DNA from: an uncultured virus (IMG/VR IMGVR_UViG_3300020531_000001)
Lineage: Duplodnaviria > Heunggongvirae > Uroviricota > Caudoviricetes
Virus record (IMG/VR): IMGVR_UViG_3300020531_000001
Span: 62,001-126,000 of that record
Direction: 5' to 3' (one strand)
Length of the DNA stretch: 64,000 nucleotides
Every line of letters begins with the position of its first letter. The stretch's first letter is position 1. Shown here in pieces: positions 1 to 64,000 of this stretch. The position numbers were made by a program, and so were the translations under genes. The notes under the pieces were generated by a model. It was not told the DNA's origin, made no database searches, and worked only from the letters and a program-made list of their open reading frames with translations.

Positions 1-77
1 ATCTTTATTACCATCTGATCATTGTTAAAGGTCTTGGTGCAGCATTTACTCCTGGTACAGTTTCCACATACTTATAA
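1..77 (+). CDS. 3' end of probable major capsid protein (T4 gp23-like), partial
   Basis: Frame from base 3 reads LYYHLIIVKGLGAAFTPGTVSTYL*, resembling gp23-family C-termini (YY..I.VK.L); followed by a strong terminator. Confidence 0.6.
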   Translation, partial: LYYHLIIVKGLGAAFTPGTVSTYL

Positions 78-115
78 TGTGAACTGACTGAAGTAAGTAC
101 TTCAAAAAGTCTATC

Positions 116-150
116 AAACCATGGGGGCCGAAGACCCCATGGTTTCTTTT
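116..150 (+). terminator. Intrinsic terminator
   Basis: AAACCATGGGG-gccgaaga-CCCCATGGTTT hairpin followed by T-run. Confidence 0.85.
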
Positions 151-199
151 TATATATTTAATAATTGACAATATATTTGGATGTAATATAAATAATTAT

Positions 200-1750
200 A
201 TGGATATAAAAACTATCATTCAAAAAGAATCTGATGAAAAGTACAATGGATCTTTTAGATTTTTCAAAGAACAAAACTTAAAAAAGTTGGTAAGTGAAAA
301 GGGATTTAAATATATCAAATCTAAAATTTCTGAAGATTTACATTTTCCTATATCTTTAATGGTATATTGTTTTGTGAATGACATATACAAACATCCCACA
401 TGTGTCTGCGGAAATAAACAAAAATTCAACACTGCTAAAAAAGAATTTTCAAAATATTGTTCTAATAAATGTAGATATGAAAATTTTTCAGATATTATAT
501 CTGTTAGACAGCAAACAAATTTAAAAAAGTACGGATCTACTAATGTATTAGCCAGTGAATATGGTAAGAAAAAAATATTAGAAACTAACTTATCAAAATA
601 CGGTGTTTCTAATTACACAAAAACTAAAGAATTTAAAGAAAAAGTTAAAGGTAAAAGTAATTTAACTTCCGATGGTAAGAAAATGTTAATTGAAAAAATA
701 AAAAGAAAACATTACGATTCCATTTTTACAAAGTATACAAATTTTATTCCATTGTTTAAATTTGAAGAATATGATGGAGTAAAAGGATATAAAAAATATC
801 CATGGTTTTGTAAAACATGTAACTCTAATTTTATATCATCTTTTGATAATGGTTGTGCTCCTATATGTGATAATTGCAAACCTAAAGGAACAGATTTAGA
901 AATATTCATTAAGAAGTTTTTGGATAAATATAAAATTGAATATATATTCAGATATAGAAAATTAGAATCTGGAAGAGAAATTGATTTTTACATACCTTCT
1001 AAGAATTTAGGAATAGAAACCAGCGGATTATATTGGCATTCAACTGCAAATAAAACATATTCAAAAAATGATCATATTTCTAAATTAGAAGAATGTGAAC
1101 ATCAAGGAATAAATTTAATAAATATTTTCGCTGATGAAATTTATAACAAACCTAAAATTGTAATTAATAGATTAAAAAGTAAATTAAGTCTTGTAAAAAG
1201 AAAAATACCAGCCAGAAAATGTCAAGTTGGAAAAATTAGTAATATTCAATGTGAACATTTTTTAAAAAAATATCACATACAAGGAAGTATCAAAACAAAT
1301 ATTAAATATGGCTTGTTTTATAAAACTCGTTTAGTTGCAGTTATGACATTTAACAAAGGAAGATTAGCAACTGGTAACAAATCAATAAATGGAATTTTTG
1401 AGCTTGGTAGATATGCAACAATAGCCAATTTTAATATTGTTGGAGGTGCTGGTAAATTATTATCTTTTTTCAAAAATCAACACAGTCCAGAAAAAATTTA
1501 TTCATATGCAGATAGAAGATGGAGCAATGGTAATCTTTATAAAAAATTGAATTTTAAATTAGATAAAGCAACTATTCCTAATTACTGGTATGTGAAAGAT
1601 TTCAAAAACAGACTACATAGATTAAAATTTCAAAAAAATAATTTAAAACATTTTTTAAATTATGATGAACAAAAAACTGAAGAAATGATAATGAAAGAGT
1701 CTAAATTTTATAAAATATGGGATTGTGGATCTTTATTATTCATCTTATAA
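200..1750 (+). CDS. Free-standing homing endonuclease (Hef-like): Zn-binding Cys motifs, TNLxKYG repeats, Vsr/EDxHD-like nuclease, C-terminal GNAT-like domain
   Basis: CVCG...YCSNKC; QTNLKKYG/ETNLSKYG repeats; EIDFYIP..GIE..GLYWHS; FLKKYHIQG, ELGRY, SYADRRWS, KIWDCG; TATAAATA at 187-194. Confidence 0.8.
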   Translation: MDIKTIIQKESDEKYNGSFRFFKEQNLKKLVSEKGFKYIKSKISEDLHFPISLMVYCFVNDIYKHPTCVCGNKQKFNTAKKEFSKYCSNKCRYENFSDIISVRQQTNLKKYGSTNVLASEYGKKKILETNLSKYGVSNYTKTKEFKEKVKGKSNLTSDGKKMLIEKIKRKHYDSIFTKYTNFIPLFKFEEYDGVKGYKKYPWFCKTCNSNFISSFDNGCAPICDNCKPKGTDLEIFIKKFLDKYKIEYIFRYRKLESGREIDFYIPSKNLGIETSGLYWHSTANKTYSKNDHISKLEECEHQGINLINIFADEIYNKPKIVINRLKSKLSLVKRKIPARKCQVGKISNIQCEHFLKKYHIQGSIKTNIKYGLFYKTRLVAVMTFNKGRLATGNKSINGIFELGRYATIANFNIVGGAGKLLSFFKNQHSPEKIYSYADRRWSNGNLYKKLNFKLDKATIPNYWYVKDFKNRLHRLKFQKNNLKHFLNYDEQKTEEMIMKESKFYKIWDCGSLLFIL

Positions 1751-1784
1751 TATAAAAATTAAAAACAAATAACTAAATAATATT

Positions 1785-2162
1785 ATGGCTAGTTATACAT
1801 TCGACACGCAAATTTTATCAGCATCACAAGTGGGTATTGGAAATCCAATAGCTCCCGCCGATTCCTTTCCATTAACAGCGGTTGGTGTTGGAATCCTTGC
1901 TCTTTCTTCTACTCACCAAGGGCTCGCTTTTAACTCTCTTCCATTAAGTGCTCAAGTTGTTAGAACTACTGTCAGAGGCAGCGTTTTCAATATAAACAGC
2001 GCTTATCATAATAAGCCCATGGCTTTGATTGAATTTGATAATACTTATACCGTATTCACTTTCAATTCATCAGCTCCAACATCGCAAGTTCTTTTACTTT
2101 CTGGAACCAGAGATGTATCAACACCAGAGCATAGAAGAAAGTGGGTTTTGGGATATTATTAA
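1785..2162 (+). CDS. Hypothetical late (probably virion) protein
   Basis: TAAATA at 1774-1779; Ser/Thr/Ala-rich; terminator follows. Confidence 0.6.
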   Translation: MASYTFDTQILSASQVGIGNPIAPADSFPLTAVGVGILALSSTHQGLAFNSLPLSAQVVRTTVRGSVFNINSAYHNKPMALIEFDNTYTVFTFNSSAPTSQVLLLSGTRDVSTPEHRRKWVLGYY

Positions 2163-2188
2163 TACAATAAACATTCAAATTTAAATAT

Positions 2189-2219
2189 TAAACGCCAGAT
2201 TAATTTCTGGTGTTTTTTA
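2189..2219 (+). terminator. Intrinsic terminator
   Basis: AAACGCCAGA-ttaatt-TCTGGTGTTT plus T-run. Confidence 0.75.
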
Positions 2220-2241
2220 TTATATAGTTAAATAATAATAC

Positions 2242-2961
2242 ATGTTTATCGGAGGTTCAGGAAGCGGTAATGAATTTAGTAAAAACGATCAAGGTTTTTA
2301 TAGAGGAATTGTTGTTAAAAACAACGATCCCCTTCGTTTAAATAGAATTAAAATTTACATTTCCGAATTATCAAACCAGCCTTTCGAAGAGTGGTTTGAT
2401 TCATATGATGAAATTGAAGTAAAAACACCTGGTGAAAATAATACAGATGACAAATGGTCAGATGTTAATATTTTTGAAGAAATATCAAAAAACATTCCAT
2501 GGGCTGAACCTTGTTATCCAATTATAGGAGAAAGTGGAAACAGTAGATATTATAAAGATGGTAAAATAGTAACCATATCTGATTGTAATTATCTTGAAGG
2601 ATTTGAAGTTATAAATGATGAGCCTCCATCTTTAGAAAAAGGATCATTTGCGCCATCATTTATATATGAAAATGGCGGTACATATATTGGAGATGCTTTT
2701 TCTAATCCAACTGCTAATTTTTCAGCACAATGCAATCCTTATAGTTTTTTATATAAACCATCATCACACACAAACAAAGCAAAGGGCGTTTTTGGTATTC
2801 CAGAAGTAGGTTCTAAAGTTTGGGTATTCCATTGGCAAGGAGATTTCAATTTCCCTGTTTATTTTGGAACTATGAAAGATTATAGAGAACTCACATTAAT
2901 CAATGATACTGATAATACAACAAAAATGAGCCCATCATATCCTGTTGATTTTGAAAATTAA
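2242..2961 (+). CDS. Baseplate hub protein, gp5/VgrG N-terminal OB-fold
   Basis: YRGIVVKNNDPLRLNRIKI, IPWAEP, GIPEVGSKVWVF...FPVYFG are gp5 OB-domain motifs. Confidence 0.8.
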   Translation: MFIGGSGSGNEFSKNDQGFYRGIVVKNNDPLRLNRIKIYISELSNQPFEEWFDSYDEIEVKTPGENNTDDKWSDVNIFEEISKNIPWAEPCYPIIGESGNSRYYKDGKIVTISDCNYLEGFEVINDEPPSLEKGSFAPSFIYENGGTYIGDAFSNPTANFSAQCNPYSFLYKPSSHTNKAKGVFGIPEVGSKVWVFHWQGDFNFPVYFGTMKDYRELTLINDTDNTTKMSPSYPVDFEN

Positions 2962-2977
2962 ACCTTAAATAATTCAA

Positions 2978-4573
2978 GTGTCTTTAAGATATAAAAATAG
3001 AACAATTATAAATCAAAGGGGGGGTTCGATAGATATTGATAACTCTACCGAAAAAGAAAAAATACAAATCTCTCATAGAAGCGGAAGTAATTTAAATTTT
3101 ACAAATATAGTTACAAGCGAATTAGCTTCTAATAATAAACAATTAATTGTAATAAACGATAATTATAAAACTGTAGGTGGTACAGATTCAGAATATGTAG
3201 TAAAAGACAAAATAGAAAGAGTTGGAGAAAATTCATATTCATTTAAAGGAACTTATGGAGATTCAGAAATAGACGCATTTAAACAATGGAAAGCTGCATA
3301 TAAAACAATAGCAAATGCTAATTCCAGATTTAAAATTAATAGAGGCGGCGCAAGCTTTCCAAACGGTCCAACTACACCAACAAGTGGAACTAGATCTTCA
3401 AATCCAACATTAAATCAAACTATCGTTCCAGTTGAAAATAATTTCGGAGGATACATTAAAACACCTATTAGAAATGCATCAACAGATGAAGTTGTTGATT
3501 ATGTTCCTATGCCATATAGGGACACAGAACCAGCAACTCCGAAAGATGTAACCACATCTGATGTCGATTTGGCTGCGGGTGTTAATGGATCTGCTGCTCC
3601 TGGTGTTTTAGAATTTGGATCTTCTAATTCAGCAGCTACCGAAGACGGATCTTGGACACCCAACACGCAGTCTACTAATATTGGAAACTCTATAAAAAAT
3701 TTACAAGATAGTGCTTTAAACGCTATAGAAGCACAAATGGGAAATGGTGGTGATGATATTTCATTCGTTAAAAGAAATAAATCAGATACCGTTGGTGCTA
3801 TTTTCAATGATTATCCATCTATAAGAATAGATACCAAAGGAAGAAGTCAACCAATAGAAGTTGTAGTATCAGCATCAGGCGCTTTCAAAAATCACGATTA
3901 TGTACCAATTGTTGAAGATATTGATAATTCTTCAACATTTCCGTGTGGAAATGAAAATAAAACAGTGGGAAATAAATATAATTTAAATGTAGGATCGGGA
4001 GGAATTAATTTAAAATCCACGGGCTCTATTGAATTAGGAGGTAGTAATTTAAAAATGGGATTCCAAAAAGTTAATATAAGTGCTCTTCATGGTATACACT
4101 TACATTCAGAAAGCGTTGTTGAATTAGTATCATTAAAATCTATATCTTTAAGAACAAACAGACAGGTTTATATAGAAAGTTCATTAGGTGTTAAAAATAA
4201 TACAATAATTGGTGGAGGTCTTTATACAGAAGGTGAAGTTTATCTACATCATATAACTGCACCAATCGAAATTCAACAAACTTTAGATACTACATTGTAC
4301 GGTAGATTCAATTGCACAGCCCCAAGAACACTTCCAATCGGTGAAGTATTTGATCCAGAATGGGGATGGTTAACTGTTTATGCATTGGCTGATGATAATT
4401 TGATTATAAATTATCCACACAGTCATCATTTCCCAAATCTTCCTTTGAGATTAACAAGTTCAAATTCAGATGTTCGTAAATTTGCAGCTAATGAGAGAAT
4501 AAACACACACGGTGCTTTTTCTACAGCATTAGCTCAAAAACACGAAAGAAGAAGGGCTGAAGTTGCTCCTTAA
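2978..4573 (+). CDS. Probable baseplate central spike (gp5 C-terminal-like beta-helix)
   Basis: EKIQISHRSGS at N-terminus, VG-spaced beta repeats, C-terminal HSHH metal-binding tip; follows the gp5-OB gene; own TAAATA at 2966. Confidence 0.6.
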   Translation: MSLRYKNRTIINQRGGSIDIDNSTEKEKIQISHRSGSNLNFTNIVTSELASNNKQLIVINDNYKTVGGTDSEYVVKDKIERVGENSYSFKGTYGDSEIDAFKQWKAAYKTIANANSRFKINRGGASFPNGPTTPTSGTRSSNPTLNQTIVPVENNFGGYIKTPIRNASTDEVVDYVPMPYRDTEPATPKDVTTSDVDLAAGVNGSAAPGVLEFGSSNSAATEDGSWTPNTQSTNIGNSIKNLQDSALNAIEAQMGNGGDDISFVKRNKSDTVGAIFNDYPSIRIDTKGRSQPIEVVVSASGAFKNHDYVPIVEDIDNSSTFPCGNENKTVGNKYNLNVGSGGINLKSTGSIELGGSNLKMGFQKVNISALHGIHLHSESVVELVSLKSISLRTNRQVYIESSLGVKNNTIIGGGLYTEGEVYLHHITAPIEIQQTLDTTLYGRFNCTAPRTLPIGEVFDPEWGWLTVYALADDNLIINYPHSHHFPNLPLRLTSSNSDVRKFAANERINTHGAFSTALAQKHERRRAEVAP

Positions 4574-5245
4574 TCAAACAATCTCATCGATTATTCCAAA
4601 TTCTAAACATTCATCAGCGGTTAGCCAAATATCTTTCTTCAAAAGATCATCCAATTTTTTCATTGGAATTTTAGTAGTTTCTTTATAAAAAGACTTGATA
4701 AGTTTCATTAATGTTGTGGAGTTATAAAATTCATCCTCCATTTCACTAAATTTTCCATACATTCCACCACTTAATTGATGAATTAAAAGATGTGCATGTT
4801 TTCCCATAAATCTTTTATTACCAATTGCTGAAATTAAAGTACCAGCACTTGCTACTGAACCATCAACATGCGTATATACTTTAGATTTCATTTTTCTAAT
4901 TATATCAACAGTTGAAAATGCTGGGAAGATTTCTCCACCGTATGTGCATAAATGCAAGTGGCAAACTGGATCAAAACAATCACCCAATGCATTTTTGGTA
5001 TTTTGTAATTTAACATCTATTTCCAGCAAAAGCTTATTCAATTCCAAAATTGAATTGGCATCTATATCAGAATAGAATAATATTTTATTTTCTAAAACTT
5101 TAATATTAGACTGAACTGACCATCCTTCATTTGCAGATGGTGTTTGAAGGTTTAAAAATATTGGTTGATTTTGAGGAGCTTCCTCCTCTTTGTTTGCTTT
5201 ATATACCCAGTTTTTCATATGTTTAATTTGTTTATTATGATTCAC
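4574..5245 (-). CDS. clpP: ClpP-family serine protease
   Basis: TYGGEI, GSVASAGTLI (Ser), LLIHQL (His), KDIWLTADECLEFGIIDEI (Asp). Confidence 0.85.
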   Translation of the reverse strand: MNHNKQIKHMKNWVYKANKEEEAPQNQPIFLNLQTPSANEGWSVQSNIKVLENKILFYSDIDANSILELNKLLLEIDVKLQNTKNALGDCFDPVCHLHLCTYGGEIFPAFSTVDIIRKMKSKVYTHVDGSVASAGTLISAIGNKRFMGKHAHLLIHQLSGGMYGKFSEMEDEFYNSTTLMKLIKSFYKETTKIPMKKLDDLLKKDIWLTADECLEFGIIDEIV

Positions 5246-6884
5246 AAGTGGAACAAGTTAAAATTGATCTTGCTAATTCTTGAGACGGATTTGAACTTCT
5301 TTGATAATATAATCCTTTTATACCTTGCTCCCATGCAAAAATCATAAGCTCGTTGACTTCTTTGGGTTTTGCGTTAGGAGGTATCATCAAGTTAAGAGAT
5401 TGACCTTGATCAATAAATTTTTGTCTTTGTGCAGCTTGTATGATAATTTCCTTTTGAGAAATTTCACCAAACGTTTTAAAAACATCTTTTTCTTCTTGAG
5501 AAAGAAAATCTAAATGTTGAACTGATCCACCTTTGATAAGAATAGATTTCCAAGTTTCTTGATCGTTCTTTTCTTTACTCTTTAAAAGATTTTCCAAATG
5601 TGGATTTTTAAAAGTAAATTTACCTTTAGCAAGATCTTTAACAAAATAATTACTATTCAATGGTTCTATTGATGGAGAAGATTGACCTAAAATAAACGAA
5701 CTGCTTGTAGTTGGTGCAACTGCTAGTGTTGTTGTATTTCTTCTATTGTATCCTTCTAAAATAGGAGCCTCGCCAAAAATTCCAGCAAGCTCTTCAGAAG
5801 CTTTATCAGAATGCTTACGAATATGTTTCCAAATTTCCATATTCAATATTTTTGCATCCATTGATTCAAATGCCATCATTTTGGATTGTAATAAAGAATG
5901 CCATCCAAGAACTCCAACACCAAGCGCTCTTTGATTAATTGCGAATCGTCTAGGAGCTTCCATGAATTTAATACCATCTGTTTTTTCAATAAATTCTGTC
6001 ATTACAGCATCCAAGAAATAAACCAAAACTTCAACAGCATCAGTATCTTTCCATTCTTCCCATCTTTCAAGATTTAGTGAAGATAAATCACAAACGAAAG
6101 ATTCATCTTCAGAGTTAGAAAGCATTATTTCATTACAAAGATTAGAATTATTAATTTTTAATCCTTTATCTTTATAAACTTGTGGAGCTTGGTTATTAGC
6201 ATTATCAGAAAAGAAAATATAAGGATATCCAGATTCAAATCTCTTTTTAATTACCTGTCCCCATATTTTACGAGCCTGTTTATCTCCATCGATCATTTTT
6301 TTCATCCATTCATCTGAAACACAAACGCCGACAGACATTTCTTGAATTTCATGACCTTCTCCTCTAATCTTTAAAAATTCTTCAATATCTGGATGATCAA
6401 CAGGAAGATAAGCAGCAAATGAACCACGTCGAACATTACCCTGCGACACAACGTTCATAAGCTTATCATAAAGCTCCATAAAATGAATAGAACCAGTAGA
6501 ACTACCACCTGATGATATCGCGGCTCCACGACCTCTCAAGGCTCCAAAATAAGCACTTGTCCCGCCACCACCTTTGGTCATTTGACCGACTTCGGCAACT
6601 TTTTCTAAAATAGAAACCATGGTGTCTCCTATATAACTTCCAAAACATGAAATAGGCAATCCTCGTTCGCGTCCAAAATTACTCCAAATTGGACTTGATA
6701 AAGAATAATATCCTTTAGACATATAATCATAGAATTTATCTGAAAATCCTTCTATACCTAATAGGCTTTGCGCTCTATCAGCTATATCTTGAATTCTTTG
6801 TTCTGGTGTTTCGCCTTCTATTAAATATCCTCTTTCGAGAAATTTCCTTGAGTCTTTATTGAGCCAATATATATTCTGTGTCAT
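5235..6884 (-). CDS. nrdA: Class I ribonucleotide reductase alpha subunit (no ATP cone)
   Basis: LPISCF, SQGNVRRG, NSNLCNEI, CDLSSLN, APTTSSS, IDQGQSLN, GLYY, C-terminal CSTCES. Confidence 0.97.
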   Translation of the reverse strand: MTQNIYWLNKDSRKFLERGYLIEGETPEQRIQDIADRAQSLLGIEGFSDKFYDYMSKGYYSLSSPIWSNFGRERGLPISCFGSYIGDTMVSILEKVAEVGQMTKGGGGTSAYFGALRGRGAAISSGGSSTGSIHFMELYDKLMNVVSQGNVRRGSFAAYLPVDHPDIEEFLKIRGEGHEIQEMSVGVCVSDEWMKKMIDGDKQARKIWGQVIKKRFESGYPYIFFSDNANNQAPQVYKDKGLKINNSNLCNEIMLSNSEDESFVCDLSSLNLERWEEWKDTDAVEVLVYFLDAVMTEFIEKTDGIKFMEAPRRFAINQRALGVGVLGWHSLLQSKMMAFESMDAKILNMEIWKHIRKHSDKASEELAGIFGEAPILEGYNRRNTTTLAVAPTTSSSFILGQSSPSIEPLNSNYFVKDLAKGKFTFKNPHLENLLKSKEKNDQETWKSILIKGGSVQHLDFLSQEEKDVFKTFGEISQKEIIIQAAQRQKFIDQGQSLNLMIPPNAKPKEVNELMIFAWEQGIKGLYYQRSSNPSQELARSILTCSTCES

Positions 6885-6887
6885 AAA

Positions 6888-7862
6888 TTAAAATAAGTCG
6901 TCTTCTGAAAATGATTGATTTTTCTTTGAATATTCTGTTGGTCTAGAATGGAAAAAATCAGTCATGTTATTGCCAAGTAATTCTTCATCAAACCAAGTGG
7001 TAGAAGATACTAATTCTTCATCGATTTCAAACACTTTTGAAAATCCTATTTGACTTAATGATTCGTTGATTCGGTTTTTGATGAATTCTTTAAGAATATT
7101 AGCAGACAATCCTGGTTCGTCAATACCATTAACCATCCAATCTACAATTTTAGCTTCGGATTTGAATGCTTCTTGAGCTTCCATTAAAATTCTTTCTTCT
7201 AATTCTTGATCAAACAATTCAGGCAATTCCTCACGAATAGTGTTAATAATTTGTATACCAACCAAAGCATGAATATTTTCTTCATTACGAGTATACTTAA
7301 CTTGTTGATCTGTATCTTTCAACACGTTTTTAAATCTTGCAAACCAATTGATAACATAGAATTGTGAAAATAAAGAAACATTTTCAACGAACAGTGTGAA
7401 TAAAATCAATGCGTATAAATATTGTTTCTTTGAATCTTTATAAAATTTATGAGTATATTTTTTTAAATATTTCACTCTGCCTTGAATCCACTCAAGTTTA
7501 AGATTTTCTTCAAAAATATCCTCTAATTCTAAAACGCTCAACAAACGCTCATATGCACTGTTGTGAATAACTTCCACATTAGCCATAACATATCCAAGAT
7601 CTTGAAGAGATGGATGTGGGAGATTATCTCCCAATTTGGCCCAAAATGTTTTAACAGCAACTTCGATTTGTCCAATTGCAGAAAGAGTTCTTATGATGAT
7701 TTCTCTTTCTTGCTCTGTCAATTCTACTTTAAACTGTTGTACATCAGATTTAAAATTAAACTCTTTATCAGTCCAAAAGCCATTTTGCATTGCTTCAATA
7801 AATTGTTCTGTCCACGGATATCTGTTTGGTTTTCTGCTTATTTGCTCTTGGAATATGTTCAT
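6888..7862 (-). CDS. nrdB: Ribonucleotide reductase beta subunit
   Basis: EVIHNSAY, ENVSLFSQF, EENIH, DFFHSRPTEY; start MNIFQEQ preceded by GAGGA and TTGACA-N16-TACATT. Confidence 0.95.
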   Translation of the reverse strand: MNIFQEQISRKPNRYPWTEQFIEAMQNGFWTDKEFNFKSDVQQFKVELTEQEREIIIRTLSAIGQIEVAVKTFWAKLGDNLPHPSLQDLGYVMANVEVIHNSAYERLLSVLELEDIFEENLKLEWIQGRVKYLKKYTHKFYKDSKKQYLYALILFTLFVENVSLFSQFYVINWFARFKNVLKDTDQQVKYTRNEENIHALVGIQIINTIREELPELFDQELEERILMEAQEAFKSEAKIVDWMVNGIDEPGLSANILKEFIKNRINESLSQIGFSKVFEIDEELVSSTTWFDEELLGNNMTDFFHSRPTEYSKKNQSFSEDDLF

Positions 7863-8006
7863 TTTTGTTTCCTCTAAATTCGTTTTCAATAATGTATCGT
7901 CATTCATAAAATTGTCAATTAAGCTTTTTGTTTGATTATTTAGTTGGCTATTTTTGTCTTTCAAAAAACATTTTTTATCATTCCGTTTAATTAAATAAAG
8001 ATAATC

Positions 8007-8339
8007 ATGAGTGATAAATGGATTGAAGAATTAAGCTTACTTTATGAATCAGATCCCAGACAAATAACACCACATAGAGCATCTGGAATGGGTCCAGAAG
8101 CATACGATCCTAGAAACTCATGGAGTGGTAAAGTTGGAATTTCTGATGGCACAGCAAGCACTAGAGCGGCTGCTACGCCATATCAACAATCTTTTATTGG
8201 AGAGATGGAAGAAGATGAAAATAAAATAATGTCTGCTATACAAAAAATAGAAGACCAATTTAATTCTAATTCTGATAAAGACAAAAGCGTTAGATATGCA
8301 TTGGGTCTTCTTAAAAAAGAATTAAAGCGCAAGCTTTAA
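8007..8339 (+). CDS. Hypothetical late protein with shared N-terminal leader (L..LYE)
   Basis: TAAATA at 7992; MSDKWIEELSLLYES. Confidence 0.6.
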   Translation: MSDKWIEELSLLYESDPRQITPHRASGMGPEAYDPRNSWSGKVGISDGTASTRAAATPYQQSFIGEMEEDENKIMSAIQKIEDQFNSNSDKDKSVRYALGLLKKELKRKL

Positions 8340-8344
8340 TAAAT

Positions 8345-10108
8345 TTATCTACTTACTTCTTCCCAATCCATAGAAGCAAACATACCAGAACCATTAGTGG
8401 TATCTGATGCAGCAACCAAAGTTAATTCAAAAGGAGTTTTTGTTAAATTGTTTCGTTCTAATTGAAACTTAAACAAAGCTTCTTTAAGAATATCCAAATT
8501 CGGAGAACCTTGATTAGAAGAATTTAAGAAGCCACTTGCTAAAATTCTTCCCCCCGCATAGCTTGTTCCTGTAATGTTGTATTGAACGGCACTATCAACT
8601 CCAGCATCAACCCAACTTCCCCCTGTTGTGACTCCGCTTGCTCTTACCTGCCAGTTATAGTTTATGCCATTTCCATCCCCAAGAATTGATAAAGCCGTTA
8701 AAATAATAATTGCATCAAGTCTGTCTGGAGTTGTTTTTAATCGAATTGAAATAATTGGATAAAACGTACCAGCTACTGCAAACGTTCTTGGTGCAGTTAT
8801 TGGGATAGATGCTGCTTGTTGTAATCCTCTTAATTCATAGCCACCTTCGGATATAACCGTACTACATACTTGCTTCAATTTACTAGGACCTGATGTAGCT
8901 GCTTTATTTTCTATTTCGTATCTTAAAGGTAATGACGCGGTGGTAATATATGTAGAGTCAATTAAGTTAGCGTGATGAAAGTAATGACATGGTACAAACT
9001 GACCATTAATAACAAACCCAGTTCTGACAGTACCTAACCCCAGCCATTCTATATCCATGAATAGGATTTGTGCTTTTGTAATATCAAGCGTGATTCCTGA
9101 TGGTCCTGAACCATCAAGCTTATCAACATTCCATCCTGATTGTGGTGTTCTTGTTGAAGTAACAGTACCAGTTACAAGGCTGCGTTCAACCATATACAAT
9201 GAACTATCATCTAGTTCTAAATATATACCGTTTTCAGCTCCATAATAACCAACACGCTGTCTTAGGTTGGTAGTAGAAGGACTAAAAGTAAAGGTACTCA
9301 TTATCTGTAACGATTTACCTGGTTGATAAGCAAACACTTTTGTTGTCTCTCTATATACTTTAGAGCCACTTAATGCATCTACCTTTAACTCTACCAGTCC
9401 TTGATTTTGATTAAACTGAGCAGATGCAGAGGTTGTAGTTGTACCACCTGTGAGAGTAGACCAAAGATTGTTATCGGCATATCTATGGGATGAATCAAAT
9501 AAAGTTAATGGAGAAGATATTCTTGTACGACCAAACGCATCAGACGCTAAGTTGTAATTTCCAGAATAGTTAATTAAAGGCGTAACGCTTATAGCAGTAA
9601 CTGGATTTGTAATTGTAACTGCTGTAACTGGATTAACTAAAGAAAAAGAACTAACTGGATTGTTAATTGTAACTGCTGTAACTGGATTAACTAGAGAGAA
9701 CGAACTAACTGTATTAAGAACCGTAACAGCAGTTATAGGATTACTAACAGTAATAGTACCGCTTATAGGAGTAATGCCTGTTGTTATAACTCGCACTGCA
9801 CCTACTTCAGATCCATCTACAGTAGCTGTACGGACTATTTGCGCATATACATCTGTTCCTGTGGTATGATCAACGATACCAACATTGCCAATATCAACAT
9901 TACTAGCTGATAAAATTAAATTGATATCTGACGCATTAACCAGGTGGGTTAATACTGCGTATTTAGGATATATTGTATTGTTATAACCATCACCGTAAGT
10001 GCCATTTGCAGAAGTTATTGCGGGAAATCTAGAATCACCTACAATTTCTACATATTTACCATAGTCTGCAGTTGCCTTATTGATTACAACATTGCTATTA
10101 ATAGCCAT
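8345..10108 (-). CDS. Probable virion structural/fibre protein with NPVTAVT repeats
   Basis: Start MAINS lies 5 nt after TAAATA; tandem NP(V/I)TAVT/NPVSSFS repeats; DAFGRTRISSPLTLFD starts a beta-rich C-terminal domain. Confidence 0.65.
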   Translation of the reverse strand: MAINSNVVINKATADYGKYVEIVGDSRFPAITSANGTYGDGYNNTIYPKYAVLTHLVNASDINLILSASNVDIGNVGIVDHTTGTDVYAQIVRTATVDGSEVGAVRVITTGITPISGTITVSNPITAVTVLNTVSSFSLVNPVTAVTINNPVSSFSLVNPVTAVTITNPVTAISVTPLINYSGNYNLASDAFGRTRISSPLTLFDSSHRYADNNLWSTLTGGTTTTSASAQFNQNQGLVELKVDALSGSKVYRETTKVFAYQPGKSLQIMSTFTFSPSTTNLRQRVGYYGAENGIYLELDDSSLYMVERSLVTGTVTSTRTPQSGWNVDKLDGSGPSGITLDITKAQILFMDIEWLGLGTVRTGFVINGQFVPCHYFHHANLIDSTYITTASLPLRYEIENKAATSGPSKLKQVCSTVISEGGYELRGLQQAASIPITAPRTFAVAGTFYPIISIRLKTTPDRLDAIIILTALSILGDGNGINYNWQVRASGVTTGGSWVDAGVDSAVQYNITGTSYAGGRILASGFLNSSNQGSPNLDILKEALFKFQLERNNLTKTPFELTLVAASDTTNGSGMFASMDWEEVSR

Positions 10109-10244
10109 ATTTATATTTATCAAAAAGTCGTACATCTTACATAATATTGACAAAAATAACAACGGTGTTTAAATATGTGCGACTTTCTGAAAAGAAATCA
10201 CAAGAAAAAGAGGAGCCTTGCTCCCCTCAACATTATAAAAAATT

Positions 10245-10658
10245 ATGAAAAACTTATTATTAATACTATCGTGTAGTATTTTGTTAATAAACAATTCTGC
10301 AAATGCATACACTGAAATTAAAAAATCAAATAATGAAAATTATTTCATGGCTAGAATAACCTTTTACACAGACTGTCCAAGATATGGTAAAAAAACAGCC
10401 AGTGGAAAAATTGCGAAAGAAGGATATACTGTAGCAGCAGAGAAAAAAATACCATTCGGAACGCTTTATAATATTCCAAGTTTGAAAAATATAATAAAAA
10501 CTGATGGGATATTTCAAGTTCAAGATCGAGGATCAGCAGTAGATAAAAGAACCGCTAGTAAAAATAAATATCCAGTTATTGATGTATACGTTTCTTCACA
10601 TGAAAAAATAAATATTTTGAAAAAAATAAAAAATAACATAGTTAAAGTTTATTATTAA
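10245..10658 (+). CDS. Secreted 3D-domain (MltA/RlpA-like) protein
   Basis: Signal peptide; ITFY..KTASG, TVAA..IPFGT, VQDRGSAV, IDVYV. Confidence 0.8.
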   Translation: MKNLLLILSCSILLINNSANAYTEIKKSNNENYFMARITFYTDCPRYGKKTASGKIAKEGYTVAAEKKIPFGTLYNIPSLKNIIKTDGIFQVQDRGSAVDKRTASKNKYPVIDVYVSSHEKINILKKIKNNIVKVYY

Positions 10659-11194
10659 TGAAAATTTTAAATAAAACAAAAACCTACCTTATAGGTCCAA
10701 TGCAATATGGTGATGGTAGATCATGGAGAGAAGAGATATCTGAATTTTTAAAAACTATCGGAGTTATTGTGTTTGATCCATATAAAAAACCATTTATAAA
10801 TGCACCATCTGAAGATGAAGATACCCATGCAAAAATGTACAAACTTATGAATATAGGCGAATATGATGAAGTTGCTGAACATTTTAAAGCTGTTCGTTCT
10901 TTTGATTTGTCTATGGTAGATAGAGCTGATTTTATCATATGTTATTTAAATCCTAAAGTTCCGACTTATGGAACTGTAGAAGAATTGGTAACAGCAGTTA
11001 GAATGAAACGTCCAGTTTTTGTTGTGATAGAAGGTGGTAAAAAAAATACACCACTGTGGGTTATGGGAATGCTGCCACACAAATATATATACGATTCATT
11101 TGATGAAATAAAACAAGTATTGACAAATATAAATGACGGACTAAAGTCAATAGACAGTGATCGTTGGAGATTATTTGAACAAGAATTAAGATGA
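10658..11194 (+). CDS. Nucleoside 2-deoxyribosyltransferase-like protein
   Basis: TYLIGPM...WRE, VFDPY, DLSMVDRADFII, TYGTVEELVTA. Confidence 0.75.
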   Translation: MKILNKTKTYLIGPMQYGDGRSWREEISEFLKTIGVIVFDPYKKPFINAPSEDEDTHAKMYKLMNIGEYDEVAEHFKAVRSFDLSMVDRADFIICYLNPKVPTYGTVEELVTAVRMKRPVFVVIEGGKKNTPLWVMGMLPHKYIYDSFDEIKQVLTNINDGLKSIDSDRWRLFEQELR

Positions 11195-11415
11195 AAGTGG
11201 AAGGTTTAATATCATTAAAACTTACAGACGCTTCTAAGCTAGAAGTGTTTTATCAATTTTTATTTGATAAATTCAATTTTAATAAAAATTATATAATTAA
11301 GCAAAATAAAATATATCAAATTGAAGAACACAGAGATGAATATTATGATATCTATATTAGAGACGCTGACGAATTAGATTATCACATATATGAAATAATA
11401 AAAAAAATAAAATGA
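11191..11415 (+). CDS. Hypothetical protein
   Basis: Start overlaps upstream stop (ATGA). Confidence 0.55.
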   Translation: MKVEGLISLKLTDASKLEVFYQFLFDKFNFNKNYIIKQNKIYQIEEHRDEYYDIYIRDADELDYHIYEIIKKIK

Positions 11416-11444
11416 CATTTATTTAAAAAAAATAAATATACTCA

Positions 11445-12284
11445 ATGTCAATAGATGTCGGTTTCACTTTTACGTGTAGGTTAAATGGAAGATTAGGAAA
11501 TCAAATGTTTATGATAGCGCATGCATATTCACAGGCGCTAGACCATAATTCCAAATTTATTTCTGCAAAATATGATGTCCCAGCATCTGATTATTTTGAT
11601 AATATTTATAGAAATATAGATTTTTCTATAAATTATATTGATGATTTAAAAGAAGATGAGTCCTATGTTAATATAGGAACTACCTTTCATTATACCCCAA
11701 TCAAAGTCCCTAAAAATAAAAATATAATTTTTCATGGATATTGTCAAAGTGAAAAATTCTTTATATCTAATAGTTTAAAAATAAAAGAATTATTTTCAGC
11801 AAATGAAGAATTTATAACAGAATATTTTAATAAATATCCATTTTTAAAAGATAACAACACTATTGTTATAAATGTGAGACGAGGAGATTACTTACATTAT
11901 CCAAATCACCATCCAGTTATTTCAAAAGAATATATATACAAATCGTTAGAATATATACCAGATTATAAAAAAAATCCAATTATTATTATAAGTGATGATA
12001 TTGAATGGTGTCAAGAAAACATCAATATTGATAATGCGATATTTATTACTGATATATTACCATGGCAAGCATTGTGGTTAATATCTCTTTGTAAATATTT
12101 TATAATTTCAAATAGTAGTTTTTCTTGGTGGGGTGCATTTTTGGGTGAAAAAGAAAACAGTATCGTGGTGTGTCCAGATATTTGGTTCGGTCCAGAAATA
12201 ACAGTCAACACTTCTGACATATATAGAAACAATTGGATAAAAATTCCAACTTATCACCAAAATGGTGTATTATATCCGAAATAA
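11445..12284 (+). CDS. GT11 alpha-1,2-fucosyltransferase-like glycosyltransferase
   Basis: GRLGNQMF, GYCQSEKFF, NVRRGDY, ISDDIEWC, ISNSSFSWWGA. Confidence 0.9.
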   Translation: MSIDVGFTFTCRLNGRLGNQMFMIAHAYSQALDHNSKFISAKYDVPASDYFDNIYRNIDFSINYIDDLKEDESYVNIGTTFHYTPIKVPKNKNIIFHGYCQSEKFFISNSLKIKELFSANEEFITEYFNKYPFLKDNNTIVINVRRGDYLHYPNHHPVISKEYIYKSLEYIPDYKKNPIIIISDDIEWCQENINIDNAIFITDILPWQALWLISLCKYFIISNSSFSWWGAFLGEKENSIVVCPDIWFGPEITVNTSDIYRNNWIKIPTYHQNGVLYPK

Positions 12285-12292
12285 AAAATAAA

Positions 12293-13063
12293 ATGAAAAC
12301 ATTAGTAGTTTGTCCAACTTATGGGAGAGTTCCATATTTAAATCGTATGGTAGCTAGTTTTTTATCACAAACATATGATGATAAACATTTAGTAATTATA
12401 AATGATGATAAAAATGTAGAAATATGCTGTGATAACAATCAAGTCACTTGTATAAATTTAAATAAAAAAATTCTACTTCCACAAAAAAGAAACATCGGCA
12501 TTATGCTAGGATATTACGATCTTATCATGCAATATGACGATGATGATATTTTTTTACCAAACAGAATATCAAATCATGTTCAAAAACACATTGAAAATCC
12601 AGATATTTGGTATTATTGGAATATGTCATCATATATTATATATGGAGATAAATTTGAAATCGCTGGATGTTCTCCCAATCACAGTTCTTTTTTAAGAAAG
12701 GCGTGGTTTTCTGTTGGTGGATATGCCAACAATGAAAATATCGGAGATGATATGGAATTTTTTTACAAAATACCAAACAATTTTAAAAAGGAAGAAAATG
12801 ATCCAACATTAGCTGATTATGTTTACAACTTCGGCGGAGTTAACTATCACGCATCTTATGAAAAAGATATTAGAATAGATGAAATTGCATATAATCAATT
12901 ATCTAATATGAATTTAATAGGTAAAAAATATTGGATAGAACCAGATTATGAAGAATATAACAAATTCTTGATATTAGAAAATTTATATAAACAGAAAAAA
13001 GAATCTTTAATTATTAAACATATAGATCAAGGAAAAATCGGTATAGATCATTTAATGATATGA
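12293..13063 (+). CDS. GT2-family glycosyltransferase
   Basis: VVCPTYGR, SFLSQTY, IINDD, KRNIG, YDDDDIFLPNRI, GDD. Confidence 0.85.
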   Translation: MKTLVVCPTYGRVPYLNRMVASFLSQTYDDKHLVIINDDKNVEICCDNNQVTCINLNKKILLPQKRNIGIMLGYYDLIMQYDDDDIFLPNRISNHVQKHIENPDIWYYWNMSSYIIYGDKFEIAGCSPNHSSFLRKAWFSVGGYANNENIGDDMEFFYKIPNNFKKEENDPTLADYVYNFGGVNYHASYEKDIRIDEIAYNQLSNMNLIGKKYWIEPDYEEYNKFLILENLYKQKKESLIIKHIDQGKIGIDHLMI

Positions 13064-13296
13064 TAAAACAATTGATTTTCTAATTTTTTAAAACGAGCAT
13101 CTGAATGCCACACCTCATCTGTTTGAGGTGTATAAATACCATCTTTTGTTATGATAGATTTACCTTTTTCCAGAGAGAGAATAGAAGGTTGATAAATGTT
13201 GTATATAGGCTCTTTCTTGAATGAGCCTATCTCGCAAGATGTCAGCCCTATCATTACTATCATTAGTTTTAGAAGATCGCAACTTTTCAATTTCAT
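13048..13296 (-). CDS. Probable o-spanin (Rz1-like lipoprotein)
   Basis: Hydrophobic run plus lipobox LTSC; overlaps the upstream gene in another frame; beside holin-like gene and endolysin. Confidence 0.65.
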   Translation of the reverse strand: MKLKSCDLLKLMIVMIGLTSCEIGSFKKEPIYNIYQPSILSLEKGKSIITKDGIYTPQTDEVWHSDARFKKLENQLFYHIIK

Positions 13297-13420
13297 TGAT
13301 AATTTGTTCTTGGTTGATTCTAGATTTTTGAATCATATCATAATAAAATGCTCTATTCTTTAACTCCAAAAAAGCAGTTAAAGCAGATAGAGCATTTTTA
13401 ATTAATCCTATAATATCCAT
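13160..13420 (-). CDS. Probable i-spanin (Rz-like)
   Basis: N-terminal hydrophobic segment then coiled coil; out-of-frame overlap with the lipoprotein gene. Confidence 0.55.
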   Translation of the reverse strand: MDIIGLIKNALSALTAFLELKNRAFYYDMIQKSRINQEQIINEIEKLRSSKTNDSNDRADILRDRLIQERAYIQHLSTFYSLSGKR

Positions 13421-13608
13421 TATTCGCCTTTATCTTTTGCTTTGCCGATATTAATGGCAGCAAAATCGATAAGAGCGTACAATTTAGCAAGGAATGTACC
13501 TGGAGCTGGTGTTGGTGTAGCTGCAGCAATAGCTGATGCTAACGCTACAACTGCTGTGATTATATTCAATATATCATTACCAGTGACGAGTTCTAATATT
13601 GTATTCAT
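13420..13608 (-). CDS. Holin-like small membrane protein
   Basis: Two hydrophobic helices separated by ATPTP, basic C-terminus; TAAATA 7 nt upstream. Confidence 0.6.
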   Translation of the reverse strand: MNTILELVTGNDILNIITAVVALASAIAAATPTPAPGTFLAKLYALIDFAAINIGKAKDKGE

Positions 13609-13645
13609 ACACTAGTATTTAGTTCACTGCCTAATAAATATTATT

Positions 13646-14281
13646 ATGGAGTTTCCAGGTAAAAAACAAAAAGTAATGAATGTTCAGAAGGCTTTAGGAC
13701 TATCAACTGATGGTATTGATGGTCCTAGAACATGGGATGCTATTGAAGAAACTGTTGTAAAGGACAAGCCTCAAACAGTTCCTACTACTCCTACAGGCAA
13801 TACATTAGCTGAAAAGTTAGTAGCTCTAGCAAAGAAAGAAGTAGGTGTGGAAGAAGTTAACGGGACCAACTGCGGTCCTAGAGTTAACGAATATAAATCA
13901 GCAACTTGGTTAGATTCAACGAAATCATGGCCTTGGTGCGCTGCTTTCATTTGCTGGTTGTTTAGAGAAGCAATGAAAGATGGTAAGTATAGCTTCGAAA
14001 GACCCAAGACAGCAGGTGCTTATGATTTTGAAAATTGGTGCAGAGAGCAAGATACACATGTTCTTTTAAAGAAACCTCATAATGGCGATATTAAGCCTGG
14101 AGATATTGTTATCTTTAACTTTTCTCACATTGGATTAGCAATTGGAAATCCAGATTCTGCTGGTTATGTTAAAACAATCGAAGGAAACACTGATGGCTTT
14201 GGATCTCGTGAAGGCGGAGCGGTGTTAGAAAAAAGACGTAAATTGTCATCTATACGTAGTAGAATTAGAGTTGTAATTTAA
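13646..14281 (+). CDS. Endolysin: peptidoglycan-binding domain plus CHAP amidase
   Basis: VQKALGLSTDGIDGPRTW; PWCAAF, SHIGL, TIEGNT. Confidence 0.9.
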   Translation: MEFPGKKQKVMNVQKALGLSTDGIDGPRTWDAIEETVVKDKPQTVPTTPTGNTLAEKLVALAKKEVGVEEVNGTNCGPRVNEYKSATWLDSTKSWPWCAAFICWLFREAMKDGKYSFERPKTAGAYDFENWCREQDTHVLLKKPHNGDIKPGDIVIFNFSHIGLAIGNPDSAGYVKTIEGNTDGFGSREGGAVLEKRRKLSSIRSRIRVVI

Positions 14282-14306
14282 TATCAAATAATTAAATAAA
14301 AATACT

Positions 14307-14504
14307 ATGATCAAAAGAATAAGCGATAACTCTGTTAAACTTTGCTGCAATAATAATGGTTGCCCAACCGTAACTGATATTGGTGAAGGATTAATTGAAA
14401 TTACAGACGATAACGGCAATAAAATCGTTGTCAAGAAAGAAGAAGCGAGTTTAATTTCTGACGGTGTTAAAACACTCGATAAAGAAAATCTCATTCTTGG
14501 ATGA
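14307..14504 (+). CDS. Small late protein with CC...CP motif
   Basis: TAAATA at 14293; VKLCCNNNGCPTV...IEITDDNGN. Confidence 0.6.
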   Translation: MIKRISDNSVKLCCNNNGCPTVTDIGEGLIEITDDNGNKIVVKKEEASLISDGVKTLDKENLILG

Positions 14505-14767
14505 ATTTAATTTATCACACTTTCGTATTATTAGGAATATGCTTCATATTAAAATATGGAGCTATTCTTAATTTTATAAGAAATCCTTTGAAAAAAATAT
14601 CTTTTTTTAAAGAACTTTTTAATTGCTGTTTGTGTATGGGATTTTGGATTGGTTTATTTTATTCAACAATTTCCCAAATGCCTTGGACTTTATGTTTTTA
14701 TTCTGCCGCTGTTTGCTGGATCGCGGATTATATTATACAAATAATTCAGAAATATTTGTATAATTAA
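14501..14767 (+). CDS. Small membrane protein (DUF1360-like)
   Basis: ELFNCCLCMGFWIG between hydrophobic helices. Confidence 0.6.
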   Translation: MNLIYHTFVLLGICFILKYGAILNFIRNPLKKISFFKELFNCCLCMGFWIGLFYSTISQMPWTLCFYSAAVCWIADYIIQIIQKYLYN

Positions 14768-15378
14768 CGTTTAACTATTGTGTTTTTAATATTGTTAACC
14801 AATAATTCAAATCCTGTTATTTGATTTTTATCAAATTTTCCAGCTTTAGTTCCGATACTTATATAAAAATATTGTTTATCTACCACGCCTATATTGTACA
14901 TTATATTTTGTGTAACTCCTAGATGTTCAAAATGATGTTTTAATTGACACTCATTCATTTCTGAAACATCACTAATACAATAACCAGCTCTTATAACTTC
15001 TAATAAATTTTTAATATAATCTGAATCTATTGAAATATTTTCATATGTTGGTATTTCGTTCAAATTATTTCTATTCCAATCTTTATATATAGCTGATGTA
15101 TAAAATGATTTTCCAACTTGGGGAATCCCCCCTCCATTATGAGCTGCAAAAATAATAGCATGGTCTGCTCCAGCCTTTATTATTTCATATAAGTATTCTT
15201 GTATATCTATACTATCTTGTAAAAATTCTAACATTTTTAAATTAGAAAAAGGTCTTCTTTCTACAAAAAATTTAATCATAGATGTTGTTGCTTTTATTAA
15301 AGTAACTAAAGCACCAGAACTGATCAGAGCCATTAATATTAAAAATCCTCCGCTCTGTGTATCAAAAAATTCATTCAT
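14764..15378 (-). CDS. Membrane-anchored protein with possible GAF-like domain
   Basis: One N-terminal TM helix; ADHAIIFAAHNGG and an alternating helix/strand pattern. Confidence 0.45.
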   Translation of the reverse strand: MNEFFDTQSGGFLILMALISSGALVTLIKATTSMIKFFVERRPFSNLKMLEFLQDSIDIQEYLYEIIKAGADHAIIFAAHNGGGIPQVGKSFYTSAIYKDWNRNNLNEIPTYENISIDSDYIKNLLEVIRAGYCISDVSEMNECQLKHHFEHLGVTQNIMYNIGVVDKQYFYISIGTKAGKFDKNQITGFELLVNNIKNTIVKR

Positions 15379-15443
15379 GTTTATTATATTATTTATAAAA
15401 GAAAATTAATTTTTTAAAAAAATTATGAAAGATAAATAATAAA

Positions 15444-15824
15444 GTGAATAGCAAATATATAGAATTAATTGATAGCGTGTATTCCTCTATTTTAGAGGAA
15501 AAAAACGATAATTCATCTATCGATGAATTTATCAAAATACGATCAAACGGAGCTAAAAAAATTGAAAAACAAGCCAAAGAAAAAGGCGGAGCTTCGATAT
15601 TAACAGCGATTCATTTTAAAGCAAAAGAAATTCCATATGAACATTGCTTAGAAAATTCAGAAGATATAAAATCTATAGAAAAAAAAGCAGATCTTGTTTT
15701 TAATAAACTTAAAAATTGGAAAAATTTATCACAAAGACAATTTCAAGCTTTGATGGGTGAACTTGAAGCTTATGGTGAAATTTATATAAAAATTAAAAAG
15801 CCAAACAGTATAAATTTAAATTAA
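15444..15824 (+). CDS. Hypothetical late protein
   Basis: TAAATA 5 nt before GTG; leader ELIDSVYSSILEE. Confidence 0.6.
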   Translation: MNSKYIELIDSVYSSILEEKNDNSSIDEFIKIRSNGAKKIEKQAKEKGGASILTAIHFKAKEIPYEHCLENSEDIKSIEKKADLVFNKLKNWKNLSQRQFQALMGELEAYGEIYIKIKKPNSINLN

Positions 15825-16178
15825 TTATTTTTGTTGTAATCTATACAACAAATGATTGAATTCTGCTTCGATTTCATCTTTGATATTTTTTAAATCATCA
15901 AATCCTTCAGAGATGGATGATAAATATGAAACGATCTCAGTTTTTAATGATGTGTACGAAGATATCAAATCTCCTTTATATGATTCCACTTTAATTGTAT
16001 AATTTGTATTATTATTGGGAATTGTCGTTCTTCCGTAATAAACTTCTACAAACTTATCAAATAATTCATCCAACGTTTCGTATGCAGTTGATAACGCTTT
16101 ATGTTCAGCATAACTCTTAGTTTGCCAATGATCAACCTTTAGTTGATTTAAAACCGTGAAAACTGCAATCAAATTCAT
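15825..16178 (-). CDS. Dps/ferritin-like four-helix protein
   Basis: HWQTKSYAEHKAL..AYE..DELFDKFVEVYYG; DLKNIKDEI...LYRL. Confidence 0.8.
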   Translation of the reverse strand: MNLIAVFTVLNQLKVDHWQTKSYAEHKALSTAYETLDELFDKFVEVYYGRTTIPNNNTNYTIKVESYKGDLISSYTSLKTEIVSYLSSISEGFDDLKNIKDEIEAEFNHLLYRLQQK

Positions 16179-16182
16179 ATGT

Positions 16183-16461
16183 TTATTTATGAGGTTTTTT
16201 AGCTTTTTCAACTTTATCCAATAATTTGTAATAATCTATTCTCTCAAAAAGATGATGAGATGCTATAGTTCTTGCTTGCTTTTCGTCTAACGGATTTTCT
16301 GGATCTTCCTCATGTTCCATTTCTATTTTCATTCCATCATTCAATGCGGTTTCTACATCTTCTTTAGAAACGCCATGCTTTTTCATTATTTCTTCAACAG
16401 TTTTTGGCGGCTTCATTCCTTCATAAATTAAACCGATATTGATTGAATCTTTATTAAGCAT
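16183..16461 (-). CDS. DUF5661-like late protein
   Basis: GMKIEMEH...ARTIASHHLFERIDYYKLL. Confidence 0.65.
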   Translation of the reverse strand: MLNKDSINIGLIYEGMKPPKTVEEIMKKHGVSKEDVETALNDGMKIEMEHEEDPENPLDEKQARTIASHHLFERIDYYKLLDKVEKAKKPHK

Positions 16462-16493
16462 TTATATATTTAATAAAAATGATAAATATAAAT

Positions 16494-17735
16494 ATGAGCT
16501 TTTACGAATTTTACAATTCCATCATAAATGAAAATTTAGTTCTCAAAAAAAGACCAATACAATTAGATGATGGTTCAACTGTATACGAATTTATAGTTGA
16601 TAGTGATATTGAAAATCCCAGAGATAAAAGCAACGAAACATATAAAAATAAAGATAACATAAAAAAAGCTGGGTTCGTGTGGAATAAAAATATTGGAAAG
16701 TGGACAAGTTCTGAAAAATTTTCTTTAGAAAATTTACAACAAGGAATTGCAAAATATAAAAGAGCCATTTTATCAATAAACAAAGATTTTAATGCCGTCG
16801 GATTTGATGATTATGCTGACGACCTTGAAGAATTTTTAGATCTTGGAATAACTGATAAACTTAAAGAATTCTTCACAGAATTAAAAGAAAAAATTAAAAA
16901 TGCAAAAGATTCCCCAGAAGTTAAAGCGTTTTTTGAATTTAGAAAAAATTTCACCAATAGAAGTTTTAATAATCAAATGCTTATATTCATGCAGAATAGA
17001 AAAGCAACTCATGTAGAAGGCAAAAAAACATGGGAAACGAAATTTGGAAGAAGACTCAAACTTGGAGCAAAATCAATTAAAATTTTTGTTCCTATCATAT
17101 CTAAAGATAAAAAGAATGAAGATGCTCCACAAGCTGATATGAAAGTTGATGAAACTCAACAATTAAAAGGATTTACAATTGGCAATGTATATGATATATC
17201 AGATACTGTACCAATAGAAGGCAAGGAACATATGTATGTACAAGAACCAAAATGGTACGATGATGCAACCCCAGATGAAAAAACTAGATATCTTTATGAT
17301 GCTCTTGTTAAATTTGCCGAAGAACATAATGTTCAAGTATCTATAAGTGATGAGGGATTAGGCGGAGCTAGAGGAGTCAGCAGAGCAGGATCAATACAAT
17401 TGATGCAAGAAAACATATCAACAATGATTCATGAATTAACTCATGAAATTTTACACCCCGCTGATAAAAGAAAAGAATTATCAAGTGAAATAAAAGAATT
17501 ACAAGCGGAAGGTGTAACATATCTAGTATTGAAACATTATGGTCTTCCTACATCACACGCTGAAATATATCTAGCTCTTTGGGAAAAAGATCCAGAAAAT
17601 GTAAAACAAAATGAAGAAATAATAAGAGACACTGCTAAAATGTTTATTGAATATATTGACAATGCTACTATGAATTCTTCAGAAGAATCTCCCGTTCAGG
17701 AATCTTATATAAACAGCTTGAAAGCAATGTGGTAA
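16494..17735 (+). CDS. ArdC-like ssDNA-binding domain plus zincin metallopeptidase
   Basis: SFNNQMLIFMQ...ATHVEG..W..FGR, IFVP, VYDISDT; HELTHEILH...ELQAEGVTY. Confidence 0.8.
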   Translation: MSFYEFYNSIINENLVLKKRPIQLDDGSTVYEFIVDSDIENPRDKSNETYKNKDNIKKAGFVWNKNIGKWTSSEKFSLENLQQGIAKYKRAILSINKDFNAVGFDDYADDLEEFLDLGITDKLKEFFTELKEKIKNAKDSPEVKAFFEFRKNFTNRSFNNQMLIFMQNRKATHVEGKKTWETKFGRRLKLGAKSIKIFVPIISKDKKNEDAPQADMKVDETQQLKGFTIGNVYDISDTVPIEGKEHMYVQEPKWYDDATPDEKTRYLYDALVKFAEEHNVQVSISDEGLGGARGVSRAGSIQLMQENISTMIHELTHEILHPADKRKELSSEIKELQAEGVTYLVLKHYGLPTSHAEIYLALWEKDPENVKQNEEIIRDTAKMFIEYIDNATMNSSEESPVQESYINSLKAMW

Positions 17736-17736
17736 T

Positions 17737-18573
17737 ATGAAAAGCTTTGAAAATTTTTACGAAAACTATACAAACGAGTCCGAATTAAATGAAGGATTCA
17801 AAGAGAATTTAATAAATTCATTACTGGCATTGTTTAGTATGGGAGCCGCTGTTTATGAAGGAAATTATGTTCTTAATTTCTTAAACAATCAACCAGCCCC
17901 AATGGAACAAAAAATCGATGCTTTAAATCAAGTAAAAGACCAAACAGACAATATAAAGATTAAAAAAGCCGTTGATGATGCCATTCAAAAAATAAATCAA
18001 CCAGCTCAAAAAGTAAAAGAAAACATCACTGGGGAAAAATCTAAAATATTAGATCTCGCTGTAAAACTTACATTGCCAAGTGAAATATTAGGAACCAATA
18101 TATATGATAAAGTGAACGATAGTTTTATGAGACCATATCTTGATGACAAAGGATATTGGACGATTGGGGTTGGTCATTTATTAGGTAGCGAAGCTAAGAA
18201 AAATTTTTGGATACAAAATAGAGCAAAGCAAGGAAAATCAGCCACTTTATCAAGACCAGAGGCGCTGGCTCAATTTAAACAAGATCTTGAAAAACATCAT
18301 AATCTAGCACAAAAGAAATTCCAAAAGGAATGGCATAAATTTCCAAATGAACTCAAAGCGGTGTTAGTAGACATATCATTCAGAGGAGATCTTGAGAAAA
18401 AAGGATTAGGTGATTTCGCATTCGTTGAACTTTTAAAACAAGGAAAATATAAACAAGCAGCGAAAGAATATTTGGATCACACTGAATATAAATCAAGAAT
18501 GAAAAAGGATAAACCAGACGGTGTTGTGAAAAGAATGAACAGAAACGCTGCTATTATATCAAAAACGACATAA
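17737..18573 (+). CDS. Lysozyme-fold muramidase, probably virion-associated
   Basis: PYLDDKGYWTIGVGHLL, LVDISFRG, KQAAKEYL, RMNRNA. Confidence 0.75.
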   Translation: MKSFENFYENYTNESELNEGFKENLINSLLALFSMGAAVYEGNYVLNFLNNQPAPMEQKIDALNQVKDQTDNIKIKKAVDDAIQKINQPAQKVKENITGEKSKILDLAVKLTLPSEILGTNIYDKVNDSFMRPYLDDKGYWTIGVGHLLGSEAKKNFWIQNRAKQGKSATLSRPEALAQFKQDLEKHHNLAQKKFQKEWHKFPNELKAVLVDISFRGDLEKKGLGDFAFVELLKQGKYKQAAKEYLDHTEYKSRMKKDKPDGVVKRMNRNAAIISKTT

Positions 18574-18620
18574 CATTAATTCTATTGACAATGTATTTTC
18601 ATGTGGTAAGTATTATACAT

Positions 18621-19358
18621 ATGAAAACAAAAAACATATTGTTGGCAGTCGCAGCATTTGCTGCATTCACAAGCGTACAAGCTGGTACAGTTGAACCTGT
18701 AACTGTTACAGCTGAAGAGTCCTCGACACCATCCATTGTTGTTGAAACTGGATATTCTTCTGAAAGCGTGTGGCGCGGTGCTGACCTTGGCAGAGACGAA
18801 GCAAGTGCTGTTGTAACTACAACCACAGAATTACCAATTGGTGTTGGTCTTGATCTGGTCGCTGGTTATAGCAACGCTGACACTGAAGTAAAAGACGAAG
18901 AAACCGATCTTTCTGCAGTTTTCTCAAAAGAGATTGCTGATTATCTTGTTTCTTTGAGTTATACTTGGTATTCGCAAGACTTTGCCAAAGATGGTAGTGG
19001 ACAAGCGCAAGAAGCTGGTCTTTCGGTTTCGCGTGAAGTTGGACCTGTTGATGTTACATTCACTCAATACCTTGCGATCAAGGGTGATAATAACTCATAC
19101 AGCGAACTAGCAGCAACATACAGTGACGATTTCGGTCTTCCTGTTGTGTTGGATTTCCGTTCTGAACTCGGCTATCTTGCTCAAGAAGGAAAATGCACTC
19201 ATTTTGAAACTAGAATTTCAACCGATATTCCAGTTTTGCAAGAAGTAACAGCAGTTCCGTTTGTTGCATATTCTCTTGGTCTTGATGACTCTGTAGGTGC
19301 GCATTCAGACATGCATAATGTTTTCTTCGGTGGGATCGAGTTTAAGCGCTCGTTCTGA
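18621..19358 (+). CDS. Outer-membrane beta-barrel protein (porin-like)
   Basis: Sec signal peptide ending VQA; GYSSESVWRG; amphipathic beta strands; terminal Phe (GIEFKRSF). Confidence 0.75.
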   Translation: MKTKNILLAVAAFAAFTSVQAGTVEPVTVTAEESSTPSIVVETGYSSESVWRGADLGRDEASAVVTTTTELPIGVGLDLVAGYSNADTEVKDEETDLSAVFSKEIADYLVSLSYTWYSQDFAKDGSGQAQEAGLSVSREVGPVDVTFTQYLAIKGDNNSYSELAATYSDDFGLPVVLDFRSELGYLAQEGKCTHFETRISTDIPVLQEVTAVPFVAYSLGLDDSVGAHSDMHNVFFGGIEFKRSF

Positions 19359-19390
19359 TTTAGATATTCAAAAACCAAAATAAAAACCAA

Positions 19391-19424
19391 TACCGTCTTG
19401 TGAGAAATCGCAAGGCGGTTTTTT
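19391..19424 (+). terminator. Intrinsic terminator
   Basis: ACCGTCTTGTGA-gaaa-TCGCAAGGCGGT plus T-run. Confidence 0.8.
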
Positions 19425-19459
19425 AATGTAAAAATTTTATTATATATTAAATATTAAAT

Positions 19460-21523
19460 ATGCGCAAAGATTTTTCAGAATTGTCATTTTTATATGAAAA
19501 TGTTCTTATAAATGAAATATCTCAAAAATATGTGGATGTTATAAAAAAAGCTGCCAATGACCATGTGTTACCATTTGAAAATGTTTTTAACAATAAGTTG
19601 AGGATTATACTTCCCATCAAGGGAACTGAAACATACAATGCTATTTTAAATGATATTTCAAAAATAAAAGATTTTGATCGTTTCGATCCAGAAAAAAAAG
19701 AGGTCGTTAGAAAAATAAAACTCGATCCAAAATATGGCGGGGGAGAGAAAGAACAAAAAATAAACTTGGGAAGAGCGATCAATTCTTTAAAAATTGATCC
19801 AGAAACAAAAAAGAAATATTTAAATTGGTTTGCCAATTACGAATCCAACATACCAGAAATGAATGATCTTAAAAGATTTTCTGTGGTTGTTTCAAGAAGT
19901 CCAATTGATGTGTTGAGAATGTCTGATATCAGCGATATAGAATCATGTCATAGTCAAGGCGGTGCGTATTTTCAATGTGCGATTCAAGAAGCTATAACAG
20001 GCGGGGCTGTGGCTTATGTTGTACACACCAGAGATCTTAAAAAATTATCAGACGATGAGTTTCAAAATGAAGAAATATTCGAAGACAAAGAAAGAAACGT
20101 CAAAGGAATCGGCGTATGGTCTAGATTAAGAATAAGAAGATACGAAATAGAAGAAAACAACAATGATATCGGGATTCCAGAAGTCAGAATCTATGGTCGA
20201 AAAATACCAGGATTTTATGACACTGTGAAAAACTTTTTAACAAAATCTCAACAATACAGCGTTGATAATCTTTATAAATTATATAAAAATAAACAACTTA
20301 AAAAAACTGGTGGCTCTTATTCAGATTCCAGCGATAGTCAATTATTCAATAGAATGTACGACACTGATGTTTTTTATGGAAGCATTCGTCACGAAGACAA
20401 TGATGAAAATGCGGGTAGAGAAGCGCAATTCGAAGAAGAATTAGCAGGATTTCAAAACCGTTTCGAGTTTGAACATTGTAATGCGGGTTATAGTATTGAT
20501 GGAGATGATGATTATGTTTATTATACAGCGTGGGGAGCAATCAATATAGATCTTGGAGAATATCAAGTGATTGATGATTTTGTAGAATTTGACAGCGAGT
20601 ATGAGATAAGCCAATTAAAAAAATACAACAAAGATTCTCAACACCAATGGGAAAGATCACTGCCATATAATTTTAAAAACAGAAACCAAGAATCCTCAAT
20701 AAACACTTATAAAAATTTCCTAACAGATTTTGAACAATACGATAGCACATCTTTCGTAGAAGACTCGTTGGCTTCGATAAGCATAAAAAGAAATTACAAT
20801 GAAAAAACGGGAAATTGGGAAAAAAATCATTCATCAATGTCGCTGGGAATATTATTCAACAACGAAGAAAGCACAGACGACACTGACGAGTATCTCTCTT
20901 TCTTGAGAGAGGTTGACAACATAGATGGAAACTACGAATCAATCAAAAAAGCATTATTAAAAGCTTTATTGAAAAACGGTTTGATAAAATCAGGACCAGA
21001 TATGGAAAAATATACCACCATATCAAAAGAAAAAGAATTTGTAGAAGATATAAAGAACTTTGAATTTGATACGTCAGAAGACGCATTAACAACTGATATA
21101 TTTTTGGGAAGATACACAGAGCTATCAAAAGATGTTGCTTACGCAAACATCAGCATGATATTTGGAGAAGCACTTGAAAAATATCTAGACACGTATTACA
21201 AATCACCGCAAATCAATACACAGCAAACCACATTTGATAAGTTTTTTGAAAACCACTACAACGAAACGCTTGTTAATAAGTATGGAATAGAAAATATCAA
21301 ATGCAGATACACCACCCAAGCATTCAACACCGAATTATACAACATGAGTTTGGAAATAAAATTCGAAGCATTGAACAGCAAAACCGCGCCAATTATCAAA
21401 TTCCTAAATGATCACTATGATGATATAACCAACATAGCCAAAATGTTTTTCTTAAAACTCGCCAAAATAGAAAACCAGGACACCAAAAGATTACAACAGG
21501 TGTATGGTAAGTTATTACAATAA
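19460..21523 (+). CDS. Large acidic late protein, probably virion/ejected
   Basis: TAAATA 6 nt upstream; leader MRKDFSELSFLYE; SRSPIDVLRMSD...SCHS motif. Confidence 0.55.
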   Translation: MRKDFSELSFLYENVLINEISQKYVDVIKKAANDHVLPFENVFNNKLRIILPIKGTETYNAILNDISKIKDFDRFDPEKKEVVRKIKLDPKYGGGEKEQKINLGRAINSLKIDPETKKKYLNWFANYESNIPEMNDLKRFSVVVSRSPIDVLRMSDISDIESCHSQGGAYFQCAIQEAITGGAVAYVVHTRDLKKLSDDEFQNEEIFEDKERNVKGIGVWSRLRIRRYEIEENNNDIGIPEVRIYGRKIPGFYDTVKNFLTKSQQYSVDNLYKLYKNKQLKKTGGSYSDSSDSQLFNRMYDTDVFYGSIRHEDNDENAGREAQFEEELAGFQNRFEFEHCNAGYSIDGDDDYVYYTAWGAINIDLGEYQVIDDFVEFDSEYEISQLKKYNKDSQHQWERSLPYNFKNRNQESSINTYKNFLTDFEQYDSTSFVEDSLASISIKRNYNEKTGNWEKNHSSMSLGILFNNEESTDDTDEYLSFLREVDNIDGNYESIKKALLKALLKNGLIKSGPDMEKYTTISKEKEFVEDIKNFEFDTSEDALTTDIFLGRYTELSKDVAYANISMIFGEALEKYLDTYYKSPQINTQQTTFDKFFENHYNETLVNKYGIENIKCRYTTQAFNTELYNMSLEIKFEALNSKTAPIIKFLNDHYDDITNIAKMFFLKLAKIENQDTKRLQQVYGKLLQ

Positions 21524-21934
21524 TCAACCTTCCATAACTTCATCTAAATCATAAAAGCTATTTATAAAATTGATATTGGCTTTTTGGATTGGTGTGAATC
21601 TGTGTGTAACTTCTTTTTCGTAAAATGTTTTGTTCTGCGAAAAAACAATTCGAACCCATCCCAAAGAAAAAAGAGTATCGTATACTCCTTTTTTGGAAGA
21701 AGTCCCAATACTATCTAAAATTTGTTTTCCAACGATTTCATGTTGTCCAACACCACCACGCACCACTGCAAAATTACCATGGCGATCCATCCAAAACCCA
21801 TAAGGTTTGTTCATAGGCAAACGAACAATGCTGTTGTGTATTTTCAAGGTGTCTTGATCATCAAAAGCTTTTGTTTTACTTGCTTCTTCAATCATTTCAA
21901 GATAAATACTGTTTATATCTAAACGATAATTCAT
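21524..21934 (-). CDS. Hypothetical late protein
   Basis: TAAATA 5 nt upstream; PYGFWMDRHG...H...GWVRI. Confidence 0.6.
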   Translation of the reverse strand: MNYRLDINSIYLEMIEEASKTKAFDDQDTLKIHNSIVRLPMNKPYGFWMDRHGNFAVVRGGVGQHEIVGKQILDSIGTSSKKGVYDTLFSLGWVRIVFSQNKTFYEKEVTHRFTPIQKANINFINSFYDLDEVMEG

Positions 21935-21942
21935 AATTTTAT

Positions 21943-22416
21943 TTAATATAATTCGTTTTGTATAGAAGATAAGTATTCTCCATCCAGAGTTTGGATTATT
22001 TTGGATTGCACAACAACACCAGGATTGATGATAATCACCGAAAGGTTTTCGTTTCTAATGTCTCCTTCGCCTGTGTTCTTGTAAAACGCTACATCATAAT
22101 CACCCAAACCTTCAACATAATCATAACCGTGATCAGAGCCATCGTCTGGCAACAACTTTGGATACACATCACCCGTTCTAATAATTAGCTCATAAAGATA
22201 ATATGTGTCATACTTTCCTTCGTCATTGATCATATAATCAGCGCGAATCAACGCTTGTTGACGAGTACCACAATGAGATCCCGAAACGTAATCTCGCTTA
22301 TCACCACGAGCAGAACTACGAAAAACTTTTAAATATTCCACACCTTCAACGTCTTTAAACTTTGTATTTGCCGTTAATTCTTGAGTGTTATAGAAAGATT
22401 CCAAAAAGCTTTTCAT
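21943..22416 (-). CDS. Putative ADP-ribosyltransferase-fold protein
   Basis: Start MKSFLES 5 nt after TAAATA; VFRSS, GSHCGTRQQA, YKNTGEG, SVIIINP resemble polyvalent-protein ART domains. Confidence 0.5.
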   Translation of the reverse strand: MKSFLESFYNTQELTANTKFKDVEGVEYLKVFRSSARGDKRDYVSGSHCGTRQQALIRADYMINDEGKYDTYYLYELIIRTGDVYPKLLPDDGSDHGYDYVEGLGDYDVAFYKNTGEGDIRNENLSVIIINPGVVVQSKIIQTLDGEYLSSIQNELY

Positions 22417-22448
22417 AGGATTATTTAATTGACTAAATATTTTAGATA

Positions 22449-22844
22449 ATGAAAAACAGAGATCAACTATTATTGACAAATATATATACAAGTTCTGTTT
22501 TGTCAGAAAGTATAACAGCAGCTGTTAAAAAAATTTCAATTGAAAACCTTTTACCAGATAAAGATAACATGGAAGTGGCTGTTGATTCTCTAAGAAAAGG
22601 CATGCGCAGTTCTGATAATAATCCTATATCGGTTTATAAAAATAAAAATAAATATATAGTAGCAGACGGACATCATCGCTTGTTGCAATCCATAATCAAC
22701 GGCGATGAATCCATCAACGCAAAAATCCTTCACTCAGACACACCAGTATCCACAACAGGAACAATCAAATTAGACTTATTCGACGGCGATTACTATGGAC
22801 TGGATTCATCTCTAGAAAACGGATGGTTAATAAAAAGACTATGA
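22449..22844 (+). CDS. ParB/Srx-like domain protein
   Basis: PISV...YIVADGHHRL. Confidence 0.75.
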   Translation: MKNRDQLLLTNIYTSSVLSESITAAVKKISIENLLPDKDNMEVAVDSLRKGMRSSDNNPISVYKNKNKYIVADGHHRLLQSIINGDESINAKILHSDTPVSTTGTIKLDLFDGDYYGLDSSLENGWLIKRL

Positions 22845-23695
22845 AAAACGAAGACAGATATTTTTTAGAAGAACTCTATACAGAAATGGCATTGTCCAAT
22901 CTACAAACGATTGGCAAATGGCAAGACGATAAAAATAGACACGGATATGACAAAGCATCAGTAGGAATACTATCATCTCCCGCAGGATTAAAAAAATTAG
23001 AAGACACATTCAACAAAATAGGAGGATGGGACTTTAATCTATATTTCGTAAAATTACCAAACGCATGGAAACAAAGCGAAATGGGACTGGTTGATATCAA
23101 CAACCTACCACAATTAATCAAAGTCGAAGCGGGAAAAGATTTCCCCATGCCAACAGACAGCGAAATAACAATCATATTCACAAACAACGCAGCGGCAGAA
23201 AAAGTACCATTAACACCATGGACAATAGCACACAGAATAGGACATTCTTTCGCAGCAACATTCAGAAGAGGAAACGATAAATCTATACAACACTATGATA
23301 ACGAAATATCAAATATATTAAAAAAATTATTAATGTGTTATAATATAAAACCAGAAGGAAATCTGTTATACTCCCAAGCTTATTATATAAGAGATCTATT
23401 TCAAAAAATAGGAAAGTTCCGTAGTGCTAGAATGGGTAAATTAAATCGCCCAGCAGAATTCTATCACGAAGCGTTCTCGTATTGGTTATTACACGATGGA
23501 GAACTAAACTTCAATGATCCCCCACAATCACTGATAGACAGCAACAAACAAGCATGGGGAACACCAGTGGGTATGAATTATAGATTACAAGATGCAGAAA
23601 CAGCAGAAGACTTATTATATCAATTAAAATATGAATTAGAAGAGAAATTCAATTATATGATAGGAAGACACATCGGCACAACGTCGATTATGTGA
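22841..23695 (+). CDS. Late protein with zincin-like HRxxH motif
   Basis: LTPWTIAHRIGH...FRSAR...EFYHEAF; leader MKNEDRYFLEELYTEM. Confidence 0.55.
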   Translation: MKNEDRYFLEELYTEMALSNLQTIGKWQDDKNRHGYDKASVGILSSPAGLKKLEDTFNKIGGWDFNLYFVKLPNAWKQSEMGLVDINNLPQLIKVEAGKDFPMPTDSEITIIFTNNAAAEKVPLTPWTIAHRIGHSFAATFRRGNDKSIQHYDNEISNILKKLLMCYNIKPEGNLLYSQAYYIRDLFQKIGKFRSARMGKLNRPAEFYHEAFSYWLLHDGELNFNDPPQSLIDSNKQAWGTPVGMNYRLQDAETAEDLLYQLKYELEEKFNYMIGRHIGTTSIM

Positions 23696-23699
23696 TCGG

Positions 23700-23900
23700 G
23701 CCTTATACAAAAAACCTATAAAAATATAAAAAAAAATATTTTAATAAAAATTGGCCTTATATAAAAACCTACAAAAAATACAAAAAATATTTTATATAGT
23801 AAAAAAGCCTTATAGTAAAACTTACAAAAAATACAAAAAATATTTTAATAGTAAAAAAGCCTTATATAAAAAACTTACAAAAAATACAAAAAATATTTTT
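23700..23900. repeat. Four imperfect ~53-bp A-tract tandem repeats
   Basis: GCCTTAT units at 23700, 23754, 23807, 23859, each with A-tracts ending AAAAATATTTT. Confidence 0.9.
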
Positions 23901-23923
23901 CCATGGCCCCCCCTTTCAAAAAA

Positions 23924-23966
23924 AACCTACCAGCGTGTAGAAGCAAATTCTAACACGCTGGTAGGT
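23924..23966. terminator. Strong hairpin, terminator-like for the minus strand
   Basis: ACCTACCAGCGTGT...ACACGCTGGTAGGT next to an A-run. Confidence 0.65.
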
Positions 23967-23997
23967 ATGGTTGTATGTTATTCTAGTTTCTTACTAC

Positions 23998-24225
23998 TCA
24001 GTAGTCAGCTAACTCACCGAATTCCTCTTCGACGAACTCTCGTGCGAACTCTCTGGCAGCGTCAGTGACTTCAGCAGCTAGGTCATAGCCGTTGTCGATC
24101 ATCTCTTCGATCTCGTCGATGTAGTCGCAAAGTGATGCCGTGTCTGGCAGGTCTGATAGACTCATCATGGTGATGGCTTCGACTTCACGATTGATAATGT
24201 TGATTGCTTTTTGTCTGTTTGTCAT
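23998..24225 (-). CDS. Small acidic early protein
   Basis: Own promoter motif; Asp/Glu-rich C-terminal half. Confidence 0.7.
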   Translation of the reverse strand: MTNRQKAINIINREVEAITMMSLSDLPDTASLCDYIDEIEEMIDNGYDLAAEVTDAAREFAREFVEEEFGELADY

Positions 24226-24308
24226 GGCAAGGTTATGATAATCTAGTTTTTAACTGGTGATTGGCAAGCAGGAGACGATCAATCTCCCACTTGCCTTTAC
24301 CATGCTAC

Positions 24309-24386
24309 CTATTGAAACATTTGAATGACTACAACCATCCAGATGGCAAGGTTGAGTCCAATGACGATACCGAGTAATTCTTTCAT
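24309..24386 (-). CDS. 25-aa single-TM peptide (below ORF-track cutoff)
   Basis: MKELLGIVIGLNLAIWMVVVIQMFQ*; structured leader upstream, hairpin downstream. Confidence 0.5.
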   Translation of the reverse strand: MKELLGIVIGLNLAIWMVVVIQMFQ

Positions 24387-24493
24387 GATGTTAAGATATG
24401 TTGTCGCCCCCTCAACTTTCTACTGCGTTGCTACGGGATCTTGTGAGTAGGGGAAACCACCCCAGGGCGACAAAAGGATTATGTTCTAGTTTT

Positions 24494-24694
24494 TTACTGG
24501 TGGCCAGAGTAGTTTACTGGTTCGTCAGAGTCAACCTTGACGCACCAGCACTTCTTGGCTGTTTTCTTCTGGTAGTCAGTCCATGGCTTTGGGCCAAAGG
24601 CAGCTTCCCAAGCTGCCTTTTCTGTTGGGCCATCGCCCAGATTGCAATGTCGAAGGCAATTGATGCCCGATTGTCCTTTGATGATGTATTTCAT
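24494..24694 (-). CDS. Hypothetical early protein
   Basis: Promoter motif upstream; stop lies within the next motif. Confidence 0.7.
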   Translation of the reverse strand: MKYIIKGQSGINCLRHCNLGDGPTEKAAWEAAFGPKPWTDYQKKTAKKCWCVKVDSDEPVNYSGHQ

Positions 24695-24719
24695 GGCGAA
24701 ACTATTATGATCTAGTTTT

Positions 24720-24941
24720 TTACTGGTTGACTTTAGCTTCCCAGTTGAAAATGTCGGCTTGACTGATCTTGATGCCGTGCTTGTAAAACAAGTGGGACAA
24801 CGCGAGTCGGCTCATGCCTTTCTTGCGGCACACTCTGATTGCCTTTCGATAAGGCTCACAGCGCTTCACAAAGGGAGCGGTGCGGCGTGGCATCGGAGTG
24901 TTGATGATTTGATTTGAGATGTGTGCGGATGATAGTTTCAT
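24720..24941 (-). CDS. Small basic protein, possible HTH
   Basis: GMSRLALSHLF...ISQADIFNWE. Confidence 0.55.
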   Translation of the reverse strand: MKLSSAHISNQIINTPMPRRTAPFVKRCEPYRKAIRVCRKKGMSRLALSHLFYKHGIKISQADIFNWEAKVNQ

Positions 24942-24980
24942 AGTAGTGGTGTGGTATTGGAATGATATTCTAGTTTTTTA

Positions 24981-25190
24981 TTAGTTAAATCGGCAAACCT
25001 CTTCAAAAATTCCTTCGTTGTTTTGGACATAAAAGGAACAATCGAGCATTTCCATTTCGTCGTCCACTTCGTCTTCCATTGGAGGGCCAAACTCAATCAC
25101 ATCGCAAATTGGAGTGAAGTGAAGCTCCTTGTGCTTGTCGATGTAGCAAAGGAACAAATTGTCTACTGTGTAATCTTCTAGTGTATTCAT
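24981..25190 (-). CDS. Small acidic early protein
   Basis: Start MNTLEDY follows the promoter motif near 25209. Confidence 0.65.
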   Translation of the reverse strand: MNTLEDYTVDNLFLCYIDKHKELHFTPICDVIEFGPPMEDEVDDEMEMLDCSFYVQNNEGIFEEVCRFN

Positions 25191-25215
25191 GGTATTGGAA
25201 TGATATTCTAGTTTT

Positions 25216-25419
25216 TTAATACTCCCATTCTGGCTCGTATCCATCAGCGAAACGATCTTCGTATGCCGCATCGAGCCATGCGTCTTCGTTGCCCTCGTTG
25301 GTGAGGTCATAGGGAAGCAGGTCGTCTTGCAGATTGTAATGGGGATCATACAATGCTTCATCGCCGTATTCTTCAACAAAGACATTGTATGGGATGGTAT
25401 CGGGTTCAATAGTATTCAT
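25216..25419 (-). CDS. Very acidic Tyr-rich small protein
   Basis: About one third Asp/Glu, one Arg, no Lys; own promoter. Confidence 0.7.
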   Translation of the reverse strand: MNTIEPDTIPYNVFVEEYGDEALYDPHYNLQDDLLPYDLTNEGNEDAWLDAAYEDRFADGYEPEWEY

Positions 25420-25618
25420 GGTAGTGTTAGGATAATTTAGTTTCTTACTGGTGATCCTTTAGGCGGATCAATCCATCGCTTTTCTGGCAAGCCGATTGCC
25501 ACGCACCGCCACGCTCTCCGTTGCGGCTTTTCTCTTGTGCCTATTTGATCGGTCGGCTTCCGTGTTCCTACTATGCGGGAACCTAACGCAAATTCATCAT
25601 AACCTAGTTTTTAACTGG

Positions 25619-25738
25619 TCAGATTTCGATGATGTCATCGTCATCGGCATAGGGATAAATCCCAGTATCGGGATCGTAAAGATCACCGAAAACGATTTGC
25701 AATTCCAAGGTATCAAGTAGGGCGAGTAGGTCAATCAT
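25619..25738 (-). CDS. 39-aa acidic peptide (below cutoff)
   Basis: MIDLLALLDTLELQIVFGDLYDPDTGIYPYADDDDIIEI*, between two promoter motifs. Confidence 0.55.
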   Translation of the reverse strand: MIDLLALLDTLELQIVFGDLYDPDTGIYPYADDDDIIEI

Positions 25739-25782
25739 GGCAGGGTCATCATAACCTAGTTTTTAACTAGTGGATTTGAGAT

Positions 25783-25817
25783 AAAAAAAGGGGAGAGTGA
25801 AAAATCACTCTCCCCTT
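25783..25817 (-). terminator. Intrinsic terminator
   Basis: AAGGGGAGAGTGA-aaa-TCACTCTCCCCTT; U-tail on minus strand. Confidence 0.85.
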
Positions 25818-25825
25818 GTGGATTG

Positions 25826-26101
25826 TTATGCGTTGGCTTTTGCCGCTTCCATTTCCGCGATCATCGCCTTGAGGCGTTCGATCTTGGCCGCAGTTTTGGT
25901 TTCAGCGCGTCCGTTGTGGATTGCCTTGGACTCGACCTCAAAAAGGTCAACGCCATCGGGAGTGAAGCGGTGGGACATTGCCACTTCGACAATGACGCGC
26001 AATGCTTCGCCGTCATTCTTCAACTCAAATTCCTCTTTCAAGGATTGGATGAAGTCTTTGTCGCGGAGGGTGGGAACGATAGGATGCTGTTTATTTTTCA
26101 T
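25826..26101 (-). CDS. Small protein, possible ribbon-helix-helix plus coiled coil
   Basis: Own promoter and terminator; DKDFIQSLKEEF...GEALRVIVE. Confidence 0.6.
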   Translation of the reverse strand: MKNKQHPIVPTLRDKDFIQSLKEEFELKNDGEALRVIVEVAMSHRFTPDGVDLFEVESKAIHNGRAETKTAAKIERLKAMIAEMEAAKANA

Positions 26102-26487
26102 AGCAAGGTCAGTGTATTCTAGTTTCTAACTGGTCTCAACCTTTCAGGCAGGTATCATTCCATCAATCTTCTTGGCGATTGATTGCCGTTTGGTGCTGGC
26201 ATCATCATAACCTAGTTTCTAATTAGTCATTGCAAATTCATCAATGAATGTTTCGAGAATGTCACTAGGTGCTTCAATGCTTATTGCGATAATCATGCGG
26301 TTAAATTTTATTTTAGTTTTTTATTAGTCTGGTGTATTTTTTAACTTATTATGAATAGATTGTTATGGTTAAGATTCCAGATTGGAATAAAAAGATTCCG
26401 CTGGAGGATAATAATAACACAAAATTATCCTCCAGCGGATTTTACCACGATACTACACCTATAAAAAATTATATGATTTTAGGGAAA

Positions 26488-27644
26488 TTAGTCACAAAAC
26501 AATCCCTTGCGTATCTTTCTTTTGCGATTCTTTGAAGGGGTATTTGCACAAGGCTTGAGCAAGCGCATAGGATTTTTGGATTTGACTGCTGTTAAAATCC
26601 CGTGGATGAAGTATCCAAGGATTAGAATTGTTGTGAATCCAATTGAAAACCACACATAAAATGTGATGAATGTTTCGATTGTGAAGAATGATGTTGTTAG
26701 ATATTCAATCATAATTTGATTATATAATAAAGTTATTGATTGTCAAGAGAGTTGCATTGGTAGCCAAGGAATTAGTTATATGAAACGAACGCAAGAGATT
26801 TTCCTTGGCTACCTTTGCAAAATTATCGTATACCAGCAAGCGCATCAGCCACTATGCGTTTTATCAGACTTAATAATGTATGTAGAACTCACAAAGTTGT
26901 GATGACAAACTGATTATATTATCATCGCAACTTTATAAACATCATTTTATCATTTACCAGATGAGATTACTTCGTGTGTTTTGGGATTGATCATTCTCAC
27001 CAGATAGTCAATGATGAATTGAGTTGAGTCTTCTCCTATTGGATGGCTACCTAGTTGGTTGCCCATGCGATAAGTTAGATAGTTTTCGTGGATGGTAAAG
27101 ACTAGATGGTTCATTGTTTGGAATGTTTGATGTGAAAAGCCACAAAGTCTTCTGCGAGATTATCAATTAGTTCTTCAACAAAAGCACTGGCATCATCCAT
27201 TGGGTGAAGTTCAAACTTTGAAACCGCATCCCAAACTTCGATTTGCTTTTGATCTTCCTGCTGTTCTGATGTGCTGTATTCATCAGCGAGCAAAGCGAGA
27301 GAGAGTCTTTCAGCACTCCAATCTTTGGGCCATTTGGAAAGGAAATGACCTGCGGCGATTAGGTATGCTTCGGCGTGGAGGGGATTGTTAGTGTCGAGGA
27401 GGATGTAGTCTTGCATGGCGTGAGGTTAGTTGTTTTGGGATTGCTTGTCAACAAGTTCTTTCGCGATTTCTTCTTTGAGGTCTTCCAGTAGATCAATGAA
27501 GTCAGAGAGTTCATCGTCCATAAGAAACATAGGAAGAATGCGGTCAATGATTGGTTCAGCAGGAAGCTCCCTTGTCAATTCGTAGTAACGCTTGAGTTTA
27601 CAAGTATCGTGTGCGAACTCACCGATTTGTTTGATTGGTTGCAT
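26488..27644 (-). CDS. Cluster of small hypothetical genes (26488-26712 TM, 27111-27416, 27426-27644)
   Basis: Co-oriented ORFs from the track. Confidence 0.55.
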
Positions 27645-28016
27645 GGTTATTGTTCGATGAGGTTATTTTGTTTACAAAACTCGGCAATTACACCATTCAT
27701 CTCCGTAAGAAAGTCGGAGATCATGAGTTCCTTGTCGAATGAGACTTCGTTGCCTTCGATGCAATATAAAAGGTCAACTTGGATTGTGGGTGGATTGATT
27801 GGTTGCATGGTGATTAGTCGTCAGCGTGGTGAGTTTCCATTAGTTCAGCAAGATAGCCGCGAATTTCATCAGCGGTTTCGCTTTCTCCTCCAGAGTATTC
27901 GTTAACAAGATCGAGAGCTTGATTGGCGATTTCCTCAAGGGCTTCAATTGTGTTTAGTAGTTTTTCGATTGTGGTCATGTCAATAGTATAGTTTAGTTTC
28001 TTATTAGTGAAAGTGT

Positions 28017-28114
28017 GCTCCCCGCTAGGAGTCGAACCTAGGCTTCCAAGCTATCAGCAAAGCTATCCATGGTTTGCTTTGCTTTAGTGTTTGGTGTGCC
28101 AGCGCATCGGGGAG
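28017..28114 (-). ncRNA. tRNA-like RNA with intact acceptor and T arms and an aberrant D/anticodon region
   Basis: 5' CTCCCCG...CGGGGAG acceptor; CTAGG-TTCGACT-CCTAG T-arm; internal AGCAAAGC/GCTTTGCT hairpin; directly after a promoter motif. Confidence 0.65.
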
Positions 28115-28141
28115 GTGAGCTTATTGTAAGTTAGTTTTTTA

Positions 28142-28624
28142 TTAGACGCTGGCAGGAATTTCTTCGTCCTCGTCGTATTCGACAAAGTTAAAGTTTTCTT
28201 TTGCAAACTCCGTGACATCAGCATCATCGACTTGGTTGTCGTCAATTTGACCTTCGGAGATGATAGCAGTCCCAGCAAACCAGCAACCGCTCTCAAAGTA
28301 GTCCAGCGTGAATTGATCGTTTGGAAACATTTCAGACAAAGCGGCAATGGCTTGAAGTGGTGGACTCCAAGCAGTCATAAAGGTTGCTTGAAAGTCTGCG
28401 ATCTCGGAGATGAGTTGGTCAGCAACTTCACGCTGCTCTTCTTCGCTCAAGTCCCATTTGGTTCCCCAGTTTTCAAGTCTCCAATCATACCATCCATTGC
28501 CCTCAAGCAATTCGGGTGGCGTGGGTTTGATCTTCTCAAAAGAAAGACCATTTTCTTTTAGATAGCTTTCCAATTCTGGACTGCAATCCATGATCGACAA
28601 TTTGTTTTCGCACCAGTTAGGCAT
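28142..28624 (-). CDS. YubB/DUF1281-like ferredoxin-fold protein
   Basis: MPNWCEN, WYDWRLENWGTKWD, FMTAWSPP. Confidence 0.8.
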   Translation of the reverse strand: MPNWCENKLSIMDCSPELESYLKENGLSFEKIKPTPPELLEGNGWYDWRLENWGTKWDLSEEEQREVADQLISEIADFQATFMTAWSPPLQAIAALSEMFPNDQFTLDYFESGCWFAGTAIISEGQIDDNQVDDADVTEFAKENFNFVEYDEDEEIPASV

Positions 28625-28649
28625 AGTAGTAGTATAGTTTAGTTTCTTA

Positions 28650-30766
28650 TTAGTTGATCTTCATCAAAGAAAGAAGTTTCAATGTGATTGGCTTTTCAGC
28701 AACATGGAAGAAGAAACCATATTCCAAAACCTCAATGTCGCCATCGACTTCGGCAAGAGAAATATAGTCATCGCCGTGATTATCAGCAACGAATGGGCCT
28801 TCGTCATCATAGCCGATAAAGTAAAGCGTATCGTTTAGATCGACAGCATAAGCGTCACCAAGTTCTTCGTGTAGTTGTTCAAGTGTGGTTGTTTGCATGT
28901 TGTTAGTAGTATAGTTTAGTTTCTTATTAGTGTATGGGAGTATCTCAAGTCTTCTTCGCTGTTGAAGGTGATGAAGTATTCAATTTCGGTCATATTAGGG
29001 TAGTTTGACATGGTATTAGTGGTGGTATTTGTATTAGAGGAGATTGTGATCAATGTAGTCTTGAATGGATGGAATGCTTTCCATGTATTGCTGCAGATCA
29101 GCAATAATATCATCTAGATTCTCGCGGTTGTGAGTGTGGGGGCAACCAAGGTTGTTGTTGACAAGCTTGAGGATTTGCTCTGCGATTTCTTCGTGGGTTG
29201 GGTAGTGTTTCATATTGTTGCTTATATGGCTTTAGTGTAGGTTAGGAGTTGGGGTTAGTCAAATTTTTTCTGCATCCAAGTCGATGCCGTCATAGTCAAC
29301 CCAGAAAGATCCTTCGATGTAGGAGCTTTCTTTGGGCAAAGGTCTTTCATCTTGTTCCGCGAGTTCAATCGCATCTTGCAATGATTCAGCTTCAATTTCC
29401 ATGTATCCGTAAGATTCCCAGACACAGGGGATTTTGTATGTTTTCATGTTGTTAGTAGTATAGTTTAGTTTCTTATTAGTCTACGAGAAACCTGCGCTTC
29501 CATTGTGATTCTTGCACTTGTTTATCAAGCCAAGATTGTTGTTGAAAGATGCGGATTCCATACACAGGTTTTTGTTTTGTAAAAAACAATGATATGATTT
29601 GGTCGAGTAGCTTCATGTTGTTATGATAGTTTAGTTTTTTATTATTACCTTGCATTTAGAGCATACACAAGTCGGTTGTTAATAATGACACCATCGGCTT
29701 TGTCAATATACTTTGTTCCATCAAAGAATCTTTCTTTTAGATATGGATTGTATCCTACGATTTGGTATTGATGTTGAGTGGGATCAAGTTCATTGGTAGG
29801 TTCTCCAATAATAAATGCGTGGACATTTTTCCTCTTTTGTTGCAACACTCTTTGTCTTCCTGCTTCACTCACCTTGAATGAAACATTCTTGAGATGTATT
29901 GCATCAACATGACGCATGACTTTCCACACGCCATTGACTTTCTCTTGAACACTCAAGCGTTTTTTATGTAGATTGTAGTAGACGCGAACATTCATAAGTT
30001 TATTGAGCTAGTTTTTGAAGGGCTTCAAGACAATCAAGGCGGGTCTTTTTTCCCGTGATTGCTTTGGCAGTTTTGAATACGAGATTGCGACTATGCCGCA
30101 TTCCCATGATTTCAAGTTTCAATCCGCTGATAAGGACACGCAAGCGGTATCCATCAATTTGTTCTTTAGTAGTTAGTATCATAGCGACCTCAGTATATTC
30201 TAGTTTTTTATTATTAAAATAAGGGCAGTTTTATGTCATACCCAGGACATTGCTACTACTACTTATGAAAGTTCCTCATAATCCTCTGTGCCAAGGATAT
30301 TGTTAGATTTTACGGTGAAACATTCGGGGCGATTTTCTTCTGGATTCAGTAGCTTTTTGCGCTCGCTTTCAGTAAGAAACTCAGCGAATGTTCCTTTATC
30401 GACCACTTGCCCATCGACATAATAAGTCGAAGATGGAAAGTGATTGTTGCCAGTTGAAGGATAAAGCCTGATATATTCAGCATCTTTATGCTCAATAACA
30501 TAGGGAAATTGTTTCCAATTACCCCATGGCAGACTTTGCACTTCCCCACGCTCGCCATTTTCAATGGCATCTTTGACGCTGGAAAGGTTAGCAAAGTTCA
30601 CGCCAGCACGAACAACAGCACTTGTCACTTTTTCAAGAATGACATTCTTATGAGCGGCGGCGGGTTTGGGATTGCTTTTCCAATAGGCTTTTACAAAAGA
30701 ACCTTTCGTGTTGAGGATCTTATTGATAACTTCAGTTGCGGTTAGTGATGCAGTATGTGTATTCAT
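28650..30766 (-). CDS. Cluster of hypothetical early genes (28650-28898, 29259-29447, 29645-29995, 30000-30182, 30263-30766)
   Basis: Most have their own promoter motif; 29645-29995 has VYYNLHK...FKVSEAGRQRVL..KRKNVHA. Confidence 0.7.
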
Positions 30767-30871
30767 AGCGACCTTAATATAATCTAGTTTCTTATTAGTG
30801 ACAGTGTATTGGGGTTTGGTAACGAAACAGATTTCATTACCAAAACCAATATATTCTAGTTTTTTATTAGT

Positions 30872-32389
30872 TTATTCAGCTTCTTTATTGCCACGAGTCG
30901 GGCAATCGGTGATATGAACAAGTTTGTTCTTTGCTCGCGTGATGGCAACATATGAGAGATTCTTTTCTTGTTCTTTCATCCAATCCAAAACCGCATACTT
31001 ACTTGGTTGAAATTGACTCATACCAAGGATATAACAGTTGTCAAATTCCAATCCTTTTGACTTGTGAATGCTTGACAGTGTGACTACATTCGGCTTTTTA
31101 TAGTCGTCATTATCACTGAACATATCACTGATAAGTTTTTGAAGAGATGCAACATCATGCTTGCCGAGGGTTTGGCATCGCTCAATGAGAATCATCATTG
31201 TATCAAATTTGTCTTCAAGCAGTGCAAGTTTTGCTTTACTAGCCTTTTCGCTTTCACGATCAAAATGCTTTTGAAGTCGAAGTGTAAACGTTGCCAAGTC
31301 TTTTACTTTCCACTTGCGAGTGAGTGTAATAAGGTTTTGACCAATGTCTTTTCCTTCGATTCTACAACCAATGCCTTCACGAATAAGCGCAAACGCAAGA
31401 GCAACAAGCGGGGAATTATTGCGACATATGATACCATCATTTTTATTAAGGTTTAATGACGGTGTAGATTTTACAAATTCATCATACTTAATTGAAGATA
31501 TTTCCCCGTCGTTGTTATTTTCAAATGCTTCAATGTCTGCTACATATTCTTTAGCAGCGGTGATAATATTCTTTCCGCAGCGATAGCAAACACTCAGCGG
31601 AAGTTCAACAGCGTCAAACATAGTTTTGATGAGTTCCATGCTATTGTTTTCAGCACCAGTAAACCCATAGATAGCTTGATTTGGATCACCAATAGCAATC
31701 AATCTACCACCTGGCTTAAGCATTTTCTTGAGCAAAAGCTTTCTACAAACATTGGTATCTTGTGCTTCATCAACAATAATCCAATCATATTGTATCATAT
31801 CAACATCAAAAAGCAATGGGAAATAAAGCATATCACTGAAATCAATGCTTTTGACATCACGGTTATTAAGATCCAGTACCTTTTGGCATACATCAATAAT
31901 CGTTTCCAAGCTCACATCAGCATCAATATCAATATCATTATGCTGAATAATATTGACCCAAGCATTGATATCATCAACAGTGTTGCAACCAGAAACACCA
32001 AAACCGTATTCTTTTGCAAAGCGAACCATATCCATGATTGCTTTACGACACTTCATAAGTTCCCCTTCTTGAGTGAAATACTCAACAAAGTTATAAACCT
32101 TGGAGTTATTAACACTCATTTTGCCTTTTGCTTTGGCAAGACTTTTCAATGATTCACTATGAAAAGTAGCAGCACTTGCATTGGGATAACCCATAGTAAC
32201 AAGACGATTTTGCAATTCAGTTGCAATTTTCTTGTTGAAAGCAAGCATCAAAACATCACCGCTCATACGATCAACAGCATTGATAGCAGTAGTAGTTTTA
32301 CCACTTCCCGCTTTAGCATTGACAATCGCATTGCCAGTTCCTTCAGATACCCATTTATATATATTTTCTTGATAAGTAGATGCAAACAT
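30872..32389 (-). CDS. Superfamily 1 (UvrD/Rep-like) helicase
   Basis: AKAGSGKTT, LAFNK, VDEAQD, GDPNQAIYGF, CYRC, SIHKSKGLEF, YVAITRAK. Confidence 0.92.
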   Translation of the reverse strand: MFASTYQENIYKWVSEGTGNAIVNAKAGSGKTTTAINAVDRMSGDVLMLAFNKKIATELQNRLVTMGYPNASAATFHSESLKSLAKAKGKMSVNNSKVYNFVEYFTQEGELMKCRKAIMDMVRFAKEYGFGVSGCNTVDDINAWVNIIQHNDIDIDADVSLETIIDVCQKVLDLNNRDVKSIDFSDMLYFPLLFDVDMIQYDWIIVDEAQDTNVCRKLLLKKMLKPGGRLIAIGDPNQAIYGFTGAENNSMELIKTMFDAVELPLSVCYRCGKNIITAAKEYVADIEAFENNNDGEISSIKYDEFVKSTPSLNLNKNDGIICRNNSPLVALAFALIREGIGCRIEGKDIGQNLITLTRKWKVKDLATFTLRLQKHFDRESEKASKAKLALLEDKFDTMMILIERCQTLGKHDVASLQKLISDMFSDNDDYKKPNVVTLSSIHKSKGLEFDNCYILGMSQFQPSKYAVLDWMKEQEKNLSYVAITRAKNKLVHITDCPTRGNKEAE

Positions 32390-32457
32390 GTGACAGCAGT
32401 ATATTCTAGTTTTTTAGTAGTCTTTTTTCTACAATTCTAGTTTTTTAGTAGTGGATA

Positions 32458-33156
32458 TTACTCTGGATTCACAACAAATCCCGTATCATCTTTCTTGGCT
32501 TTGCCTTTATCAACAAGACCAACAACACAATTACTAGGATCAAGAAAGCGAAGATCATTGGTATCACCATCAACAACAACCTTATTCTTGTAAGTAGCAG
32601 GAAGTTTTTTGCGAAAAACAACAGCAACATTGCCACCCATACTCATAATAAGATCAGTATGAGATTCATTGCTTTCACTACGAGAGAAAGTAAGATGATA
32701 ATTCTTTGGAAAATTACCATTAACAAACTCAATCATACGCTTTACATTCTTGGTATAATCATAAAATACAACATCGGGAAAGTGTTGCATCATATTCTTG
32801 CCTTGAAACAAGACATTTTCCCAAGGAATATCACTTGTAAGATTGAATCTAAAGCAAGGAATCATATCATTCTTCTTTGCTTTTTTAACAGCACTTTGAA
32901 TTTCTTTATACAATTTAAGCAAGAAATCTTGTTTATCATTAAAGAAATACTTGGTTTTATTGATACGAGATTGTTGAACATTTGAATAAACACCCATGCC
33001 AGCGGTATTAAGACAAGCAGCCGCACAACCTATTGATGCAAATTGACAAGTGTTATAACCAGACAATTTAGCAGGAGCTAAATGAATACCATTTGAATAA
33101 TAACCAAATGATTCACCTTTTTTGATTTTTGTATTTGCAGTAGTGAGTAGTTTCAT
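32458..33156 (-). CDS. Gp88-family phage protein
   Basis: LAPA...C..AS.GC..ACL, RFNLTSDIPWE, FYDYTK, YHLTFSRSE, DGD..DLRFLD. Confidence 0.8.
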   Translation of the reverse strand: MKLLTTANTKIKKGESFGYYSNGIHLAPAKLSGYNTCQFASIGCAAACLNTAGMGVYSNVQQSRINKTKYFFNDKQDFLLKLYKEIQSAVKKAKKNDMIPCFRFNLTSDIPWENVLFQGKNMMQHFPDVVFYDYTKNVKRMIEFVNGNFPKNYHLTFSRSESNESHTDLIMSMGGNVAVVFRKKLPATYKNKVVVDGDTNDLRFLDPSNCVVGLVDKGKAKKDDTGFVVNPE

Positions 33157-33951
33157 AGCGACAACAATATAATCTAGTTTTTTATTAGTTTCGATTCAAT
33201 CGTGATGATGAATATCAATAAAACAATATGATGATTTATTGATATTGATTTCAATCATGCGAAATCATTATGATCTAGTTTCTTATTAGTTTTTATATCT
33301 TTTTCTATATTGATATATAAACTTATATCTTCAACTATGATAATCTAGTTTTTTATTAGTCTTTTTATCCTTTCTACTATCTGTTTATCTTTGTTTTATT
33401 TTTTTAATTATTATTGTCTTTATCATTGATAAAATTTGCTATATCATTATTAGTTACGCTACGCGACATGTTTTATTCCGTAACTCATTGATAATCAATG
33501 ATTTTGTTTTTTTGGATACAGATCGTTGGATATATATTATATTGTGTTTATCTGGCGTATTTTGTTGATATATATCGTGTGTGTATCTGTGTGTGCTTGT
33601 GTGTATCTATGTGTATTTTGATACATTTTATGCGTATTTTGATATTGTTTTAGTATATTTTGGTGTATTTATACGCTATTTTTGTTTGTTTTTGATCCTC
33701 ATTTCCTTTATGAGTTGATCGTATTCCCCGCTTCTGTATTGTTTTAAGATGATATCCACTGCAATGCAACAGGCTTTAAAATTATTTTTTTGGGTATTGT
33801 TTGATTGTTTCATGTGTGTGTTGTTGTTATTGTGTGTATGCTTATTCACTAGCCATTATGCGTTTTATCAAATTTACATGTTTATATCAGATAAACAAAG
33901 TTGTGATATTTACAAAGTTATAATGGTGACATTATTGTATTGATACCAATG

Positions 33952-35137
33952 TCAATGAACTGATATGTTATTGTCTATTTTTATTTTAGAATTTGGAAAA
34001 GTCCAACACTCTTTTGTATCGTTTATAAAACAAACCCAGTGTAAGTCATGTTCTTGGGAATAATCAATTACCAGATGTGCATATCCTTTTCCTTTGGGTG
34101 TTGTTACTGGTATTGTTGGGTTTAATTGTAATATCATAAGTTACATTTGTTTTTATAATTTATATTTGAATGTCTTACCATCTATGATATTGTCTTGTAC
34201 CAATATATCAAGTGCCAAGGATTTATCTAGGATTTCGTAGGGATTATCTTTTGATTCCAACAACATATTGTTTCCTATCTTGTCGTTGATTACAGGATGG
34301 ATTGTTATGTTTTGTATGTTTATTGTTTTGTCTTGCAGTAATGTGAACGTTATGTGTGCTAGATGAACATCTGCGTCTTCTTCGCTGGTTATCAATGATC
34401 GATGAATGTACTGCATATTTGATGTTTTGTTGTATCAAAGTTTGTTACTTTTTAATCTCTAGGATTTCCACCTTCACGATCTTGCGTGAGATTTCGTTGT
34501 GGAATACATAATCAGATCCCACATAATAATCATCTACAATCTGTTGGATTGATTTATCTACCAGCATTACTAAAAGAACATTAAAGCCAGTAGTGAAGCG
34601 ATCACCGTCTTCAATTGTGATATTCAGTGTAACTGTGATATATTCGCGTCTACTACAATCTTCATAAAAAACGCTTGAGTGTTCGTTGGTCATATTGTTA
34701 TTGTATCAGAGTTTTATTACCAGTGGGTGTATTCTTTGATGATACCCTCTTCATTCAGATAGCGAGCACACACATAAGTCTGAACGCAACTATCATCACA
34801 TGTCTCGAAAACATGAAACTTATCTTGCAACTCATACACAGCTTCGAGATACAATCTGCATGCTTCTTTTGCAGAGTCTAAGTTAGGATGAACATCATTA
34901 GGTGGCATAGTCATACTCTTATTGTATTAGTGTTCCTTAGTCCAATTCGTAGGTATCAACCTCGATGCCGATCTTACTTAGCTCGTGTACAGCGTGATTG
35001 CGATACCATTCTTGATTCCAAAGCATCTCAAGACCTCCTTTTTTGAAGTCGTCTGGAAGAAGAAGGGATGTCATCTCACTAGCTTTGATAAAGTCTTCTT
35101 CGCTGTTGAAGGTGATGAAGTATTCCATTTCGGTCAT
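33952..35137 (-). CDS. Cluster of five small hypothetical genes
   Basis: 33952-34137, 34153-34416, 34445-34693, 34717-34914, 34937-35137; several preceded by the second motif AAGGAACACTGA-TACAAT. Confidence 0.65.
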
Positions 35138-35300
35138 ATTATTATTGTATCAGTGTTCCTTGTTTATTTCCTTCTTACCATCCTTACGCACACGCTTATT
35201 CTGTATGCGTTTATAGTATTTGCGTAGATGCTTCCACCATTGAACGGTCTTGACACCGCCTTTACTCTTTGATGAACTACTCATTTGTTTATTGATAAAA

Positions 35301-35909
35301 TTAACTGACGGTTTGTTGTTCTAGTTGTTTGAGTTTGTTTTTCAAGCTGTTTAATTTGTTTTCAATCGAGCTGTTTTTATTTTCAACGAGTCGTATCATT
35401 GATCTACAGCATTTACAAAACTGATAGTATGATGGTTTTGGATTGTTGCCTTGATATTTCAAGGAGTTTTGAATACGATTATGACTGGTGGTTTTGACGC
35501 GAATAATCCTTGAACAATCGCATGTGTATTCGTATGTGTTTTGTCGTTTGGTTTTGGTAACACTGGTGTCATAGCTGTGGCAACGAATCGGTTCAGCATT
35601 GAAAACCTTTATCATAACATATTTCCATTCTTTGCCATGACTCTTTACAAAACTACCAAACACCATTCTCTGAATATAATGAGCCATTTCATGAACAACA
35701 ATCTCATGAAAGGTTTGTTTGTTATGCTCTGCCAAGTCAAGTTGGAACATCAATTCTCTGATTGATTGATTAAAAGACACAAGACAAGTTCCTGCTGTTG
35801 TGCCGTTTCTTTTAAAGATGATGTTGGTGGGTCTTGGAAAAACCCTGTTAAAGAATTTTTCAGCAATGAGGAAACATTCTTCAACCTTTTGTAGTATGGT
35901 GTCTTGCAT
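35301..35909 (-). CDS. SprT-like metalloprotease
   Basis: TTAG, HEMAH, HGKEWK, YTCDC...CKCC. Confidence 0.88.
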   Translation of the reverse strand: MQDTILQKVEECFLIAEKFFNRVFPRPTNIIFKRNGTTAGTCLVSFNQSIRELMFQLDLAEHNKQTFHEIVVHEMAHYIQRMVFGSFVKSHGKEWKYVMIKVFNAEPIRCHSYDTSVTKTKRQNTYEYTCDCSRIIRVKTTSHNRIQNSLKYQGNNPKPSYYQFCKCCRSMIRLVENKNSSIENKLNSLKNKLKQLEQQTVS

Positions 35910-36013
35910 GACAACAGTATATTTTAGTTTTTTATTAGTTTCTTGAAATCCATCAAACGATGAAATGAATCTACAATCCTTTTATAAAAAAAACAATTTG
36001 ACTAAATAATACT

Positions 36014-36319
36014 ATGACTACAAAAGATCAATATAATTTAGCTAACTTGTATAAGGAATCATACGAAAATGATGACATTTCATTTGATGCTGATTTATCC
36101 GATGTTAATTTAACTTACAATGATGAAGAATCTGCACTTATTGAAAAATATGGCAAATTGGGAGAAAAGCTTGTAAATTACTTTCATGCACTTGAAAATG
36201 CACTTAAAAATCCCATGACTAATTTTGCAACTATTCAACACTTAACGGATAAAATCAATTCCATGCAACATGGTATGCGTATGGTAGATAGTAGAAACAA
36301 AGTTGATAGACATTCATAA
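36014..36319 (+). CDS. Late protein with shared leader, on the opposite strand within the early region
   Basis: TAAATA at 36003; MTTKDQYNLANLYKES. Confidence 0.65.
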   Translation: MTTKDQYNLANLYKESYENDDISFDADLSDVNLTYNDEESALIEKYGKLGEKLVNYFHALENALKNPMTNFATIQHLTDKINSMQHGMRMVDSRNKVDRHS

Positions 36320-36329
36320 ATTTTTAAAG

Positions 36330-37110
36330 TTATCCAATTAAGATTGCTTTACAATCGCTTTCTTCCTCCTCTTCAACAATCTCATGGTTGCCATAATACC
36401 ATTCACTATTTACTCCTAGCTTTATAGACTCTTCTCTACATACAGAACACGCATTTACTCCTCCTTCATATCCATTAACAACAACCATTGTTTCTGGATC
36501 GTATTCTTGAAGTTTTTCAATTAATTGTTTGACTTTCATCTTCAATTAAAAAAGAAAGGAAACGATTGTTTGACTAGGGAAAGAGTCAATTCTTCACAGA
36601 TCAACCATTTGATAAGAACGATTGGGTAAAAGATGGCATCAATGATTCCCCAGAATAGACTATTGTTGTTTAGGTTATATCCCAGTACACCAACGATGTA
36701 AGCCAAGACATAACTATAATTAGAACGGTAATGATAAGTTTTGTTCATATTAAAAAAGATTAATAATTGCTTTAATGATGGTTACGAAAACCATTGTTAA
36801 GCACACTCCCATAAAGAGTGTGCAAAGAATTAGGATTGGTGTTGAATCAAAGTTTTTCATTTAAAAATGTTTCTATTTCTTCGAAAAATTCACCATCCCA
36901 TTCACGATTTTTATTGATGGTTTCAAATTCATCTGTTAAGTCTTCAGCAAGTTCATAAAGACCACCGTGTCCTTTTTCTTTAATAGTCTTTTCCAACAAT
37001 TCACTGTGGTCTATTTCATGCGTATGCATCGCATGTGCAACAGTGATTGCCGCAACTACTTCATAATGAGTCTCTTGCCAAGATGCAAATCCGTTTGGGA
37101 AATTTTTCAT
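36330..37110 (-). CDS. Small hypothetical genes (36330-36545, 36542-36748, 36847-37110)
   Basis: Co-oriented ORFs from the track. Confidence 0.6.
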
Positions 37111-37206
37111 AAATGTAATTTAGATGAGATGATTGTATTTTAGTTTTTTATTAGAATTTTTTTATAAAAGATTATGAATCTATTCATAATATGGATAAAT
37201 AATAAT

Positions 37207-37566
37207 ATGAAATGTTTAATTTGTGAGAAATCATTAGAGGGAAGACAGAAAAAATTTTGTAGTAGTAAATGTAAAAGTATGTTAGCTAATAATAAATTGC
37301 AAAATTATCAAGCACAGCAAACAAGGGGCAAGATAAGAAAAAAAAAGTTAATCGAAATGAAAGGAGGCTGTTGTGAAAAATGCGGTTATAATAAAAGTTT
37401 AGCAGCATTGTCTTTTCATCATTTGAATCCAAATCTTAAAAAATTTCATTTAGATATTAGAAATCTTTCCAATAGGAAGTGGGAAATGATTATTGAAGAA
37501 TTTAATGAATGTGAATTGTTGTGTTTTAATTGTCATATGGAATTACATCATGGTTGCGAATGGTAG
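37207..37566 (+). CDS. HNH homing endonuclease
   Basis: CLIC...FCSSKC; GGCCEKCGY, LSFHHLNP, CELLCFNCHMELH; TAAATA at 37196. Confidence 0.85.
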   Translation: MKCLICEKSLEGRQKKFCSSKCKSMLANNKLQNYQAQQTRGKIRKKKLIEMKGGCCEKCGYNKSLAALSFHHLNPNLKKFHLDIRNLSNRKWEMIIEEFNECELLCFNCHMELHHGCEW

Positions 37567-37843
37567 GGGTGGAGGGATTCGAACCCCCACTCAATCGATT
37601 ATGCTTACCACTATAGTTTTCACTACCCTTTCGGTTTGTGGTCTGGACTATCCCTTAATCTTCAGCATTACCTGTTAAGACTGAACTATTATAGTCTCTG
37701 CACGTCTCTCTTTCGAGATTTCGCTCAAGATTGGCATCAGCATTACCTGTTAAGCGTTCCTTGAATTTAAGTTCTGCTAACTTATTATTTCTAACAAGAA
37801 GACCCGTTAAAGTCGACTGCTTTGACCATTAAGCTACACCCCT
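37561..37843 (-). tRNA. tRNA-Ile2(CAU) interrupted by a group I intron after U33
   Basis: Spliced: AGGGGTGTAGCTTAATGGTCAAAGCAGTCGACT|CATAATCGATTGAGTGGGGGTTCGAATCCCTCCACCCCTACCA; anticodon arm resembles bacterial ileX. Confidence 0.85.
37604..37810 (-). mobile_element. Group I intron (207 nt, no ORF)
   Basis: P1 GACU/GGUC with U.G pair; AAATTCAAGGAA; GCAGAGACTA; AAGGGATAGTCC; terminal G. Confidence 0.88.
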
Positions 37844-37896
37844 TTATATAAAATTGAACAGCCTTTTATTGACTTGCTTAGGTCAGATTGCCGATA

Positions 37897-38070
37897 TTAT
37901 CGGAGTCTGTATTGATTTGTTTCGATGTTGACATCGACAAGATTGCGCTTTTCAAGAGCAAGAATAATGCGCTTGGCGTTCTTATCAAAAGAATGCCATC
38001 CATCAATCTTACTGATGAATGCAAACGCTTCTCTTTGATGTTTGCCCATCTTTTTAATGTTTGTTTCCAT
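37897..38070 (-). CDS. 57-aa hypothetical protein (below cutoff)
   Basis: METNIKKMGKHQREAF...NQYRLR*; TTGACA promoter near 38150. Confidence 0.6.
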   Translation of the reverse strand: METNIKKMGKHQREAFAFISKIDGWHSFDKNAKRIILALEKRNLVDVNIETNQYRLR

Positions 38071-38187
38071 ATTATTGCGTTTTTTGCTGTTATCGGTGAA
38101 TCATCATCACCGCCGACTAATTTAAGATACCAACAATTTTCACTTTGTCAACATCTTGTCCCATAAGATAATCTAGTTTTTTATTAA

Positions 38188-39101
38188 TTATTCTGAAAAC
38201 ATGCTGTTGTCGTTTTCGTATTCATCGGAAGAAAAAGTCTTTCTTAAAACTATTTCTGTAATATATTTGTCACACAGATGATTGATATAATCATCAAATT
38301 CTTTATCATTCAGAAAACCAACAGCCACATGCCCATTGGCAAGCATAACTTTTTCTATTGGTTTTTTATTATACATTATATAAACTTTTTATCAAGCGAA
38401 TTCTACTTCGATTTCGTGTCCTGTTTCTGATTTGGTTTGTCCATCTAGAACAAGATAGATTGCGGCGTGGTATTTATCTTCATCAATATCATAGAAAAAG
38501 TTTAAATCAACAAATTCATTTATTACATGCCACTCATCTTCTTCATGAGCGCGTTTAATTGTATACTGACCTTCTTGTGTGTCAAGAATAAGTTCTTGTT
38601 CTTTGACAATAAGTTTCATTTGTTTCTTTATTAGATGTGTTTAAGAACTTTTCCTACCATTCGAATAGCAACGATGAATTTTACCATCATCACCCGTTTT
38701 AAATAAAATCCATTCTCCTTTATTATGTTTTTGTTTAAGATAGTCTTTAACCCATTTAGGAAAATCTGTAAAACTATCAGCAGTCTTTATTTTATGTTCA
38801 AATGGAGTAGCGATAATACAAACATACCTAGCGGGTTTCATTTGTTTCTGTATTTACGGAGAAGTTGCTCGTCTGTCATGCGGGTAGTCAAGAATGTCTG
38901 GTGGAAAGTGACAGGGATGTTGCCATACTCACCATCATCATGGATAAGAGTGTCGCCATTGTAGATATCAAAATCTGCACCCCAATAACTTTCATTAATA
39001 ACTACTGGTGGGAATCTCTCACCATCAATATTTGAGGTGATATTATGCTCAATGACTACTCGTCTTTTAGGATTAAAAAGATTAAAAATATTAAAAAACA
39101 T
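38188..39101 (-). CDS. Four small hypothetical genes
   Basis: 38188-38376, 38392-38619, 38641-38841, 38838-39101. Confidence 0.55.
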
Positions 39102-39299
39102 ATTATTAGTATTGGTTGTTGTGTTTATCCATGATAGCGTTGAACCTCTCTTGAAATATATTTGAGGAATCATCAAATAGACTAATATCGGGTTTGAGTG
39201 AATTGATTGTTACTTGAGTGAGTTCTGAAAGATCCCGAATAGTTGCGAGCAATTGCTCAATTGTTTGTTCCACAGTATCCATATTATTTATTATTAGAT

Positions 39300-39374
39300 T
39301 GGTAGGCCGTGATGGAATCGAACCATCGACTAAAAATTAGAAATTTCTTGTTATATCCCCTTAACTAACGGCCC
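39300..39374 (-). tRNA. tRNA-Arg(UCU)
   Basis: GGGCCGT acceptor; AGAAA-TTTCTAA-TTTTT anticodon arm; GGTTCGATTCC; CCA. Confidence 0.85.
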
Positions 39375-39381
39375 AAAATTA

Positions 39382-41716
39382 TTAGAAGTTTTTAAAGTCG
39401 TGATCTGGGAAAATCTCTTTGATTTGTTCATGAAGGAGGCGTTGAAACTGTAGGAACTTATCTGTCAACTCCCAAAGATTATCCTTGCCAAGTTTTTCAT
39501 AAGCAATATTAACTTCATTGATTAGTTCATGACCACAGGAATCAAGAACAGATTCCATGTCTTCAAAGTTTGGTGCAAGTATTTTCATATATTCTTTCAC
39601 TTGTGTTAGTTTATTTTAGTTTCTTATTAATCACCAAGATGAAGTATAAAACAATCGTTCTTTATCCCAGTTGGTGTTGTCAATAAGATTAGAAATTTCA
39701 TCAATTGCTTTTTCAATACGTTCCCAATAGTATTCATCAACATCAGTTGATCCAAAAAAGAAACCAGAAACTGGCATCATTTCAGAAGGATCATTTTCTG
39801 ATTTTGTATTCAGTAATGTTTCCAGCAAATCAATTAAAACATCTTTGTCTAGTTCATAATGTGCGCAGTTGTCGATTCCTACTTGAACATGTGTGACAAA
39901 CCAATTATGAAGCGCATTAAATTTGCGCCAATAGGCCACCTGATGAAAGATAGTATAATAGTCTTTAAAAGTATCTGGATATGGTTGATCTAATGGCAAA
40001 AACTCTACGATTTTTGGATCGTTTGGATTGGGTTCCCTGTCGAGTTCGTGCAATTCGTCGATGGTGTGTTTGGTCTTTTTGACCTTAAAGATATACATGT
40101 CTAGTCCCATGGCTTTATTCTATTTTAGTTTTTTATTAGTATCGAAATTCAGTTTCATCAACTGCATCTTTCATTAGTTGTCGAAACAACACACGCCAAG
40201 ACCTTTCGTTTAGAATTTCCATTCTTTGTTTATTGATTATTACTTTGCTTTCTTCAAGTTGATCTTTATAAGAAGCTACTTTCTTTTCGAGATATTTGAT
40301 TCTGTTTTCAGTTTTTTTAGTATCACTCATAAGAAAATGTTTTTACTACTCTGTTTGGATTTTTCATAAGTTTCATAACCATATCTTCTGCGGCTTCCGC
40401 TGTCGCCCAAATTCCATAATCAAAATCTGTAATCCAAAAACAAAGAAACTTAAATTGAATTGCATAGTATATTCTAGCAGTTCGATTGTCTATGCGTTCT
40501 ACAATTCTATATTGTTCACTCATTGTTTTCTAGAGTTCCTTACTTCAGCTGTATTGTACTTTCCACAAGTTCTGTCACATACAGAGATGGATTCTTGCCT
40601 GTTTCTAGTTTCGTTTCATACCAATCTTCAGCAACTTCTCGATCATCAAATTCTTGTTCTTTTCGCTCTGAATCAAAAGTCCAAGTGAGAATATACTTTA
40701 CAACCCTATTGTTTTTAACTTTCGTCATAATTTGCTTCAAGAGTATCAGTATGAACTACATCCTTCATTAGTTTTTGAAAGTTTCTTCGCCATTCTTGTT
40801 CATAATACAGAATGTGTTTTGCTTATGTATTTCAGCATTAGCAACCAGTAAATCATCTTTCAAATCGTCTATCTTTCCTTGAAGACGTTTAATTTTTGCT
40901 TCGTGTTTTTTATCGTCGTTCATACCTAATTATATCAGTGTTCCTTAATACCAAAGATCATCATCACTAGCTTTATAGATGATATAGCATACTGCAAATG
41001 TTGCCAGAGATGCTAAAACTATTATTGCTATCCACATAATGATTATAGCCATACTCATAATTTAATAGTTCATTTTTGGTTGAGGGTCGTTTGTCCAAAC
41101 AACTTCTTTTCTCTTTTTCTTAGGCTGCATCAACTTATCGATGATTGCCAAAGCTTCTTCTTTAGAATTAAACCAACTTTTATAATTAGCAACATCGTCA
41201 ATGCCAAATATAAAGGAGTTATTAAGTATGTCAAACCAGAAGCAGAGAACCTTTCTCTCTACATGATAGATCTCTTTGCTATCAACTCCTAACCTCCTTT
41301 TAATTATTCGATACGTTGCCATAATTTTAGTCTTTGTCACTATAAGCCTCAGCTAGTTTCTTTGCCGCAAGAGCATACACCTCAAAGAAAGTTTCACGAT
41401 CTTCTAGTGATAGATCTAACACTCGCTCACCTACAGTCTCTAAGAATGTGTCTTCTTCTTTAGTGCTATAGGTAAGATCAGCAATCACTATAATATTCTC
41501 TTTGCCTTCAAAGCAGTTCTTGTGAATGCTACACATATTTTTTCTGACATAATCTCCATCATTCTCCCACCCAAGAACATCAATATATTCTTGCAATTTA
41601 CCGTATTTACCATTAGGAAAGTACTTAACAATAACCAGTCTATTGTCTACATCCTCTGGAGGTTTACCAATATAGGTCGGAGGTTGTGCGCCAATGTTGT
41701 CAATTCTGATCTTCAT
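39382..41716 (-). CDS. Cluster of small hypothetical genes, including an MGLDMY-start protein (39631-40110)
   Basis: MGLDMY...YWRKFNALHNWF...GFFFGS...YTSSW; others 39382-39600, 40136-40330, 40323-40523, 40540-40740, 41062-41340, 41327-41716. Confidence 0.65.
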
Positions 41717-41750
41717 GATGTGTTTTATATTTTAGTTTTTTATTAATAGA

Positions 41751-41837
41751 TGGTAGCCACGGTCGGGGTCGAACCGACAAGCCGATTAGGGCAACGGATT
41801 TTAAGTCCGCAGTGTTTACCAATTTCACCACGTGGCC
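41751..41837 (-). tRNA. tRNA-Leu(UAA)
   Basis: GCGGA-CTTAAAA-TCCGT arm, long variable arm, GGTTCGACCCC, CCA. Confidence 0.92.
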
Positions 41838-41842
41838 ATTTA

Positions 41843-42070
41843 TTATTGTTTATTCATCCAATCAATTACATCATGCAAACCTTCAGATTTATTACCATCT
41901 CCATAACTGCAGAAATGTTTTCCTGTGGTTTTTTTACCATGCCAAGGATGTTGATCGGTTTTGGTGTTTTGCCAAGTATAGATTTGACCATAAGGTTCAT
42001 TGTCTTTAGAAACATTGATGAATGTTTTGTTGTTTGAACCTTTCAAACGCTTGCTGTAAGTGAGTCGCAT
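41843..42070 (-). CDS. Hypothetical protein
   Basis: Own promoter motif near 42086. Confidence 0.6.
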   Translation of the reverse strand: MRLTYSKRLKGSNNKTFINVSKDNEPYGQIYTWQNTKTDQHPWHGKKTTGKHFCSYGDGNKSEGLHDVIDWMNKQ

Positions 42071-42091
42071 GTCAGTATGTTAATCTAGTTT

Positions 42092-42727
42092 CTAATTAAT
42101 GCAATAGAATTTTTTATAAACAATTTTCTCTAAACCAAAGTTATTAAGATTTGGAAGTATTGAATTTCTAATAAAGTTTCTTCTGTATTTGGTATCATTG
42201 TTTGTAGGATCTTCTACAACAAATTCCCAAAGGTTATTATTATCAATGTAGTCTTTTATATTCGACTTTTTTGTTTTCAAAAAAGGACGAATCATTTTAT
42301 GATTATTATTATGAAATTTAGTTGCGATTGGAATGGGTGTGTATTCTGGACAACCTTTTAATGTATTCATCAAATATGATTCAACAGCATCATTGAGATG
42401 ATGACACACAATAATATCTTTGTTTAGACTAGAAAAAAATTTAAGTCTTTCTTTTCTAAGATGATCTTCAATTCCATGTTTGACATTATCATTAAAGTTA
42501 GTTCTTTTACCCAAGACTAATTTGATATTATGTTGCGAGCAAAATCTTTCAACAACTCTCTGCATTTTTGCATTTGTTGATTGGAAGTTATGATTGAAGT
42601 GACAGGCAGATACTTTATCTTTGTATAACCTTGATAGCAAGTGTAAACATGCTATAGAATCAATTCCTCCACTTACAGCAACACAAAAATCTTCTTTAGG
42701 AATTAATGATCTATCAAGTCTAATCAT
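42092..42727 (-). CDS. tilS: tRNA(Ile)-lysidine synthetase, catalytic domain only
   Basis: AVSGGIDS PP-loop, HFNHN, CHHLNDAVESYLMN, IRPFL, EDPTN..Y.RNFIR. Confidence 0.9.
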   Translation of the reverse strand: MIRLDRSLIPKEDFCVAVSGGIDSIACLHLLSRLYKDKVSACHFNHNFQSTNAKMQRVVERFCSQHNIKLVLGKRTNFNDNVKHGIEDHLRKERLKFFSSLNKDIIVCHHLNDAVESYLMNTLKGCPEYTPIPIATKFHNNNHKMIRPFLKTKKSNIKDYIDNNNLWEFVVEDPTNNDTKYRRNFIRNSILPNLNNFGLEKIVYKKFYCIN

Positions 42728-42928
42728 ATCAATACATGTTTCCGCTGAACATGTTGCCTTTGGATACATATGTTCCATCAACCTTAGTCAATGTATTACT
42801 ATTTCCATAAAGACTACGAGAAACAATAACACCTCGACTTGAAGGTTTCTTAAACGATTCTGATCTCCAACTGCTTTTGATTACTTTGATAGGTGCTTTG
42901 AATTTGTTTGACATGGCTTTATAATATC

Positions 42929-43606
42929 TTAGTTTTTTATTAGTTTCCAACCACATTTAGTCTGTAGTTGTCTTCCTTGTTTTAAATGATTGAATGCACC
43001 TATAGATAATCCTGTTTTTTTAGACATATCTGTCAAAGATAATTCCAATGTTTCTAAAGTATACACATTAAACCATTTAATTTTATTGAGTTCGTTTTTT
43101 GTTAAACTCATTTTATTTTTAGAATCTTCTTTGTGTGTATAAGATGGTCTGACATATCCTTTTTGTTTTTTTATCTGCCAACTTTTTTTAGCCCAAGCAC
43201 TCCTATTTTCTGTTGTAGCTTTTACCATGTTATTTAAATTTTTATTATTATGCCAATATGTTTTTAAAGATTTTGATATTTTTAATTTAGTTTCTTCTGA
43301 TGGTATACCACCATTACCACCCTCTGTTAGATTATAACCATTAGGAGAAATAGTATTGTGGTTATTTATATAATAAATTTCTTTATCGCAACACTCTTTA
43401 ATTGAATTACAAGTTTCTAAAACTTCCCAATCAAAGTTATCAATACCATACTTACGTATTGCTTGTTTAAAAAGATAAAAATAATGTTTATTAGAAGGTG
43501 AATTTGCTTTACATAAATGCGCTTTCTTTCTTTCTTCTAAAGTTTTTGTAGTATATCCTATATACTGTTTTCCATTAATTTTATTAGTAACCATATATAC
43601 AATCAT
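42929..43606 (-). CDS. GIY-YIG homing endonuclease (Seg-like) with NUMOD3-type motifs
   Basis: IVYMVTNKINGKQYIGYT...R...H; GYNLTEGG; SEETKLKISKS; late promoter. Confidence 0.9.
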   Translation of the reverse strand: MIVYMVTNKINGKQYIGYTTKTLEERKKAHLCKANSPSNKHYFYLFKQAIRKYGIDNFDWEVLETCNSIKECCDKEIYYINNHNTISPNGYNLTEGGNGGIPSEETKLKISKSLKTYWHNNKNLNNMVKATTENRSAWAKKSWQIKKQKGYVRPSYTHKEDSKNKMSLTKNELNKIKWFNVYTLETLELSLTDMSKKTGLSIGAFNHLKQGRQLQTKCGWKLIKN

Positions 43607-43879
43607 GCTATATTATTTAGCACAAAAATATAAAAAATAATATAGAGGTTGTTTATTTTAAACATCTGATTGTTATAATCTAGTTTTTATTTGATAACAA
43701 TCACCTCCCTTGCTTGGCATATTTTTTCTTGTAATTTTTTGAATTCTTCAAACGGGAAGATTTCGTTTTGGCATGAATTCCTTTTCTCTTAATTCTGTTG
43801 TCGTTTTTTGTTGTTTTAGTTTTCATAAAGTTATTATATCATTAAAGTTTTAATATGCAAATGTTTTTTATTATAAAGG

Positions 43880-43954
43880 TGGAGCCGATTGTCAGATTCG
43901 AACCAACGACCTACTCATTACAAATGAGTTGCACTACCACTGTGCTAAATCGGC
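43880..43954 (-). tRNA. tRNA-Thr(UGU)
   Basis: GCCGATT acceptor; ACTCA-TTTGTAA-TGAGT; CCA. Confidence 0.92.
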
Positions 43955-43960
43955 TAAAAA

Positions 43961-44036
43961 TGGCTCCAAAGGTTGGGATCGAACCAACGACCTAGAAGTT
44001 AACAGCTTCCCGCTCGTTCCACTGAGCTACTTTGGA
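43961..44036 (-). tRNA. tRNA-Asn(GUU)
   Basis: TCCAAAG acceptor; GAAG-CTGTTAA-CTTC; GCCA end. Confidence 0.92.
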
Positions 44037-44047
44037 GTTAAAAATAC

Positions 44048-44185
44048 TTTCTATTGCTGAAGAAGCTTTGGTCTTAAAGACACCACTCGTTTATCCTTCT
44101 GTCACTTTTCTGCTAGTAGAGGCTCGTCGGAGATTTCCAATCTGCTTTCCCAACATACTTCGGGCGATAAAGACCACAATAGAAA
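44048..44185 (-). ncRNA. Unassigned structured RNA (~138 nt)
   Basis: Nested stems TTTCTATTG/CAATAGAAA, TGGTCTT/AAGACCA, TATCGC/GTGGTG, GTTGG/CCGAC, AGATT/AATCT. Confidence 0.55.
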
Positions 44186-44192
44186 AAAGAAA

Positions 44193-45371
44193 TTATATAT
44201 CATCTATTACTTGTAATGGAAAATATCCAGATTTATGATTAAAATTTGGATACATTTTTACCATTATTCTTGTAATTGGCAGTCCGTCTGTTTTTATTTT
44301 ACCCTTTTCACCATATATTTTTAAATGTTTGTGACAAACTAATAAATCTCTTTTAAAATCACTTAATTTGACCATCTGACCATTTTCAAACTTTACAATT
44401 TTTTGACCATCGAGAATTTCACCATACATTTTGTCGTCATATTGATGTATTTCATTAAACTCTGTATTGAATATATACCCATCCCCTGGAATAATAGTGT
44501 ATATATCATTCTTTTGCATGTTTTCTAGCAGTTTTAATGTCTCATATTGAGACATTTTTTCTTCTAACAGTGGGATAATGTTGGCTGTTCCGTTTGAATT
44601 TGTAGTGTAATAATACATTGAGATATTTTTAGGTAAATTCAGATATTTAACATAATTCAAAGCTCTATTTTTATCTATTTTATTTTTATTTTTTGCTATA
44701 TCTTCAAAGTTTAAGTTTTTAAGATATTCATATTCATGAATAAAACTTATTTTTCTAGCTTTAATATCCATATAACTATTCAAAAGTTTAGGAATATCTG
44801 TATTGTAAAATGTATGCATTTTTTCATTTCCTACTATTTTATAAAGATCATGTATACTGCTGTGTTTAATATTACTAACATCTACACTGTATTCATATTC
44901 ACCAGATCTTGTTTTTGGATATAAAAAAATAAAACGTTCTCCGTGCTCATCATCTACTTCTTCTATATAAATTAATTTGTTTATTTTAGATTCAATATTT
45001 TTTAATTTTATATTAATAGTTTTTAATATATTATTTATGCGCTCATCTAAATATTTTTTTCTTTTTTTATATTCTTCGATTTTATTGTCGTCTAAATCAT
45101 AATCATCTTCTCTAAAATCATCTATTCCGATTAATATAGCCGTTGGTTTTTTATTTAAATGTTGTAATACTATACCTTCATTTGAATTATATTCTTTGGT
45201 CTTATATTTTATAGATTTATTATCATACATTAAAGTTATTCCATAACCAGTGAATGATTGATTTGGTAATCTTGAATCTATGCTCACATTGGTTCCTCTG
45301 CGCAACCCATTTTTTAAAATAAATTCTAAGTCATCTTCATTACGTAATGTATGTATGATACCATCAATCAT
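44193..45371 (-). CDS. AT-rich late protein with possible N-terminal ADP-ribosyltransferase-like domain
   Basis: IIHT...ILKNGLR..TNVS...NEGIV; TAAATA 6 nt upstream. Confidence 0.5.
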   Translation of the reverse strand: MIDGIIHTLRNEDDLEFILKNGLRRGTNVSIDSRLPNQSFTGYGITLMYDNKSIKYKTKEYNSNEGIVLQHLNKKPTAILIGIDDFREDDYDLDDNKIEEYKKRKKYLDERINNILKTINIKLKNIESKINKLIYIEEVDDEHGERFIFLYPKTRSGEYEYSVDVSNIKHSSIHDLYKIVGNEKMHTFYNTDIPKLLNSYMDIKARKISFIHEYEYLKNLNFEDIAKNKNKIDKNRALNYVKYLNLPKNISMYYYTTNSNGTANIIPLLEEKMSQYETLKLLENMQKNDIYTIIPGDGYIFNTEFNEIHQYDDKMYGEILDGQKIVKFENGQMVKLSDFKRDLLVCHKHLKIYGEKGKIKTDGLPITRIMVKMYPNFNHKSGYFPLQVIDDI

Positions 45372-45511
45372 TGTTTTTATTTAATAAAGCACAATAGAAA
45401 AACATAGAAAATGATTTGCCCATAGCATTTCGGCCTACGACTCATCAAGGGCTGTGACTATCTAGGGAACCGCTCCTAGCAACGTCATACTTTATCGCGC
45501 ATGAATACGAA

Positions 45512-45582
45512 TTGCGAGGGGAAGGAATTTAACCTTCACTCTAGACTATGGGCCTAGCGATCTCCGTATGATCCCTCTCGCA
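45512..45582 (-). pseudogene. Degenerate tRNA-Met(CAU)-like cloverleaf
   Basis: TGCGAG acceptor, GATC D-stem, CTAGG-CCCATAG-TCTAG, GAAGG-TTAAATT-CCTTC; lacks U33, TTC and CCA. Confidence 0.6.
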
Positions 45583-45587
45583 AAGTG

Positions 45588-45780
45588 TTTTCCCCACTAC
45601 CGAATAATTAACCAAGCGGAGCTTTGATCAATTTGAAGAAACACAGTGACTATTTCATCTTGGTAGCGACTCCAAGCCTACTTTAATTTATGTCGGATTA
45701 CGTTTGTCATCATCGGGTTGCTAACCCGCTCTCTGTCAACTCGCTCATTGTAGTGTCTTTGCCTACAATGGCAGGGAAAA
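45588..45780 (-). ncRNA. Unassigned structured RNA (~190 nt)
   Basis: Closing TTTTCCC/GGGAAAA; hairpins CATTGTAG/CTACAATG, CGGGT/ACCCG, CTTGG/CCAAG. Confidence 0.5.
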
Positions 45781-45784
45781 AATG

Positions 45785-45887
45785 ATGGGGTTATTCTCAT
45801 ATCATTATTAAAACCGTGCGCTGTTTAGTATGCATCCATCAAGCGTAGAGGGTATGAGGAGAATAAAGTCGCTAAACTCTGCCCCAT
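45785..45887 (-). ncRNA. Unassigned structured RNA (~100 nt)
   Basis: ATGGGG/CCCCAT closing stem; TTATTCTC/GAGAATAA and CTCATA/TATGAG pairings. Confidence 0.45.
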
Positions 45888-45905
45888 TGAAAATTATTAA
45901 CTGTT

Positions 45906-46328
45906 TTATGAAAACAGCCACTGCCAATCTTCTGGCATGTCAGAAATATTTAAAACTTTAGCTTTTATTTTAGTTATTTTATTTGTAATTGCTTTTTGAA
46001 GTCTGTGATGCCCATCTAAAATTGACTGCTTTCCGTTGTTTTTATTTAAAATTAAAATTGGATAGTCAAGATTAGCTTTTTGAATATTAGCTAATGTTTC
46101 GGGATCAGTTTTAGTTTGGTGAAGAGCTAAAGGCTTAAGACTATCAACATTTATTTCTGATATAGGCATATCCTTAGAAAAAGCAAACAAATCACTAATA
46201 GTTACTTTAACTAATTTACCGTCATTTGTTGTATCTTCCCAACTAGTCTCTTGCCAATTATCACCGTGCATGCTTTCAATAATCTTACTATATGCTTCAC
46301 TAAGTAAAATTTGATCTCTGTGTTTCAT
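45906..46328 (-). CDS. ParB/Srx-like domain late protein
   Basis: ANLDYPILI...ILDGHHRLQKA; leader MKHRDQILLSEAY. Confidence 0.75.
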   Translation of the reverse strand: MKHRDQILLSEAYSKIIESMHGDNWQETSWEDTTNDGKLVKVTISDLFAFSKDMPISEINVDSLKPLALHQTKTDPETLANIQKANLDYPILILNKNNGKQSILDGHHRLQKAITNKITKIKAKVLNISDMPEDWQWLFS

Positions 46329-46345
46329 TATTATATTTATTAGAT

Positions 46346-46420
46346 TGGTGCGGGATATCAGAGTTGAACTGATCTCTCAAGTTTGGAAAACTCACATATT
46401 AGCCGATATACGAATCCCGC
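46346..46420 (-). tRNA. tRNA-Gly(UCC)
   Basis: GCGGGAT acceptor; GAGT-TTTCCAA-ACTT; CCA. Confidence 0.85.
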
Positions 46421-46425
46421 GAAAA

Positions 46426-46511
<86 letters not shown>

Positions 46512-46522
46512 AATAATAAAAT

Positions 46523-47121
46523 TGGTGGACGCGAGGAGCATCACACTATGGTTTTCACCACCAGATTTCTCTGTTTGTGCGCTGGACTATGCCTTTACCT
46601 TAGTATTTTTACTTTAGGTAGGTGATTATAGTCTCTACACCTTCTCATTATCTGAGCTTGGCTCGGCATTGGGACGGATATTATTCCAGACCGTTCACCG
46701 AATTTACACCTTACTAACTATTCGTTTCCAAATAGCAGACCCTCATTAAGTTGAACTCCTGTCCTCTATCAACTTACATTAACCTTCAAACATGCTTATA
46801 TTGTCTCGTTAAGGTGAGACTTTCCTGTTAGGGACGACCGATTTCTCTGCCATCCTCCACCAATGTATTAGACAGAATACATACTGTTTTATTACCTGTT
46901 TTGTATCCAAGAGCAGAGCAGGTTTATCTCTTGGCGTATTTGCTTAGGCAGCTAAAGCAAGTTCGCCTTGTGGGGCGAAAACGCGATTAGCAATACCACG
47001 CACAGCGTTAACAATTCTGTTGCCGTTTATGTTTTTTTGATCAGCTTTTTAAGAGGCCAACTGATCAACCTCTACATGCTAGTTGAATGCTTATCAATAC
47101 AGTCGAAACCAGAACGCGCCC
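46523..47121 (-). ncRNA. ssrA: tmRNA interrupted by a group I intron in the T-loop
   Basis: 5' GGGCGCGTTCTGGTTTCGAC; acceptor GGGCGCG/CGCGTCC-ACCA with G3.U70; GCATG...CATG helix; tag ORF 46944-47024 ending ELALAA*; spliced T-arm AGGAG-TTCAACT-CTCCT. Confidence 0.92.
46539..46748 (-). mobile_element. Group I intron (210 nt, no ORF) in tmRNA
   Basis: AAATTCGGTGAAC, GCCGAGCCAAG, GTAGAGACTA, AAGGCATAGTCC, terminal G; removal restores a 7-nt T-loop. Confidence 0.88.
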
Positions 47122-47129
47122 GATAAAAT

Positions 47130-47207
47130 TGGTTGCGGGTTTCGGAATTGCACCGAAACTACTTCTGCTTATGAGACAGATCCAGCACTACTACTGGTTG
47201 ACCCGCG
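47130..47207 (-). tRNA. tRNA-Met(CAU), initiator-like but atypical
   Basis: C1.A72 mismatch (CGCGGGT/ACCCGCA-ACCA); TCTGT-CTCATAA-GCAGA; T-loop TGCAATT; lacks three anticodon-stem G-C pairs. Confidence 0.75.
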
Positions 47208-47218
47208 ATTGAAAATTA

Positions 47219-47331
47219 TGCCGACTAGAAAGGCGACTATAATATGTTCCCTTACTCACCCGCATACGCAGTTCTGCAAGTCATTTATATTATAGTACAG
47301 GGCATGAAGCCCTTTAACCTTAATAGCGGCA
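47219..47331 (-). ncRNA. Unassigned structured RNA (~113 nt) between tRNA-Glu and tRNA-Met
   Basis: TGCCG/CGGCA closing stem; AGGGC-ttcat-GCCCT; ACTATAATAT/ATATTATAGT 10-bp stem. Confidence 0.55.
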
Positions 47332-47334
47332 AAT

Positions 47335-47409
47335 TGGTACTTGCATGGAGAATCGAACTCCAATTGTACGGATGAAAACCGTAAGTCCTAACCGTTAGAC
47401 GATGCAAGC
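47335..47409 (-). tRNA. tRNA-Glu(UUC)
   Basis: GCTTGCA acceptor; TACGG-TTTTCAT-CCGTA; CCA. Confidence 0.92.
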
Positions 47410-47429
47410 TATAAAACTTAAATTTTTTC

Positions 47430-47533
47430 TGTCAAAGAACTTTGATTATTGATTCGCTTTCGAATCAACCATCAAGACAATCGATTCGATTGAAGTGATG
47501 CAAGAATCATAACATATTTATCTTACATGTCAA
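47430..47533 (-). promoter_or_regulatory. Sigma70-type promoter with boxB/boxA-like leader for the RNA operon
   Basis: TTGACA (47528-33), 16 nt, TATGAT (47506-11) with TG extension; hairpin 47449-47468; GTTCTTTGACA 47430-47440. Confidence 0.65.
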
Positions 47534-47689
47534 ATTAAATTTTGTCTTTCCATAATAAATACAAAGGCCAAATTAAAAAAAAGAATCCCCATAAAGTCTC
47601 ATCCATTTTTTTATGATACAAAGAATAAAACAAACCGATTGTGTGAATGACACACATAGCTTTTAAATAAAATGTAACAGCGTCCATGG

Positions 47690-48097
47690 TTATTTTCCTT
47701 TATAGACATAAAAGTCTCCATCAAAAAACCAAACTTTTCTATTTCCAACTTGTTCAAGGATGCATTCACAATTTGCACAAGGTTTTGAAATTGCTGGTTT
47801 ATCATTGTTGTCGATCCTAACATTAACAAATGTTATATCACTACAATCTTCAACTCCTAATTTAATTAAACAGGAAATTTCAGAATGGATACCTGCTGTA
47901 TAATTTGAATTAAGATCTTTTGTTGGTTCATACACACCAAATTTATGATGAGGATGAAGCTTATTGTAATTATTATATCCAATGGCAAGCATTTTATTTC
48001 CTTTAAAAGCAAACGTGGTGTGAAAACACTTACCAGTTTGTTTTGTAGGTTTTAATGCTCTTGTAATTTCTTCTAATCTTTTGAAATTAATAGCCAT
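47690..48097 (-). CDS. Cytidine/deoxycytidylate deaminase-fold protein
   Basis: IGYN, HSE, SKPCANC. Confidence 0.8.
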   Translation of the reverse strand: MAINFKRLEEITRALKPTKQTGKCFHTTFAFKGNKMLAIGYNNYNKLHPHHKFGVYEPTKDLNSNYTAGIHSEISCLIKLGVEDCSDITFVNVRIDNNDKPAISKPCANCECILEQVGNRKVWFFDGDFYVYKGK

Positions 48098-48694
48098 TGG
48101 GTATTAACTTATAAACATCAAATACCGTGTTGGATGTGTTTCCAGATGTTTCTTTAATCAAATCACACTCACCATATACTTGTACAAGATTTTTAATTCT
48201 TTCTTCAAGAATATGTGCGTTGATTTTTTTATCAGAATTTAATTTGCAATGATGAATTGACAAATAACAAGTATCATCATACTCCACCAATTCTGTCAAA
48301 GGATGCAAACATTCATAGTCTGATACAAAATCTTTGATGATGTTGTTGATTTCTTCTGGTGTGATTTTCATTATAGTGCTGTATATTCTTCAGTAAATTC
48401 AATTCTGACATTTTCCCTTGGAACGTCTTTGAAATAATTCAAAGCTCTAGCTTCAACAGAACGAAACCTATCAAAGATTAATTCACGAGTTGCAGGAACT
48501 TTAGGAAGAGTGAATCCTTTCTCAGACAATGCGCGATTAAGAGCGATTTTCATTGCTGTTTCTTTGTCATAATTGTCATGTGGACTGCACAAAGAATAAC
48601 CATAATAAACTTGATCGTTTTCTTTTACAGCTACCACAACACCACGTGGGTTGTACTTATCATCTCTGATATATTCTTTAATCATTGTTTGCAT
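48087..48694 (-). CDS. Two hypothetical proteins (48087-48371, 48371-48694)
   Basis: Translationally coupled; second has YGYSLC..D..DK...KIALNRA. Confidence 0.65.
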
Positions 48695-48780
48695 AAATTC
48701 AGTATATAATAGTTTTTTATTAGTTGAGTTAGGGAGTGAGAAGCAATAATCCGACTGTTCTCACTCCCTATCATCATCAT

Positions 48781-49779
48781 TCACAAAATAACAAGAGTCA
48801 CGCCATCGATTTCGTCCCAGTATTCATTGAGTTCTTGAAGAGCATCCAACACTTCTTGTTTTGATGGATATTCTGGAGAGAAACTATTTTGAATTTGTCT
48901 GACACTAACATCATCATATCCTTCATCGCGTTTGTTGTTGAGATATTTTTCAACTCTCTCCACAAAAGCTGTGCGTTCTTTTGCAAAGTTTGGCACGAGA
49001 TTATCATTACCTTCTCCATCAGTCACCGAAGATTCGATTTCATATTCATAATCAGAAACGACCTCGTATGCTGATACTCGACACTTTTGGCAATTGTAAT
49101 CAGTTGGAACGCTAACAACATCTTTAGGGTTGACTTTGACTACGACTACTCTCTGTCCGAAAGAACGAGCATAATCAAGAGAACCAACATGCAAACCGAA
49201 ACTACAATGATTGTTTCTATTGTCATCTACATTGCGGCGTTTGACTTCAATCTTGGAACCAACACCGTTGAAAATCTTACCGTCTGTTGTTGTAATACCT
49301 TGAACAACGACAGTTTTAGGATTACCATGAATGCTGTAATAATGTTCTGATACACCTTTGTATGCAAGAAAGCAACCATCATCTGTAATTGGAAGTTCTT
49401 TGTATTCAAGAAACTCCATAAGCTCATCAACAGAACTTGAGGCAGGATTATCTTCAAGATTATTCCAGAATTTAGTGAAATGTTCAAGAGGAAGATCATC
49501 ACGAACAATGCTTTCTACCTTTTGAGATAGTGCTGGAGGCAATGCTTCTCCGTTGTAATAAACTTGATCTTCAATGATTTCAAATCCTTCTACTTTATCA
49601 ATAGATTCAAGAGTGAAATCAATTGGATACAAAATTTCATTGATAGCATCTTCTTGCTCATCACTTGGAAGAGTGAAAGATTTAATGATTTTTGGATATT
49701 TACGATCTGTCTTTTCAACACGAACTGAACCATTGTTGATAAACAAAATAATTGCGGATTGGTTGATGATGTATGTCAT
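48781..49779 (-). CDS. rIIB: rIIB-like protein
   Basis: LPITDDGCFLAYKGV, VDDNRNNHCSFGLH, VKVNPKDVVSVPTDY..QKCRV..YEV. Confidence 0.92.
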   Translation of the reverse strand: MTYIINQSAIILFINNGSVRVEKTDRKYPKIIKSFTLPSDEQEDAINEILYPIDFTLESIDKVEGFEIIEDQVYYNGEALPPALSQKVESIVRDDLPLEHFTKFWNNLEDNPASSSVDELMEFLEYKELPITDDGCFLAYKGVSEHYYSIHGNPKTVVVQGITTTDGKIFNGVGSKIEVKRRNVDDNRNNHCSFGLHVGSLDYARSFGQRVVVVKVNPKDVVSVPTDYNCQKCRVSAYEVVSDYEYEIESSVTDGEGNDNLVPNFAKERTAFVERVEKYLNNKRDEGYDDVSVRQIQNSFSPEYPSKQEVLDALQELNEYWDEIDGVTLVIL

Positions 49780-49836
49780 AGTATTATTATAGTTTGTTTG
49801 TTTGTTTTGTCAATGAGATTGTATTTTAGTTTTTTA

Positions 49837-51717
49837 TTAATCTTTTATCAGAAGGAGTTTACGAAGATCGCGTCTATCCAATGGTGATCCATATCGAGAC
49901 ACACTGTTGTAAATACGACTTCTGGTAGAATTTTCTGCTCTAATGTTTGTCATGATCTTTTTGATCTTTTCAATTTTATCTGGATACCTTTTGAGATGTT
50001 TAAGAACAGTTGGGTTGATATTAATTGCATTGCATGTGCATGTCAAATCATATTCAATGCTTCTTTGTTTTTTCTGAAATTCTTCAAGATTTTTAAGTCT
50101 GGTGTGTGCGTTTTTGTATTCAGTGGAATCTGGATGCAACCAACCCAAATCATGAAGTTGATCTACCATTTTTTTACTTTTGCTTGATACACAGTAAGGA
50201 TCATTGTTTGTGTACTCATTATTATGATAAATTGTACGATGAAAAAGGTGATTAATACAATCAATTGTTTCGTGCCAATTTGAATCAGAGATTTCTCCAA
50301 ACTTATTGTCTACATATTCTTCAAACTCTTCACTGGTAAAAGAACCAAGTTTATTGTAACGACTGAATACGTTATATTTCATCAAAGTTTTATTTTTCTC
50401 AAGCTTTGGAAGCTTCATCTTTTTAACATCAATGATCTCAATGTCTGAAGTGTCAACATTACAAGAGTTTGAATCGAGCGGTGATTCATCTTGAATATAA
50501 ACAAAACCGTGGTAATTTGCAAAACCTGCAAGATGTTTTGCTAGACGCAACTTCCAATTTTTTAAATTTTTAATATTTGGAAGTTTATAAATTGGAAGCT
50601 TACCATTAGAGTATTCAAGATTATTTAAATATGCAACTTCATATGCTTTTATACTCATTAATGCCGCATGGGTTTCTGGAATATATTCAGACATGGCATA
50701 AGTAAACCAATCATCCTCGAAATACTTTGAAGTTTTGCTTTTGACATATTCACCCAGAGGTTTAGGAACAATTTTACTGATTTGTTCATTCTTAAAAGTT
50801 TCGATATGTGACACAATATCGTTGATAACTTTTTGATTGTTTGGTGTATCTTCTATGCTTTCTCTTGAAATTGGAATGCTGAGTTTTCCAATTGGAACAT
50901 CGACAACATATATGTTTTCATTATTAAAAGTGCAGAATCGAATGGGAATCTTTTTATATACCACACCTCCCATACGAATATAAATGTGATTATAATCATA
51001 ATCTTGATGAGATTTTTTATATTGATGCATTCCATATTCTCCCAGTTTGACAGAATGAATCGGTGAATCTGGAACTACAGTTTCAGAGTTATCAGAAAGA
51101 AACTCAATCTTTGTATCATGGTGTAGATTTTTAACAAATTTGGAAGTTGTATTCCTAAATGAATATGAATCACTGTCTGATACTTCAAAAGAAATTTCAA
51201 TTCCACTTTCGTTTGTAGGTTCTTCAGAGATCTTAAAAATCTCTCCGATTGGAACACCTTTGTCTCCTCCACCAAGAACGCATGCATACACACTACAAAC
51301 ACCGTTGTAATAAGAGTTGATGTAAAATGTATCGGTATATGAATGTGCCGCTTTTGAACCAATACCAAAACCACCTACATATTCATTGGAATGGTTTTTG
51401 GTGCTTTCGAAATACATTCCAAAAATGTTACGAACACCATGTTCATCCAAACCTTTAGCGTAATCTCTAACGCTCCAAGTTTTGGTATTTTTTACTGTTT
51501 TGATTGCAACAACAACTGGACGATCAATCTCGTACTTTTTGTGTTCATCAACAGCATTGCAAATATATTCGCGAACGCATGCAAGAATTTTATCATTGTA
51601 AATCTTGTCACGCAGGAAGTATGCGGCAATGTCCATGCCTTTGGCAGACATTCCCATGGTGCTTTTTTGAAGCGAGTCTGATGCGATTGTTGGTGATGTT
51701 GTAATTCCAATTTTCAT
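49837..51717 (-). CDS. rIIA: rIIA-like protein (N-terminal GHKL ATPase)
   Basis: IYNDKILACVREYICNAVD, VRDYAKGL, STK, GGFGIGSKA; adjacent to rIIB. Confidence 0.9.
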   Translation of the reverse strand: MKIGITTSPTIASDSLQKSTMGMSAKGMDIAAYFLRDKIYNDKILACVREYICNAVDEHKKYEIDRPVVVAIKTVKNTKTWSVRDYAKGLDEHGVRNIFGMYFESTKNHSNEYVGGFGIGSKAAHSYTDTFYINSYYNGVCSVYACVLGGGDKGVPIGEIFKISEEPTNESGIEISFEVSDSDSYSFRNTTSKFVKNLHHDTKIEFLSDNSETVVPDSPIHSVKLGEYGMHQYKKSHQDYDYNHIYIRMGGVVYKKIPIRFCTFNNENIYVVDVPIGKLSIPISRESIEDTPNNQKVINDIVSHIETFKNEQISKIVPKPLGEYVKSKTSKYFEDDWFTYAMSEYIPETHAALMSIKAYEVAYLNNLEYSNGKLPIYKLPNIKNLKNWKLRLAKHLAGFANYHGFVYIQDESPLDSNSCNVDTSDIEIIDVKKMKLPKLEKNKTLMKYNVFSRYNKLGSFTSEEFEEYVDNKFGEISDSNWHETIDCINHLFHRTIYHNNEYTNNDPYCVSSKSKKMVDQLHDLGWLHPDSTEYKNAHTRLKNLEEFQKKQRSIEYDLTCTCNAININPTVLKHLKRYPDKIEKIKKIMTNIRAENSTRSRIYNSVSRYGSPLDRRDLRKLLLIKD

Positions 51718-51759
51718 AGTTTGTGTTTGATGATGGCACTAGTTTAATCTAGTTTCTTA

Positions 51760-52686
51760 TTAATATGATTTGAAATTTTCAGATAATATTTTGACGATAG
51801 ATTTGTCTTTTGCTTTAAGTTCAACTTCCCAAATACAATCAAGGTTATTTGAAACCACGTTTGGAATGTGAGAAGCATAATCAGTGTGTGATTTGGTGTT
51901 GTTGATACCTTCACTCCAATGCATTACAGGAGTATATGATTTCCATGTGTTTTTAAAATCATTCATATAACAACGATTAGATGGGTTTATTGCATCATGG
52001 AGATTGTCAAACACGCAAGGCAACAAGCTACCAAACACATTGAAAACATTTTCTGAATTCCAATAACCATTGTCTTCATTCTCAACAACTAATCGTTTTT
52101 GAACACCAACGTCACAACGAGAAAGATTACTCATGAATCTCTGACAGTATTGTTCAATTGTTTCAACTTCTAAGTTTGGATTTTTACTCACATGCAAACA
52201 CATGGGAGTGTTGTGATCTTGAGAACACCCCATCAAATCAAGAACATAAGATTGGTGATTAAGTTCACAAATAGATTTATCAACAACAGCATCAGTATAT
52301 GATGATAGCACATTAAATTGATCTGGATGAGAAGATATAGTAATGCCGATTTTTCTAGCGTGATCACCAGCAAGCAATAGCATATTTTTAATTTGCTCAA
52401 AATCTGGTAGATCATTGTAATTTAAATCGAGAGTGCTGTCTGTAATTAAAGGAAATAGATTGGATGATACACGATAATGTGATATACCAACAGAAGCACA
52501 ATGAACAATAATTTGCGCTGTGATTTTAGAATTATGAAGGATGCGAGATGATAATTCTTTGATAGCAATGTGTCTTTGCATACTGACAAATTGCTTTCGT
52601 GTCATGGTCTTGAATGCGGTTTTTTTATTTTTATCTTTCAGCAATTCGCTGATGCATACAAGTCCAAGTTTTGGTGTTGCTGTCAT
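51760..52686 (-). CDS. uvsE: UV-damage endonuclease
   Basis: LGLVC, YRVSSNLFP, SHPDQFNVL, RLVVENED, FDNLH, MHWSE, EVELKAKD. Confidence 0.92.
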   Translation of the reverse strand: MTATPKLGLVCISELLKDKNKKTAFKTMTRKQFVSMQRHIAIKELSSRILHNSKITAQIIVHCASVGISHYRVSSNLFPLITDSTLDLNYNDLPDFEQIKNMLLLAGDHARKIGITISSHPDQFNVLSSYTDAVVDKSICELNHQSYVLDLMGCSQDHNTPMCLHVSKNPNLEVETIEQYCQRFMSNLSRCDVGVQKRLVVENEDNGYWNSENVFNVFGSLLPCVFDNLHDAINPSNRCYMNDFKNTWKSYTPVMHWSEGINNTKSHTDYASHIPNVVSNNLDCIWEVELKAKDKSIVKILSENFKSY

Positions 52687-52716
52687 GCAACTATGGTAAT
52701 TTAGTTTTTTATAAAT

Positions 52717-52753
52717 AAAAAAAGCGGGTGTCTAGTTAATAGACACCCGCTTA
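52717..52753 (-). terminator. Intrinsic terminator
   Basis: AAGCGGGTGTCTA-gttaa-TAGACACCCGCTT with U-tail on minus strand. Confidence 0.85.
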
Positions 52754-52763
52754 TTAATAACTA

Positions 52764-53256
52764 TCAGAGAGCAATCAGACGATTGTTTCTGAGTTCGCAA
52801 GCAAAGTCACGAGTATCAACATTGACCCAGCTGTGGGTGTGTTGATTCTTGCGTTCAAGAACCAATGTTTCTCCTCCAAGCATCATAAAAGATCCATCTG
52901 GATTTTGAATGAACTTAGCTGAAAAAATCTTAGGATTCTTTCGTTGGTTGCGATTACGGAGCCATTGCTTGTTTTTTCTTGTCATGTTTGTGTCGGTATT
53001 ACTCATATTATTATGTCGGTTGTTTGTTGTTTGTTGTTTATTCTGGATCTTGTCCATTTGGTCCATTTTCTAGGAAGTGTTCAACTTCAAGAACACACAC
53101 CAAAGAGTCTATCTGTTTTTTCAAATTTGTCAATAGCTTTTGTTTTTTTACAACTGATTCGTAGCAAGCTACTTCCATATTCATCACATCATTAAATTGC
53201 TGTTCTGTAATTTTTATTTGCTCGTCGATTTCTTCTTCGGTCATGTCGTACTTCAT
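52764..53256 (-). CDS. Two small hypothetical proteins (52764-53006 basic; 53038-53256 coiled coil)
   Basis: ORF track; promoter motif near 53264. Confidence 0.55.
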
Positions 53257-53291
53257 TGTATGTTAGTTTTTTATTAATTTATTTTAACAAC

Positions 53292-53525
53292 TTAATTATT
53301 ATTTTTTGCTTTTTTTATTATATCATCAATGCCTTGAATGATTTCGACAACATCAGAATTCTCAAATACCAAAAGTTTTGGAACTCCTTTGATTTGATGT
53401 TTTTTAAAGAACTCAAAGTCTTCTTCAAATTCTACAGTTTCCAATTCGATGTTATCTTTTTTTAATTTACTTTTCAACATGTGACATGGGCCACATGTTT
53501 TTGATGTTGCTAAAACAAGTTTCAT
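53292..53525 (-). CDS. Thioredoxin/glutaredoxin-like protein
   Basis: CGPC active site; IKGVPKL. Confidence 0.85.
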   Translation of the reverse strand: MKLVLATSKTCGPCHMLKSKLKKDNIELETVEFEEDFEFFKKHQIKGVPKLLVFENSDVVEIIQGIDDIIKKAKNNN

Positions 53526-53556
53526 TTAATCTATGATATTAAAAATAAATGATATG

Positions 53557-55534
53557 TCAATCTTTTTTCCAAGTATAAAAAATCTGCCAATCTTCACTCA
53601 CTGCAAAATGAACTTCATCATCCCAATCCCATTCATGATCATAAATTCCAGTGTCCTTATCGTATTCATCTTTCACACACTCTGGTAGATTTAAAAATGG
53701 GGTATCTTCATCGTAATAACAATATTTTGCGATATACTCGTTCAATTGTTGATAATCATCATAGTATTCTGTATCTTCTGGATCACCGATATGTCTTTCA
53801 AGAATAGATTCTACAGATTCTTGATATTCATCGAGTTGTAAAACAGCATAATAGTCTGAATAGCACCCGCCACCTTCATAACCATAAGCGGCAATAATGA
53901 CTTTATCGTCATCTAAAACTTTTTTTGCCATTGCGAGACGGAGAGTATTATCACCCTCGTCAAAATTGCGGGTTTTTTCTCTTACTGCTAAAAATTGTAT
54001 GTTCATATATTGATTGTATGTTAGTTTTTAATTAGTTAAATCTCAACACATCACGTTGCATCATTATAGCATTTGCCTCTAAACGATACCTTTCAGCAGT
54101 CTCTCTCGCTTCATCGCGTTCACGTAATGCTTCTACTCTTTCTACCTTGGCTTGTATCCATGCTTCTTGAGTAATTTTCAAATCGCTTAATGCTTCATCG
54201 CGTTGCTCCTGCATACGATGTTCACGTAGCACGGCAGTTTCATAATTGTCAACTGCTTCGTTGCGCTGACGCTCTGCGGCATGAAGCTCTGCAAGGCGGT
54301 CGGTTGCCGACATGTCGAAAACGTCTCGACTATCCCGCTTGAGAATTGCGGCGACAATTGAAGCGAGATTGTGACTTGTCTCGTTGCGTTGCTCTGTCAC
54401 GGCGGCGAGTTCGCGTTCGAGATTTTCTCGCTCAGTTGTTTCTTCGGCGAGTGCTTTCGCTAAGTCGCCAATCATCTCAGGTAGGTTCTCCGCTGTGTGC
54501 GTTGGAATGTAGCCGACTGGCATGGCTGACAAGCATTGCTTCAATAGGTTTTGCGCCTCAGCAAGGTTGCGTTCTAATTTGCAACCTTCTCGATAACATT
54601 GATCGAGTTGCCAATTCATCCTTGGGGTTGTGGATGTGGGTTGATTGAATGCTGAATCCATTCGTGGAGTATCACTCATCACTCTCTCCTTCCCATTTTC
54701 CAATAACTTTTAGATATACTACTGCGCATGCACGGATATATTTCTTAAACTGATTGTCAGTTAAATTATCTTCAGCTTCAACCAATACATTTGCAAGATT
54801 AAACAGCAGTCCATTCTGTGGGTGTTTTATCCATCTCCTACTAGAGTCCCAATCTTTAGCTTCCTCTGGATTACAATCCCAGCCGCAATGTTCAGCAATA
54901 ATTATTTTCAGTTGTTCGTCAGTCATAATTTATGGATAGTATGAACCGTGTTCTGATTTTGGCCAGACAACCTCTGGACCTTTTCTGTTAATTTTTAGAA
55001 CTTCTTCAATCTCTTGATAAACTTCGAGAGCCTCTTCAAAGGTATCCCAACTCAACCCCCTGCCATAAAACTCAGAATCGATATCATACGGTACAATATC
55101 GTGCCACCCGAATAACCATTTTCTTTGAATGTAATACTTCGCTTTAGCTAGGCGAGAGTTTCTATGACGAGATTCCTTTACGATTCTGAATTTTGGCATA
55201 TGTTTTGTTTATTGTATCAAGACTCTTTTTTCTTACGAGCGGGTTTTTTCTTTGCTGGTTCTGTGGATGTTTTAGATTTACGAGCGGCTTTTTTCTTTGC
55301 TGGTTCTTCGGGCGTTTTAGCTTTACGAGTACGCTTAGGCTTACTTGTTTTATTTTCCATCTTCTCTTCTTTATAAGTCACATCATAGTCGATGATGCTA
55401 TCGGCTTCACATCCCTCCGAGTAATCTTTAGGATTGTAAAAATAACAAACAAACGCTCTTATTGCAACAAACAGTATTGAAAAAATAACTGATGTCCATA
55501 TGCCGATTTCGATTATATTAGTTAATGTATTCAT
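53557..55534 (-). CDS. Hypothetical genes (53557-54006 acidic; 54032-54679 coiled coil with RDEA repeats; 54672-54926; 54930-55199; 55217-55534 TM plus Lys-rich tail)
   Basis: Tightly packed co-oriented ORFs. Confidence 0.6.
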
Positions 55535-55545
55535 ATTTTTTGTAA

Positions 55546-56121
55546 TTAGATTTCGTCTTTTAGTCTACCACTTTGTTTCATCCAAATCATAAGATCAATT
55601 TGCGCCACACTCATATGTGGGAAATTATGTTTTGCAAGAAACAAAAATTGTTTTTCTAGTTGTTGATAAAGTTTTTGATTTTGAGGTGTACTTTCTGGAG
55701 CGTCATCGACACCGTTATCACGCATCCAAGCAAGAATATGAGTATCAAGTACGGCACACTCACAATTCTGTCTAGTATGCAACAAAAAGAAACGAGCAGT
55801 TTTCGGTCCAACACCACGAATTTGTAAAAGATCTTCCAAAGAGCAATTGCGCAAATCAAGATTAAGAGAATCCAAAATAGCTTTGGTGAGTCTGTTATAC
55901 TGACCGATACGAGAAGCAACAAGAGCATTGTGAATGCCGACTTCACCAAGGTTTTGTAGGTATTCAAATGGAAGGACATCTTTGTTTAAAAGTCGAGCGA
56001 GACATTTACTAGCGTAGTCGCTATTCTTTCCAGCAACAAACATGCTGAAAAGCCAAAACGATTGCAGTTCATAATCGTTACGATTGAAGTTGGTGATTTG
56101 AGTTGGGGTTATTGCTTGCAT
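55546..56121 (-). CDS. HhH-GPD DNA glycosylase/AP lyase
   Basis: LLQIRGVGPKTARFFL (HhH with catalytic Lys), AVLDTHI, DLMIW. Confidence 0.85.
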   Translation of the reverse strand: MQAITPTQITNFNRNDYELQSFWLFSMFVAGKNSDYASKCLARLLNKDVLPFEYLQNLGEVGIHNALVASRIGQYNRLTKAILDSLNLDLRNCSLEDLLQIRGVGPKTARFFLLHTRQNCECAVLDTHILAWMRDNGVDDAPESTPQNQKLYQQLEKQFLFLAKHNFPHMSVAQIDLMIWMKQSGRLKDEI

Positions 56122-56213
56122 GCCCTTATACTAAATTAGTTTTTTATTAATTCTTTTTTAGAGTTTTTATAAACAAATATACCACAATGCAAAACAAAAC
56201 CAATTTTATTATC

Positions 56214-56519
56214 TTATTGTTCTTCTGGTTGTTCTGCAGAAGATCCTTCAGAGTTTGGTTGCTCTGTAGTAAATTCTTCAACGTTTCCTTGAATTCCAAA
56301 AGATACTGTAATGTTTCCTTGTTCATCTTGATTTACTATTTTTTGATGTTGCAAACTTAACAAATCTTTTGAAAATGTTTTATCAATTTGCCATAATTGT
56401 TTGGCTGCCCAATTTAAATGTGGCGATGCCATCAACACGACTACAGAACCAAGTTCTGATGTTGTTAAGTTTTCTTCGACTATTGATACTGGGATTTCAA
56501 TTACTTTTTCTTTTTTCAT
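56214..56519 (-). CDS. Hypothetical protein
   Basis: Coupled to the upstream ATPase gene. Confidence 0.55.
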   Translation of the reverse strand: MKKEKVIEIPVSIVEENLTTSELGSVVVLMASPHLNWAAKQLWQIDKTFSKDLLSLQHQKIVNQDEQGNITVSFGIQGNVEEFTTEQPNSEGSSAEQPEEQ

Positions 56520-57475
56520 TATTTCGATTCTAATTGTTTGACTAATTCTTTTAGAAAAGTTTCATCTTTTATTGAATTCACTTTCCATACTGATTCTGAT
56601 CCTCTGCCATATTTGCATAATTTATTTTCTGCAACCAACTCTCTCAATATATTATTAGCAGTTTGTGTGCTAATGTCAAGTTCTTCAGATACACGCGCAA
56701 CAGTAATCAAAGGTGGTTCTACCATATTAATGATATGATTCTTCCTTGTTTGTGATATTGAAACTTTTGAGGTTTTTACTTTTTCCTCTGGTTCATACGC
56801 TCCCAAAAATGTATATCCAGATGATTCCATGATTGCTTTGTATTGTGCTGTTGGTCCGAATCTATTCTTGTAAACATTGATTATTCTATAATCTTTACCA
56901 AGTTCTTCGTCTTTGTCAATTTTCAAATTAACATCAACAGCATATGGTAAAGTAGTTCCGCCTTTCAGTTCTCCGCTTGTTGTCATTTGAACAATGAAAA
57001 GCAAAGCGCAATCGTATACTTTAGCTTTTTTAATCAATGTATTGACAAAATATTGAACCTTTTGTCTTGAATTCAAATCATTATCGGTTGTTAAACATTG
57101 AAAGCTATCAATCACCAAGAAATCCATATTCTTCATATGCTGTACGATTTCATCTACATTTGTGATTGTGGCAATTTTTAAATTTTTAACATTCAAACGC
57201 TTCGCATTGTATGCGATTTGTCTAATATCTTCTTCTCCAGATGTATAACCAACCTTGTATCCCTTGGTTGTTAACTTTTCTGAAAGAATTAAAGAAAATA
57301 CACTTTTACCAGTTCCTGGTTTTGCTATTAAAGTCATCGTAGATCCTGGCAATATACCATCTCCGAATATAGAATCTAATTCATCATCGCCTGTTTTAAT
57401 TCTATTAAAGTAACTACTTGGAATGGATACATCTCCAATACGAGTAAATTCAACATGTTCGTGATTTAATAACAT
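56519..57475 (-). CDS. RadA/Sms-like RecA-fold ATPase with C-terminal winged HTH
   Basis: IKTGDDELDSIFG.GI.PG, PGTGKS, SGEE, VIDSFQ, KNRFG. Confidence 0.85.
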   Translation of the reverse strand: MLLNHEHVEFTRIGDVSIPSSYFNRIKTGDDELDSIFGDGILPGSTMTLIAKPGTGKSVFSLILSEKLTTKGYKVGYTSGEEDIRQIAYNAKRLNVKNLKIATITNVDEIVQHMKNMDFLVIDSFQCLTTDNDLNSRQKVQYFVNTLIKKAKVYDCALLFIVQMTTSGELKGGTTLPYAVDVNLKIDKDEELGKDYRIINVYKNRFGPTAQYKAIMESSGYTFLGAYEPEEKVKTSKVSISQTRKNHIINMVEPPLITVARVSEELDISTQTANNILRELVAENKLCKYGRGSESVWKVNSIKDETFLKELVKQLESK

Positions 57476-57511
57476 GACGTTAGATTACTCTAGTTTTTTA
57501 TTAATGAATCT

Positions 57512-57706
57512 TTATTCGAAATTCTTAATGAACCAATCAGAAATTTCCCAATGGAAGTCTTTTTCATTTTTGATAGATCCAGCCCTTACATAAATGTAAC
57601 TTTCGGGATGTTCCCCATCGTAATCGCTCCAAACTTCAATAACATCATCATCATTCATGATGAAATAATAATTGTTGATTTCCGCTTCGTATTTACCTTT
57701 GCTCAT
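57512..57706 (-). CDS. Small acidic hypothetical protein
   Basis: ORF track. Confidence 0.55.
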   Translation of the reverse strand: MSKGKYEAEINNYYFIMNDDDVIEVWSDYDGEHPESYIYVRAGSIKNEKDFHWEISDWFIKNFE

Positions 57707-58587
57707 AGTCTTGTTATTACTTGTTTAACTGCATTTTTAAATTTATATGTTGCTACATTATTAGGCACATTTTTCCAATTTGTGATTATCTCTGCAAAAA
57801 ATTCATCGGGATTACTTACAGAATAAGCAGATGGCCATTTCATAAGTTTGGCTATCTTTTCTCTTTGTAATTTGTAATCTTCTTTTTTAGAATCTTGCAA
57901 TCTATATGTTTTTTTCTTTTTAATTCTTCTATGGTATTCGTCTAACATATCCACATACGCTTTTAATAATATTGGATATGATTGTTTTGGAATTAAATCA
58001 GCAATAAAGTGAGCATATTCATGCAACAAAAAATCTGGTCTATTGGTATAGTGTTGATCTAAATAAATCACTCCTCTGGAATAATAAGCAGGTACAATGT
58101 CTTTCGGATCATATGATATATTTTCGTTTTTTATATCTGTAATTACGATCTTTGGTCTTTTTAATGGTAAAATACCATAAACTTTTTTTAAAAATTCAGG
58201 AACTGTAACTTTTAATTGATCTATTACTCTTATTCTACTTGGAGTATTAAGAAATTTTTCATCTTTTTTGATATTGATTTCAATACCTTGATGACTTAAT
58301 TCATCAACGCCACGTATGACAAATTTAATATAGTTTCTTTTTGATACCGTTGGTTTTAATATACGCTCTCTTAATTTTTCTTCGGTTTGTTTTAAAAATC
58401 TATCAGCAGATTCTGGATTTCTTAATTTTAATAATTTATAAGTATCTTGAACTTTTTGCTGTTTTAATTTTTTAGAAAGTTCTCTCTTAAACACAGATTG
58501 TTTTGAAAGAGTTTTAAGCTCTTTCAATTCCTGCTTTCTAAGAGGGTTTTTTTCTCTTTTTTCAAAGAAAATATCGAAACTGTCCAC
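57703..58587 (-). CDS. Late zincin metallopeptidase (MPTase/lethal-factor-like motif set)
   Basis: HEYAH...PSAYS..NPDEFFAE; TAAATA 5 nt before GTG. Confidence 0.7.
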   Translation of the reverse strand: MDSFDIFFEKREKNPLRKQELKELKTLSKQSVFKRELSKKLKQQKVQDTYKLLKLRNPESADRFLKQTEEKLRERILKPTVSKRNYIKFVIRGVDELSHQGIEINIKKDEKFLNTPSRIRVIDQLKVTVPEFLKKVYGILPLKRPKIVITDIKNENISYDPKDIVPAYYSRGVIYLDQHYTNRPDFLLHEYAHFIADLIPKQSYPILLKAYVDMLDEYHRRIKKKKTYRLQDSKKEDYKLQREKIAKLMKWPSAYSVSNPDEFFAEIITNWKNVPNNVATYKFKNAVKQVITRL

Positions 58588-58595
58588 TGTAATAT

Positions 58596-59711
58596 TTAAC
58601 TTGCTACGATAGTTTTTCCAAGGGTGGATACATGAGCCATTCCATTATCAACTCTGACTTGTTCAACCGAATAAGGTTGAATGCCATTACATTCATCTAA
58701 TCCAACAATACTAAAGCCATTCTGCCAATTAGGAGCAGATGCATAGACAGGCTTAAGATCACATGCACAAGCGTTCTCCCAAGCATAAACCTGTGTATCT
58801 GGACGCTTACCAATACCAGGAATTCTTTGCGCTGTAGCGCCAAATCTATGGGTATGGTTATGCATCAATGAGATGTTAAACTTATCAAGCATACCTCTAG
58901 CTGAATATCCACCATTCTTACGAACAACATCACCATGCATGATAACAAAGTCATCAGTCAAATTAACATAATCTACCAGATTTACATGTTTATTATATTC
59001 ACCTAAAAATATTTCTTCATATGAGAGTCTTTCTCTAATTTCTGGTAAACATCCAAGTTCACCGATTCTTTCAGATAGATAGCGCCACCAACGACCATTA
59101 ACATCGTTACCGCTATGATTAGCATTTACTTCATAAATTGTAGTATCTTCTGGTGATAAACTTATAAGTTCCTTTAAGAAAGATTGATACGCTACTCTTT
59201 CATCAAGCAATGAATATTGATGACGAATGTCTTTTGAATAACGAGACACTGCAAAAAGATCAAGAGTGTCGCCATTTAAAACAATAGTTTTCGGTCTTAA
59301 TTCTGCGACTACTTCAAAAAACACATCAAGTGTTTTTGGGCAGTGTTTTGGAAAATGCATATCTCCAATAACCAATGCATAATTTTCAGATGACTTACTG
59401 TATGCTGTGGATTGTGGAACTGTTACATTGATGGGAGCTAATTGTTCCAAGAAAGAAAATACCTCATCTTCTGTCTTTTTAAATCTTGTTGGTTTTTCTC
59501 TTTGAAGATTCTCATTTATATGTCCTTGAACTTCATTATCACTACCTGACTCGAAATTGAAAAAGTCGGTATCATAATTTGATTGAGATTGTTTTTCATA
59601 AGCTTTGACCCAATCAAAAGCTGTTGAACGAGGAACGCCAAAGGTTCTTTGAATTTCATTAAATGACATTCCGTCTCGTTTGGCTTGGATTACTTGTTGT
59701 TTTATATTCAT
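58596..59711 (-). CDS. HTH plus calcineurin-like metallophosphoesterase
   Basis: GMSFNEIQRTFGVPRST; GDMH, NGDTLD, ANH, HGD, HNHTH. Confidence 0.8.
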   Translation of the reverse strand: MNIKQQVIQAKRDGMSFNEIQRTFGVPRSTAFDWVKAYEKQSQSNYDTDFFNFESGSDNEVQGHINENLQREKPTRFKKTEDEVFSFLEQLAPINVTVPQSTAYSKSSENYALVIGDMHFPKHCPKTLDVFFEVVAELRPKTIVLNGDTLDLFAVSRYSKDIRHQYSLLDERVAYQSFLKELISLSPEDTTIYEVNANHSGNDVNGRWWRYLSERIGELGCLPEIRERLSYEEIFLGEYNKHVNLVDYVNLTDDFVIMHGDVVRKNGGYSARGMLDKFNISLMHNHTHRFGATAQRIPGIGKRPDTQVYAWENACACDLKPVYASAPNWQNGFSIVGLDECNGIQPYSVEQVRVDNGMAHVSTLGKTIVAS

Positions 59712-60467
59712 GCTTGTTGTTTGTTAAAAAATTCTTTAAATGATTGTTTAAATTTATTTATATCTTCTTGAGTAGCAGTTTCTAATTCTCTTTCTGCTTC
59801 TTCATATGTATCATGATTTGAAACAAAGTCAACTTTACCATTTCCAACATTATAAAGAATGTCATAGGTATTATCATCAGATCGTCTAACAATTCTAAAT
59901 CTACTTTTTCGAGGAATCATATGAATTATTTATTGAGGTGACATCAACATACTTTAATCCAAATCCGCAATCGTCTACGAGATAGTTTATTGCTTTGTAA
60001 GCATCGGTTGGAAAAAATCCAATTTTTGGGTAGAGTACATACAGGTCATTTGAAACATTTATGTTATGTTCCTTTAGTAAAGTTATAGCTTCTTCTTTGT
60101 TTTTGAAGTTCACTTATCTGACTATTTAACCAATATAATTTGATATTAGTTAAGCCATGTGAATCTTTTTTTAAAATTCAGTTTTCCAATTAAGTTTAGA
60201 AGATTTGCAAGAAATATTAATATCATCACGATCTTCAAGATCACTGATGTCATATTCTATCTCATCAAGCCATTCATTATATTCACAAGTTTCGAATACT
60301 TCTTTTATAATAGTTTCATCAAAAGTTTGATGGAAAAGTATTGTTTTGAATGTTTCAATCCAATCTTCAATATTGGCATCTGGACCGAGTGTCAAATGAA
60401 TGGTTTTATCTGGACGAAATCCACCTTCGATAGTTATTTTAATTGGTTCTGTTTTCATATAATTCAT
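59708..60467 (-). CDS. Three small hypothetical proteins
   Basis: 59708-59920, 59901-60113, 60171-~60467. Confidence 0.55.
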
Positions 60468-60471
60468 AATA

Positions 60472-61149
60472 TTAAAATTTCCAAGCTTGTATTGTATGTT
60501 TAAATGGTTCACCTTCAATATTTTTTACAAGTTCAAGCATCTTCTCAGCAATCTCTCTAATTTCTTTTTGTGCATGCTCAGAGTTACGAAGCTTCAAAAA
60601 GTTTGCAAAACTTCTCATATTAAATTGTACATCAGCTTGAATTTGAGAATTGTAAGTTTTAAAAAATCGTGCGCTTTCTTTTGCACGTTTACGACCAAGA
60701 ATGGGTGTAAGTTCCTCTAGACACTGATGATAATACTTATTGCCCATTTTTGTATACTCTTCAAGAACTCCTGCCCAACTATAAACAGATATAGATTCAT
60801 GTGAATTGCCAGCACAACCATCTTCATCTGCATTGTCTAATGCAATCCAATCAGTAGGAATGTAATACTTATCATCATTCAATTCTTTGTATCGGGCTGA
60901 TTCAGCATTAATACTAGCAATGCGATGCTTGAGCAGGTGAATATGAGCGCTAACATCGGTATCAACAAGAAAATGCACACTACCTTTTTCAAAGGGTGTT
61001 TCGTGACCGTTAGACCAGAGCATGTCGATGAGTTTAGGAATGCGCGATTTCTTTTCATCATTTAATTCTCTTGATGTGCTTGTCCATGCACTACATGCAA
61101 TAATTTCGTCTGAACCATAATGTCCAATTAGTTCTACTTTATTTATCAT
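60472..61149 (-). CDS. thyX: Flavin-dependent thymidylate synthase
   Basis: GHETPFE, LKHRIASINAESARY, ESARF, NMRSFANFLKLR...AQKEIR. Confidence 0.92.
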   Translation of the reverse strand: MINKVELIGHYGSDEIIACSAWTSTSRELNDEKKSRIPKLIDMLWSNGHETPFEKGSVHFLVDTDVSAHIHLLKHRIASINAESARYKELNDDKYYIPTDWIALDNADEDGCAGNSHESISVYSWAGVLEEYTKMGNKYYHQCLEELTPILGRKRAKESARFFKTYNSQIQADVQFNMRSFANFLKLRNSEHAQKEIREIAEKMLELVKNIEGEPFKHTIQAWKF

Positions 61150-61153
61150 AATA

Positions 61154-61988
61154 TTAGTAATCTTTTTTGTATTCAAGATTTTGAATTTCTGCTAAATGAT
61201 CAACGAGATTTGCTAATTCTTGGTCATTTAGAATAGTCATATCAGTGTAAGGTTTTCCTCTTAAAGTCATCCACGCTTGTTTGATTCTGAAAAGAAAACC
61301 AATAGAAATATCATATTGAAAATGAGCGAACTCTGTTCCAAAATCTGGATCATGACTCACATAAAGTCCCCCATGTCCGCAATCGCATTTAAAAAATTTA
61401 CCATTCATATGTGTTTTTATATTCTAGTTTTTTATTTGTCATCGTCGTATTTTTCAAAAATAATAAGAGCGGCAATTGCAAAAATAATCATTGAAACGCT
61501 GTATAAAATAATTGATATTTCACTCATCATAATCGTATCCTATTTTATGAGTCTCGATCCAGCGATAATTTCTTTTATCACCTACACGCTCAATAGTCAT
61601 ATGACCATTTTCATATGCTTCACGATGTGTTTCATTAACACCCATCCAAAAACCAGCAATCATACACAAAGCTGTATGAATGACCAATAAAATTACAACG
61701 ATAATATTCATAATTTAAGAATTCATTACCTTCAATAAATCTCTTCTATTTTCAACAGAAAATTCTTCATCACCAATCTTTACTTGCATTCCTCTTTCTC
61801 CCATATCATTATCATAAATATACCACATAATCCAACCATCTGGATCAACAATATCTACTGTATCTTCAAATGCTTTCCAAACTGTATTGTAAAATGAACC
61901 ATTAATATCCATAAACCCCGCATCATGTGCTTTGTCCATTACTTTTTTCAAAGCAATATATGAATCTAAAATTTTATTTAGTTCTTCA
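61154..61988 (-). CDS. Small hypothetical proteins
   Basis: 61154-61408, 61520-61711, and an ORF ending at 61715. Confidence 0.55.
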
Positions 61989-62004
61989 ATAGTAAGTTGT
62001 TTGT

Positions 62005-62676
62005 TCATCTTATTTCTTTGATTTCTAGTTCGTCTAATATTGTACTCACACATCCATCAAAGTCAACTACAGAATACTGATGAAAATGACCGCAATAGTG
62101 ACGAGATGCTCCACAAAGTTTGATTAACACATCATGATCTTTGCGTTCTTGTAAACACTCATCCCAAAGTGTTTCATCACGATCACACCAACTAGAAATT
62201 CCATCTTTGTCAAATGAACCACTCCATGTAGGTGCGCTATGTGTTACAAGTATATCACAACGCTTTATTTTAGAATGATCTAAAACAAACTTTTCATCTT
62301 TCCAGTATGAGATACCTTCTGTTCGCATACGACGATCAACGCTAACTGCCCCACCAACAAAACCAAACTTTTTGTCGTTTAGCGTTAGATAAGTATAATC
62401 GGACAATAGTTTAAAATTACTCATGCTTACTCTTCCATCAAAATAAGATGGATCATCATGATTGCCACGAATGCCAATAAAGTCAATGCCCTTGCCACCA
62501 AAAAAACTATTGATATAGTCAAACTGACGAGATTGTTGTTTGTCAAGTTTAAATCCAATACCCAAATCGCCCACACCAATCAGTGTGAAGTTACGAATTT
62601 CTGATGCTTTAATTTTTAAGAAAAGCTGATCCCATTTGCCATGGATGTCTCCTACTATATAAATTGGTTTGTTCAT
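62005..62676 (-). CDS. Metallophosphoesterase
   Basis: GDIHG, GDLG, RGNHD, GGAVSVD, THSAP, CGHFH. Confidence 0.88.
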   Translation of the reverse strand: MNKPIYIVGDIHGKWDQLFLKIKASEIRNFTLIGVGDLGIGFKLDKQQSRQFDYINSFFGGKGIDFIGIRGNHDDPSYFDGRVSMSNFKLLSDYTYLTLNDKKFGFVGGAVSVDRRMRTEGISYWKDEKFVLDHSKIKRCDILVTHSAPTWSGSFDKDGISSWCDRDETLWDECLQERKDHDVLIKLCGASRHYCGHFHQYSVVDFDGCVSTILDELEIKEIR

Positions 62677-63278
62677 AATTGACTGCATATTTTCTCGTGT
62701 CTTTTTTTAAGTTTGTCGTTATAGTTATTAGGATCTAAGTAAAAATCTAATGAATGCAATTGTGTTGATGAAAGTTTTCTAAGAGCTGGAGAGTATGGAG
62801 ATTTACTATTTTTAGTCCATGATCTTAATTTTTCAACAGTATGATAAAAGAATAGATAGCAGTTTGCGCCTCGTGTGTAGTTATCGACATCAATATCAAG
62901 TTTATATTTTTTGATAGTTTGAAGTGCAATACACTCACAATGCCATTCCAATTCTATAGCATCCTTTACTGCCTGAGATACTATCTTTTTAGAGTATCTC
63001 TTACCATCAAGCCAGTTGAACAAAATGTCACATCCTTTCACTTTTGAATTAAAGAATTTACGATGATGTTTCCATTGTAAGTAATGAGAATATTCATGCA
63101 CAAATATTTCAAATGCACAGTCGCGTTTCATTGCGACTACAAATTCTTTTTGATCTTTATTATCATCAAACCAACCACCATATTTACCATCTATAGCTCT
63201 TGTCATAATAAGCTTTATTGAAAAGCCGTCATCGAGCAATTCATTTACTGCTTTTGCTATAAAGGTATTTTTATCCAT
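62673..63278 (-). CDS. HExxH metallopeptidase-like protein
   Basis: FVHEYSHYLQW...ELEWHCE. Confidence 0.6.
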   Translation of the reverse strand: MDKNTFIAKAVNELLDDGFSIKLIMTRAIDGKYGGWFDDNKDQKEFVVAMKRDCAFEIFVHEYSHYLQWKHHRKFFNSKVKGCDILFNWLDGKRYSKKIVSQAVKDAIELEWHCECIALQTIKKYKLDIDVDNYTRGANCYLFFYHTVEKLRSWTKNSKSPYSPALRKLSSTQLHSLDFYLDPNNYNDKLKKRHEKICSQL

Positions 63279-63293
63279 ATTCTAAGAATGGTT

Positions 63294-63701
63294 TTATTCT
63301 TGTATATTACTTAAATATTCTGCGTAATAGACCCTATTATAATTACGTTTTCTAGAGTTTTCTGTTTCTTGTGCAATTTTTAGTGGTTCAGTAATATACT
63401 CACGTACTCTAAAACTTCCAACATTATCATAGGTCCATAGCATATTTTTTCCAATTGGATACATATACGCTACTACCGCATGACCATAATCCTTTCCATC
63501 AATATTACTCTTATAACGATAAAGAAGAACCTCACTCCATTTTACTTTTTTACCAAGTGATTCTTTAAATGTGATAGCAGTTGGCAAGCATGAATTTGGC
63601 ATTGATTGCATCACTTTCCATTCTGGGTTTTGAGGAGTACGTGTAAATATTTCGCATGAAGCTAATAAACAAGTGAAAGTAATTATTAATATTGTTTTCA
63701 T
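63294..63701 (-). CDS. Lipoprotein with transglutaminase/papain-like Cys-His-Asp triad
   Basis: Lipobox LASC; NSCLPTA, GHAVVAY, LWTYD. Confidence 0.6.
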   Translation of the reverse strand: MKTILIITFTCLLASCEIFTRTPQNPEWKVMQSMPNSCLPTAITFKESLGKKVKWSEVLLYRYKSNIDGKDYGHAVVAYMYPIGKNMLWTYDNVGSFRVREYITEPLKIAQETENSRKRNYNRVYYAEYLSNIQE

Positions 63702-63713
63702 AATTTTATATAT

Positions 63714-64000
63714 CTATATATCTTCTTTACACGGTTTATAACCTGCTTTCTGCGCTTCCTCATCACACAATGTAGTATACCACGATCCGCGCTTGCATAG
63801 TTGTCCACACTTTCCAGTATATTGGCAAGTAAGTGAAGAAAGATGTTCGGCATAACGAACCATACCTTTTACAACATCATTGCCACCATCATAATAGACA
63901 CGTAGAGTGCCAAACTTTTCTTTGTATTGAGCAATCGTTACAGAAGGTGGAGAGACTCCAATATAAAGATCTAGACGATTAAAAAGAATTTTATCAATTG
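63714..64000 (-). CDS. 3' part of a hypothetical phage protein (KEKFG motif), truncated by the window
   Basis: ...QYKEKFGTLRVYYDGG...TCQYTGKCG...WYTTLCDE...EDI*. Confidence 0.7.
   Translation of the reverse strand, partial: IDKILFNRLDLYIGVSPPSVTIAQYKEKFGTLRVYYDGGNDVVKGMVRYAEHLSSLTCQYTGKCGQLCKRGSWYTTLCDEEAQKAGYKPCKEDI

Follow-up and report, generated by a model that had tools for sequence, protein, structure and literature searches.

The window analysed here, a stretch of 64,000 nucleotides, lies within a 138.7-kb linear virus record (CheckV completeness 66%; G+C 31.8%). It contains a tmRNA gene on the minus strand (47121-46523; 599 nt including an intron), surrounded by open reading frames that match phage families: rIIA, rIIB, ribonucleotide reductase, thymidylate synthase and a virion protein. 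The gene is located between those for tRNA-Met and tRNA-Tyr inside a tRNA cluster, in which ARAGORN gives the order tRNA-Glu, tRNA-Met, tmRNA, tRNA-Tyr, tRNA-Gly. The tmRNA is probably transcribed together with its tRNA neighbours as part of a shared transcript starting from a sigma-70-like site upstream of the cluster (Table 1). Such sites in the promoter region number 4 versus 4.7 in shuffled sequences, which is not above chance. A search of the record, which is 66% complete, turned up no gene for SmpB or for ribosomal protein S21.

Several smaller elements accompany the cluster. The tRNA-Met(CAU) gene (47130-47207, minus) is called by ARAGORN and not by the Rfam tRNA model, and its D-arm looks odd by eye. 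A weak tRNA-like match of 31.3 bits at 45513-45581 (minus) has no ARAGORN call. A free-standing GIY-YIG endonuclease ORF (42929-43606, minus) lies within the tRNA region, and a PP-loop ORF (42092-42781, minus; PF01171, E 3.7e-38), which we take to be TilS-like, is found nearby.

Table 1. Features of the tmRNA locus and of the second intron-split gene (window positions)
Feature	Positions	Strand	Description
tmRNA exon 1	46749..47121	-	373 nt; 5' acceptor strand, pk1, tag frame, downstream pseudoknot region, 5' T-stem and all 7 T-loop bases; RF00023
Group I intron	46539..46748	-	210 nt, ORF-less; T-loop insertion following U60 (position 8), last base omega-G; RF00028, helices and intronless allele
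tmRNA exon 2	46523..46538	-	16 nt; 3' T-stem, 3' acceptor strand with U70, discriminator A, CCA; identical in L021
Internal guide sequence	46738..46744	-	intron nt 5-7 with exon 2 (P10); nt 8-10 with exon 1 (P1, U.G at the splice site)
P7 region	46584..46635	-	G-C pair 46633:46585; encloses the 3' strand of P3, and P8; P7 70/70 cells paired in 14 relatives
Tag frame	46944..47024	-	26 codons and TAA; resume codon GGC at 47024; end ELALAA; stop 46946-46944
Sigma-70-like promoter, extended -10	47506..47533	-	11/12 consensus; upstream of tRNA-Glu...tRNA-Gly
tRNA(CAU) gene with second group I intron	37561..37843	-	207-nt intron 37810-37604 after U33; RF00028 47.6 bits, E 2.7e-12

The identity of the gene is clear from the Rfam model RF00023, which scores 78.4 bits (gathering score 47; E 1e-28), although ARAGORN run on the window does not call it. 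Removal of the intron (46748-46539) leaves an RNA of 389 nt. In this RNA the acceptor stem forms 7/7 pairs, including G3 (47119) with U (46529), which is the G3.U70 pair, and the discriminator A is followed by an encoded CCA with which the gene ends at 46523. The T-stem (46760-46756 with 46538-46534) forms 5/5 pairs, and does so only once 46748-46539 has been removed. Because the T-arm and the acceptor stem both need removal of the intron, splicing is structurally required for tmRNA function. The exon 1 part contains pk1, then the resume codon, then an open tag frame down to the stop; pk1 is conserved with compensatory changes (by eye) in two other loci, L379 and L308. A match to the permuted-tmRNA model (27.8 bits) was rejected, as it consists of the end of the upstream tRNA-Met together with exon 1. 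The complete tmRNA with G3.U70 and a CCA end, and the T-arm that forms only after removal of 46539-46748, had both been proposed in an earlier note on this DNA, and both descriptions stand; an intronless allele in a related phage, L021, gives the same junction. The covariance models named there as a check gave a divided result: the tmRNA model lies well over its gathering score, while the group I model RF00028, matched over its full length, reaches 43.2 bits (E 1.5e-9), under its gathering score of 50. For bacterial tRNA introns, 18-20 bits have been used as the threshold (Williams 2020, 10.1101/2020.01.27.920355).

The intron is preceded by U and ends in G. All of the pairs (56/56) in its 14 helices, P2 to P9.1, form, in part by construction, as the helices were chosen by eye on the same sequence. 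For this reason their upkeep in 14 related introns is the stronger evidence. P2, P3, P4, P7 and P9.1 are kept, with two-sided changes: P2 is paired in 91/98 cells with 49 two-sided changes, P3 in 63/70 cells with 23, P4 in 84/84 and P7 in 70/70, and P5a, P8 and P8a align poorly. The G-C pair in P7, here 46633:46585, is the guanosine-binding site of group I introns. The guide sequence pairs through intron nt 8-10 with the last three bases of exon 1 and through nt 5-7 with the first three of exon 2. Intron nt 11 would pair with the exon of L021 and not with the present one, in which it makes an A.C mismatch in P1. P1 has only 3-4 pairs and is weak, with a calculated stability of -0.3 kcal/mol with the present exon versus -3.4 with that of L021. 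The intron contains no credible ORF for an endonuclease, its 210 nt being taken up by the helices.

Exon 2 starts at C61, and not with the last loop base (nt 60). In 88 rows of the alignment published with PMC11915505 (Nawrocki, Petrov and Williams 2025; papers given by PMC number are cited from extracts), exon 2 opens with the last loop base where the intron is at position 7, and at C61 in a single row. Since exon 2 starts at C61 here as it does in that row, JAGFJE010000179.1, the insertion after U60 corresponds to the published T-loop position 8. A position-7 splice site would need a loop base after omega-G, where there is none, and other G's taken as the intron end give abnormal loops by eye. 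The 210-nt group I intron that the earlier note had placed in the T-loop at 46539-46748 is borne out, with boundaries that match both the intronless allele and the P1/P10 pairing; that the subsite is the rare position 8 had gone unremarked. Taken with the self-splicing reported for the C. botulinum tmRNA intron (PMC2729099), this anatomy suggests that the intron very probably self-splices at 46749/46538.

Related phages provide natural controls. A search with a 5' pattern gave 23 viral loci, comprising seven near-identical copies, one other intron-form tmRNA, 14 other tmRNAs (T-arm unbroken in 13, one cut short) and one false match. In the intronless L021 allele the 7th loop base is joined directly to the same exon 2, which fixes the splice junction and the 26-codon tag. 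When the neighbouring rIIB protein was used as a probe, 16 loci were found, seven of which carry the intron at 100% identity; its presence in seven other viral contigs shows that it is not a one-off assembly error. The contig of L021 appears again among these loci as L377, with an rIIB protein 81% identical, an intronless tmRNA at the same place and an exon 1 that is 88.3% identical. A more distant intronless tmRNA (L379) is also among the 16. The tRNA introns of these phages are likewise polymorphic and come and go, which is how mobile introns would be expected to behave. In some relatives, tRNA genes of the cluster hold introns of about 200 nt (L376:15379-15649, L377:15702-15975, L383:3582-3865) that are absent from the window, and a tRNA-like element (tRNA-Asp according to ARAGORN, with a 12-nt insertion) just after tRNA-Tyr in L374-L377 is absent from the window.

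Intron-form tmRNA was found at 13 of 43 loci in one pattern scan and at 2 of 116, both with the intron at position 7, in a second. Two further viral groups have the intron form at position 7, one represented by L001, on a 416-kb contig, and the other by L024/34/35/44/56/65; where seen, their tags are of 28 and about 34-35 residues. A search of INPHARED yielded five records with only short pieces of the intron, and the two that were examined are tRNA-Leu introns.

The same comparisons bear on the proposal, made in the earlier note, that splicing gates phage-controlled ribosome rescue. The function of the RNA does need splicing, and splicing could be rate-limiting because P1 is weak. However, the intron has only the standard helices with no appended sensor-like domain, a close syntenic relative has the gene without an intron, and the tRNA genes of this cluster vary in whether they carry introns. 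A regulated gate is therefore highly improbable, and the proposal was not retained.

RNA libraries contain part of the gene. In two studies, contigs agree with exon 1 at every base over 46750-46972 (223 nt) and 46791-46975 (185 nt), although DNA carry-over is possible, and two more RNA runs contain a divergent allele with changes like those of L021 (by eye). No contig spanning the spliced junction was found in the four runs, in contigs with a depth of about 3, and the missing cover of the intron and of exon 2 is evidence in neither direction. It might be proposed that the intron splices poorly and that the RNA is dead or serves as a decoy for SmpB or ribosomes. The lack of a spliced contig, the fact that one exon-1 contig stops at 46750, a single base before the junction, and the A.C mismatch in P1 would agree with this, and there is a precedent in the truncated tmRNA of phage DS6A, which inhibits host tmRNA (PMC11915505). 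Yet the intron core, the guanosine site, omega-G, P10, G3.U70, CCA and the tag frame are all intact, and position 46750 is also near the mature 3' end, at a depth of about 3. A dead or decoy RNA is very unlikely.

The tag frame (26 codons, 47024-46947) begins with the sole G-starting codon of the frame that has UA at -5/-4, the last codon excepted, and this codon is aligned with the resume column of the Rfam model. In L021, L004 and L379 ARAGORN places the resume site at the equivalent codon, giving tags of 26, 29 and 22 residues. A shorter tag in the same frame was considered and set aside, as no downstream codon of the frame other than the last has the resume context. So was a 10-codon tag in another frame, which has a UA context and the end NLL (by eye), because of its distance from pk1, its want of LAA and the absence of an equivalent in L004. 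The 26-codon tag and the resume codon of the earlier note are thus confirmed by the UA context and by ARAGORN in L021, and the LAA end it had noted is kept. LAA is a common end of the ClpXP type. The last six residues are those of the 10-residue Verrucomicrobiales tag.

The length of the tag, which had been contrasted with about 10 residues in typical tags, is unusual in comparison with E. coli but ordinary among related viral tags. Viral loci with the same pk1 pattern (55; L386-L440) yield 36 unique tags, 30 of which have at least 20 residues (median 28). In Verrucomicrobiota loci from the same pattern all called tags (61/61) have 10 residues, and in 401 genomes of Verrucomicrobiota, 28 of which matched, the 26 called tags have 9-18. 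Cells of Omnitrophota are long-tagged too (25 loci, median 31 residues, with resume sites called in this analysis), so that the length of the viral tags may be inherited. The tag lies within the published range of ssrA tags, 8-35 residues, and in this is like the long tags described in PMC8012679. Long viral tags (20-35 residues) are spread over several unrelated sequence groups, and many are acidic. Five cellular tmRNAs labelled Omnitrophota or Planctomycetia (L243, L259, L269, L295, L303) seem to encode tags of 51-55 residues whose last two residues are not AA; these putative tags, with resume sites called here, exceed the 8-35 range cited in PMC8012679.

The earlier note had described the tag as amphipathic and had suggested that its extension could recruit a different adaptor or protease. 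In the hydrophobic-moment test, 697 of 5000 shuffled tags score as high as the tag itself, and the four homologous tags (697, 333, 1827 and 4240 of 5000) are all without significance, so that the amphipathic character is not above chance. A tag extension with a job of its own, such as binding a phage- or host-specific adaptor or another protease, or altering the half-life of tagged products, would fit the length of viral tags (30/36 with at least 20 residues, against 10 residues in 61/61 Verrucomicrobiota loci) and the fact that the four syntenic or close tags start with G-N/K-x-I and have a net positive charge. It also has a precedent in Mollicutes, where the longer tag of Mesoplasma is read by Lon and has an NYAFA-like end instead of LAA (PMC9382460). 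The present tag, unlike that of Mesoplasma florum, has no NYAFA-like end and keeps LAA, and thus gives no sign of a protease switch. Furthermore, six codons differ from L021, five of them changing the residue, all within residues 3-15, and one silent only (small numbers), while the C-terminal 11 residues are kept; the extensions differ among viral groups, and the length may be inherited, as the Omnitrophota tags indicate. A separate job of the extension is accordingly rather unlikely, and the suggested recruitment finds no backing in these comparisons.

The window contains a second group I intron. It splits a tRNA(CAU) gene (37843-37561) that was not called in default ARAGORN and Rfam tRNA scans and that has, by eye, an A1-U72 pair and an Ile2-like anticodon arm. 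This intron has the same guide-sequence core as the tmRNA intron and is collinear with it, and is its relative, though not the closest. An identical intron is present in L147. The TilS-like PP-loop ORF could turn the split tRNA(CAU) into a reader of AUA.

Viral relatives of the tmRNA intron were collected with a motif that it shares and that favours tRNA introns as relatives; at least 119 loci were found. Trees were built on the core only, with P1 and P2 left out, from 63 tRNA introns of 170-300 nt among the matches listed (one from an INPHARED locus), four introns from Verrucomicrobiota genomes and the position-7 introns. Rows were dropped for want of the core motif (five), for a bad boundary (one) and as a duplicate (one), and the last run also went without three long branches. 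In 3/3 trees the tmRNA intron falls into a clade (starred in the trees) which, among the matches listed, is dominated by U33 tRNA introns. The support of the clade is 95/88 (3/4 other members U33), then 96/84, then 99/95 (seven U33, one U34). The tmRNA intron is 66-75% identical over aligned columns to eight members of the clade, and the position-7 tmRNA introns form a separate branch (100/99). Monophyly of all tmRNA introns was rejected by the AU test in one data set (p 0.021, bootstrap unsettled) but not in the one that lacked the three long branches and had two more rows (p 0.199). Given these mixed results and the motif-biased sampling, independence from the position-7 introns is likely, but not established.

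The guide sequence points in the same direction as the trees. Its core, GGGUC, is found, among the matches listed, in 13/18 U33 introns, 0/46 U34 introns and 0/8 position-7 introns. The 4-base exon GACU occurs at only two sites in the 381-nt intronless tmRNA, one of which is the intron site, and the guide sequence fits the T-loop of the intronless allele. Introns that converge on one exon could, however, come to share a guide sequence independently. The viral tRNA-Leu(UAA) introns of L121 and L146 are inserted after U33, not at the classical U34, with a U33-type guide, and among the matches listed L121 ranks with the introns closest to that of the tmRNA. Like bacterial tRNA anticodon-loop introns, the tmRNA intron has their size, helix set, P9.0/P9/P9.1 end and U33-type guide core; it differs from them in being hosted by a tmRNA T-loop, with a P10 that fits exon 2 of the tmRNA. 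Of 21 anticodon-loop intron sites, four classical ones (Leu.3Ug, fMet.2Ug, Ile2.5Ug, Arg.5Ug) are marked IC3 (Williams 2020, 10.1101/2020.01.27.920355), and by likeness the same label may be applied to the tmRNA intron. Quite probably, then, the intron derives from a tRNA anticodon-loop intron, as judged from core and guide.

The best cellular matches of the intron are in 4/301 Verrucomicrobiota genomes (68-88 bits), all of them U33 introns of tRNA(CAU); matches in two other phyla (4/301 and 1/251 genomes) are weaker, at 40-62 bits. The best matches to exon 1 are in Verrucomicrobiales genomes, 84% over 94 nt (the best among at least 120 GTDB loci). From the 5' domain of the tmRNA and the stronger intron matches, in a comparison of Verrucomicrobiota with two other phyla, there is about an even chance that the host belongs to Verrucomicrobiota.

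Another conceivable source is sideways transfer from the published position-8 introns of Saprospiraceae. Row JAGFJE010000179.1 has the same subsite, the same guide core and the GACU exon. By eye, however, it differs in P3, P4, P7-P8 and P9 and is without the P9.0/P9.1 end that is common to the tmRNA intron and the tRNA introns. This comparison is of one row by eye, outside every tree, and the differences make such a transfer very improbable.

How a tRNA intron would have entered the T-loop is less certain. Reverse splicing needs a match of 4-6 bases, with which the guide match agrees, and its use for transposition lacks direct experimental proof in general (PMC3984707); the chances that it was the route into the T-loop are about evenly balanced. 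Mobility could alternatively be DNA-based, by means of a free-standing nuclease beside the gene that cuts intronless alleles (collaborative homing) or of a nuclease of relaxed specificity that caused the first ectopic insertion. A 193-aa HNH-like ORF (PHROG endonuclease, E 2e-15) is indeed found between tmRNA and tRNA-Tyr in three of seven sister contigs (L375:13317-13898, L374, L376), and the intron is 100% identical in all seven. The ORF is nevertheless absent from the present record and from the other four of the seven intron-bearing sisters, it accompanies a different tRNA-Tyr allele, which would fit a tRNA-Tyr target, and inspection by eye revealed no ghost tmRNA end. A nuclease would explain the spread of the intron better than its origin, and as a whole this route is unlikely, if conceivable.

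We consider it fairly probable that the locus is a standard phage tmRNA with a self-splicing intron after U60 that comes from the tRNA U33 family, is independent of the position-7 introns and is a near-neutral passenger. An intron of the U33 anticodon-loop family would have entered the T-loop separately from the common position-7 introns, most simply by reverse splicing, as the T-loop offered the same 4-base exon read by the guide. The precursor tmRNA would carry this compact group I intron after U60. Guanosine would attack at the U.G pair of P1, ligation of the exons would follow at omega-G, guided by P10, and the joining would restore the T-arm and the acceptor stem. The 389-nt RNA would be charged with alanine (G3.U70) and would use the SmpB of the host. 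Resumption at 47024 would add a tag of 27 residues, in which ELALAA would act as an ordinary ClpXP-type signal and the extension would be loosely constrained, while the intron itself would be close to neutral. The function of the tmRNA in rescue, its alanylation, SmpB binding, tagging and use of ClpXP are thus all predictions from sequence.

Intron-form tmRNAs are known in bacteria, with 883 unique sequences and insertions at T-loop positions 2, 3, 7 and 8; position 7 is the usual subsite, and in the extracts of PMC11915505 position 8 is reported only in Saprospiraceae. Like these, the present gene is a standard one-piece tmRNA with an ORF-less T-loop group I intron, U at -1 and omega-G. It is close in size to the smallest known (599 nt versus 545), and its intron is shorter than the reported mean (210 versus 293 nt; PMC11915505). 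It is unlike them in its phage record, its position 8 and the grouping of its core with tRNA anticodon introns. Phage-encoded tmRNAs are also known, 79 in PMC11915505 and others in huge phages (PMC7162821), and like them the present gene lies within a phage tRNA cluster. In the extracts of these two surveys, which used ARAGORN or RefSeq, neither the intron form nor long tags are mentioned for phage tmRNAs, and no phage intron-form tmRNA or long phage tag came up in the literature searches, although some of the 79 phage entries of PMC11915505 could be of the intron form. Because ARAGORN misses the present gene, and three viral groups with intron-form tmRNA emerged from two pattern scans, phage tmRNAs are probably undercounted. 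As the gene form was already known in bacteria, and tmRNAs in phages, no new system is added. New is the position-8 site outside Saprospiraceae, on a phage, together with the probable derivation of the intron from one in a tRNA and the survival of an empty allele.

A more far-reaching account can be put forward tentatively, at somewhat less than even odds. According to it, an ORF-less intron made a recent natural jump from U33 of a tRNA to U60 of the tmRNA on a 4-base guide match, a second independent founding of position 8, with donor-like introns and the empty allele surviving in related phages; the tags of aquatic phage tmRNAs, at 2-3 times the length seen in their closest cellular relatives, may serve to retune degradation in infection. 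If the jump is real, the surviving introns together with the empty L021 target allele provide a ready-made, direct test of transposition by reverse splicing. The locus suggests that phage tRNA clusters can be places where T-loop introns of tmRNA are recruited from the anticodon introns of tRNAs, and such recruitment would account for the 'multiple founding events' that PMC11915505 proposes.
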